Positions 1-30,239 of a DNA stretch of 30,239 nt are shown piece by piece. The notes below the pieces were generated by a model. The model was not told where the DNA came from. It did not search any database and saw only the letters and a program-made list of their open reading frames with translations. The stretch comes from a virus. Its lineage: Duplodnaviria > Caudoviricetes. Location: IMG/VR virus record IMGVR_UViG_3300044513_000191, positions 1 to 30,239 of that record; one strand, 5' to 3'. The stretch's first letter is position 1, and the number at the start of each line of letters is the position of its first letter. A program made the translations under genes and the position numbers.

Positions 1-223
1 TGTTGATTCTATGTCTCCAAATCCGTTTAATATTCCTAAAACTCCTGATGAGAAAGTTCCTGATATGTTTGTAGCACCTTTAATCCAAACTTTTCTATAA
101 TTAAATTCATCTGTACCCCAAGCAATTTCTGCATTTGATACATCTCCTACAATAAATTTACCTGTATTACCATTTGAATCAACGTGCCTAAATGTATGAG
201 ATACTTCATACCAAGTATCTTTT
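1..223. repeat. Direct terminal repeat, left copy (223 bp; circular overlap or terminal redundancy)
   Basis: 1-223 is identical to 30017-30239 except position 97 (a) vs 30113 (g). Confidence 0.97.
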
Positions 224-3120
224 TGTGGTGCATATTGACCTGTAAACCATTCAACTATTTTAATTGCAATTTCATCACTCCAATAATTAAGCTGATGATA
301 TAATATTTGACCTAATGTTCCAAAAGAAGTTATTCCCGGTGCATTTCTTAAATCTGCATTTACACTTAAAAAACTAAAAGTAAAACTACCTGTAAAGTCT
401 GTATCTACATACCCTGTTAATAATTGACCATTTAAATTGTTAAAGTCATTTGTTATTGTTGAAACTGTTGTTGTAGTTTGTACAGAAGATAACGAATCAG
501 CAAAAGCGTTTAACGTATTTGTGTTTGTTCTTGCATAAAATCTCCAATACAAAGTAGTAGGATGTGTTAATCCTATCTTTTCATAAGAAGCAACAGGAGG
601 AATATCAAATTTATTTAATGTAGTTGTTACATAAGGTACACTAGAAACAATAGTTTTTAATACATCAATGTCATCACTAGAAGTAATGTCGGTTAATGAA
701 CTAGAATATAAGAATCCATACTCGTCTATTTGTGAAGTATCTCCTACTTTACCTAATGCAGTAACTTGATAATTAAAGTGTACAGTTGTATTTGTTGGTG
801 CAGTTATTAAATAAGGTGCTATTGTTGGCTTTGTAACAACTAAAGGAACATTTTCATATACAGGTGTTGGTTCATTAATAGGAATTTCATTTGGTACTAC
901 TGTGCTAATATCAGGTATTGTAAATCCACTATTTAAATTTGAAGCATCTGCGGTTAAATAAGTTGTATCTGCTAATGATAATATTGTATCTACTGTAATT
1001 CCTAATGATGCTACAATAGATAATGTATTATATGTGTATTCTTCAAATATGTTATTTAATTCTAAAGTGCTTTCGTTGGTTTCAAAATTAGTTGTGATTT
1101 TATTTATTCTATAAATGTCATCAAATAATATTATTTTATCTGATAGTTTTAAATCAAATAACATACTCATAGGCAAATATGCCTTTACATTTGTAAGTCT
1201 TTTTCTTGGGTCAAACATATCCTTAACATAAGTTTTGTAATATGTTTCAAACAATGTCTTTTGATTTGGTGTTCCTGTGTATTCGTCAAATTCTTCATTA
1301 AAGTTTAGATTGGGTACACCTGTACCAAATACATTAAAGTAACTTACAGCATTTAAAGGCATAAATGGAGAGTTTACATCTATTCTAGCACCTTCTAAGT
1401 TAATAGCTGCTATTGGTGTTACTATTGGTTGTGCTGCATAAAACAATAATGGTTCTCCTAGATAAGGAGATTGACTTTCATCTACTGAATAACCATATTG
1501 TAAATTAGTTTTGTTTTCTGTTAAAGCTAAATTGTCGGTAACATATAAACGCTCATATTTAAAATGCTCAAATGGTAATTCTATTGTGTAATTTTGACCA
1601 TCAAATTTTTCTCCATCTTTATATGATAATGCACCCCATTCTTTGTTTGCTATGTCTTTATGATTTTTAGCTAAAAAAGATTCTGTACCTTTATACTTAA
1701 ATTCTAATTCTTTAAATGGTAATACATTATCTACTGTATTTTGAGTTTTATCAACGTGCTTTGTTATGTCCCAAGTTTTATTACTACTTGAAAAGAAAGA
1801 ATCTAATGTCTTTACTTCAATAACACCATCTGCATTTTGAAAAGCAGTTAAGTTAAACATCTTAAACAATCCTGTTATAAAGTCTATAATCTTCATATCA
1901 GGAATTATAGAACTAATACTAACTGTTTTACCACCTATCTTTTTTTCTGCACCTCCGCTTGTTGCTGTAATAGATTTTTTAGTTTTTAAAATTCCATTTG
2001 GATTATCTTCTATTGTAATATCAATATCGTAGGTTGAATCAACTAAAGTTTCTATAAAGAAAGTGTAAGTACCATTTGGTATTTCTATATTAGTAATACT
2101 TCCTGTGGTTGTTCCATTTGTAGTTGTTCCTGTTAAGTCATCAAATCTTTGAAATTCTTCTCCATCTTTTTTAATAACTAAATTGTATAAACTACTTCCT
2201 GATGGATTTACATTTACCCTTAATTCTCTTTTTGATTTATCCTCATTAAATTTATTTACAAATGAAGTACTAGAAAATCCTGATATGTCAGAAGTATCTC
2301 CAATAATATTAGATATTCCTGTAACAGGGTATTGAGCATCTTGGTCTTGAAACAATTCTCCTTCTTTATTATGCAGCCACATATAAAGATTGTAAAAAAC
2401 AATATTGTCTTTGCTAAAAAAGTCTTTACTAAAAGTTAAATTGTAGTTTGGATTATTTTCTATTGCTTTTATAATAGAATAAATTCTTATTGCTGGTTTT
2501 AATTCTGATATTGGAACTCCATAATTGCTACCTACGTTTGTTGCATATATGTTTTTAGTAGTATCTGTATTTACAACTCCTGAATCTGTATCGTATATTA
2601 ATCTGCTTTTTGTTGTTATCAATGGAAATATAATGGCATCTTCAATAGTTTCAGTAATAAAGTCCACATCTAAACCATCTTCCATATAGGATTTAATGTT
2701 AGCTGTGTTATATTGAAAATCAAGATAATGTAATTGGGTTAAATTGCTTAATTTATCTTCTCCTAAAGTATCTTTTAAGTTTACAATATTACCATAAAAA
2801 GTAAGTTTGTATGTATGTGGTTCATTGTTTTTAAGCTGTACTCCTTCTAATTTTATTTTACCATCTTTAAATGGTTTATAATTCATATAAATACTAGCAT
2901 CTACTTTTTTACGAGCATCAAAACCAACTATATTAAACCTATGGAAGTGCTTAAATATTTTGTTATTATTTTTAGATGCTGGAACATTAAAAGTTCTAGT
3001 GTAATCAGTAAACACTTTAGATATATCCCTTATATCTTGTATTGATTGCGTAAGTGTTATACTTTCATCTTTAAATAACTCAACCTGTTTACCCCCTATA
3101 TATAGTTGTATTTCTACCAT
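1..3120 (-). CDS. Large tail tip/baseplate hub protein (~1041 aa), absent from the ORF track; runs across the circular junction and stops at TAA 30013-30011
   Basis: ATG at 3120 overlaps the upstream stop (TAATG). Begins MVEIQLYIGGKQVELFKDESITLTQSIQDIRDISKVFTDYTRTFNVPAS and ends ...NGFGDIESTS*. The frame was open wherever I spot-checked it. The C-terminal part has an FN3-like segment (IDEYGFLYS...GLTHPTTLYWRFYARTN). Lies between tail genes and the tape measure gene. Confidence 0.85.
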   Translation of the reverse strand, partial: MVEIQLYIGGKQVELFKDESITLTQSIQDIRDISKVFTDYTRTFNVPASKNNNKIFKHFHRFNIVGFDARKKVDASIYMNYKPFKDGKIKLEGVQLKNNEPHTYKLTFYGNIVNLKDTLGEDKLSNLTQLHYLDFQYNTANIKSYMEDGLDVDFITETIEDAIIFPLITTKSRLIYDTDSGVVNTDTTKNIYATNVGSNYGVPISELKPAIRIYSIIKAIENNPNYNLTFSKDFFSKDNIVFYNLYMWLHNKEGELFQDQDAQYPVTGISNIIGDTSDISGFSSTSFVNKFNEDKSKRELRVNVNPSGSSLYNLVIKKDGEEFQRFDDLTGTTTNGTTTGSITNIEIPNGTYTFFIETLVDSTYDIDITIEDNPNGILKTKKSITATSGGAEKKIGGKTVSISSIIPDMKIIDFITGLFKMFNLTAFQNADGVIEVKTLDSFFSSSNKTWDITKHVDKTQNTVDNVLPFKELEFKYKGTESFLAKNHKDIANKEWGALSYKDGEKFDGQNYTIELPFEHFKYERLYVTDNLALTENKTNLQYGYSVDESQSPYLGEPLLFYAAQPIVTPIAAINLEGARIDVNSPFMPLNAVSYFNVFGTGVPNLNFNEEFDEYTGTPNQKTLFETYYKTYVKDMFDPRKRLTNVKAYLPMSMLFDLKLSDKIILFDDIYRINKITTNFETNESTLELNNIFEEYTYNTLSIVASLGITVDTILSLADTTYLTADASNLNSGFTIPDISTVVPNEIPINEPTPVYENVPLVVTKPTIAPYLITAPTNTTVHFNYQVTALGKVGDTSQIDEYGFLYSSSLTDITSSDDIDVLKTIVSSVPYVTTTLNKFDIPPVASYEKIGLTHPTTLYWRFYARTNTNTLNAFADSLSSVQTTTTVSTITNDFNNLNGQLLTGYVDTDFTGSFTFSFLSVNADLRNAPGITSFGTLGQILYHQLNYWSDEIAIKIVEWFTGQYAPQKDTWYEVSHTFRHVDSNGNTGKFIVGDVSNAEIAWGTDEFNYRKVWIKGATNISGTFSSGVLGILNGFGDIEST

Positions 3121-4103
3121 TAGCGTACATTATTTACTTTGTCAAATGCAAAATCAAAGTTTATTGTGTAATCTGTTAGTTTGTCGTTTAAACTTGTTTT
3201 AAATTGTAATGTTTTACTTGTTGGTATTACAGGTAGTGTTTTGTTTTCATATCTAATCCAAACATTTTCACTTAAAAATAATTCTTCAATAGTTTCATTC
3301 ATACTTTCTTTTATAAACCCTGTATTTAAAACTAAATTGGTTTTACCATTTACATTGTATCTTTGTGATTGACCTTCTGCTATTGAATAAGTAGATGAAG
3401 CATTAGTAACTGTATTACGTTTAAAAGTTTCATCTGATACATTAAGACTTTCAATACTCTTTTTAAAGAAGTATAAATCTTGAAAAGCACCATATTTATT
3501 TACAAACGTAATTTTAAAAGGCGTGTACTTTGGTTCACAAATATTAGTTACACTAATTGTTTTTAAAAGTGTAGTATCATCTGTATCATAAACTTGTATT
3601 GTAGAACTATTGGAAGGTATTGTAACGTACTGAATTTTTTGGTTTGTATTACCGTTATCAGTTATTTGTGTATCAACTGCATCAATAGTTACTTTTCCAA
3701 CTCCTTCTGCAAATATTGGTAATTTACCTTCTGTATTTTCAGGAATATAAATATCATTTGAACTTATAAGTACATCTCTATCTAATTCAGGGTTTGTACC
3801 ATCTTCAAAATATCCATAACCATCTGTTGCTATAAATGTAAATATTTGTGGATTAGAATAAGTGTAAGGTTCGTCTGCTTGATTAAAATAATTTACAATA
3901 GCAGTTGCCCATCTAGTATGACTTATATAATCATTATTAAATGTTACATCTAAATAATCACGAACCAACTCGCCAATCTCTAAAGTTATATTATTGTGAG
4001 TTTCTATTCTTGTTTTATTTATACTATAATTTGGTATAGAACTGTAATTGCCTTCTAAACCTTCATAAATAAATAAATCTAATTGTATTCTTTTTAAAGC
4101 CAT
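3120..4103 (-). CDS. Minor tail structural protein (distal-tail-like)
   Basis: 327 aa with ITFVNKYGAFQDLYF...LVLNTGF...EELFLSENVW motifs typical of Flavobacteria siphovirus tail proteins; within the tail operon. Confidence 0.7.
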   Translation of the reverse strand: MALKRIQLDLFIYEGLEGNYSSIPNYSINKTRIETHNNITLEIGELVRDYLDVTFNNDYISHTRWATAIVNYFNQADEPYTYSNPQIFTFIATDGYGYFEDGTNPELDRDVLISSNDIYIPENTEGKLPIFAEGVGKVTIDAVDTQITDNGNTNQKIQYVTIPSNSSTIQVYDTDDTTLLKTISVTNICEPKYTPFKITFVNKYGAFQDLYFFKKSIESLNVSDETFKRNTVTNASSTYSIAEGQSQRYNVNGKTNLVLNTGFIKESMNETIEELFLSENVWIRYENKTLPVIPTSKTLQFKTSLNDKLTDYTINFDFAFDKVNNVR

Positions 4104-4105
4104 AA

Positions 4106-5548
4106 TTATAATATTGCACCTTTTCCATCTCCACCACTTGCGCAGTTTCTTATTTGTACGTCTAAAACTATTCCTGTCGCATCAATTTGTATAAGATAAA
4201 AATCCCCAACTCCTACACCGACAGAATTAGTGTTTGAAGTAGAAACACCATAATAATATCCTTTTCCATTAAAAGGCGTTCCATTTTTACATATTTTAGT
4301 TCCCATTAATCCTGTTATCGTACTTCCTGTTGATTGAACAGTTGAAGTTGTTGTATATGTATTATCACAAAAATTATTTACAGAAGTTTTTGCAGCAGAT
4401 AAATAAAACGTGTTTGCTCCACAATCATCTATTTCAGCGGGTTGAATTAAATCTTTACTACACACTATTGTAGAACCTGCATTAGAATAACCACTAGGAA
4501 CTAATACATCAAAAGAAACTGTTCTTGCAGTATCAACTGAAACAGGAGAAAAAGAAGATGGTGTAAAATCTCCTAAAGTACCTTTACTAGCAACACCAAT
4601 ATAAATACTACCCCTTTCGCTTATAGCTTGTTTTGTAAGTCCTGCTATTTCACAAGTAAACAAAGGGTCTATTCCTACTGATGGTTGGCTAAATGTTTTA
4701 TCACAAGTAATCGTAGCACCTGCATTAGCATATCCACTTGGTACTGTAATGCTAAATGTTAATGTTACATCTCTTGCACTACCTGTATTATTAGCAGTAG
4801 TTGTTGGTGTATATCCTGTAATCGTTCCTGTTGTTTGTGGGTTTGTTACAGTTCCATCAGCTGCTATTGCACCACCTGTTAATGGAGAAGTATTACAATC
4901 GTATGTTGGCGCACCTACTACGTTTATTGTTACACTTATTGATTGAACCGCTGTACAAGTATTTGTACCACTATCATAAGCACTAGCATATAACGTAATA
5001 GAACCACCTATTACATTTGAAGTAATTGTAAGTGTTGAACCACTTATAGCAGTACTAACTAAAACAGGATTTGAATTTGTAATATTATATCCACTTATAG
5101 GATATGCACCTTGAGTAAAGTAATTAGACAAATCAATATCTACACTATTGCCACCACTATTTAAACTTTGTGAAGGAATAGAACCATTTAAAGTAATTTC
5201 AGGTGTACAAGCTGTTGGTGTTGATAGACCTGCTTGTGTAGCACTTGTTCCACATTCAAAATATACATCTTCTGTATTTGTAAATCCTGATGGTATTCTT
5301 ATAGTTACATCTATTGTTCTTACAGTATCACTACTAACTGTTGCAAACTTACCATCTGCAAAATCTCCTGCTGTACTTGTATATGAATGTACAATACCAT
5401 AATCTGCATTAGGCAAAGTAACCACTCCTTGATTATCAACAGAAAACCCAATTAGATTTGCAGTAGTACAATCATAAGTAGGTAATGGAACTGTTGGTTC
5501 TGTTAAGTGTAAATAAAACGGACTTCTAACATTTATTTTTGTACTCAT
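4106..5548 (-). CDS. Structural protein with three Cys-bounded internal repeats and an Ig-like segment
   Basis: 480 aa, Thr/Ser/Gly rich; repeats of P-x-(Y/F)-x-C...PSG(F/Y)xN...C-x5-Q are visible in the translation. Confidence 0.65.
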   Translation of the reverse strand: MSTKINVRSPFYLHLTEPTVPLPTYDCTTANLIGFSVDNQGVVTLPNADYGIVHSYTSTAGDFADGKFATVSSDTVRTIDVTIRIPSGFTNTEDVYFECGTSATQAGLSTPTACTPEITLNGSIPSQSLNSGGNSVDIDLSNYFTQGAYPISGYNITNSNPVLVSTAISGSTLTITSNVIGGSITLYASAYDSGTNTCTAVQSISVTINVVGAPTYDCNTSPLTGGAIAADGTVTNPQTTGTITGYTPTTTANNTGSARDVTLTFSITVPSGYANAGATITCDKTFSQPSVGIDPLFTCEIAGLTKQAISERGSIYIGVASKGTLGDFTPSSFSPVSVDTARTVSFDVLVPSGYSNAGSTIVCSKDLIQPAEIDDCGANTFYLSAAKTSVNNFCDNTYTTTSTVQSTGSTITGLMGTKICKNGTPFNGKGYYYGVSTSNTNSVGVGVGDFYLIQIDATGIVLDVQIRNCASGGDGKGAIL

Positions 5549-6066
5549 TTTAATCTATCTTCTTTTAACGTAAAGGCTAAGAAATCTTCTACGTCTAAGC
5601 CAAAACTATTTATTAATTCATCAGGTAACTTTTTAAATCCTTGCTCAAATGGTTTAGTAAAAAACAAAGATGGTTTAATACCTTTTCTGTATATGCTTCT
5701 TGCTATTAAATATCCTATTGTATTATAGTTACCTTTTTTATATTTTCCTTGTTCGTCTCTTAATCTTATGTTTCTACTTTGCGCCCATTGTGCTAATGGT
5801 TTAATAGGTGGCATTTTAGACTTATAACTATAAGGTGTATTGTATTTCTTTTCTGTACCACTTACTCCTTTGTCTTGGAATATACCATAATCTTCCATTT
5901 CAAAGTCTACAACAATAGAATTAGGCATAACCTTTATATTACCCTTTAAACTGTTATAAAGTTCCTTAGAAACGTTCTTATTGCTTTTAGACAACCTTGT
6001 ACGTGCTTGTTGTATAACAAAGTTTTTAAATGCTTCTAAAGCTGCTTCTGTTTTTTCTAGTCGCAT
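5545..6066 (-). CDS. Putative tail completion/neck protein (HK97 gp10-like)
   Basis: 173 aa basic protein with LYNSL, YGIFQDKGV, KMPPIKPL, IARSIYRKGIKP motifs; next to a terminator-like gene. Confidence 0.6.
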   Translation of the reverse strand: MRLEKTEAALEAFKNFVIQQARTRLSKSNKNVSKELYNSLKGNIKVMPNSIVVDFEMEDYGIFQDKGVSGTEKKYNTPYSYKSKMPPIKPLAQWAQSRNIRLRDEQGKYKKGNYNTIGYLIARSIYRKGIKPSLFFTKPFEQGFKKLPDELINSFGLDVEDFLAFTLKEDRLK

Positions 6067-6515
6067 ATTGTCATATCGTTTTGTACTACTACATCAAATG
6101 TTGCTGCCCAACCTGCTAATTTGTTTTCAAACCTATCTACAAATGGTTCACAACTTACATCTCCTTGTACTTGATACAATTCTGTGTATAAGTCTCCACG
6201 TTGTAATATGTTAATGATTCTAGTAAGTAAGGCTAATTGAGTATTCAATACATCTTGTTCGTTATCGTTTCCTACAAATATATCAGTAGTTTCTGCTTTG
6301 CTTATATCTACAATATCCATTGCTAATATAGATACGTTAAAAGTAATTGTCTTACTTCCTACTGTTGTATTGTTTACTATTATATGTGATAATGGAAATA
6401 TAGTTTGTTTGTTTAAATCCACATCATCTAAACTACCAAACGTAACTGTATTTACAAATGGCTCTGCTATTAAAGCATCTTTTAGTTTATCCGTTAAATT
6501 GTAAAAACCTTTCAT
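6057..6515 (-). CDS. Putative tail terminator protein
   Basis: 152 aa acidic beta-rich protein (FPLSHI...PFVDRFENKLAGW); size and position fit. Confidence 0.55.
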   Translation of the reverse strand: MKGFYNLTDKLKDALIAEPFVNTVTFGSLDDVDLNKQTIFPLSHIIVNNTTVGSKTITFNVSILAMDIVDISKAETTDIFVGNDNEQDVLNTQLALLTRIINILQRGDLYTELYQVQGDVSCEPFVDRFENKLAGWAATFDVVVQNDMTICD

Positions 6516-6766
6516 CTACGTTTTATTAATTGTTTTTCTAGTTCTACTTTATCTTTTTCAAATGCTAAATACATTAAACATTCGTGCACGTTTAGTTTTG
6601 TAATGTTATTAAACTTGGTAACATCCCCTTTAGCGATTCCATAGACCGATTGATACCATCCCCATTTATTCCCAAAGTTTGCTTCTGTTGAGTAGTCAGT
6701 TCTTTCTCCGTTACCTGCTCCAAATAGTTCAGGATAGTTTGTGTTAACTCGTTGCTTAAATTCCAA
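6512..6766 (-). CDS. C-terminal (-1 frame) part of the tail assembly chaperone, gpGT-like; predicted fusion 7254->6512 of ~247 aa
   Basis: No ATG of its own; the frame opens at a T9 slippery run (6773-6765) inside the upstream gene; contains YPELF...KWGWYQSVY motifs. Confidence 0.75.
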   Translation of the reverse strand: MEFKQRVNTNYPELFGAGNGERTDYSTEANFGNKWGWYQSVYGIAKGDVTKFNNITKLNVHECLMYLAFEKDKVELEKQLIKRR

Positions 6767-7254
6767 AAAAAAACCATAGCAGCAAATATTACATCTAAAG
6801 GTGCTTGTTTCATTGCTTCGGCATTTACCATACCGCTATATTCTTCTATTTGGTATTTATGTCCTTTACTGAATGTTATTGGTCTATATAGTACACTCAT
6901 TGCTTTGTGCATTGTTTGCCAATCTCCTAAGTTTTCGTCAAGGTCTATATATTCCCCAAGTGTCATATCATCTAGTACAGGTATAAAACCCATTTTAACG
7001 CCCCCTAATTCAAAAGTAGGTATTAAGGTATGTTTGGTATCAAACACTTTATTTAAGTGCATTACAATCTCTTGTACGCTTTTGTATTTAATTGTTGCTA
7101 CATCCTTTAAATCAAGGTTACAAAATATCTGCACCATCTTTTGAAGTAAGAAGGTAGTATCTTGATTTTCTTTAGTGTTTAGCTTTTCAAACTTTTGATA
7201 TTGACCTAAAGTAATTTCTTTAAGTGTATCAGGTACGTTTATTTCAATCTTCAT
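6592..7254 (-). CDS. Tail assembly chaperone, gpG-like
   Basis: 220 aa; EITLGQYQ, TLGEYIDLD and MSVLYRP motifs; contains the slippery site ATG GTT TTT TTT TGG. Confidence 0.7.
   Translation of the reverse strand: MKIEINVPDTLKEITLGQYQKFEKLNTKENQDTTFLLQKMVQIFCNLDLKDVATIKYKSVQEIVMHLNKVFDTKHTLIPTFELGGVKMGFIPVLDDMTLGEYIDLDENLGDWQTMHKAMSVLYRPITFSKGHKYQIEEYSGMVNAEAMKQAPLDVIFAAMVFFWNLSNELTQTILNYLEQVTEKELTTQQKQTLGINGDGINRSMESLKGMLPSLITLQN
6765..6774 (-). other. Predicted -1 programmed ribosomal frameshift site (G followed by T9)
   Basis: Plus strand 6765-6773 is nine A; the -1 frame stays open for 84 codons from this point. Confidence 0.75.
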
Positions 7255-7260
7255 ATATAT

Positions 7261-7286
7261 ACAATAATTTAATTGCTAATTTGTAT
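7261..7286 (-). promoter_or_regulatory. Late promoter motif copy 1 (ATACAA-N13-TTATTGT), upstream of the tail operon
   Basis: Plus strand acaataa-13 nt-ttgtat; 6 nt from ATG 7254. Confidence 0.7.
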
Positions 7287-7300
7287 AAAAGGTAATAAAA

Positions 7301-7326
7301 AGAAAAAGGTAACATTTCTGCTACCT
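7301..7326 (-). terminator. Rho-independent terminator
   Basis: AGGTAGCA-GAAA-TGTTACCT hairpin followed by a T-tract. Confidence 0.75.
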
Positions 7327-7355
7327 AATTCCCAACCATACCCAAATGAAAAGTT

Positions 7356-7574
7356 TTAATGTCCTAATATAAATCTATTGTATGCGTATTTATATGCTTC
7401 TTCTATTTTGTTTTCTAATTCAATACTGTTTTGCTTGTAGGGTATTTCTTTTCCCTTTATTTTGGTCTTACCTTTGTAGTCTATGTAAAGTGTAACTTCT
7501 TCACATTTGTACCCACCTTGTTTAGTAGGTTTTTGCACTACATATATTTCTTCGTACCAACACGCTTCTCTCAT
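7356..7574 (-). CDS. Hypothetical protein (early island)
   Basis: ATG at 7574 (MREACWYEE...); the track extends it to a non-ATG start at 7589. Confidence 0.65.
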   Translation of the reverse strand: MREACWYEEIYVVQKPTKQGGYKCEEVTLYIDYKGKTKIKGKEIPYKQNSIELENKIEEAYKYAYNRFILGH

Positions 7575-7575
7575 T

Positions 7576-7770
7576 TTATAATCCTCCAATGATTCTAACT
7601 ATTGCATCACTAATCCAATCAAATGCAACTAGCATATTTAAAAATAGAACTAAACTTAATGCTCCACCTATTCCAACTGCTGCACCACCTAATAAAACTT
7701 TTACCACTTGCTTTCTGTTTTCTTTAGCAATCAGTTCTTTAATCATTGTGTATTCTGTTTTGTTTTCCAT
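7576..7770 (-). CDS. Small single-pass membrane protein (early island)
   Basis: 64 aa with a Gly-rich hydrophobic stretch VLLGGAAVGIGGALSLVLFLNMLVAF. Confidence 0.7.
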   Translation of the reverse strand: MENKTEYTMIKELIAKENRKQVVKVLLGGAAVGIGGALSLVLFLNMLVAFDWISDAIVRIIGGL

Positions 7771-7789
7771 AATATAATTATTGGTTAAT

Positions 7790-7810
7790 AAAAGGGGAGT
7801 TGCCTCCCCT
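7790..7810 (-). terminator. Rho-independent terminator
   Basis: AGGGGAG-GCAA-CTCCCCT hairpin with a GNRA loop and a short T-tract. Confidence 0.75.
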
Positions 7811-7829
7811 GGTTGTTATGTTAAATTGG

Positions 7830-8003
7830 TTAAAACTTTACTGTAAAGTCTTTTATTAAGTTTTCTATTTTAAATCTAGTGTCAAAATCTACAGGATAAA
7901 AGTCACATAAACTTCTGAATCTTAATCTAGCCTCTTTGTTAGTATATTTACCTTGTGATAGTAATCTTACAAATGTTTCTAAATCTTGTGTCATTGCTTT
8001 CAT
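7830..8003 (-). CDS. Hypothetical 57-aa protein (not in track), probably early
   Basis: MKAMTQDLETFVRLLSQGKY...KDFTVKF*; sits between a host-type promoter and a terminator. Confidence 0.65.
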   Translation of the reverse strand: MKAMTQDLETFVRLLSQGKYTNKEARLRFRSLCDFYPVDFDTRFKIENLIKDFTVKF

Positions 8004-8035
8004 AATTTCTAGTTGTTTGTTTTTGTTTTACTCTG

Positions 8036-8065
8036 TAAAGATATAAACATTTTTTTAACTACAAA
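8036..8065 (-). promoter_or_regulatory. Host-type (Bacteroidota sigmaA) promoter
   Basis: TTTG (8065-8062), 18 nt spacer, TATCTTTA (8043-8036); close to the TTTG / TAnnTTTG consensus. Confidence 0.6.
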
Positions 8066-8082
8066 ACTTTTTTTTACTTTTT

Positions 8083-9255
8083 TTAATAAATAAAATATTC
8101 CCCTTTGTTTGGGTTCTCTAATTGGTCTGTTAATACATACCTAGCTGCATCTATACAGTCAGGATGCTCCCCTGTAGGTTTTTGTAGTGTGTTACCTTCT
8201 TTGTCTTTTGCCCATACATATCCTGCTAATTCACGTTTAAGGTTCTTACTTCTTGCAGTTACATATATTTCGTTTTGGTTCATTAGGTTTAAACCATATA
8301 CTACTGAATCCCTTCCTTTGCTTACTCCATATACAGAATGTCCATATGCTTGTAGTTCTGCTATTGATTTTGGTTCAGCTGAATCAGCTACAATGTTTTC
8401 TTTTATATCTAATTGAGTTAAGTATCTACTTATATCCCTGTTTAACATTCCTTTCTTATATAGAACCTCATCATAGATATACGCATCATTCCATTTATAT
8501 AATGCAATTAATGTAGTAGGGTCTACTGAATAACCAAAGTCCATTCCATAAGCTAACAACCTTGATTCTTGTGGTAGGTTATCTATTTCTTTCCAATCAG
8601 GAATACACACACCTTCTAAACTTCCTGTTTCTCCTAATCCATATACCCTCCACCAGTTTGCCCAATAGGTTGAGGTTTTAGCTTTCTCTTTAGCTTTCTC
8701 TATTTCTTTTACAATAGATTCAGGTAGTGCATCGTTATCCTTGTAGGTTAGTGTAATGTAATCAGTATCTTCTTTACCTATCAATTCTTTATCTACCCAA
8801 AACAAGTTACTTGGATTATAATCTAGCCATATATTTCCACTTGTTCTTACTGCTAATTGATTGTAAGCATCAAAGGGTACGTTGTTACACTCGTTTATAT
8901 ATAAGTCTGTCCTTCTTGCTCCACGTAGTTTATCTGGTTGGTCTGTACTAAAAAACTCAATATAGCTACCATTTGTAAATATGTATTTTAAGGTACTTTT
9001 ATTGAACTGATTATCCTTATACCTATTAAGCCCTTTAAGTATGCCTAAGAAGTCCTTTAAAGCACCTCTACGAAGATGTGGTATTGATTCACTTACTACA
9101 CTAATTTCTTTACCCTCATTTTTAATGGCATAGTCAATAAGCAGACAAAGGATTGAAATTGTTTTAGAAGCACTTGTACCACCTTTAACTATTCTAATCC
9201 TATTATCTAACTTTCTTAACTTTTTTAATGCTATGGTTTTTTTAACCTGCATCAA
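8083..9255 (-). CDS. terL: Terminase large subunit (PBSX/SPP1-like)
   Basis: Walker A GGTSASKT, Walker B LYINE, DYNP coupling motif, RNase H-like GMDFG, DSAEP and DCIDAARY. Confidence 0.93.
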   Translation of the reverse strand: MMQVKKTIALKKLRKLDNRIRIVKGGTSASKTISILCLLIDYAIKNEGKEISVVSESIPHLRRGALKDFLGILKGLNRYKDNQFNKSTLKYIFTNGSYIEFFSTDQPDKLRGARRTDLYINECNNVPFDAYNQLAVRTSGNIWLDYNPSNLFWVDKELIGKEDTDYITLTYKDNDALPESIVKEIEKAKEKAKTSTYWANWWRVYGLGETGSLEGVCIPDWKEIDNLPQESRLLAYGMDFGYSVDPTTLIALYKWNDAYIYDEVLYKKGMLNRDISRYLTQLDIKENIVADSAEPKSIAELQAYGHSVYGVSKGRDSVVYGLNLMNQNEIYVTARSKNLKRELAGYVWAKDKEGNTLQKPTGEHPDCIDAARYVLTDQLENPNKGEYFIY

Positions 9256-9491
9256 TCAATAAATAATGGTAAATCTTCGTTGATAGTAATATCTTTAGTT
9301 TCTCTTGGTTTTCCTGCATAGTAATTATAAAACAACTGAACATACTTAAAGTCTTTCTGTTCTAATCCTTTTTGTAATGCTTCAAATGCTAATGGTTCTA
9401 ATGGTGTTAGCTTTTCTATAAGTGCAACTTCATCAGCTTTAGGTTTTCTACCTGCATTTTTATTCCCACCGTTAAACTTTCTTTTATCCAT
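9252..9491 (-). CDS. Putative terminase small subunit
   Basis: MDKRKFNGGNKNAGRKPK... (AGRKP motif); immediately upstream of and overlapping terL; ATG at 9491. Confidence 0.7.
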   Translation of the reverse strand: MDKRKFNGGNKNAGRKPKADEVALIEKLTPLEPLAFEALQKGLEQKDFKYVQLFYNYYAGKPRETKDITINEDLPLFID

Positions 9492-9523
9492 AATCAAAAA
9501 ATATCATTAATGATTCTACTATA

Positions 9524-9549
9524 ACAATAAGATTTACATTGTTTTGTTA
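9524..9549 (-). promoter_or_regulatory. Late promoter motif copy 2, upstream of the terminase genes
   Basis: Plus strand acaataa-13 nt-ttgtta. Confidence 0.75.
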
Positions 9550-9568
9550 ATAGAAAATTATATTTTCC

Positions 9569-10078
9569 CTAAACTAAATCAAATTCTCCACTTGCAATTC
9601 TCTTTGGTTCGTGCTTTTTTAAACGTGCTTTTAAGAAGTTATACTTGTTTAATAGTGTATCGTATTTTTTAGCTTCTTCTACTAATGCTTCTGCAATTTT
9701 ATTGTTTACTATGTAATTATGTTTTTCTTCTAGTTTCTTGTATTCTATTTCATAATATCCTTCTATTGAAACAGCTTGTGTAAAAAAATCAGGGTTTATT
9801 TTTGCAGCGTGTTCCACTCTTTTGTTTAGGGTCTCATAGTCTTGTCTTAATTGTTCATCATATTCTAACCAATCTTTTATGTTTTTTAATGAATGTAATG
9901 CTGTTGCGTGGTCTCTATTCATTGTCTTACCTATTGCTTCTAAACTCATTCTGCTATTATCCCTTAATAGTTTATAATAGATTGCACGTGCTTCTACATA
10001 CTTTCTTTGTCTTGTTTTTAAATCTATTTTTAATTTATAAAAATCTTCTACTATCTTTTTAATCATTTCGTGGTTCAT
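9569..10078 (-). CDS. DNA-binding protein with a DnaA C-terminal-like HTH domain and a coiled-coil tail
   Basis: R-x-R-x-x-V-x-AR...SLEAIGKTMNRDHATALHS matches the DnaA domain IV signature (RDHTTVLH). Confidence 0.8.
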   Translation of the reverse strand: MNHEMIKKIVEDFYKLKIDLKTRQRKYVEARAIYYKLLRDNSRMSLEAIGKTMNRDHATALHSLKNIKDWLEYDEQLRQDYETLNKRVEHAAKINPDFFTQAVSIEGYYEIEYKKLEEKHNYIVNNKIAEALVEEAKKYDTLLNKYNFLKARLKKHEPKRIASGEFDLV

Positions 10079-10283
10079 TGTCTATTTCGTTTATTGTGTT
10101 AATTATTTCTCTTATTGTCATATATCCTGATTCGTGTATTGCTTTTAATATTCCTGCACACGCTTCAAACTCGTCAACCTCCTCATACATATCAATAGCT
10201 TCTTCAAGTTCTGATATATCTTTACCGTTTGCTATATCTATTAAAGCAAGTAAGTAAAACTCTTCTACTATATCTTTATTCAT
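10059..10283 (-). CDS. Hypothetical acidic protein with a UVR-like helical motif
   Basis: 74 aa; AIDMYEEVDEFEACAGI resembles the E(D/E)(F/Y)E-x-(A/C)A-x-I motif. Confidence 0.6.
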   Translation of the reverse strand: MNKDIVEEFYLLALIDIANGKDISELEEAIDMYEEVDEFEACAGILKAIHESGYMTIREIINTINEIDNEPRND

Positions 10284-11025
10284 TTTTTACAAATGTGCCA
10301 TTAACCATTTTACCTGTTCTATTTATTATTATGTTATAAGCACTATCGATACAATCTTCTATTTTTAAATTTTCAAGTTCTGCTAGATTAGTTAATACAA
10401 CTACAATATCACCTATAGCATCTATTATTTCTTCTTTATCCTTATTAAGTAATGCTTTTGCTAGCTCGCCCGATTCTTCTTGTAGTTTGATGTATTGTGT
10501 TTTAGAATCTCCTTTATCTAGTATTCCTTTATCTTTCGCCCACTGTCTTATGTTATCAAAGATAGTAGCCGTAGATGTTTTGTAGTAGTGCCACAAAGTT
10601 TCGTTGTATATATACATTGGTAAATTAGGAAATTGACTTTTCTTTAGTTTTTTTTCTATAAAATCTTTTATGTCTTCTGTAACTTCTACTTCTCCAAAGT
10701 CTGGTAAATTAATTGTTTTTAAATAAGAATACTTTTCTTTAAAATCTTTTTTTTCAAATACTTTTTTAAATGTTGTAGTCTCTTGTGTGATATGTAATTC
10801 TTCCATTTTATTTACGTTTAGTTTATTATAAGGTGTTCTATCTCTTTTGTATCCGTATTTGTCTTGCATCTCTATTTCTTTGTTTGATGCATCATTAATA
10901 TCTGTTGTTGTATATAATATTTCATATTCTCTTACCCCTTGCTCTTGTTCTACTCTTTTTTTTAATCTATGAGTACAGCCTATTTTATTTGTTCTAGGTA
11001 TTCTATATATGTAATAAATTTTCAT
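10276..11025 (-). CDS. Fusion protein: N-terminal GIY-YIG-like domain, linker domain, C-terminal MazG-like NTP pyrophosphohydrolase
   Basis: N-terminus YIY-x7-IGCT-x5-R...E; C-terminus QWAKDKGI...KLQEESGEL...EIIDAIGD...RTGKMVNGTFVK (EExxE...ExxD). The MazG call is firmer than the nuclease call. Confidence 0.8.
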   Translation of the reverse strand: MKIYYIYRIPRTNKIGCTHRLKKRVEQEQGVREYEILYTTTDINDASNKEIEMQDKYGYKRDRTPYNKLNVNKMEELHITQETTTFKKVFEKKDFKEKYSYLKTINLPDFGEVEVTEDIKDFIEKKLKKSQFPNLPMYIYNETLWHYYKTSTATIFDNIRQWAKDKGILDKGDSKTQYIKLQEESGELAKALLNKDKEEIIDAIGDIVVVLTNLAELENLKIEDCIDSAYNIIINRTGKMVNGTFVKNE

Positions 11026-11777
11026 ATAGCTAAAGGCGCTTTTATTAATTTATTTGATTTATAATTATGCAAATAATAATCATCATAACTTCCTTTTAAT
11101 TCTGGAAGTTTATAAATTTTATTTTTAATATATAAATTTACTTGTTCAATATGATTCTCGTAAAGGTGTGCATCTGCTAAATTTAATCCTAATTGATGAG
11201 GTACTAAATTACATTGCTTAGATATTTCAATTAAAAACAATGCTCCAAAAATTATATCATACGGCAAACCTAAAAATAAATCTGAACTTCTGAAATGCAT
11301 TGCTAAATTTAACTTATTATTACTTCTTACAAAATTCATTTGAGTATAGCAACAGGGTAAAGATTGCTCTTTTAAATCAGAGGGATTCCACAAAGTAATA
11401 ACAGCTCTTCGCGTATTGTTTTTTATTTCATTAATGCAATATTCAATTTGATTTATAGAATTATTGTATTTTTTAATTTGATGCCCATACACTTTTCCTA
11501 GCTGCCCATTAACAGCAAATTCATTCCACCAGTTAATATTATTATCTTGTAAATATTTCAAATCCGTACGACCTTCATATATCCATTTAAATTCAGCTAA
11601 TGCCTTTTTAAAATATATTTTTTTTCCTGTTATTATAGGGAAACCTTCGTTTAAATTAATATTAATATTTTGATTAAATAATTTTAATGTATTTATTCCC
11701 GTTCTATTTTTAGTGCTTTCACCATATTGTAAAGTGCGTAATAATAATTTTTTATATGTTTGTTCTAAATTATTCAT
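11022..11777 (-). CDS. thyA: Thymidylate synthase-family enzyme with dCMP-type specificity residues (predicted dCMP methylase)
   Basis: RTG, ExxW, YG, RR, catalytic Cys143, RSSD, HLYxNH and C-terminal IKAPLAI are present; Asp174 replaces the canonical Asn and Tyr144 replaces His. Family is secure, substrate is inferred. Confidence 0.9.
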   Translation of the reverse strand: MNNLEQTYKKLLLRTLQYGESTKNRTGINTLKLFNQNININLNEGFPIITGKKIYFKKALAEFKWIYEGRTDLKYLQDNNINWWNEFAVNGQLGKVYGHQIKKYNNSINQIEYCINEIKNNTRRAVITLWNPSDLKEQSLPCCYTQMNFVRSNNKLNLAMHFRSSDLFLGLPYDIIFGALFLIEISKQCNLVPHQLGLNLADAHLYENHIEQVNLYIKNKIYKLPELKGSYDDYYLHNYKSNKLIKAPLAI

Positions 11778-12033
11778 TATTTTTAAAATTATTTAATGCT
11801 GCTATATATCCCACTGCATCTAACAAAGTGTCTTCTTTTAAGTTATAAGACATCCTACTTATTTTTAAAGCAATCATACATTTGTAAAAGTCTTCTGCAG
11901 TAATTTTTTTATTACATAATTCAGTTGCTACTATTGCAGCCTTTTCCATTGAATCTTTAAATGGGCCATACTCTCTTTCTTTTTCTTCAAGCCTAAGATT
12001 AATAATTTTATTAGCTTCTTCTAATATATTCAT
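11770..12033 (-). CDS. Small all-alpha protein, DUF6378-like (nucleotide-modification/NTP-PPase associated)
   Basis: ILEEANKII...REYG...MIALKISR...DTLLDAVGY pattern recognised from memory. Confidence 0.7.
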   Translation of the reverse strand: MNILEEANKIINLRLEEKEREYGPFKDSMEKAAIVATELCNKKITAEDFYKCMIALKISRMSYNLKEDTLLDAVGYIAALNNFKNNE

Positions 12034-12797
12034 AATATTGCTCTCATTACATATTGGTCTAAATCATTGTCTTGTTCAAAGAAGTACTTGTAATTGTCTA
12101 CTGCTTGTATAAATTTCTGTTCGCCTTTTGCTATAAAGTCATCAGTGGTTTCAAATATTCCTATGTCAGTACTTGCTTTGTCTATTACTAGAAAGGTAAA
12201 CTTCTTTTTGTTAAACAGTCTTAGATACATATATGCCTGTAAGTCGTAACCATATTTATCAGCTGACCATTTAAAACTTGATAGTTCAGCGGTAGTTTTA
12301 TAGTCTATTATTGTATCGCCTTGTATGATATCTGCTTTACCCCTAAATGGTAATCCATTTAACATAGCTACTTCAGGTACTTCAAATTCACTATCGGTTA
12401 GTAATTGTAGTGCTGCTTCATTTCTAAATATTGCATCCGTTAGACGCTCTGCTGCACTTCTTTCTTTTGTTAGGAATACTTCCCCATACTGTTCTTTAGC
12501 TTCCTTATATATCTTTGTGTTCTTTGTGGAAGCATCTACAAAGTGTAATTCATCTATTTTGTGTGGTTCTAATACCATCCAATGCGCTAACTTACCCGCT
12601 GCTAATGCAGGACTATCCCCATTAGGGTCTCCATACTTTATTACGTTTCTATAAGTCTTTGGACTTTTGAGTATCATTTTAAGACTTGAACTGCTTAAAG
12701 CGTGTTTGCCTAAATGAAAATAGTAAAAAGTGTCATCGTACATTTGTGCAAGGATTTCTTCCTTACCCCATACTTCTCCATTTAATAGTGTAATCAT
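12030..12797 (-). CDS. PD-(D/E)XK exonuclease, RecE/ExoVIII-like (DUF3799-like)
   Basis: LSSSSLK, GKLAHWMVLEP, E...KAD...IIDYKTT and YGYDLQAYMY motifs. Confidence 0.85.
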   Translation of the reverse strand: MITLLNGEVWGKEEILAQMYDDTFYYFHLGKHALSSSSLKMILKSPKTYRNVIKYGDPNGDSPALAAGKLAHWMVLEPHKIDELHFVDASTKNTKIYKEAKEQYGEVFLTKERSAAERLTDAIFRNEAALQLLTDSEFEVPEVAMLNGLPFRGKADIIQGDTIIDYKTTAELSSFKWSADKYGYDLQAYMYLRLFNKKKFTFLVIDKASTDIGIFETTDDFIAKGEQKFIQAVDNYKYFFEQDNDLDQYVMRAIL

Positions 12798-12943
12798 AAT
12801 CTTGTTATTTCTTGTTGTTGTTCGTTACGTTTGTTTAATTCTTGTTCGCATCTCCTGCGATATCCATTAAGTTGTGTAGGGTCATTTACTACCCTTTCTA
12901 GTTCTTGGATAGTGTAAGATTGATAAAATAGTTCTTCGTACAT
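12794..12943 (-). CDS. Hypothetical 49-aa protein (not in track)
   Basis: MYEELFYQSYTIQELERVV...EITRL*; ATGA overlap with the exonuclease; follows a host-type promoter. Confidence 0.65.
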   Translation of the reverse strand: MYEELFYQSYTIQELERVVNDPTQLNGYRRRCEQELNKRNEQQQEITRL

Positions 12944-12959
12944 AATTGTTTTGTTTTTG

Positions 12960-12984
12960 TAAATATAAACAATTTTTTAACAAA
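12960..12984 (-). promoter_or_regulatory. Host-type promoter candidate
   Basis: TATATTTA -7-like box (12967-12960) followed by an A-rich leader; the nearest TTTG is closer than usual (13 nt). Confidence 0.45.
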
Positions 12985-12986
12985 TA

Positions 12987-13112
12987 CTACTTTTCTTCTT
13001 TATTTTTTTCTAATTTTTTTTCAATTACTTCAATCTTATTTAAAGCAACCACTAATGCTTGTTGTACTAGTTTAAGGTCGTACTGCATTTTTACTAATGT
13101 TTGTTCTTTCAT
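12987..13112 (-). CDS. Hypothetical 41-aa coiled-coil protein (not in track)
   Basis: MKEQTLVKMQYDLKLVQQALVVALNKIEVIEKKLEKNKEEK*; ATGA overlap with the upstream gene. Confidence 0.65.
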   Translation of the reverse strand: MKEQTLVKMQYDLKLVQQALVVALNKIEVIEKKLEKNKEEK

Positions 13113-13378
13113 TTCTGTTTTTTTAGTTTCTCTATATATAAAGTAGCATCCATTAGTTCTTCCTGCAAGTGAGTAAGAAAAGCATAGAAACCATCAGGAC
13201 TATCGTGTAAAGTTGTACCATATTTTATAATACCATCCCTTGAACGTGCCTTATATTTATCTATTACACTTAACACTATCGGGTCTTTAGGTAAGTTGTT
13301 ATAAGAATATCCTGTGCTATCTGTAGACCACTTACCATCTTCCATCATTTCTTCGTACTTCTTTATTGAATCACTCAT
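13109..13378 (-). CDS. Small all-alpha NTP-PPase-like (MazG-superfamily) protein
   Basis: R-x-x-x-G-x-x-KYGTTL...HLQEELMDATLY motif. Confidence 0.6.
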   Translation of the reverse strand: MSDSIKKYEEMMEDGKWSTDSTGYSYNNLPKDPIVLSVIDKYKARSRDGIIKYGTTLHDSPDGFYAFLTHLQEELMDATLYIEKLKKQK

Positions 13379-13469
13379 AACTATTTGATTTATCTTTTAT
13401 TGCTTTTACTATCATTGCTTCAAACAATCTTAAAATTCCATATCCCAAAATAATCTTAAAGACCAACAT
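13371..13469 (-). CDS. Possible 32-aa hydrophobic peptide (not in track)
   Basis: MLVFKIILGYGILRLFEAMIVKAIKDKSNSYE*; fills the gap and overlaps both neighbours. Confidence 0.45.
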   Translation of the reverse strand: MLVFKIILGYGILRLFEAMIVKAIKDKSNSYE

Positions 13470-13770
13470 TTATTTTTGTTTGTAGTTTATCAATTTTTCT
13501 TTGTAGTTCAGCTATTTTACTTTCAGCTTCTCTAGCACGTATAACTGCCCTTGTTTTATCACTTCTATATTCGCTTAATGATTGTTCATATGCCCTTTCA
13601 TTACTAATTAAGTTGTGTACATAAAACCCTACTTCTTGCCACGCATAATACATATCGTTTAAAGCTTGATTCTCTGGCTTTAGTTTTTTAGATTTAACTA
13701 TATGCTCCCCAATTAAATTAAAGTTTGTATAGTACTCTGCTTCCTTGATATTGTTTAGTTTTTTATTCAT
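13456..13770 (-). CDS. Hypothetical coiled-coil protein
   Basis: Probable ATG at 13770 (MNKKLNNIKEAEYY...), overlapping the upstream stop. Confidence 0.7.
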   Translation of the reverse strand: MNKKLNNIKEAEYYTNFNLIGEHIVKSKKLKPENQALNDMYYAWQEVGFYVHNLISNERAYEQSLSEYRSDKTRAVIRAREAESKIAELQRKIDKLQTKINVGL

Positions 13771-14173
13771 ATTCTTTAAATAATCGTTCCAACTTCTTCC
13801 AAACACCGTTAAGAAAACAACTACTACAGCTTGTTAATTCTCTATTGTCTTTAAATACTCTATTGTAAATAGATAATAGTTCTTTTTGCTCAGGTACTGT
13901 AACTTGATTAATCTTTCCAATACGTTCTGATAAATAATTGTATTCATCTTCTGTAAAGCATAAAGGCTTTTGGTATGGGAATATATGATTCAATGTTTTC
14001 TTTCTTTCATCACACCCACAGTCTTCTCCTGCTAAAAACTTAACCGCTTTTTCTATTCCAGTTGCTTTTGTAATCTTTGCAACGGTATCTCCAACACCTT
14101 CACTTTTATTAGCGTGGTTCTTTTTCCATTCTTTGTAAGCCTTGCTTCTTTTGTCTCCTTTAAATTCTTCCAT
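13763..14173 (-). CDS. Conserved phage protein with CGC and CxxC motifs
   Basis: GVGDTVAKITKATGI...DCGCDERK...TSCSSC; directly downstream of the sigma factor. Confidence 0.75.
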   Translation of the reverse strand: MEEFKGDKRSKAYKEWKKNHANKSEGVGDTVAKITKATGIEKAVKFLAGEDCGCDERKKTLNHIFPYQKPLCFTEDEYNYLSERIGKINQVTVPEQKELLSIYNRVFKDNRELTSCSSCFLNGVWKKLERLFKEYE

Positions 14174-14178
14174 AATTT

Positions 14179-14727
14179 TTAAATTAATTCGTAATCATTA
14201 TTTTTGTAATCTTCATAATCTTCGCCAAACTTTTCTTTTAATTCTTGCTTTGCATTTTTTAAAGTGTGGTATATACTTACCCAACTTATTCCTGTTTCAG
14301 CAGCTATACCCCTTATACTTAAATTAGAATCTCTGTAGAGAGTAAACAATTTCTTCTCATACCAACGCCAATTATCTATATGTTCGTCTATTAGTTGGCA
14401 TATACCATTGTATGCTACTTGCTCATCCATTTCCGAATAGTCTTGAATTTGTAGGGTAGATTCATTATCATCAATATAAACCTTTTTAATTCTTTTCTTA
14501 CTATTATAATATTGGAAATAAACAGCACGAATAGTAAAATAAATATAACCGCGACTGACATTGCCATTCTTAATAATTTTGTTTTCATCTGCATACTTAT
14601 ACAGTACAAGATACATCTCCTGTACAAAATCTTCAGCATAATTAAATTCGCCAAAGCTATTCACTATTTTAATCCACTCGTTATGTCTTTTAAAAACTAT
14701 TCCGAGCCATTCTGTTGGTTTATCCAT
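14179..14727 (-). CDS. Phage-encoded ECF-type sigma-70 factor
   Basis: Region 2 (AEDFVQEMYL...GYIYFTIR) and region 4 HTH (LSIRGIAAETGISWVSIYHTLKNAKQEL); 182 aa. Confidence 0.8.
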   Translation of the reverse strand: MDKPTEWLGIVFKRHNEWIKIVNSFGEFNYAEDFVQEMYLVLYKYADENKIIKNGNVSRGYIYFTIRAVYFQYYNSKKRIKKVYIDDNESTLQIQDYSEMDEQVAYNGICQLIDEHIDNWRWYEKKLFTLYRDSNLSIRGIAAETGISWVSIYHTLKNAKQELKEKFGEDYEDYKNNDYELI

Positions 14728-14918
14728 ATTACAGTTATACTAATTACCCCTAACAAACTTTGCAGGGTGTACTCATCTCCTTCTGTATATTGTTCTTTGT
14801 GATATAAAAATCCAAACATCATTCCTTTAATGGGACTTATTATAATGTCAGCACCTTTATTATGTCCTATAATAATAAAAATAAATGCCACAATTAATAA
14901 AAATCCTATTACTATCAT
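14697..14918 (-). CDS. Small protein with an N-terminal membrane anchor
   Basis: 73 aa; hydrophobic N-terminus; ATGA overlap with the helicase. Confidence 0.65.
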   Translation of the reverse strand: MIVIGFLLIVAFIFIIIGHNKGADIIISPIKGMMFGFLYHKEQYTEGDEYTLQSLLGVISITVIWINQQNGSE

Positions 14919-15826
14919 AATTGAAAAGTCTGTACTGGTTCTGTATTATGCATTAAATCTTTTCCTAAAAATTCAAATCCTACATTGTTTGTTTTCATTT
15001 TTAAACTTACAGGCTGTTCATATGGAGTAGGTCTTGCGCCTGATTCATTTTCCTTAATTTTTTGTACGTGAATATGACTATACATCCAATCAGTAGAATG
15101 AGCTACATATCTATGCAATGTCCATACATCATCAAACCTTGCCGAAACCTTTGAACCACCTTCTGCATCACTCATTGCTAATGGTCTTGTTAATCCTTCA
15201 AATTCGTGTCCTGAATGATGAACCTGACGTAGTGCAGAACTGACACCGTGCATATTTACACACAATTGAATATCATTTTTTCTACTAAATATCCTTAACT
15301 CGCTTAATACTTGATAGTCGTAATCGTGGCTGTTCCCAACCATCTTTAATATTGCAGCATCTTTTGATAAAGAATTATAAGGGTCAATAAGTAAACCATC
15401 GTAATTCCAAGCATCTTTTACCTGTTGTGCTTCTTTTAACAAACTTTTATAAGTATATAAATCTTCTACGTCTATAATCTTAAACCTACTATTTGCCCAT
15501 TCAACCGCATTATTAATCAATGTATCACTTGCCTTTTGTATAGGTTTACCCATATAAAATTCAATAATCTTTCTTAATATAGATTCAGGCGTGTTTTCAC
15601 TTGACCAAATTAAAAATTTAAGATTGTGCATTTTTGCCCATAATACATAAAAATAAATTAAGGTTGTGGTCTTACCTACGTTTGCGTGTCCTATAGCTGC
15701 TAAGGTATTTCTCTTAAATCTTATATGTTCATCAATCTCGGGTATTCCAATTCTTAAACCCTCCTTTACCCTACCGTACTTTATGTCTAATATTTTATCC
15801 TGTAGTTTCTTTGCTTGTGCTATCAT
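14915..15826 (-). CDS. DnaB-like (SF4) helicase ATPase domain
   Basis: Walker A GHANVGKTT, SSEN, Walker B LLIDPYN, H...K-x-K motifs; no primase domain. Confidence 0.8.
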   Translation of the reverse strand: MIAQAKKLQDKILDIKYGRVKEGLRIGIPEIDEHIRFKRNTLAAIGHANVGKTTTLIYFYVLWAKMHNLKFLIWSSENTPESILRKIIEFYMGKPIQKASDTLINNAVEWANSRFKIIDVEDLYTYKSLLKEAQQVKDAWNYDGLLIDPYNSLSKDAAILKMVGNSHDYDYQVLSELRIFSRKNDIQLCVNMHGVSSALRQVHHSGHEFEGLTRPLAMSDAEGGSKVSARFDDVWTLHRYVAHSTDWMYSHIHVQKIKENESGARPTPYEQPVSLKMKTNNVGFEFLGKDLMHNTEPVQTFQL

Positions 15827-15969
15827 ATTGCTTGTGTAATTTGTTTGTACTTTTTTTCTACTTCTTTTGAGTTTACTTCTCGCTTTTCTACTTTATAACC
15901 TGTAATTACATTTACGTTGTAATTCCAAAAGTCATCAGGAAAAGGGGCTCCTTCTTTGTATTGTTTCAT
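15823..15969 (-). CDS. Hypothetical 48-aa protein (not in track)
   Basis: MKQYKEGAPFPDDFWNYNVNVITGY...QAI*; ATGA overlap with the helicase. Confidence 0.65.
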   Translation of the reverse strand: MKQYKEGAPFPDDFWNYNVNVITGYKVEKREVNSKEVEKKYKQITQAI

Positions 15970-15978
15970 ATAAGGTAT

Positions 15979-16003
15979 AAAAAAAGGGGGTCGTTAAACC
16001 CCC
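15979..16003 (-). terminator. Rho-independent terminator after the SSB-like gene
   Basis: GGGGGT-TTAACG-ACCCCC followed by T7. Confidence 0.8.
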
Positions 16004-16010
16004 AATTAAA

Positions 16011-16343
16011 TTAAAATGGTAAATCTGCCGTTTCTTCTCTTGCAGGTTGTTGTTCGCTATTGGTAACATTTCCAATATAATTGGCAATTTTCCAACCGTT
16101 AATACTATTGTAGTACTTTCCGTTATACTCATTGCCACGAATATTAATAGAAACAGAAACAGGGTTACCTACCTTAAAGTTATTTAAAAGTAAAGTTTTG
16201 TCTCCCATAAAGTCAATAGCAATATCTTGTGGATACTGTTCAGTTGTTGTTACTACAAGCTGACGCTTTGCCCATTCTTTTCCTGCTTTAGACGTTCCCG
16301 TTTCCGTGTCCTGAATTAATTTGATGTTTCCTGTAATTTCCAT
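16011..16343 (-). CDS. Single-stranded DNA-binding-like protein (DUF3127-like)
   Basis: MEITGNI...EQYPQDIAIDF...INIRGNEYNGKYYNSINGWKI and an acidic C-terminal DLPF tail. Confidence 0.85.
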   Translation of the reverse strand: MEITGNIKLIQDTETGTSKAGKEWAKRQLVVTTTEQYPQDIAIDFMGDKTLLLNNFKVGNPVSVSINIRGNEYNGKYYNSINGWKIANYIGNVTNSEQQPAREETADLPF

Positions 16344-16402
16344 AAATAGTTATTTTAATTGATTTATTATTATATTTAGTTGTGTAATATACATTTTTTA
16401 TT

Positions 16403-16915
16403 TTACAGTTTTGCGAGTTCATCAGCAACTTTTTTAGATACTTTGTATTTAGTCTTAATTGCATCTATTGAACCACCACCTTTAAGGTATTCTATTGCCT
16501 TACTGTATTCAGGTGTGTTAGTGTTTAACCATTTTAATTCTTCTGTTTTACCACTTGCAGCATTACCATCGTCATCTTCTGCTTGTAAACCAAGTAAAGA
16601 ACCCAATGTGTATCTTCTGTAATAAGTAATACAACTTCCTAACTTCTGTGGATCTGTTATTTCAGGTAGTTTTAAACCACTTATAACGCCCCCTGTTCCA
16701 TCTACACATATTAACTTGCTTACTACCATATCTTCCTCAATTGGTTGCAATAGAAGTAATCTATGTTTGTTTAGTAAAGGTTGTAATTGTTTAATAAGTG
16801 AATTAATGTCAAAATACTTTGATTTGTAAAATGGGTTCTTAGCATCTTTGCTAATCGTTCCAATCTCTTGCTGTAAGTTAAACAGCTTTTCGTTAATACT
16901 TGTTTCTTTGCTCAT
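16403..16915 (-). CDS. ERF-family single-strand annealing protein
   Basis: KNPFYKSKY...QKLGSCITYYRRYTLGSLLGL...DDDG signature. Confidence 0.88.
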   Translation of the reverse strand: MSKETSINEKLFNLQQEIGTISKDAKNPFYKSKYFDINSLIKQLQPLLNKHRLLLLQPIEEDMVVSKLICVDGTGGVISGLKLPEITDPQKLGSCITYYRRYTLGSLLGLQAEDDDGNAASGKTEELKWLNTNTPEYSKAIEYLKGGGSIDAIKTKYKVSKKVADELAKL

Positions 16916-17015
16916 TGTTCTGTTGTGTTAAAATTAATTGATTTTTTAATTGTTGATTTTCGTGTTGCAGTTCTTGTACCTTGCCATAGATTTCTGCATA
17001 TTTTAATTGTTCCAT
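16893..17015 (-). CDS. Hypothetical 40-aa coiled-coil protein (not in track)
   Basis: MEQLKYAEIYGKVQELQHENQQLKNQL...NKY*; ATG 4 nt downstream of a -7 box. Confidence 0.6.
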   Translation of the reverse strand: MEQLKYAEIYGKVQELQHENQQLKNQLILTQQNNEQRNKY

Positions 17016-17019
17016 AGTG

Positions 17020-17050
17020 TAAAGTTATAAAAAAAAATTAACATAACAAA
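17020..17050 (-). promoter_or_regulatory. Host-type promoter overlapping the terminator T-tract
   Basis: TTTG (17050-17047), 19 nt spacer, TAACTTTA (17027-17020). Confidence 0.6.
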
Positions 17051-17080
17051 AAAAAGGGTAAGAAATTAATCCTACCCCTT
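17048..17080 (-). terminator. Rho-independent terminator after ninG
   Basis: GGGTAG...TTACCC stem followed by T8. Confidence 0.75.
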
Positions 17081-17109
17081 TCAAACAAAGAACAATATAC
17101 AAGAAAAAA

Positions 17110-17502
17110 TCAAGTAATCTTTTTCAGCTTTTCGCTGTAATCGTTTATCATATCTTCTAATTCGTAGTTTGTAAACTTGACTATTTCTTTACTTTGTAAA
17201 TATAATACATTTGCAACTTCCGAACCTAAAAAAAGTGAATATTTATATTGTTCTCCTGCTCTATATACATTACAAGCTACGCACTGGGGTTTTACATTAC
17301 GTTCATCCCAGCGTATAGAATAATGTTTCCTACTCATAAAGTGTCCCGCTTGAATTTCTTTCCAATGGAAAGTCTTATTGCAAGTAACACAAGTACAATA
17401 TCCATTGTTGTCCGCATTGCTTCTTCTTATGTATTGACTAAATACCGTATCAAGTTTCTTAACTAGTTTACTTCTTGTAGGTTTTTTAGCTGTTTTAGGC
17501 AT
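17110..17502 (-). CDS. ninG: NinG/Rap-like recombination endonuclease
   Basis: FSQYIR...CVTC...AGHF...RWDERNV-x-x-QC-x-x-CN signature; ATG at 17502. Confidence 0.85.
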   Translation of the reverse strand: MPKTAKKPTRSKLVKKLDTVFSQYIRRSNADNNGYCTCVTCNKTFHWKEIQAGHFMSRKHYSIRWDERNVKPQCVACNVYRAGEQYKYSLFLGSEVANVLYLQSKEIVKFTNYELEDMINDYSEKLKKIT

Positions 17503-17506
17503 TGTC

Positions 17507-17749
17507 TTACGAATCAAGATGATTTAATAATAGTTTACCATCCTGCTCATTAAAACCTTTAATTAACTTATACAAATGCTTACTATCTGATTTAACTTTA
17601 TTTTTTTCTGATTTAGTACTATCAATACCTAAGTTAGTATATGATATAGCATCTAATTCTAAAATACTATCTGTTCTATCTTTTACAGATAATTGAAAAT
17701 CTTTAGCAATTTTTTCTGCTAAATTTCTTATTGTTAAATCTTCTGACAT
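17507..17749 (-). CDS. Hypothetical protein
   Basis: 80 aa ORF; first gene after a host-type promoter. Confidence 0.7.
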   Translation of the reverse strand: MSEDLTIRNLAEKIAKDFQLSVKDRTDSILELDAISYTNLGIDSTKSEKNKVKSDSKHLYKLIKGFNEQDGKLLLNHLDS

Positions 17750-17796
17750 TTATTATATATTTAGTAGTTAATATTAATTACATTCCCACTACCCAC

Positions 17797-17827
17797 CAAA
17801 GTTACTGCGTTTTTTTTTAAAAATCAA
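17797..17827 (-). promoter_or_regulatory. Host-type promoter at the start of the early/replication region
   Basis: Perfect TAACTTTG -7 box (17804-17797) with TTG 20 nt upstream. Confidence 0.65.
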
Positions 17828-17853
17828 TACTTTTGGTAAATAAGTTATAAACA

Positions 17854-17985
17854 CTATCTTCCTTGACCACGATATTTCTTAACGTAGTTTTTAGAAGTTT
17901 TTAATTGTGATTGCTTGTTTTTACTATGGATACCCTTACGTTTAACTTTAACGTTTTTATAGTTAATAACTATTTGCTTTGCCAT
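17854..17985 (-). CDS. 43-aa highly basic peptide ending YRGQGR (not in track)
   Basis: MAKQIVINYKNVKVKRKGIHSKNKQSQLKTSKNYVKKYRGQGR*; TAATG overlap with the holin-like gene. Confidence 0.8.
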   Translation of the reverse strand: MAKQIVINYKNVKVKRKGIHSKNKQSQLKTSKNYVKKYRGQGR

Positions 17986-18401
17986 TACTTATGTTTTGAA
18001 TTACCAAATACTTTTTCAACCCCACGACTACCGAAGTAACCTCCAATAACTATTGAAAGTAAACCTGTAATAGAATCTAAAGGATAGTTAAGATACCATC
18101 CAACTACATAACTAACTGTAAGGAAAACTAATGTTAATGGTCTAACATTAGAAGAAAGCCAAGAACCACTACGTGCATCTGCTACCCAACGTCTTGTAGT
18201 GCCATCTATTTCAGCACGTTCTATATCAAGTTTTTTTAAGGCTATTTGTTTATCTTCATCTGACATTTTAGAACCCCCTATAATGGCTTGTATAACGTTT
18301 CCTGCTAAAGTATCTCCTGCAACTGCTTGTACAACGTCAGGTATCTTATCTAAAAGGAATTGTCCTACTTGGGTATCTTTAAATTTCTTTTTGTCAGACA
18401 T
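17985..18401 (-). CDS. Holin-like membrane protein (3TM/GTA-holin-like)
   Basis: RW-x-AD...W...NVRP, two hydrophobic helices and YFGSRGVEK; adjacent to the endolysin. Confidence 0.7.
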   Translation of the reverse strand: MSDKKKFKDTQVGQFLLDKIPDVVQAVAGDTLAGNVIQAIIGGSKMSDEDKQIALKKLDIERAEIDGTTRRWVADARSGSWLSSNVRPLTLVFLTVSYVVGWYLNYPLDSITGLLSIVIGGYFGSRGVEKVFGNSKHK

Positions 18402-18419
18402 AAGGTACTTCCAACTGTA

Positions 18420-18776
18420 TTAGTAAGTCCAAACAGAGTTTGATTTTGAATCGTCTGTGTCGCAGTGGATAAATCCTTTTGCAACTCCAATACGTTTAAA
18501 TCCTGCTCTGATAAGTGCGTTAAGTATAATGTATCTTTCATTCCCACTACCGACTGCGATATCTGCTGCAACTCCAATAAGGTGGCTTGAATTGGGTACA
18601 CCTCCAACTGCTTTATTGTGGTCTGCTGTTCTGTAACCACTTGTGATTTTAAAGGGTATTCCTGCAAGTTCCCTTGCGTGTTCAAGTTTATAAAGAAAGT
18701 TAATATCCATATTCTTACCCGAATTAGGTAAAGAAGGACAGTCAAACTCTGATAGGGAAAAGTAATTAAAGTTCAT
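18420..18776 (-). CDS. Endolysin, peptidase M15 family
   Basis: YF-x-x-x-EF-x-C, ITSGYR, SSHLIGVAADI and FIHCD zinc motifs; ATG at 18776. Confidence 0.9.
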   Translation of the reverse strand: MNFNYFSLSEFDCPSLPNSGKNMDINFLYKLEHARELAGIPFKITSGYRTADHNKAVGGVPNSSHLIGVAADIAVGSGNERYIILNALIRAGFKRIGVAKGFIHCDTDDSKSNSVWTY

Positions 18777-18931
18777 ACAAATATATTGTATAATATTTTC
18801 CAAATAAGAAAGAAAGCTACAATACCTACAAAGATTACTTTGCCTTTGTCAAACATATATTTGCTTTCCCAATTAGAAACCACCCAATCTTTGGCAGCTT
18901 CTTTTATTATTGACCAATATTTTTTTATCAT
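18773..18931 (-). CDS. 52-aa membrane protein in the lysis cassette (not in track)
   Basis: MIKKYWSIIKEAAKDW...KVIFVGIVAFFLIWKILYNIFV*; ATGA overlaps at both ends. Confidence 0.7.
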   Translation of the reverse strand: MIKKYWSIIKEAAKDWVVSNWESKYMFDKGKVIFVGIVAFFLIWKILYNIFV

Positions 18932-19212
18932 CTTCTTTTGTCTTTTTGTAAATACTCAAGGTCTTTCATAAAATCTCTCATCTCTAAAGTAATCTCTCTT
19001 ACTTCAGCTTCAAGTTTTCTCTGATTTTTCCAAGTATATTCCTTTTCGTTATACTTTAGCTTTTTAACCTCCGCTGTGTTAGTATCTATCTTGGCACTTA
19101 ACGTATAGTAAGAACCTATAATAGAAGCAAACATTACAGCAATAGTAATTATTTGTGATATACTAATTGAAACGTCTGCTTTACCGTCTCCGTCTAAATC
19201 AATCTTTGCCAT
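18928..19212 (-). CDS. Single-pass membrane protein with a coiled coil (lysis-associated, i-spanin-like topology)
   Basis: 94 aa; DLDGDGKAD, then a TM helix, then a heptad-rich C-terminus. Confidence 0.6.
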   Translation of the reverse strand: MAKIDLDGDGKADVSISISQIITIAVMFASIIGSYYTLSAKIDTNTAEVKKLKYNEKEYTWKNQRKLEAEVREITLEMRDFMKDLEYLQKDKRR

Positions 19213-19352
19213 TATTTCAGTTTTTTATATATTGAAATTAAAGTATATCCGATAGCTAATACTAAAGATACTGTTTGTAGTATTGGGTTTGCTTCTGAAA
19301 CACTTAACCCAAGTGCGAATATATTAGTAAAAGCTATCTTCAAATCTTGCAT
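19212..19352 (-). CDS. 46-aa holin-like membrane peptide (not in track)
   Basis: MQDLKIAFTNIFALGLSVSEANPILQTVSLVLAIGYTLISIYKKLK*; TAATG overlaps at both ends; basic C-terminus. Confidence 0.7.
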   Translation of the reverse strand: MQDLKIAFTNIFALGLSVSEANPILQTVSLVLAIGYTLISIYKKLK

Positions 19353-20365
19353 TATGCTATTGCTAAATAGATGTATGTATTAAATGAGTTATTGAAATAA
19401 TTACTATTAAAAGAAAACCCGTCAGATTCAAAATCTACACTATAAGTTGTCGGACTTAATATTGTATCGGGATGTAATGTGTTTGCCTTTGCAAAAATAT
19501 TTCTTGGGTCACTTGGGTTTCTTTTGTCATCAAGAATATACCATTCATCAGTATGAGTATGTGATTTTATCATTAAAAAACTTGGCTGAAATCCGATAGT
19601 TTGTTTATTTCCCGCTCCATTTGAACCTACATAACTACCTATTTTTTGAACCCCATCAACCGAATGGAATGCATAACCAAAAGAATCTTTACCATTTGAA
19701 TTGACGGAATTGTCCGTACCTATTGTAAAAACACTATCCGTTGGGCTTGTATTTGCAAAATATTGTGAACCAAATTGTTTTGAAATTGTTTGATTTATAC
19801 TAAGTCGATAAGTAGGCCCTATTGGTTGCGCATAAACACTCCAATCATAATTTGCATCTTCGTTCCCTATTATAATGAGTTCAGGGGCTTGACTAAGCCC
19901 GTGTCCAACTGTTGCGCCACTCGTACCATTTCCTCGGTATTTAAAAATACTGAATCCGTTGGAAGCCGATACTGTTGAAGCAATAGTCCCGTTTGTGTTT
20001 GAATCTGTCGAATTACTAGCCTTCCAACACCAAGCGACATAAGGTTCACCACTTACATTTGTCCAAGGAAAAGAATATGCATCATTTAAGGTAAAACCAT
20101 TTGGATCAAAACTCATTAATCCATTAATTGTTGAACTGATTGATTGTGAAGAAAATTTAGCTCCTTTTGTTGCACCCCTAATTATATCATAAATAGGATG
20201 GTGAACATATTGATTTCTTGAAGCAATCCAAACAAAATCAGGCTGAAAACTTAATGTGGTAATTGGATTACTACTTCCCGTTCCCGTATAAAGAACGGTA
20301 TCAAATATAAAATTATCAGCACCCGAAGCACCAACTTGGTCAATAAGTCTTTTATTTAATCCCAT
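19352..20365 (-). CDS. Putative fibre tip/receptor-binding protein of the aquatic-phage YTGxG...FQPDFVW family
   Basis: Three related units (YTGTG..FQPDFVWI; YRGNG..HGLSQAPELII; YVGSN..GFQPSFLMIK); ends YIYLAIA. Confidence 0.65.
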   Translation of the reverse strand: MGLNKRLIDQVGASGADNFIFDTVLYTGTGSSNPITTLSFQPDFVWIASRNQYVHHPIYDIIRGATKGAKFSSQSISSTINGLMSFDPNGFTLNDAYSFPWTNVSGEPYVAWCWKASNSTDSNTNGTIASTVSASNGFSIFKYRGNGTSGATVGHGLSQAPELIIIGNEDANYDWSVYAQPIGPTYRLSINQTISKQFGSQYFANTSPTDSVFTIGTDNSVNSNGKDSFGYAFHSVDGVQKIGSYVGSNGAGNKQTIGFQPSFLMIKSHTHTDEWYILDDKRNPSDPRNIFAKANTLHPDTILSPTTYSVDFESDGFSFNSNYFNNSFNTYIYLAIA

Positions 20366-20827
20366 TTATATAAAATTTGGAAGTTCGTAATCAATAACAC
20401 TTGCCTTTGTTGTTAAATTATTAATTTCATTTTCTTTTGAAGTACATTCTATACGAAGTTGCGACCTTTTGTCCGCGATACTTTGTGGAACAGAAATCCC
20501 TTCTTGTCCTCGTATTATATACCAATCAGTCTTTGCAAGTTTTGAATTGTACAATGATTTAAGATTTTCAATCTTTTGTTCTTTTAATTCTGCAACTGTT
20601 TGGGTATATGTTCTTGATTCAACGGGATAAGTGAACACTTGATTGTCAGTATCAAAATAAATGTCGCCAAGTTGTTCAGATTGTTTTGTTATTGGTCTTA
20701 CAACATCGTAAAATCCAAGACCTTTTAAATCTTCATTTGACATATAATTTACCCCAAGGATATTTCCCCAAGTTTTTGGAACTGAATTGTAAGTCTTAAT
20801 TGTACCGTTTAAGTTTATTCCTTTCAT
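20366..20827 (-). CDS. Putative fibre assembly chaperone/accessory protein
   Basis: LAKTDWYIIR...IADKRSQLR motif typical of phage fibre assembly proteins; between two fibre genes. Confidence 0.55.
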   Translation of the reverse strand: MKGINLNGTIKTYNSVPKTWGNILGVNYMSNEDLKGLGFYDVVRPITKQSEQLGDIYFDTDNQVFTYPVESRTYTQTVAELKEQKIENLKSLYNSKLAKTDWYIIRGQEGISVPQSIADKRSQLRIECTSKENEINNLTTKASVIDYELPNFI

Positions 20828-20839
20828 TTTTTTATATTT

Positions 20840-21466
20840 TTAAGATGGATCTGTGTCGCTTACGTAAGTTGCAACCGAATAAATTAGAATTGCATCGGCA
20901 TCGTTGTCGTCAATACATATTACTTGAATATGGTTTGAAGATGCACCATCGTAAACACCGCTACCCGCTTGGTTGATTGCTGAAGTTGTGAAGTCATCCG
21001 CCATTGTAATGGTTTGCGCTCCCGTTACAAGAATATCAATCACTTGTCCCTTCTTAATGTTTTGAATGTTTAATGTCGTTGCACCGGTAAGTGCTGAAGT
21101 CAATTCAAATATTCCATAAGAAGAAGAATCCAAGTTAATTGTTCCACTTGTTGTTGCAATGTCTTGTTTCGCCGTAAAACGTGGTGCAAGTTCATCGTGG
21201 TCAACAACATCATTTGCTATTGTTAGCGCACCCGCTCCGGTTACATCACCTGTATGAGTTGCATTGTATTGATTTATCGTTCCTTGAGCAATGTCATCTG
21301 AATCTAATACAACTACGCCTGTTTGCCCATTTACCGAATCTACGTCCCCTGCATCGTCTGAATACAGTTCTGTGAAGTTATCATTCACCTTGTCGAAGGC
21401 AGTTCTTAAAGGGTCTCCTGTGCCATCATTAGCAACTGTACCAATATTAATTGTTTGTTTAGCCAT
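20840..21466 (-). CDS. Fibre protein with a T4 gp9/gp10-like N-terminal attachment domain
   Basis: MAKQTINIGTVANDGTGDPLRTAFDKVNDNFTELY resembles the T4 gp10 N-terminus; also has SVNGQTGVVVL and HTGDVTG fibre motifs. Confidence 0.75.
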   Translation of the reverse strand: MAKQTINIGTVANDGTGDPLRTAFDKVNDNFTELYSDDAGDVDSVNGQTGVVVLDSDDIAQGTINQYNATHTGDVTGAGALTIANDVVDHDELAPRFTAKQDIATTSGTINLDSSSYGIFELTSALTGATTLNIQNIKKGQVIDILVTGAQTITMADDFTTSAINQAGSGVYDGASSNHIQVICIDDNDADAILIYSVATYVSDTDPS

Positions 21467-21477
21467 TTTTTATTTTT

Positions 21478-21666
21478 TTATTCTTCTGTTGCATCTGCTG
21501 TATAAATTGTTGTGTCCGCAAAAACATTTGTATCATCGGCAGATAATAATAAAACTCCTGCCCAACAAGTTGGTGCTGAATATAAAGGTATTGCATCAGT
21601 AGTTTCTGCTGTATCGCCAAACCACGTAGAACAATATATCTTTCCCCAATTTATGTTATTTGCCAT
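21478..21666 (-). CDS. 62-aa structural adaptor candidate with a C-terminal AD heptad repeat
   Basis: WGKIYCSTWFG N-terminus, SADDTNV-FADTTIY-TADA C-terminus; first gene after a late promoter motif. Confidence 0.7.
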   Translation of the reverse strand: MANNINWGKIYCSTWFGDTAETTDAIPLYSAPTCWAGVLLLSADDTNVFADTTIYTADATEE

Positions 21667-21766
21667 ATTTAATACAATTAGTTTTTTTGCTTTTTGTTAT
21701 ATAAGCTAAGTATTGTTTTAACTTATTTACGTTTTCTTCTTTTGGTTTGTATTTTAAAGCACCCAT
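21656..21766 (-). CDS. Possible 36-aa basic peptide (not in track)
   Basis: MGALKYKPKEENVNKLKQYL...YGK*; overlaps the adaptor stop and a promoter motif. Confidence 0.45.
   Translation of the reverse strand: MGALKYKPKEENVNKLKQYLAYITKSKKTNCIKYGK
21674..21699 (-). promoter_or_regulatory. Late promoter motif copy 3, upstream of the fibre/lysis genes
   Basis: Plus strand acaatta-13 nt-ttgtta; 7 nt from ATG 21666. Confidence 0.72.
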
Positions 21767-22257
21767 CCCTCGAAACTTGCATCTTTGTCAGGATATATAT
21801 CCTCGTTATTATTTGTATAGTATTCAGGAAACTTTGAACTAGCATTAAAACTCATATAAGATATAAATCTATCTGTATAATATTGTGCAATATCACGTTC
21901 TTTTTCCATTAAGAAATCTACTTCTTCTTTTGATACGTTTTCAGCATTCTCTGAACTATGCTTATAAACGCCCTTATTAGCGATTGTATATGCTGCAAAG
22001 GGTAAGTATTCAACCATTGCCCAATGTATCAACATAGGCTTTATATAGTCCGTTACAAGGCTTAAATAATCCCCTGTCAAAGTACTATTTGTAATTTTAG
22101 TTTGTATAGCTTTTAAAAGTTCAGTTCCTACATAATTTTGGATATGTACATCTTGAGCAATCTTTATGTACTGAATAAATTTATCAGTATCTACATTACC
22201 ATTCATTGCAGTAAACTTTACTACGTCTTTTCTAGTTATTAATAATGCTTCTGCCAT
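21754..22257 (-). CDS. Putative head-tail adaptor protein
   Basis: 167 aa helical protein directly after the portal; GNVDTDK...AQDVHIQNYVGTEL. Confidence 0.6.
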   Translation of the reverse strand: MAEALLITRKDVVKFTAMNGNVDTDKFIQYIKIAQDVHIQNYVGTELLKAIQTKITNSTLTGDYLSLVTDYIKPMLIHWAMVEYLPFAAYTIANKGVYKHSSENAENVSKEEVDFLMEKERDIAQYYTDRFISYMSFNASSKFPEYYTNNNEDIYPDKDASFEGWVL

Positions 22258-22260
22258 TTT

Positions 22261-24000
22261 TTATTTATTTACAAATCCTTGATTAGGCATATCCTTGGGT
22301 CGTTTTGCCACTTTAGGGTCGTTTGTTTCAGGTTTAAAACCTTCCTTTTTTGCTTTGTTTACACTTACTTCTGCATTTGGATTAGTTGCATCAGGTTGTA
22401 CATCTTTAGCCATATATGTTTTACGCATCCAAAAATGATGACAAGCACCACCTCCTTTATAAAGCCAAATATCATAAGTAGCTGCTCCGCTTAATCCCCA
22501 ACCTGCATTTACAGCTTTAGTACTCATTTGTGTAATATCTTCTTTACGATAAATCTTTTTAGCACTTACCATTTTCTTACAAAAATCTCTACTGTTTGCT
22601 TGTGTTTTTAATGGTGCATATTGATAACGTACTTTAAAACGCATATTATCTGCTTCTCCATCTTGTTCACTTTTAGCATTTGGTCTCGCGGTTCCTGTTG
22701 AAGCTAAACCAATCATTTTATCTAATGTTTCTTCTTGGTCATAGTCTACTTCACGTTCATCTACTAATTCCCAATTTTCTAAATCTTCTTCTTCTCCAAA
22801 CTCACTAAGTAAATCAAACATTTCATTGTCGTCAAAACTTTCTTCTTTAGATAATGTTAGTTCATCTTTTACTCCTGTTTCTTCTTCACGTGCTTCATCC
22901 GTAATAGCATTATCAGTTTCAATAAATGCTAAAGGTTGTAAAGTCTTAAAGTAAAGTTTTAAACTAATACCATTAACCGCTAAAATATCGTCTAGGGCAT
23001 CACAAATTAGTTCTTGATAAGGTTTTATAGTTATATTGTCAAAAAGTAGCGCAGCGGTCTTTATTTCGTCTGCATTAGAGCCTAAACCATTGTTTTCTGT
23101 TCTAATTCCTAAAAGTAAAGGACTTGTTACCCTGTGTGCTACAATTAACTTATTAGAACATTCATTTGAAAGGTACTCGTAGTGTTGAGGTGCATCGTTT
23201 AATGGAATGTCATCAACAGTAGTTTTAGATTCTGCATTATTGTTAAATGCAATTACTACTTTTTCTCCACGTGCTCCTGTCAATTTACGCATTACATCGT
23301 TCTTGACTTGTATCTGTTTTTCTTTATCAGGTACACCATTGTTAAAGTTTACTACCTTTGTACCACTAAATCCATTTTGTACATCATTAATAAGGTAATC
23401 AGATACTTCACTTTCTAGTTCTGCATAAGCTAAACCACCTTGATAATCTACAGGACAATAATAGTCATATCCTGAAACATATTTTTTAATAATTTTTATT
23501 TCAGGTTCAGTACCATTTCCGAATCCAAATGCTGCGATTCTTTTAGGTTTATCACTTCTTTTAAGTTTTGCCCAATCGTGATAGTAGTAGTATGCTTCTA
23601 TTTGTCCATCTTCATTACATTTTTCTGCTCGTAATGTTTGTCTTGGAAAATGCTCTCCTTTTACTACTTTTTTATCTTTGTAAAGAACCTGTATAGAACC
23701 TTCTCCTAATAATTTTAAATCAAGTGTTATTTTTCTTAAACAACTATCAGAAAATATAGAACGCATTGCAGCGTATTCATTTGGTTTTTTATTACTATCT
23801 AGTGCATCTAATCCTTTACCATAAATCATATTACTAACACCATTAATAATAGCATTGTTAGTTGTTGAATTAGTGTAAAGTTCAATTAAATAAGAATAGT
23901 AATCGTTATCTTCTCCATAATCTACCCAATCACGATTTTTATCTTCGCTGATTTTAGGTCTATTGTATGAAGCTAAATTAACTATATGTAAGTTATCCAT
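22261..24000 (-). CDS. Portal protein with a C-terminal extension
   Basis: W-x-x-YG-x-DN-x-Y, NGFSG...G-x-x-G-x-K and HRVTSPLLLGI motifs; acidic linker, then an SRxFC...YKGGGACHHFW domain. Confidence 0.8.
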   Translation of the reverse strand: MDNLHIVNLASYNRPKISEDKNRDWVDYGEDNDYYSYLIELYTNSTTNNAIINGVSNMIYGKGLDALDSNKKPNEYAAMRSIFSDSCLRKITLDLKLLGEGSIQVLYKDKKVVKGEHFPRQTLRAEKCNEDGQIEAYYYYHDWAKLKRSDKPKRIAAFGFGNGTEPEIKIIKKYVSGYDYYCPVDYQGGLAYAELESEVSDYLINDVQNGFSGTKVVNFNNGVPDKEKQIQVKNDVMRKLTGARGEKVVIAFNNNAESKTTVDDIPLNDAPQHYEYLSNECSNKLIVAHRVTSPLLLGIRTENNGLGSNADEIKTAALLFDNITIKPYQELICDALDDILAVNGISLKLYFKTLQPLAFIETDNAITDEAREEETGVKDELTLSKEESFDDNEMFDLLSEFGEEEDLENWELVDEREVDYDQEETLDKMIGLASTGTARPNAKSEQDGEADNMRFKVRYQYAPLKTQANSRDFCKKMVSAKKIYRKEDITQMSTKAVNAGWGLSGAATYDIWLYKGGGACHHFWMRKTYMAKDVQPDATNPNAEVSVNKAKKEGFKPETNDPKVAKRPKDMPNQGFVNK

Positions 24001-24341
24001 TATACTGTAATAAATTCGTTATCTGTATCGTTAAAAATATATGCACCTTCATTTACACTATAAGAAGTAACATCCGCTTGATTAGTGCAAAAGATTTTGT
24101 CTTTATATACTACTTCGCTTCCTGTTACAGTTATTGTATAGGTTATATCTTGCTTTACTGGAAACACCGCACTAAATTGATTGTGATATAAGTGTTCTGT
24201 GATTTCAGTAGTATCTTGGTTATACACTTCTGTATTTGTGGTTTCATTTATAATAGTTACATTATAAGTATCTCCACTTACAAATTGACGTGGTATAAAA
24301 TTAATTGTTTGTGCTGATGCACTTTCTTCTAATACTATCAT
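24000..24341 (-). CDS. Small structural protein
   Basis: 113 aa beta-rich (VYKDKIFCTNQ); first gene after a late promoter motif; TAATG overlap with the portal. Confidence 0.55.
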   Translation of the reverse strand: MIVLEESASAQTINFIPRQFVSGDTYNVTIINETTNTEVYNQDTTEITEHLYHNQFSAVFPVKQDITYTITVTGSEVVYKDKIFCTNQADVTSYSVNEGAYIFNDTDNEFITV

Positions 24342-24347
24342 ATATAT

Positions 24348-24373
24348 ACAATAATATTATTTGTTTTTTGTTA
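24348..24373 (-). promoter_or_regulatory. Late promoter motif copy 4, upstream of the portal operon
   Basis: Plus strand acaataa-13 nt-ttgtta; 6 nt from ATG 24341. Confidence 0.75.
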
Positions 24374-24385
24374 TTTATAAAGCAT

Positions 24386-24411
24386 AAAAAAGGGCAGCAT
24401 ATAGCCACCCT
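24386..24411 (-). terminator. Rho-independent terminator after the tail tube gene
   Basis: AGGGTGGC-TATAT-GCTGCCCT followed by a T-tract. Confidence 0.8.
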
Positions 24412-24434
24412 AATTTATCAAAATGAAACTCGGT

Positions 24435-24983
24435 TTAAGAGTTTGTACCTTCTGTTACTGTTACAGTTGCGCTAGTCATTCCTGCGAATGGGTCAGCAGC
24501 GGTTGGTGCAGAAACAAAGTTAGCAGGTTTTACTTCCTGTGCGTTTAGCGTTAATGAGTACCCTGAAAGCGAATCCATACTTGCCCCAGTACTTATGCTG
24601 CCCCCAGTTACTTCTGCTCCGTGTTGTAATCCCATAACAAACACATTTCCGTTATAATCTTCAACTGCTACGTGTGGTCTACCATAAGCCAATAGTTTTA
24701 ATTCTTTGTTATCTTCTTTACTTAATTTTTTCAAAGTAAGTGTTAAAGTTTGGTCAAAGAAAGTCGTTCCGTTTTCACGTGAAGAAGTAATAGCCTGTTC
24801 AAAGCTACTATTTCCTTTCAATTCGTATTTAAAAGCAGTAAAAGTTCCTGTCATATCAGTAATCTCATCGTCTGTTTCTGTTACCGTTCCATAATCTCCG
24901 AAATCAGTAAAGTAAACAGCTTTAAGACCACCCACCACATCTTTGCAGGGTTCTTTTCTACCTTTGGTTAAATCACAAGCCAT
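24435..24983 (-). CDS. Putative major tail (tube) protein
   Basis: MACDLTKGRKEPCKDVVGGLKAVYF...SRENGTTFFDQTL...GYSLTL; 182 aa, directly after the capsid gene. Confidence 0.7.
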   Translation of the reverse strand: MACDLTKGRKEPCKDVVGGLKAVYFTDFGDYGTVTETDDEITDMTGTFTAFKYELKGNSSFEQAITSSRENGTTFFDQTLTLTLKKLSKEDNKELKLLAYGRPHVAVEDYNGNVFVMGLQHGAEVTGGSISTGASMDSLSGYSLTLNAQEVKPANFVSAPTAADPFAGMTSATVTVTEGTNS

Positions 24984-24996
24984 ATTTTTTATATTA

Positions 24997-25035
24997 AAAA
25001 AGGGTAAGTAGGCACAATCGGCTTACCCACCCTTT
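24997..25035 (-). terminator. Rho-independent terminator between capsid and tail tube genes
   Basis: AGGGTGGGTAAGC...GCCTACTTACCCT stem followed by a T-tract. Confidence 0.75.
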
Positions 25036-25054
25036 AAGTTAGTTAATCTTTTTA

Positions 25055-25993
25055 TTAGATACCGTAAGATACGATGTCAGAAACGATTCCGTATTGTACA
25101 CCTGCAGTAAATCTCATTACTACACGTACATTTTGTGAACCATCAATATCAGCCATATCAATAACTTTTACTTCGTTGTGGTCTGCTAATAAACCTGTAC
25201 CAAAGTATAAGTTAGATTTTTCAGCAGCAATTGCAGTGTTATCAGCTAATCCGTTTGCAACAAAGATTTTAACTCCGTCAAAAGTTAAACTTCCATTGTT
25301 CCACCATTGAGTACCCATAGCGTTTGTACCTGCTGCTCCTAATCCAGAAGTTCCAAATCCACCTAAAGCTCTTACATAAGCTCTAGCGATATTTTGTGAA
25401 ACATAGATATTTAAATCTTCACTTCCGTAAACAGTAGAAGGAATAGCATCTACGATACTTCCTAATTGTGCAATTACGTTTGCAGCATCTACAGTAGTAC
25501 CTGCAATTTTAGAACCACCTGTATGAGCAATATCTGCATCAAGTAAAGTAGTTAATCCATCAAATTGTCCGCTTGTAGCAGTAGAACCTTCCCAGATAGA
25601 AGTTTCAGTTCTTTGTGCTACTTTAGCTGCTACGTGTCCGATTAAGAAATCAGAGAAAGAAGAAGGTAAAGTATCAAAAGCTGAATATCCCATAGAGATA
25701 GCATCCCAATCATTTTGGAAATCTTTCTTACATAGTTGTAAGTTTACTTGTTGGTATTCTGGTTGTAATACTCTTTCATCAAGTGTAATTGTAGAAGTTC
25801 CAACAAAATCACAAGCCGCATCTGTTACGATGTCGTTTGTAGAAACTGTTTTTAATACTTCTTTAAATTTAATGTTTGGTTTAACAGTGATTCCACCGTT
25901 TTCAATTGTTGAACCACTTAATAGAGCAGCAGATATATATTGTCCTGCAAATTCTCCTGCATAAGTAGTAGTAATACTTGTTGTAGTTGCCAT
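25055..25993 (-). CDS. Major capsid protein
   Basis: 312 aa; TTYAGEFAG...IWEG...FDG...DGSQNVRVVMRFTAGVQYG; follows the scaffold and precedes a strong terminator. Confidence 0.82.
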   Translation of the reverse strand: MATTTSITTTYAGEFAGQYISAALLSGSTIENGGITVKPNIKFKEVLKTVSTNDIVTDAACDFVGTSTITLDERVLQPEYQQVNLQLCKKDFQNDWDAISMGYSAFDTLPSSFSDFLIGHVAAKVAQRTETSIWEGSTATSGQFDGLTTLLDADIAHTGGSKIAGTTVDAANVIAQLGSIVDAIPSTVYGSEDLNIYVSQNIARAYVRALGGFGTSGLGAAGTNAMGTQWWNNGSLTFDGVKIFVANGLADNTAIAAEKSNLYFGTGLLADHNEVKVIDMADIDGSQNVRVVMRFTAGVQYGIVSDIVSYGI

Positions 25994-26004
25994 AATTTAT
26001 TTAT

Positions 26005-26625
26005 TTATTTTTTTATTTGTGATATTTTTTGTAATACTTTATCCGCAGTAGTCATAGTTCTATTTTGTGCGAATAGATTTAAGTTTGGTTTTGATTCAGC
26101 TTCTGGGTTGTGAGTAATTTTTTCCACAGGTGTTTCAATAGATAATTCTTCTTTTACTTCTTCCTTTTCAGCGTAAACCGTTTTAGTTGTAGTCTCTTCT
26201 GATTTAACAGTATTAGATTCTACCTCTTCGCTCATTTCTTCTTTAGGTTCAATCATTGCTTTGATTTCATCAATCATTGCCTTAATTTCAGAAAGTTCTG
26301 CTTTAGTAGCGTATTCCATTTCCTCCTTATCTTCTTCTGCTGCTTCAACTTCTTCTGCTTCGGCAGGTTCTTCAACTGCACCTACTGATGCAATGATTCC
26401 CTCTTTCTCTACTACTAAAGTTTCTCCATCTTCAAGTTTGTACTCTCCGATTGGTAAAGCTACCTTTTCATCTTCTGTTATAATGAACACGTCGCTTCCT
26501 GCTTCAAATGATTCACTTTCTATAACAGTACCGTTTTCTAGTGTGGCTTGAGCCAACTTAACTTCTTCGGATAATTCTACCCCAATAAGTTCTTTTACTT
26601 TGTTTAACATATCTGTTGCTTTCAT
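26005..26625 (-). CDS. Putative scaffolding protein
   Basis: Very acidic 206 aa protein (LPIGEYKLEDG) upstream of the capsid gene. Confidence 0.7.
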   Translation of the reverse strand: MKATDMLNKVKELIGVELSEEVKLAQATLENGTVIESESFEAGSDVFIITEDEKVALPIGEYKLEDGETLVVEKEGIIASVGAVEEPAEAEEVEAAEEDKEEMEYATKAELSEIKAMIDEIKAMIEPKEEMSEEVESNTVKSEETTTKTVYAEKEEVKEELSIETPVEKITHNPEAESKPNLNLFAQNRTMTTADKVLQKISQIKK

Positions 26626-26633
26626 ATAATATT

Positions 26634-26659
26634 ACAATAAATTAATAATTTGTTTGTTA
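26634..26659 (-). promoter_or_regulatory. Late promoter motif copy 5, upstream of scaffold/capsid
   Basis: Plus strand acaataa-13 nt-ttgtta; 8 nt from ATG 26625. Confidence 0.75.
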
Positions 26660-26664
26660 TAAAT

Positions 26665-26802
26665 TCATTCAGTTCCTGTTATGTTCCCTATCCCTTGTGC
26701 TTGATAACTACCATCACAACATTTTCTTGAATAGGTTTTACCATCTTTGCACATACACGCTCTTTTGTCGTTTTGTGGACTTGGGTTTCTTTCTTTTTCC
26801 AT
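26665..26802 (-). CDS. 45-aa Cys-rich peptide
   Basis: Probable ATG at 26802 (TAATG overlap): MEKERNPSPQNDKRACMCKDGKTYSRKCCDGSYQAQGIG... Confidence 0.7.
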   Translation of the reverse strand: MEKERNPSPQNDKRACMCKDGKTYSRKCCDGSYQAQGIGNITGTE

Positions 26803-27434
26803 TAGCTTAAACTTCCATTTTGTGTTCGTTGTATAAAATATATCACATCCCAAATTTCAGCAGTTCCACCGTGTGCTTGGATTCTAATCTCAACTCCATT
26901 CTGCACAAAGTTTGTATCGGTATAGTATTGAAATATTTCGTGTTCGTTTTGAATTGTATCATTTCCTTTATAGAATGGAATTACTTTACTTATTCTCTCA
27001 ATTTCCCCATCTCCTACAAATCGTAAGTCTAAATGAGTTTGATTTGCGTTAGGACATCTCATTTTAAATACAACTGTAGTAATGTAAGTATCATTAGCGT
27101 TCAATCCAAGTATTTTTTTGGTTACACTATTGTAGAAATCATTAGTACCACTTTTAACTACATTCCCTGCGTTGTTGGGCATTACAACCTCAACCCCATC
27201 TGCTAAATCTAAAGTATCATCAGAACCTACATATTCCGTATCATCATATCTTGCCCAACCCAATGAATTTACACCACCTTGTGGATAAACTATTACGTTT
27301 TGACCATTATGACCCATATACAAGGCTTCATCAGTATGCAGCATAGCACCTTGTTCGATGTTTACACTATCTACTTCTGCTTGGTCAGTATGAAATACGT
27401 GTACTTTATAAGAAGTATTTTTAGTTGTCCCCAT
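26802..27434 (-). CDS. Hypothetical beta-rich protein in the head module (possible decoration protein)
   Basis: 210 aa ORF between the protease and the scaffold. Confidence 0.55.
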   Translation of the reverse strand: MGTTKNTSYKVHVFHTDQAEVDSVNIEQGAMLHTDEALYMGHNGQNVIVYPQGGVNSLGWARYDDTEYVGSDDTLDLADGVEVVMPNNAGNVVKSGTNDFYNSVTKKILGLNANDTYITTVVFKMRCPNANQTHLDLRFVGDGEIERISKVIPFYKGNDTIQNEHEIFQYYTDTNFVQNGVEIRIQAHGGTAEIWDVIYFIQRTQNGSLS

Positions 27435-28320
27435 CTATTTGTTTTAATTTAGATTCAGCCCAAGATTTAGCGCTTTTTCCTCCCCATAATAAATAAGATA
27501 TATATCCACAGGCTTCTGTATCTCCTTTTTCGTAATATACTTCTGCTCTTGATAAATAACTAAACATCCTCTTTATGGTTGCTTTGCTAATAGGTTCTTT
27601 ATTTGCTAACTGTTGCGCTCTTACTTTTCCAACTTGTGTAGCACATTTGTTTCCTACTTTTTTGTTAAGTTCAATACCACGTTTAGCATTATTTGAAACA
27701 CTATCAGGATAATCTGAATATGATTCTAATTGTTCTTCTTGTAAAAGTTCTTTTAGTTCTTCTAATAAATATTCATCTTCTATTTTAGATAGATTGTTTG
27801 GTTCATTTGGTCTTTCTAGTTTGTCAGCAAAGTAACCCTCTATTGAAAATCCTTTTACCTTTCCTTCTTTGACTTGTTTCCATACGTCATCATTTAAAAC
27901 CTTCATAGATACCATCCAAGTTCCAATAGGTACGTTTAAATCGTACATTCTACTTTTATCTTGTTCAGATTCTACTATCCAACTTTCAACAGCAGTTAAT
28001 CCTTTAAGTTCTAATTGGTGTTCTAGTGTTGCATTGTTTTGATTACCTTTTATAAAGAATAATTCACTTGCTTTACGGACTGTATTTTTAGAAAAGTATA
28101 TATAATATTCTTGTTCTCCACTAGTTCTGTAAATTGGTTTATTAGGTATCAAAGCCGCACCCATTAAAATACGCTTTTCTTTATCAACTTCTGCAAGTTT
28201 AAATTCTTGATTCTTTAATGCAATAAAGTCTGATTCAATAGCTGGATTTTCAACTACGCTAATAGCTTCAATTCCTGATACTTCATCTGTTTCATCTATA
28301 AAAAGTTCTATTATATCCAT
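27421..28320 (-). CDS. Prohead protease (XkdF-like) with an extra C-terminal helical domain
   Basis: AISVVENPAIE, TLEH, VESW, PIGTW and VKGFSIEG motifs; the C-terminal domain ends SYLLWGG. Confidence 0.8.
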   Translation of the reverse strand: MDIIELFIDETDEVSGIEAISVVENPAIESDFIALKNQEFKLAEVDKEKRILMGAALIPNKPIYRTSGEQEYYIYFSKNTVRKASELFFIKGNQNNATLEHQLELKGLTAVESWIVESEQDKSRMYDLNVPIGTWMVSMKVLNDDVWKQVKEGKVKGFSIEGYFADKLERPNEPNNLSKIEDEYLLEELKELLQEEQLESYSDYPDSVSNNAKRGIELNKKVGNKCATQVGKVRAQQLANKEPISKATIKRMFSYLSRAEVYYEKGDTEACGYISYLLWGGKSAKSWAESKLKQIDGDN

Positions 28321-28326
28321 ATTTAA

Positions 28327-28352
28327 ACAATAAATTTTAACTTGTTTTGTTA
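28327..28352 (-). promoter_or_regulatory. Late promoter motif copy 6, upstream of the protease
   Basis: Plus strand acaataa-13 nt-ttgtta; 6 nt from ATG 28320. Confidence 0.75.
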
Positions 28353-28356
28353 TTTA

Positions 28357-29874
28357 TTAACCTAGTGAAGCACCATTAACAATATTTCTATCTAATGCTT
28401 GTGCGTTTGTTACATCATTACTTACAACGTATGCTTTTACTGGTTCTTTTTTATCCTGACCGATTGTTTGTGCTAATTGGTTTTCGGGCGATGAACCTAC
28501 TACGTTGAAACTAGGGGGGCTTGGTGCTGATGATGCTCCACGACTTCCTTTCATACCCCCTCCGGTTGGGATTTTGACGCTTGTTATTTCTTTAACGGTT
28601 TTAATACCAGAGGCTAATACACCTGCTGCTGATATTGTTTTTTGAATAGAACCAAATGGTTCAGGTATTGTTGTAGGCGTTTTTAAGACTTCAGTAAAAC
28701 CTAAATAACTATTAATTGTAGCTTGTGCTATTGCTGCTGCTTTACCTGCTGCACTATTTTCGCCTAGCAAAGCAGTTATGCCTCCAAGAGTTTGACTTGT
28801 TAAATCTAATTTTTGTTGATTTGTTAATTCATCTTGTGCTTGTTCTTGTAAAGAAGATTGATTTTTTAAGTTGTTTAAATCAGCGGTAGCTATTTTTTGT
28901 TCCTCAATTCCTTTTATTTGAATTTTATTTATTTCATCGCTTTGCTTTTGTATTGCATCAAGCTCTGCTTTTCTTTCATTAGCTTTTGCATCCGCTTCTG
29001 CTTTTCTTAAACCCGCCGCGACTCCTAAAAGCTCTTTGTTTTTAATTAAACGCTGTTCTTCTAGCGATATAACGTTTGCGATTAGCTGTGCTTCTTCGTC
29101 TAAATCTTCTTTTTTGGATTCACTTAAAGTATTTTCTTGAATTTTTATATCTCTCCTAGTTTCTGCTAGTCCAACCTCTTTAGCAGTAATCTCATCTTCT
29201 AATGCTGCTGCTTTTTCAAGAAATGCTATTCTTTGTTCTGCTGTGAATTTATCAACCTCCGCTGCTTTAGTTTTTAATTTATTTATCTCAACGTTTGTTT
29301 TTGCTCTTTCTATTAAAAGTTCTCTTTCAAGTTTATTAGCATCAGCAATTTTATCTGCTAATTCCCCTGCTAAAGCTATTTCTTTTGTAGTTTCTTTTCC
29401 AAAGTTTTTAATCCTATCTTGAAACGTATCAAACGCCTTACCTGCTTCGTCAAAGTTTCCAGTAAATACGTTGTATATTACATCTCCTAAACTATAAAAT
29501 ATATCGCCTACATTTCCCGCAACAACTCCTAATTGAGATAATATTTTAGCAAATCTATTTTGACCCTGTTCACTTGATGTAAATGCTGCTGTAAGCGAAG
29601 TAACCGCTATTATTAAAGCACCTATGCCTGTTGCTATGATAGCACCTTTCAAGGTTTTAAAACTTCCTATTACACCCTTTAAGGTACCTTTAAGTCCTTT
29701 AAATTTAGTTATTGCACCACCTGTAACATTATCAAGCTGACCACCTAATTCTTCTGTATTTGCTGTTACTTTTTCTGTTTCATCCGCAACACCTTTAACA
29801 GACTTTTGCAATTCTTTAGAATTTTTAACTGCGCTATCCGTTTTTAGTTTAACTTCTATTTCTACTTTTCCCAT
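28357..29874 (-). CDS. Tape measure protein (short, 505 aa)
   Basis: Ala/Lys/Glu-rich helical protein with ATGIGALIIAV, a long coiled coil and C-terminal PVKAYVVSNDVTNAQ. Confidence 0.75.
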   Translation of the reverse strand: MGKVEIEVKLKTDSAVKNSKELQKSVKGVADETEKVTANTEELGGQLDNVTGGAITKFKGLKGTLKGVIGSFKTLKGAIIATGIGALIIAVTSLTAAFTSSEQGQNRFAKILSQLGVVAGNVGDIFYSLGDVIYNVFTGNFDEAGKAFDTFQDRIKNFGKETTKEIALAGELADKIADANKLERELLIERAKTNVEINKLKTKAAEVDKFTAEQRIAFLEKAAALEDEITAKEVGLAETRRDIKIQENTLSESKKEDLDEEAQLIANVISLEEQRLIKNKELLGVAAGLRKAEADAKANERKAELDAIQKQSDEINKIQIKGIEEQKIATADLNNLKNQSSLQEQAQDELTNQQKLDLTSQTLGGITALLGENSAAGKAAAIAQATINSYLGFTEVLKTPTTIPEPFGSIQKTISAAGVLASGIKTVKEITSVKIPTGGGMKGSRGASSAPSPPSFNVVGSSPENQLAQTIGQDKKEPVKAYVVSNDVTNAQALDRNIVNGASLG

Positions 29875-30011
29875 AATTTATTTTTGTATTGTTGGTATGC
29901 TTCTTTAATTGATTCGGGGTATTTGTTTTTGCCTAAAGCAATGTCTATATATTGACCTTTCCATTTTTCAGTTCTTGCAAACTCCAATAAGTTTAATATA
30001 TTTTGTATCAT
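29862..30011 (-). CDS. 49-aa hypothetical protein (not in track)
   Basis: MIQNILNLLEFARTEKWKGQYIDIALGKNKYP...WEK*; TAATG overlap with the large tail protein stop. Confidence 0.7.
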   Translation of the reverse strand: MIQNILNLLEFARTEKWKGQYIDIALGKNKYPESIKEAYQQYKNKLWEK

Positions 30012-30016
30012 TATGA

Positions 30017-30239
30017 TGTTGATTCTATGTCTCCAAATCCGTTTAATATTCCTAAAACTCCTGATGAGAAAGTTCCTGATATGTTTGTAGCACCTTTAAT
30101 CCAAACTTTTCTGTAATTAAATTCATCTGTACCCCAAGCAATTTCTGCATTTGATACATCTCCTACAATAAATTTACCTGTATTACCATTTGAATCAACG
30201 TGCCTAAATGTATGAGATACTTCATACCAAGTATCTTTT
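30017..30239. repeat. Direct terminal repeat, right copy
   Basis: Matches 1-223 with one mismatch; encodes the last residues of the large tail protein. Confidence 0.97.

Follow-up and report, generated by a model that had tools for sequence, protein, structure and literature searches.

Introduction

How could a phage in whose genome no polymerase or nucleotide kinase is recognised make use of genes that appear to produce a modified cytosine nucleotide? The question is raised by a block of three overlapping genes in the viral record IMGVR_UViG_3300044513_000191 (Duplodnaviria; Caudoviricetes), which was analysed over its whole length of 30,239 nt and is here called the window. Base substitution at the nucleotide level is otherwise described in phages that encode a polymerase themselves and, in most cases, a kinase as well. 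In Xp12 and PaMx74 a dCMP methylase module gives rise to DNA fully substituted with 5-methylcytosine (5mC), while in T4 gp56 is a dCTPase, EndoII is a GIY-YIG nuclease cutting unmodified DNA, and AGT acts on hydroxymethylcytosine (hmC) in DNA. A preceding analysis, the sequence-only reading, had proposed that the block compresses this logic into a minimal cytosine-replacement cassette, portable between phages and serving against restriction. In this paper, we explore what such a cassette could make, how it is exchanged, and how far cytosine is likely to be replaced.

The genome and the block

The terminal repeat (Table 1) indicates that the record is a circular, complete genome. The cassette comprises three minus-strand ORFs of 87, 251 and 249 aa with successive overlaps of 8 and 4 nt, and its GC content, 0.258 where the whole genome has 0.313, is below that of all 500 equal-size sliding windows taken outside the block (minimum 0.265; these windows overlap one another), so that the AT-rich three-gene block of the sequence-only reading is borne out. 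The same holds for its claim about missing enzymes, since neither Pfam (52 window ORFs) nor PHROGs (45 ORFs) recognised a polymerase, dNMP kinase, DHFR or dCMP deaminase, with the limit that many of these ORFs match no family and divergent forms of the four enzymes could hide among them. Within the window, only the helicase and the ERF protein show P-loop patterns. Three observations point to a flavobacterium as the likely host: among cultured phages, a related portal was seen only in the Nonlabens phages P12024S/L (37%, four of four records); the four terminase matches in prokaryote genomes all lie in Bacteroidota; and a type IX secretion tail is encoded by one relative, G003.

Table 1. Features of the cassette, its flanks and the genome end (positions in the window)
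Feature	Position	Strand	Remarks
74-aa ORF, downstream flank	10059..10283	-	blastn match to L056-L058 picks up again at 10282-10288
MazG-type nucleotide pyrophosphatase domain, predicted dCTPase	10276..10563	-	aa 155-249; PRA-PH/MazG E 2e-6
Domain X, unnamed alpha/beta domain, ~75 aa	10570..10821	-	aa ~69-152; profile alignments to two other nuclease-type partners
GIY-YIG-like domain, predicted nuclease	10831..11025	-	aa 1-65; beta-beta-alpha-beta-alpha in model
ThyA-fold enzyme, predicted dCMP C5-methylase	11022..11777	-	Pfam PF00303 (Thymidylat_synt) E 8e-64; 251 aa
DUF6378 protein, first cassette gene	11770..12033	-	Pfam PF19905 E 3.7e-15; 87 aa, all-helical
ExoVIII/RecE-like exonuclease, upstream flank	12030..12797	-	DUF3799; also in cassette-less relatives
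Terminal repeat	30017..30239	.	223 nt, copies positions 1-223, one mismatch

A ThyA-fold enzyme with the residues of a dCMP methylase

The product of the middle gene is 34% identical to E. coli ThyA and retains R21, E58, W80, Y94, R126, R127, L143, C146, R166, S167, D169, H207 and Y209 (E. coli numbering), the changes being N177D, H147Y, Q165F and Q151N. The catalytic Cys143 of the window enzyme corresponds to C146, Leu140 to L143, Asp166 to D169 and Tyr144 to H147, while Asp174 aligns with Asn177. By the rules given in three sources (PMC8670742, PMC13326640, bioRxiv 2024.12.05.627091), selection of dCMP depends on Asp177, while hydroxymethylation pairs with an acidic 143 and hydroxylation with D169N. 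The window enzyme has neither the Asn177 nor the His147 of a canonical thymidylate synthase (TS), has Leu instead of the Asp or Glu at 143 of a T4-type hydroxymethylase (present in the sister alleles L061, L103, L130 and others), and keeps the Asp that is replaced in a 5-hydroxy-dCMP synthase; it possesses the catalytic Cys, Asp177, non-acidic 143 and Asp169 of a dCMP methylase. Because of the combined N177D, L143 and D169 signature it is likely a dCMP methylase, predicted to make 5-methyl-dCMP, and on both the dCMP-type residues and the product the earlier proposal agrees with the published rules. In assays with T4 kinase described in bioRxiv 2024.12.05.627091, 5mdC was made by five of seven Asp177 enzymes, two of the seven predicted methylases yielding none. 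Asp177 occurs in all 52 viral loci covering the position (53 were fetched, chosen by query words and not dereplicated), and a set of 765 candidates contained 475 homologues of the enzyme.

In a 34-row tree the window clade, made up of 14 copies plus the enzyme of the T7-like phage uvMED S28-C10 (support 100/99), is sister to Asn177 ThyA (97/92) and separate from both Xp12/PaMx74 and T4 gp42, a placement tempered by long branches and the atypical composition of Xp12. The simplest reading of this topology is that the clade would have switched to dCMP independently. The gene neighbours of the S28-C10 enzyme, the nearest annotated homologue (52% identical), supply NTP pyrophosphatase, kinase, dCMP deaminase and polymerase, and thus an Xp12-type kit. 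No relative of the window TS was found in one-per-species prokaryote genomes, and two short TS motifs were absent from the eLife supplements searched, so that the clade is not linkable to contigs measured as modified.

The chemistry has clear precedents. Xp12 and PaMx74 share with the window the N177D ThyA fold, the RSSD.F.GLPYD stretch and an adjoining PRA-PH/MazG-type pyrophosphatase; however, the window enzyme is 23% identical to the validated Xp12 enzyme, lies on a separate branch and is not its ortholog by the test applied, and whereas Xp12/PaMx74 encode DHFR, dCMP deaminase and polymerase, the window phage, lacking these by Pfam/PHROGs, carries DUF6378 and a nuclease-type partner instead. 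With T4 it shares the logic of a TS-fold C5 enzyme, a dCTPase and a GIY-YIG nuclease, the last two being predicted in the window phage, and relatives of the window phage combine a gp42-like active site with AGT, as T4 does, but the window enzyme is 16% identical to gp42, with Leu and not Asp at 143, and T4 encodes its own kinase and polymerase from scattered genes, unlike the compact cassette of a phage with no recognised kinase or polymerase. Asp177 TS and PRA-PH also mark contigs with modified C in MetaGPA, with enrichments of 109 against 303 for TS and 50 against 179 for PRA-PH (PMC8670742); the contigs pursued there carry deaminases, carbamoyltransferases and polymerase A, whereas no deaminase is recognised in the window phage. 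That modified viral DNA can encode an Asp177 TS next to PRA-PH proteins has already been published (PMC8670742, bioRxiv 2024.12.05.627091).

The first gene is less tractable: the DUF6378 model has a pLDDT of 64, its best fold match (Z 5.1) is not usable, and the family is absent from the text and tables of PMC8670742 searched.

An unnamed domain on three nuclease-type partners

The third ORF (10276-11025, minus strand, 249 aa) had been described as a GIY-YIG-like/MazG fusion; the model (pLDDT 89) contains three domains and not two. Its MazG domain matches MazG 1vmg with a Z of 10.4 (rmsd 2.7, 81 aligned), its Foldseek matches include DCTPP1 and S-2L MazZ, and E183, E184, E187, D202 and D206 are invariant in 26 of 26 copies, giving both the all-alpha fold and the metal-binding acidic residues of a MazG-type pyrophosphatase, a fold common to dCTP, dGTP and PR-ATP enzymes. 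GIY-YIG family scores are weak and under cut-off (T5orf172, E 0.012; viral GIY-YIG folds, E 0.015-0.03); Y5, Y7, K14, G16, R24 and E50 are invariant in 23 of 23 GIY-YIG-like copies, and the modelled topology, together with Y7, G16, R24 and E50, would suit a GIY/YIG hairpin with its catalytic Tyr, Arg and Glu. Fold searches with the whole fusion model were dominated by the MazG domain, and an Atlas search with aa 1-152 returned MazG/T5orf172 clusters.

The GIY-YIG-like part is not a fixed member of the cassette. Among 52 loci MazG occurs as 26 long fusions and 26 short, bare forms, and beside the latter another nuclease-type partner substitutes: exactly one of three such partners is present in 46 of 49 dereplicated TS cassettes, namely GIY-YIG plus middle domain fused to MazG (23 cassettes), an extension of ~85 aa on ExoVIII (15), or a 140-aa ORF read by eye as PD-(D/E)XK-like, without a family match (8). 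Two of the three cassettes without a partner are cut by contig ends, and neither domain X nor the partner types occur in any of 40 TS-less loci. The middle domain, domain X, aligns with the C-terminal half of the 140-aa ORF (hhalign probability 63%, E 7e-5, 63 columns) and with the N-terminal extension of ExoVIII (84%, E 7.6e-6, 62 columns), the best of 64 unrelated control alignments reaching 6.9%; these values were obtained with a profile enlarged by 30 of 32 hits from a prior search, which also drew four unrelated proteins at E < 0.01 in hmmsearch, three of them holin-like, while earlier, narrower profiles gave no significant match to the other partners. An Atlas search with the ExoVIII extension gave no match. 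On these profile alignments, one unnamed domain accompanies the predicted cytosine-modifying cassettes on three nuclease-type partners, and the simplest role for it would be that of a reader directing the nuclease to unmodified DNA. The chemistry of the cassette is known from Xp12 and MetaGPA; the new element is this unnamed domain. Literature on DUF6378, on TS homologues with host polymerase and on hypervariable slots, mostly non-subscription papers at listing level, yielded nothing on slot or domain; no publication on marine flavobacterial dCMP hydroxymethylases was found in mostly non-subscription literature, and no pertinent one, at listing level, on a host CMP kinase acting on 5-methyl-dCMP.

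A precisely exchanged block in a slot for DNA modification

DUF6378 lies immediately upstream of TS in 51 of 53 loci and MazG immediately downstream in 52, the remaining locus ending inside TS. In loci free of TS-based selection, fetched via four terminases (80 each) and dereplicated to 53 spanning helicase to terminase, all 12 that bear TS carry DUF6378 and MazG, while in the 41 TS-less loci DUF6378 occurs in none and MazG in one (L344), which lies at a contig edge with its TS probably cut off. The expectation that the three genes come and go together in relatives is thereby upheld. By blastn, L056-L058 (88-97% nucleotide identity) match the window up to ~12027-12030, the left junction of the block, and again from ~10282-10288, the right junction, with one unrelated ORF between. 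Of 19 genes compared between the window and the cassette-less L057, 15 show 95-100% identity, from which it follows that the window acquired the block recently. The block is thus a precise, recently swapped module, portable as proposed, and its genes are gained and lost jointly, with junctions at gene boundaries, in a place where relatives carry DNA-modification genes instead.

What else occupies this slot was surveyed by scanning one representative each of 72 protein groups (of 100 clusters, 332 ORFs). Relatives carry there C5 and N6/N4 methyltransferases, an EcoRI-type methyltransferase, a TET/JBP dioxygenase with TAGT glycosyltransferases, Mom, ATPase-GNAT, and ParB-like, HNH and GIY-YIG ORFs. 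In further loci the same DUF6378-TS-MazG scaffold contains a shorter TS, characterised by Asp177 and, as in gp42, an Asp three residues before the Cys; we infer from these residues that it is of hydroxymethylase type, and it falls in a clade distinct from that of the window enzyme. This version occurs alone or with an added gene, either an alpha-glucosyltransferase (L061, L062, L117, L183), another glycosyltransferase (the L167 group) or a PLP enzyme (L130, L377), and a third TS type is accompanied by an asparagine-synthase-like protein (L098, L235). The complete genome G001, whose portal is 97% identical to that of the window, has the hydroxymethylase-type TS with alpha-glucosyltransferase; no polymerase or kinase was found in it, nor, by Pfam/PHROGs, a DHFR, dCMP deaminase or DNA polymerase in the complete relatives G001-G002.

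Restriction sites and the extent of substitution

These phages strongly avoid palindromes. For 90 dereplicated loci (34 methylase, 13 hydroxymethylase, 2 third type, 41 without), site counts were compared with those after shuffling of synonymous codons. According to table S3 of PMC7653180, full-5mC Xp12 DNA resists CviAII, FatI and NlaIII (all CATG) and is cut by DpnII/MboI (GATC). In nearest-kin pairs (without L344 and without loci having less than 3.5 kb of backbone), methylase carriers avoid C-containing sites other than GATC less than their nearest non-carriers do in 19 of 24 pairs (p 1.6e-4), it being understood that the sites were chosen after palindrome data had been seen, that several sets were tested and that hosts may differ within pairs. 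GC-only sites are higher in 18 of the 24 pairs, GATC shows no shift (13) and neither does the AT-only control (11), while CATG is up in eight, down in seven and tied in nine; in the 12 closest pairs (at least 75% identity) the C-site shift stands at 7 to 5 (p 0.10). Hydroxymethylase carriers have more CATG in 10 of 11 pairs, with one tie. Counting loci with at least 8 CATG expected, zero CATG is found in 28 of 40 without TS, 12 of 24 with methylase and 1 of 11 with hydroxymethylase. From these counts hydroxymethylase cassettes look strongly protective and methylase cassettes partly so; together, relaxed C-site avoidance and the allelism of the slot speak for the proposed anti-restriction role.

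The window itself has no CATG (40 expected) and 3 GATC. Since half of the methylase carriers, the window included, are without CATG although full 5mC would protect it, cytosine substitution is likely partial or recent, which fits better than the outright cytosine replacement first suggested. Complete replacement as in Xp12, the residual avoidance being due to recent swapping only, has in its favour the near-identity of L057, the CATG counts of clade C (47/73 in carriers against 19/150 in non-carriers) and the presence of both the MazG and the nuclease partner that it would need. We nevertheless regard it as rather unlikely: recent gain explains the zero of the window, but its sub-lineage, L001-L010/L068, has retained the block over a synonymous divergence of 24-30% with backbone CATG still none, methylase cassette genes, which are always in a carrier, hold CATG at 24/65 against 40/50 in hydroxymethylase ones (related copies, not independent), and no phage kinase is recognised. 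The sub-lineage and the cassette genes both fit partial substitution.

A 5mC-to-T mutational signature was rejected, the DUF6378+MazG ratio (0.71) being the same in hydroxymethylase cassettes and C at fourfold sites not lower. In 31 of 34 loci the cassette has a lower synonymous GC than the backbone; over the whole genome, carriers and non-carriers do not differ in GC3.

Modified DNA or thymidylate supply

A different use of the same enzymes would be dTMP supply, in which dCTP is converted to dCMP, then to 5-methyl-dCMP and by host deamination to dTMP, the DNA staying unmodified. Such a route would suit an AT-rich genome that wholly avoids CATG and in which no phage kinase or polymerase is recognised; thymine is made from 5mC nucleotides in Xp12, and a Flavobacterium genome holding a related terminase contains a dCMP-deaminase-like ORF (ComEB E 1e-25, under cut-off), which still counts in favour of this alternative, already raised by the sequence-only reading. 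The first three deaminase matches in host genomes resembled TadA and guanine deaminase instead. What weakens the route is that the block is allelic with DNA-modification genes, which favours DNA modification over dTMP supply, and that the scaffold has glucosyltransferase-bearing versions. As AGT needs hmC in DNA and no polymerase or kinase is found in G001, modified dCMP must enter DNA via host enzymes in this phage group, and nothing speaks more strongly against a route to dTMP alone. Moreover, carriers show relaxed site avoidance, Asn177, the simple way to dTMP, is found in no terminase-selected TS homologue covering the position, and the nuclease partner in 46 of 49 cassettes would be left unexplained, so that we consider this explanation unlikely. 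Very improbable, finally, is that the enzyme yields hydroxymethyl-dCMP or some other C5 adduct, or retains dUMP activity, with the nuclease domains as selfish passengers, to which position 143 not being strict (in Xp12 an Asn precedes the catalytic Cys by three residues), the two methylases without 5mdC, a score above the TIGR03284 thymidylate-synthase cut-off and the free GIY-YIG and HNH ORFs entering the slot could point, but against which stand the retained Leu143 and Asp169, a clade separate from the hydroxymethylase types, the lack of a glycosyltransferase adjoining any methylase-type copy examined, and the absence of domain X from the 40 cassette-less loci.

A model for the cassette

The explanation that we favour, and hold to be probable, is that of a swappable cassette whose product, likely 5-methyl-dCMP, would be taken into phage DNA by the kinases and replisome of the host, likely replacing part of the cytosines, as a predicted cover against restriction. 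The MazG domain would convert dCTP to dCMP, both supplying the methylase and reducing the rival dCTP; the ThyA-fold enzyme, as predicted from its residues, would methylate dCMP at C5 with methylene-tetrahydrofolate, the cofactor being restored by host DHFR; and host enzymes would phosphorylate the product and place it in DNA. Part of the 5-methyl-dCMP may be diverted to dTMP by a host dCMP deaminase, and with such a drain substitution would stay partial. Partial substitution agrees with the deaminase-like gene of Flavobacterium, a potential drain on the product, and also with the finding of PMC13326640 that in E. coli a related TS minus its phage kinase gave a trace of modified base only. Domain X would steer the GIY-YIG-like domain, such that unmodified host or competing-phage DNA is cut, as by T4 EndoII. 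In the most speculative step, DUF6378 might serve the passage from monophosphate to triphosphate or the control of the pool, a role taken elsewhere by the phage kinase.

Beyond the window, we tentatively entertain a broader possibility, in which DUF6378-TS-MazG with domain X and nuclease would form a portable 'mark self, cut non-self' chassis, by which 30-kb phages without polymerase or kinase could load varied modified cytosines via the host replisome, domain X being a new reader of cytosine state on three nuclease folds and DUF6378 solving the kinase step. The cytosines concerned in this broader reading are 5mC, hmC, glucosyl-hmC and bases derived by PLP enzymes or amidotransferases.

Implications

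In these phages, dependent on the host replisome, substitution would take the form of a 1.75-kb plug-in, exchanged freely with methyltransferases, TET and Mom, and the cassette offers the first testable context for DUF6378. If our interpretation is true, three genes might be enough for 5mC-rich DNA in cells, the slot would be a ready catalogue of new cytosine chemistries and domain X a new modification-sensing module, and small, abundant phages of flavobacteria would carry base substitution as a portable allele.

Restriction-site avoidance

The avoidance of palindromes is extreme in positions 1-30016 of the window, with CATG and GGWCC occurring 0 times, CCWGG once and GATC 3 times, and this near-absence points to host restriction enzymes with these specificities. 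CATG is not avoided in four loci lacking the cassette's ThyA-fold enzyme (L246, L302, L340 and L346), some of which carry methyltransferases; none was seen in L346. In L119, which encodes two methyltransferases, CG and GATC are enriched where its kin are depleted (CpG ratio 1.55; GATC 63/49).

Coordinates of cassette variants, homologues and insertion points
Feature	Location	Remarks
DUF6378, divergent Asp177 TS, asparagine-synthase/amidotransferase, MazG	L098:1549-4114; L235:3259-5838	
PALP (PLP-dependent) enzyme, hydroxymethylase-type TS, MazG	L130:1-1833; L377:3846-5700	
Glycosyltransferase-like gene with hydroxymethylase-type TS	L167:5216-7307; also L179, L182, L185	341 aa
uvMED S28-C10 TS region	L054:9173-11194	TS of window's clade; kinase, dCMP deaminase, polymerase
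Bacteroides phage BF503P2, two Asp177 TS homologues	L384:1109-1915 and 3989-4669	
C5 methyltransferase and second methyltransferase	L119:6891-8617	
Insertion point between DnaA-HTH gene and terS	window 9498-9568	methyltransferases, other ORFs in relatives
Insertion point	window ~13770 (near)	nuclease-like small ORFs in relatives

These two insertion points, additional to the cassette slot, come from the relatives L056, L057, L077 and L115.

Cassette variants and homologues in other phages

In the asparagine-synthase variant the ThyA-fold enzyme (TS) retains Asp177 (E. coli ThyA numbering) and places Arg three residues ahead of the catalytic Cys, and the cassette is a candidate for an unknown cytosine modification. 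The PALP gene immediately precedes the shorter, gp42-like hydroxymethylase-type TS in both loci, a candidate arrangement for hmC hypermodification of amino-acid type. In the glycosyltransferase-bearing cassettes inspected an ORF of 80-86 aa without a family match follows the TS.

The T7-like phage uvMED S28-C10, the TS of which is annotated simply as thyA, is likely a 5mC phage not recognised as such. One of the two homologues in Bacteroides phage BF503P2, a cultured phage, is 49% identical to the hydroxymethylase type of the window's relatives, and with its two Asp177 enzymes this phage offers a system open to testing.

What the first reader, a model, noticed from the sequence alone, without database searches (positions are those of the whole stretch)
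11022..11777. ThyA homologue naturally carries both specificity switches used to engineer a dCMP methylase
Seen: aligning with a constant offset of 3 to E. coli ThyA numbering, C143=C146, R163=R166, S164=S167, D166=D169, H204=H207 and Y206=Y209 are conserved. N177 is Asp (D174, codon GAT at 11258-11256, LGLPYDI), H147 is Tyr (LPCCY) and Q165 is Phe. Established: Asn177 (L. casei Asn229) selects uracil, N->D converts TS to a dCMP methylase, removing the His (L. casei H199) improves this further, and T4 dCMP hydroxymethylase has Asp at this site. Inference: the retained W80 equivalent and the TS-like C-terminus IKAPLAI (E. coli IKAPVAI) favour full methylation over hydroxymethylation. Automatic annotation would label it plain thymidylate synthase.
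Basis: partly seen in the sequence, partly recalled or inferred. Interest (0 to 1): 0.8.

Follow-up and report, generated by a model that had tools for sequence, protein, structure and literature searches.

The report
Swappable phage dCMP-methylase cassette
A small marine phage carries an optional three-gene block whose thymidylate-synthase look-alike has the cytosine-reading aspartate, so it likely methylates dCMP and puts 5-methylcytosine into phage DNA as a shield against restriction enzymes, a trick already known from phage Xp12 and seawater virus surveys.

Summary
The 251-aa ThyA-fold protein (11022-11777, minus strand) has Asp174 at Asn177, Tyr at His147 and Phe at Gln165, and Asp is invariant in 121 of 121 close homologues. 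It keeps Leu143, Asp169 and the ThyA C-terminus, so published rules predict a dCMP methylase, not a hydroxymethylase or hydroxylase. Context points the same way. The gene sits between DUF6378 and a MazG-type gene in an accessory slot. Close relatives fill that slot with other DNA-modifying genes (44 of 68 loci). Between the same two flanks, sister phages swap in T4-gp42-like enzymes with glycosyltransferases; all 122 scored central enzymes have Asp177. It is not new: positions 177 and 147 are the published top markers of modified-cytosine phages, five of seven such natural enzymes were shown to make 5mdC, and 52 of the 150 nearest cluster representatives carry Asp. This scan has noted the same cassette on several other genomes. 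No activity or DNA modification was shown here, and genome composition gave no support. No polymerase, deaminase or kinase gene was found; how 5mdCMP gets phosphorylated, and what DUF6378 does, is the open point.

The parts
11022..11777 (-). ThyA-fold enzyme, predicted dCMP C5-methylase (251 aa)
11256..11258 (-). Asp174 codon (E. coli Asn177 position; cytosine-reading residue)
   Evidence: Asp in 121 of 121 homologues
11346..11360 (-). LPCCY motif: Leu140 (= L143, methyl-type), catalytic Cys143 (= C146), Tyr144 (= H147)
   Evidence: L143 rule from PMC13326640 passages
11280..11294 (-). FRSSD motif: Phe162 (= Q165), Arg163, Ser164, Asp166 (= D169; Asn in 5-hydroxy-dCMP synthases)
11770..12033 (-). 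DUF6378 protein (87 aa), constant upstream flank, overlaps the TS start by 8 nt; function unassigned
   Evidence: PF19905 E 3.7e-15; directly upstream in 52 of 54 TS loci; fused to TS, dUTPase or MazG domains elsewhere
10276..11025 (-). MazG/PRA-PH-type NTP pyrophosphatase domain (C-terminal ~100 aa) with an optional N-terminal GIY-YIG-like domain; predicted dCTPase; overlaps the TS stop by 4 nt
   Evidence: PF01503/PF03819, phrog_715 E 4e-30; N-terminus only weak T5orf172 E 0.016; downstream in 53 of 54 TS loci
10283..12030 (.). Accessory slot between the exonuclease gene (12030-12797) and the 74-aa ORF (10059-10283); cassette GC 25.8% against 31.7% for the rest
   Evidence: blastn of cassette-less relatives at 90-96% identity stops at 10282/10288 and 12006-12032; two contigs of run X1 skip 10282/10288-12030; alternative occupants

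Best explanation
The gene encodes a ThyA-fold enzyme with Asp at the base-reading position that is predicted to methylate dCMP to 5-methyl-dCMP using methylene-tetrahydrofolate, as the core of a mobile three-gene cassette that likely puts 5-methylcytosine into the phage's DNA to block host restriction. Shown: fold, catalytic and phosphate-binding residues, Asp174/Tyr144/Leu140/Asp166, the ThyA-type C-terminus, the fixed DUF6378-TS-MazG order, the accessory slot and its alternative occupants. Inferred from known families: Cys143 attacks C6 of dCMP, Asp174 pairs with N3/N4 of cytosine, and hydride transfer from folate (water kept out by Leu140, tail closing the site) gives a methyl group and dihydrofolate, which the host DHFR would recycle. 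Inferred from context only: the MazG domain hydrolyses dCTP to dCMP, feeding the enzyme and draining unmodified C; host kinases, or DUF6378, raise 5mdCMP to the triphosphate; the host replicative polymerase incorporates it; dTTP stays host-made. How much of the C is replaced (all or part) is not known.
For: Residues and their conservation. N177D switches specificity, and 177 and 147 are the top two positions tied to modified DNA (PMC8670742 passages). L143 goes with methyl and D/E143 with hydroxymethyl; D169N marks hydroxylases (PMC13326640 passages). Five of seven natural N177D homologues gave 5mdC in E. coli DNA with T4 gp1, through the host polymerase (bioRxiv 2024.12.05.627091 section 5). 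The closest GenBank phage homologue (52%, same LPCCY/FRSSD/GLPYD) lies in an Xp12-like run of PRA-PH pyrophosphatase, kinase-like gene, TS and dCMP deaminase. Of 244 loci, 123 have DUF6378...MazG flanks, and all 122 scored central enzymes have Asp177: 80 ThyA-like, 34 gp42-like (DTPCT/MRSND/GFCND), 8 divergent with an asparagine-synthase-type partner; none is a canonical Asn enzyme. The gp42-like ones often come with glycosyltransferase-type genes (Pfam AGT E 1.8e-18), and the ThyA-like type does not. In the window's own lineage the slot holds known DNA-modifying genes in 44 of 68 loci: 16 N6/N4 methylases, 11 TET/JBP, 9 Mom, 8 C5 methylases.
Against: No assay and no direct reading of modified bases. 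Two of seven tested N177D enzymes gave no 5mdC, and I could not tell whether this clade was among those tested. The L143 rule is not absolute, since Xp12 TS has Asn there. The protein is closer to ThyA (33%) than to Xp12 TS (23%) and passes the TIGR03284 thymidylate synthase cut-off. No match was found for dCMP deaminase (0 of 16 related records), family A polymerase or thymidylate kinase (0 of 5 each), and the published assay supplied a phage kinase, so the phosphorylation step is unexplained. The window still avoids restriction-type palindromes strongly (0 CATG, 3 GATC in 30 kb), and the TS+ against TS- comparison was weak and confounded by lineage. Loci are redundant, so the counts are not independent events.
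Confidence: 0.76

Rival explanations
1. It is still mainly a thymidylate synthase (or a dual dUMP/dCMP enzyme) that supplies dTMP, with MazG acting as a dUTPase.
For: Best structural and sequence matches are ThyA; passes TIGR03284; DUF6378 also fuses to dUTPase domains (7 of 120 listed) and lies beside ThyX in an unrelated phage (PMC13432834 passage); no compositional trace of protection.
Against: Asp177 invariant with loss of His147 and Gln165; among 150 representatives Tyr147 occurs only with Asp (23 of 23) while 94 of 96 Asn types keep His; no Asn enzyme among 122 scored between the same flanks; 18 of 18 cassette-less relatives have no TS at all, 9 of them at least 90% complete, so these phages do not need their own dTMP supply.
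Confidence: 0.08
2. It acts on dCMP but stops at 5-hydroxymethyl-dCMP (or another C5 adduct), as T4 gp42 does.
For: Asp177 is shared with gp42, and gp42-like enzymes occupy the same cassette position in sister phages.
Against: Leu/Ile at 143 in 120 of 121 against Asp in T4 and in all 34 gp42-like slot enzymes; D169 kept; ThyA C-terminal tail kept, which gp42 and the ~215-aa slot enzymes lack; no glycosyltransferase-type partner in the 81 loci of this type; only 21% identity to gp42.
Confidence: 0.06
3. It makes 5mdCMP, but as a bypass to dTMP through host deamination, or as a trap on nucleotide pools; little 5mC reaches phage DNA.
For: No kinase or polymerase gene found; palindrome avoidance persists in the window; the 5mdC-to-dT route is proposed for Xp12-type phages.
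Against: That route uses a phage deaminase, not found here; the cassette takes the place of DNA-modifying genes, and its gp42-type versions carry glycosyltransferase-type genes that need the modified base in DNA.
Confidence: 0.07
4. A decaying or inactive TS copy.
For: Two of seven tested N177D enzymes were inactive in the E. coli assay; one locus (L246) has the gene in two pieces.
Against: All catalytic residues are invariant across homologues down to 58% identity, and the frame is intact with coupled neighbours.
Confidence: 0.03

Closest known systems
Xanthomonas phage Xp12 / Pseudomonas phage PaMx74 deoxycytidylate methyltransferase (5-methyl-dCMP synthase) module
   Same: TS fold, Asp177, loss of His147, hydrophobic residue at 165, RSSD and GLPYD motifs, long C-terminus, adjacent PRA-PH/MazG-type pyrophosphatase.
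   Different: Only 23% identical and outside the query's clade; Xp12 has N143/P147 against L/Y here; Xp12 also encodes DHFR, a deaminase and DNA polymerase I. Here no deaminase or family A polymerase matched, no ORF scanned hit DHFR, and DUF6378 is added.
Asp177-type TS homologues of marine and sewage metaviromes (MetaGPA: PMC8670742; bioRxiv 2024.12.05.627091)
   Same: Same two diagnostic positions (177, 147), same co-occurrence with PRA-PH domains, a coastal seawater virome among the sources; five of seven shown to make 5mdC.
   Different: Those tested were picked beside a dCMP deaminase; this cassette has none. Their sequences are in supplements I could not see.
Uncultured phage MedDCM-OCT-S28-C10 'thyA' (AP013540)
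   Same: 52% identical, same LPCCY/FRSSD/GLPYD, same well-supported clade of 25 (0.974).
   Different: An Autographiviridae phage with kinase-like gene, deaminase and polymerase next to the TS; untested.
Phage T4 gp42 dCMP hydroxymethylase with gp56 dCTPase, gp1 kinase and glucosyltransferases
   Same: Asp at 177; pathway logic of changing the nucleotide pool; gp42-like enzymes fill this same cassette in sister phages.
   Different: gp42 has Asp143, Asn168 and no C-terminal tail; 21% identity; T4 brings its own kinase and polymerase.
E. coli ThyA and its engineered N177D (L. casei N229D) variants
   Same: 33% identity, rmsd 1.2 A over 247 residues; catalytic and folate-site residues kept.
   Different: Natural Asp177, Tyr147, Phe165; the engineered second change was His to Ala (recalled).

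Membership tests
Thymidylate synthase superfamily (PF00303) | Fold and catalytic Cys, phosphate-binding Arg/Ser, His207/Tyr209 | tested here: met
Canonical ThyA (dUMP methylase) | Asn177 and His147 | tested here: not met
   Asp174, Tyr144; below the NCBIfam PRK01827 cut-offs though above TIGR03284
Canonical ThyA (dUMP methylase) | Complements thyA / makes dTMP | not testable with these tools
   needs bench work
Phage dCMP C5-methylase (Xp12 kind) | Asp at position 177 | tested here: met
Phage dCMP C5-methylase (Xp12 kind) | Non-acidic residue at 143, Asp169 and C-terminal tail retained | tested here: met
   Leu140, Asp166, IKAPLAI (rule)
Phage dCMP C5-methylase (Xp12 kind) | Forms 5mdCMP; 5mC in virion DNA | not testable with these tools
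   no assay; contigs cannot show methylation
Xp12/Pamexvirus module as a gene set | Linked deaminase, DHFR and own family A polymerase | tested here: not met
   0 of 16 related records with PF00383, among them one with terminal repeats; 0 of 5 with PF00476; no BLASTP hit to Xp12 DHFR, deaminase or polymerase in 21 records; the window is about 95% complete
Xp12/Pamexvirus module as a gene set | Adjacent MazG/PRA-PH pyrophosphatase | tested here: met
Xp12 TS clade by descent | Groups with Xp12 TS in a tree | tested here: inconclusive
   Query in a clade of 25 Asp-type sequences (0.974) without Xp12; deep nodes 0.54-0.60
T4 gp42 dCMP hydroxymethylase | Acidic residue at 143, short C-terminus | tested here: not met
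   Leu140, full tail
5-hydroxy-dCMP synthase (RB69/DLP3) | Asn at position 169 | tested here: not met
   Asp166 in 121 of 121 (rule)
T7 gp1.7 / DUF3310 nucleotide kinase (for DUF6378) | Profile similarity | tested here: inconclusive
   hhalign probability 0.5% and 0.3% with a shallow profile against single sequences

The most novel reading that the evidence does not exclude
Three small genes are enough to swap cytosine for 5-methylcytosine in a phage that relies wholly on the host replisome, and DUF6378 is an unrecognised all-helical kinase/phosphotransferase for C5-modified dCMP. DUF6378 plus MazG would then be a universal chassis into which methylase, hydroxymethylase-plus-glycosyltransferase and amidotransferase-linked enzymes are plugged.
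Probability: 0.2. Interest if true: 0.62.

Novelty: new member of a known kind. Interest (0 to 1): 0.3.

Why it matters
If right, databases mislabel a large marine clade as thymidylate synthase (all source names that give a function say so), and part of what is counted as an auxiliary nucleotide-supply gene is really anti-restriction DNA chemistry. The enzyme type is known. What would be useful is the minimal form: a 1.75-kb block with no recognisable kinase, deaminase or polymerase, testable in E. coli, which would give DUF6378 a function and a compact way to make 5mC-substituted DNA.

Tried and rejected
W80 as a methyl-versus-hydroxymethyl marker: rejected, T4 gp42 has W82. Palindrome avoidance as a trace of 5mC: 11 TS+ against 10 TS- records gave O/E for C-containing 4-mers 0.70 against 0.63 (p 0.08); CATG, CGCG and GGCC had p 0.005-0.01 uncorrected over 26 tests, but most of the relaxed TS+ records are distant lineages. 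The repeat inside a sister lineage (21 against 17 loci, p 0.66) was void, because the 'TS-' loci held other cytosine-type TS homologues. Third-position GC showed no clear split. DUF6378: model pLDDT 63.8, best VIA Z 5.7 to unrelated helical bundles; no profile match to T7 gp1.7, DUF3310 or the window's 89-aa ORF; Atlas gave only DUF6378 clusters and nothing once they were skipped; 3 papers mention DUF6378, and the one read gives no function. No close relative in prokaryote genomes (0; 10 loci at 25-38%), so no prophage host was found. RNA: the one metatranscriptome laid (X16) had no contig over the cassette and covered only 10 of 30 bins, which shows nothing. Promoter scan below shuffle level (15 against 21.7). 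Motif search in the PMC13326640 supplement found nothing. The H199A claim was not found in the library. Literature searches for this cassette in marine Flavobacteriia phages and for a TS plus asparagine-synthase cytosine modification found no paper whose listing describes them.

Full report
Setting. The window is a virus record of 30,239 bases, about 95% complete, with terminase, prohead protease, tape-measure and peptidase genes, an ERF recombinase, a helicase-like gene, NinG and an exonuclease, all on the minus strand. The ORF I take for the major capsid protein (25055-25993; label inferred, no family hit) matches only Nonlabens phages P12024S/L among GenBank phages (30.5%), so a marine Flavobacteriia host is likely but not shown. 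Runs that hold half or more of the stretch are estuary and seawater metagenomes (3 rows, 3 studies; the best may be the source sample).

Observation. Confirmed in every residue named. The block around D174 aligns to E. coli ThyA without gaps, and the model overlays the whole of ThyA (Z 35.1, rmsd 1.2 A, 247 residues). In the query and its 120 best listed homologues (58-87% identity; 474 found) Asp174, Phe162, Asp166, Arg163 and Ser164 are invariant, position 144 is Tyr or Phe and never His, and position 140 is Leu or Ile.

What the residues say. From passages of PMC8670742: Asn177 to Asp switches dUMP to dCMP, and in 433 metagenomic TS sequences positions 177 and 147 were the top two tied to modified DNA. 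From passages of PMC13326640: Leu143 goes with methylated products, Asp/Glu143 with hydroxymethylated ones, and Asn169 marks 5-hydroxy-dCMP synthases. The query has Asp177, Leu143, Asp169 and the ThyA tail, which gives 5-methyl-dCMP. From section 5 of bioRxiv 2024.12.05.627091: five of seven natural Asp177 enzymes, and Xp12 TS, put 5mdC into E. coli plasmid DNA when T4 gp1 kinase was supplied; two did not. The His-to-Ala engineering result is recalled, not seen.

How common it is. Among the 150 best 50%-cluster representatives, 52 have Asp and 96 Asn at 177 (2 gaps); 23 have Asp plus Tyr147, 17 Asp plus His, 9 Asp plus Pro; 94 of 96 Asn types keep His. The query lies in a clade of 25 Asp-type sequences (FastTree support 0.974) that includes the TS of uncultured phage MedDCM-OCT-S28-C10. 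That gene sits between a PRA-PH pyrophosphatase, a kinase-like gene and a dCMP deaminase. Xp12 TS is outside this clade and only 23% identical; deep nodes are unsupported, so an independent origin is possible but not shown.

The cassette. DUF6378 (11770-12033), the TS and a MazG-domain gene (10276-11025) overlap end to start. DUF6378 is directly upstream in 52 of 54 TS loci. MazG is downstream in 45 by a strict rule plus 8 whose hit overlaps the TS end; the last locus ends inside the TS. The block is accessory. Relatives at 90-96% nucleotide identity align up to 10282/10288 and from 12006-12032 and not between (6 of 6 tested), two contigs of run X1 skip 10282/10288-12030, and the block has 25.8% GC against 31.7%. 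Of 80 exonuclease-anchored loci, 68 span the slot: 44 hold known DNA-modifying genes (16 N6/N4 methylases, 11 TET/JBP, mostly with TAGT glycosyltransferases, 9 Mom, 8 C5 methylases), 1 holds this cassette, 2 an ATPase-GNAT, and 21 none of these. Eighteen cassette-less records, 9 at least 90% complete, have no TS anywhere.

The swap. In a sister lineage the DUF6378 and MazG flanks stay and the middle changes. Over 244 loci, 123 have both flanks: 81 with the ThyA-like enzyme, 10 with a gp42-like enzyme alone, 12 with it plus a glycosyltransferase-type gene (6 Pfam AGT, 3 weak Glyco_trans_1_2, 3 without Pfam hit), 12 with it plus a trio that includes a PLP enzyme, and 8 with a divergent TS plus an asparagine-synthase/amidotransferase. 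All 122 scored central enzymes have Asp177; the two pieces in L246 were not scored. These loci are redundant, so this is a pattern, not 123 events. Eight of 120 longer DUF6378 proteins are fusions to TS, all 8 of the Asp143/Asp177 type; 7 are fused to dUTPase and 2 to MazG. This is the strongest contextual evidence that the enzyme acts on cytosine and serves DNA modification.

Mechanism. Most likely the MazG domain turns dCTP into dCMP, the enzyme methylates dCMP with methylene-THF, 5mdCMP is phosphorylated, and the host polymerase builds it into phage DNA, blocking restriction enzymes sensitive to 5mC (all inferred). No dCMP deaminase was found in 16 related records, no family A polymerase or thymidylate kinase in 5, and no BLASTP hit to the Xp12 or S28-C10 accessory genes in 21. 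A host polymerase can do the incorporation, but the kinase step has no assigned gene. Earlier scan notes suggested DUF6378 for it; my tests neither support nor exclude that.

Against. Composition gave no support. The window keeps strong avoidance of CATG and GATC, which fits a recent arrival of the block or only partial substitution. The TS+ against TS- test was weak and lineage-confounded, and the within-lineage repeat was void. Nothing here shows expression or activity.

Verdict. Papers seen: passages of PMC8670742, PMC13326640 (plus a supplement search with no hits), PMC9206674, PMC5175136 and PMC13432834; passages and section 5 of bioRxiv 2024.12.05.627091, whose closed supplement may hold a tested member of this clade. 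Interest 0.3.

Noticed in passing
L183:3551-5573, L186:1075-3079, L219:7449-9469, L220:1452-3472 (8 loci): Between the DUF6378 and MazG flanks, a divergent TS homologue (RVPCT/IRSCD/HFRND, Asp177, Arg143) is paired with an asparagine-synthase/glutamine-amidotransferase. Candidate route to an amino-substituted cytosine such as 5-aminomethyl-dC; one paper search found no description. More unusual than the finding itself.
   Followed up: partly
L195:6079-9466, L201, L226, L232, L248, L249 (12 loci): gp42-like enzyme preceded by three genes of about 300 aa: one PLP-dependent (PF00291), two without Pfam hit. Resembles thymidine-hypermodification clusters (recalled), here on an Asp177 enzyme, so possibly amino-acid-derived hypermodification of hydroxymethylcytosine.
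   Followed up: partly
L093, L101, L104, L106-L112; also L040, L041, L247: Strong CA/TG depletion (rho 0.35-0.72) with CG excess in 19 of 284 loci. All 10 loci with the C5 methylase of L109 type show it, as do two with an N6/N4 methylase and a few TS+ or marker-less ones; other loci of that lineage average 1.05. Could be a CpA-methylation footprint or a host effect.
   Followed up: partly
window 10283-12030 and L058-L137: One gene slot hosts at least six kinds of occupant: N6/N4 methylases, C5 methylase with a second SAM methyltransferase, Mom, TET/JBP with TAGT glycosyltransferase, ATPase-GNAT, and stand-alone HNH/GIY-YIG-type nucleases.
   Followed up: yes
window 10726-11025 (minus strand): The MazG gene has an N-terminal GIY-YIG/T5orf172-like domain (weak, E 0.016) present in 27 and absent in 18 of 45 loci; may be a homing-nuclease remnant or a nuclease against unmodified DNA.
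   Followed up: partly
window 13109-13378 (minus strand): 89-aa ORF with no Pfam hit, matching unnamed PHROGs, with an acidic helical motif reminiscent of all-alpha nucleotide pyrophosphatases (recalled); present in relatives with and without the cassette.
   Followed up: no
whole window: No CATG and 3 GATC in 30,239 bases; CATG is absent from all 10 cassette-less relatives tested, pointing to a host CATG restriction system.
   Followed up: partly
L241, L244, L245: A third ThyA-like variant (about 35% to the query) between the same flanks; three central enzymes scored LPPCH/MRSLD/GLPYD, that is Asp177 with His147 kept.
   Followed up: no
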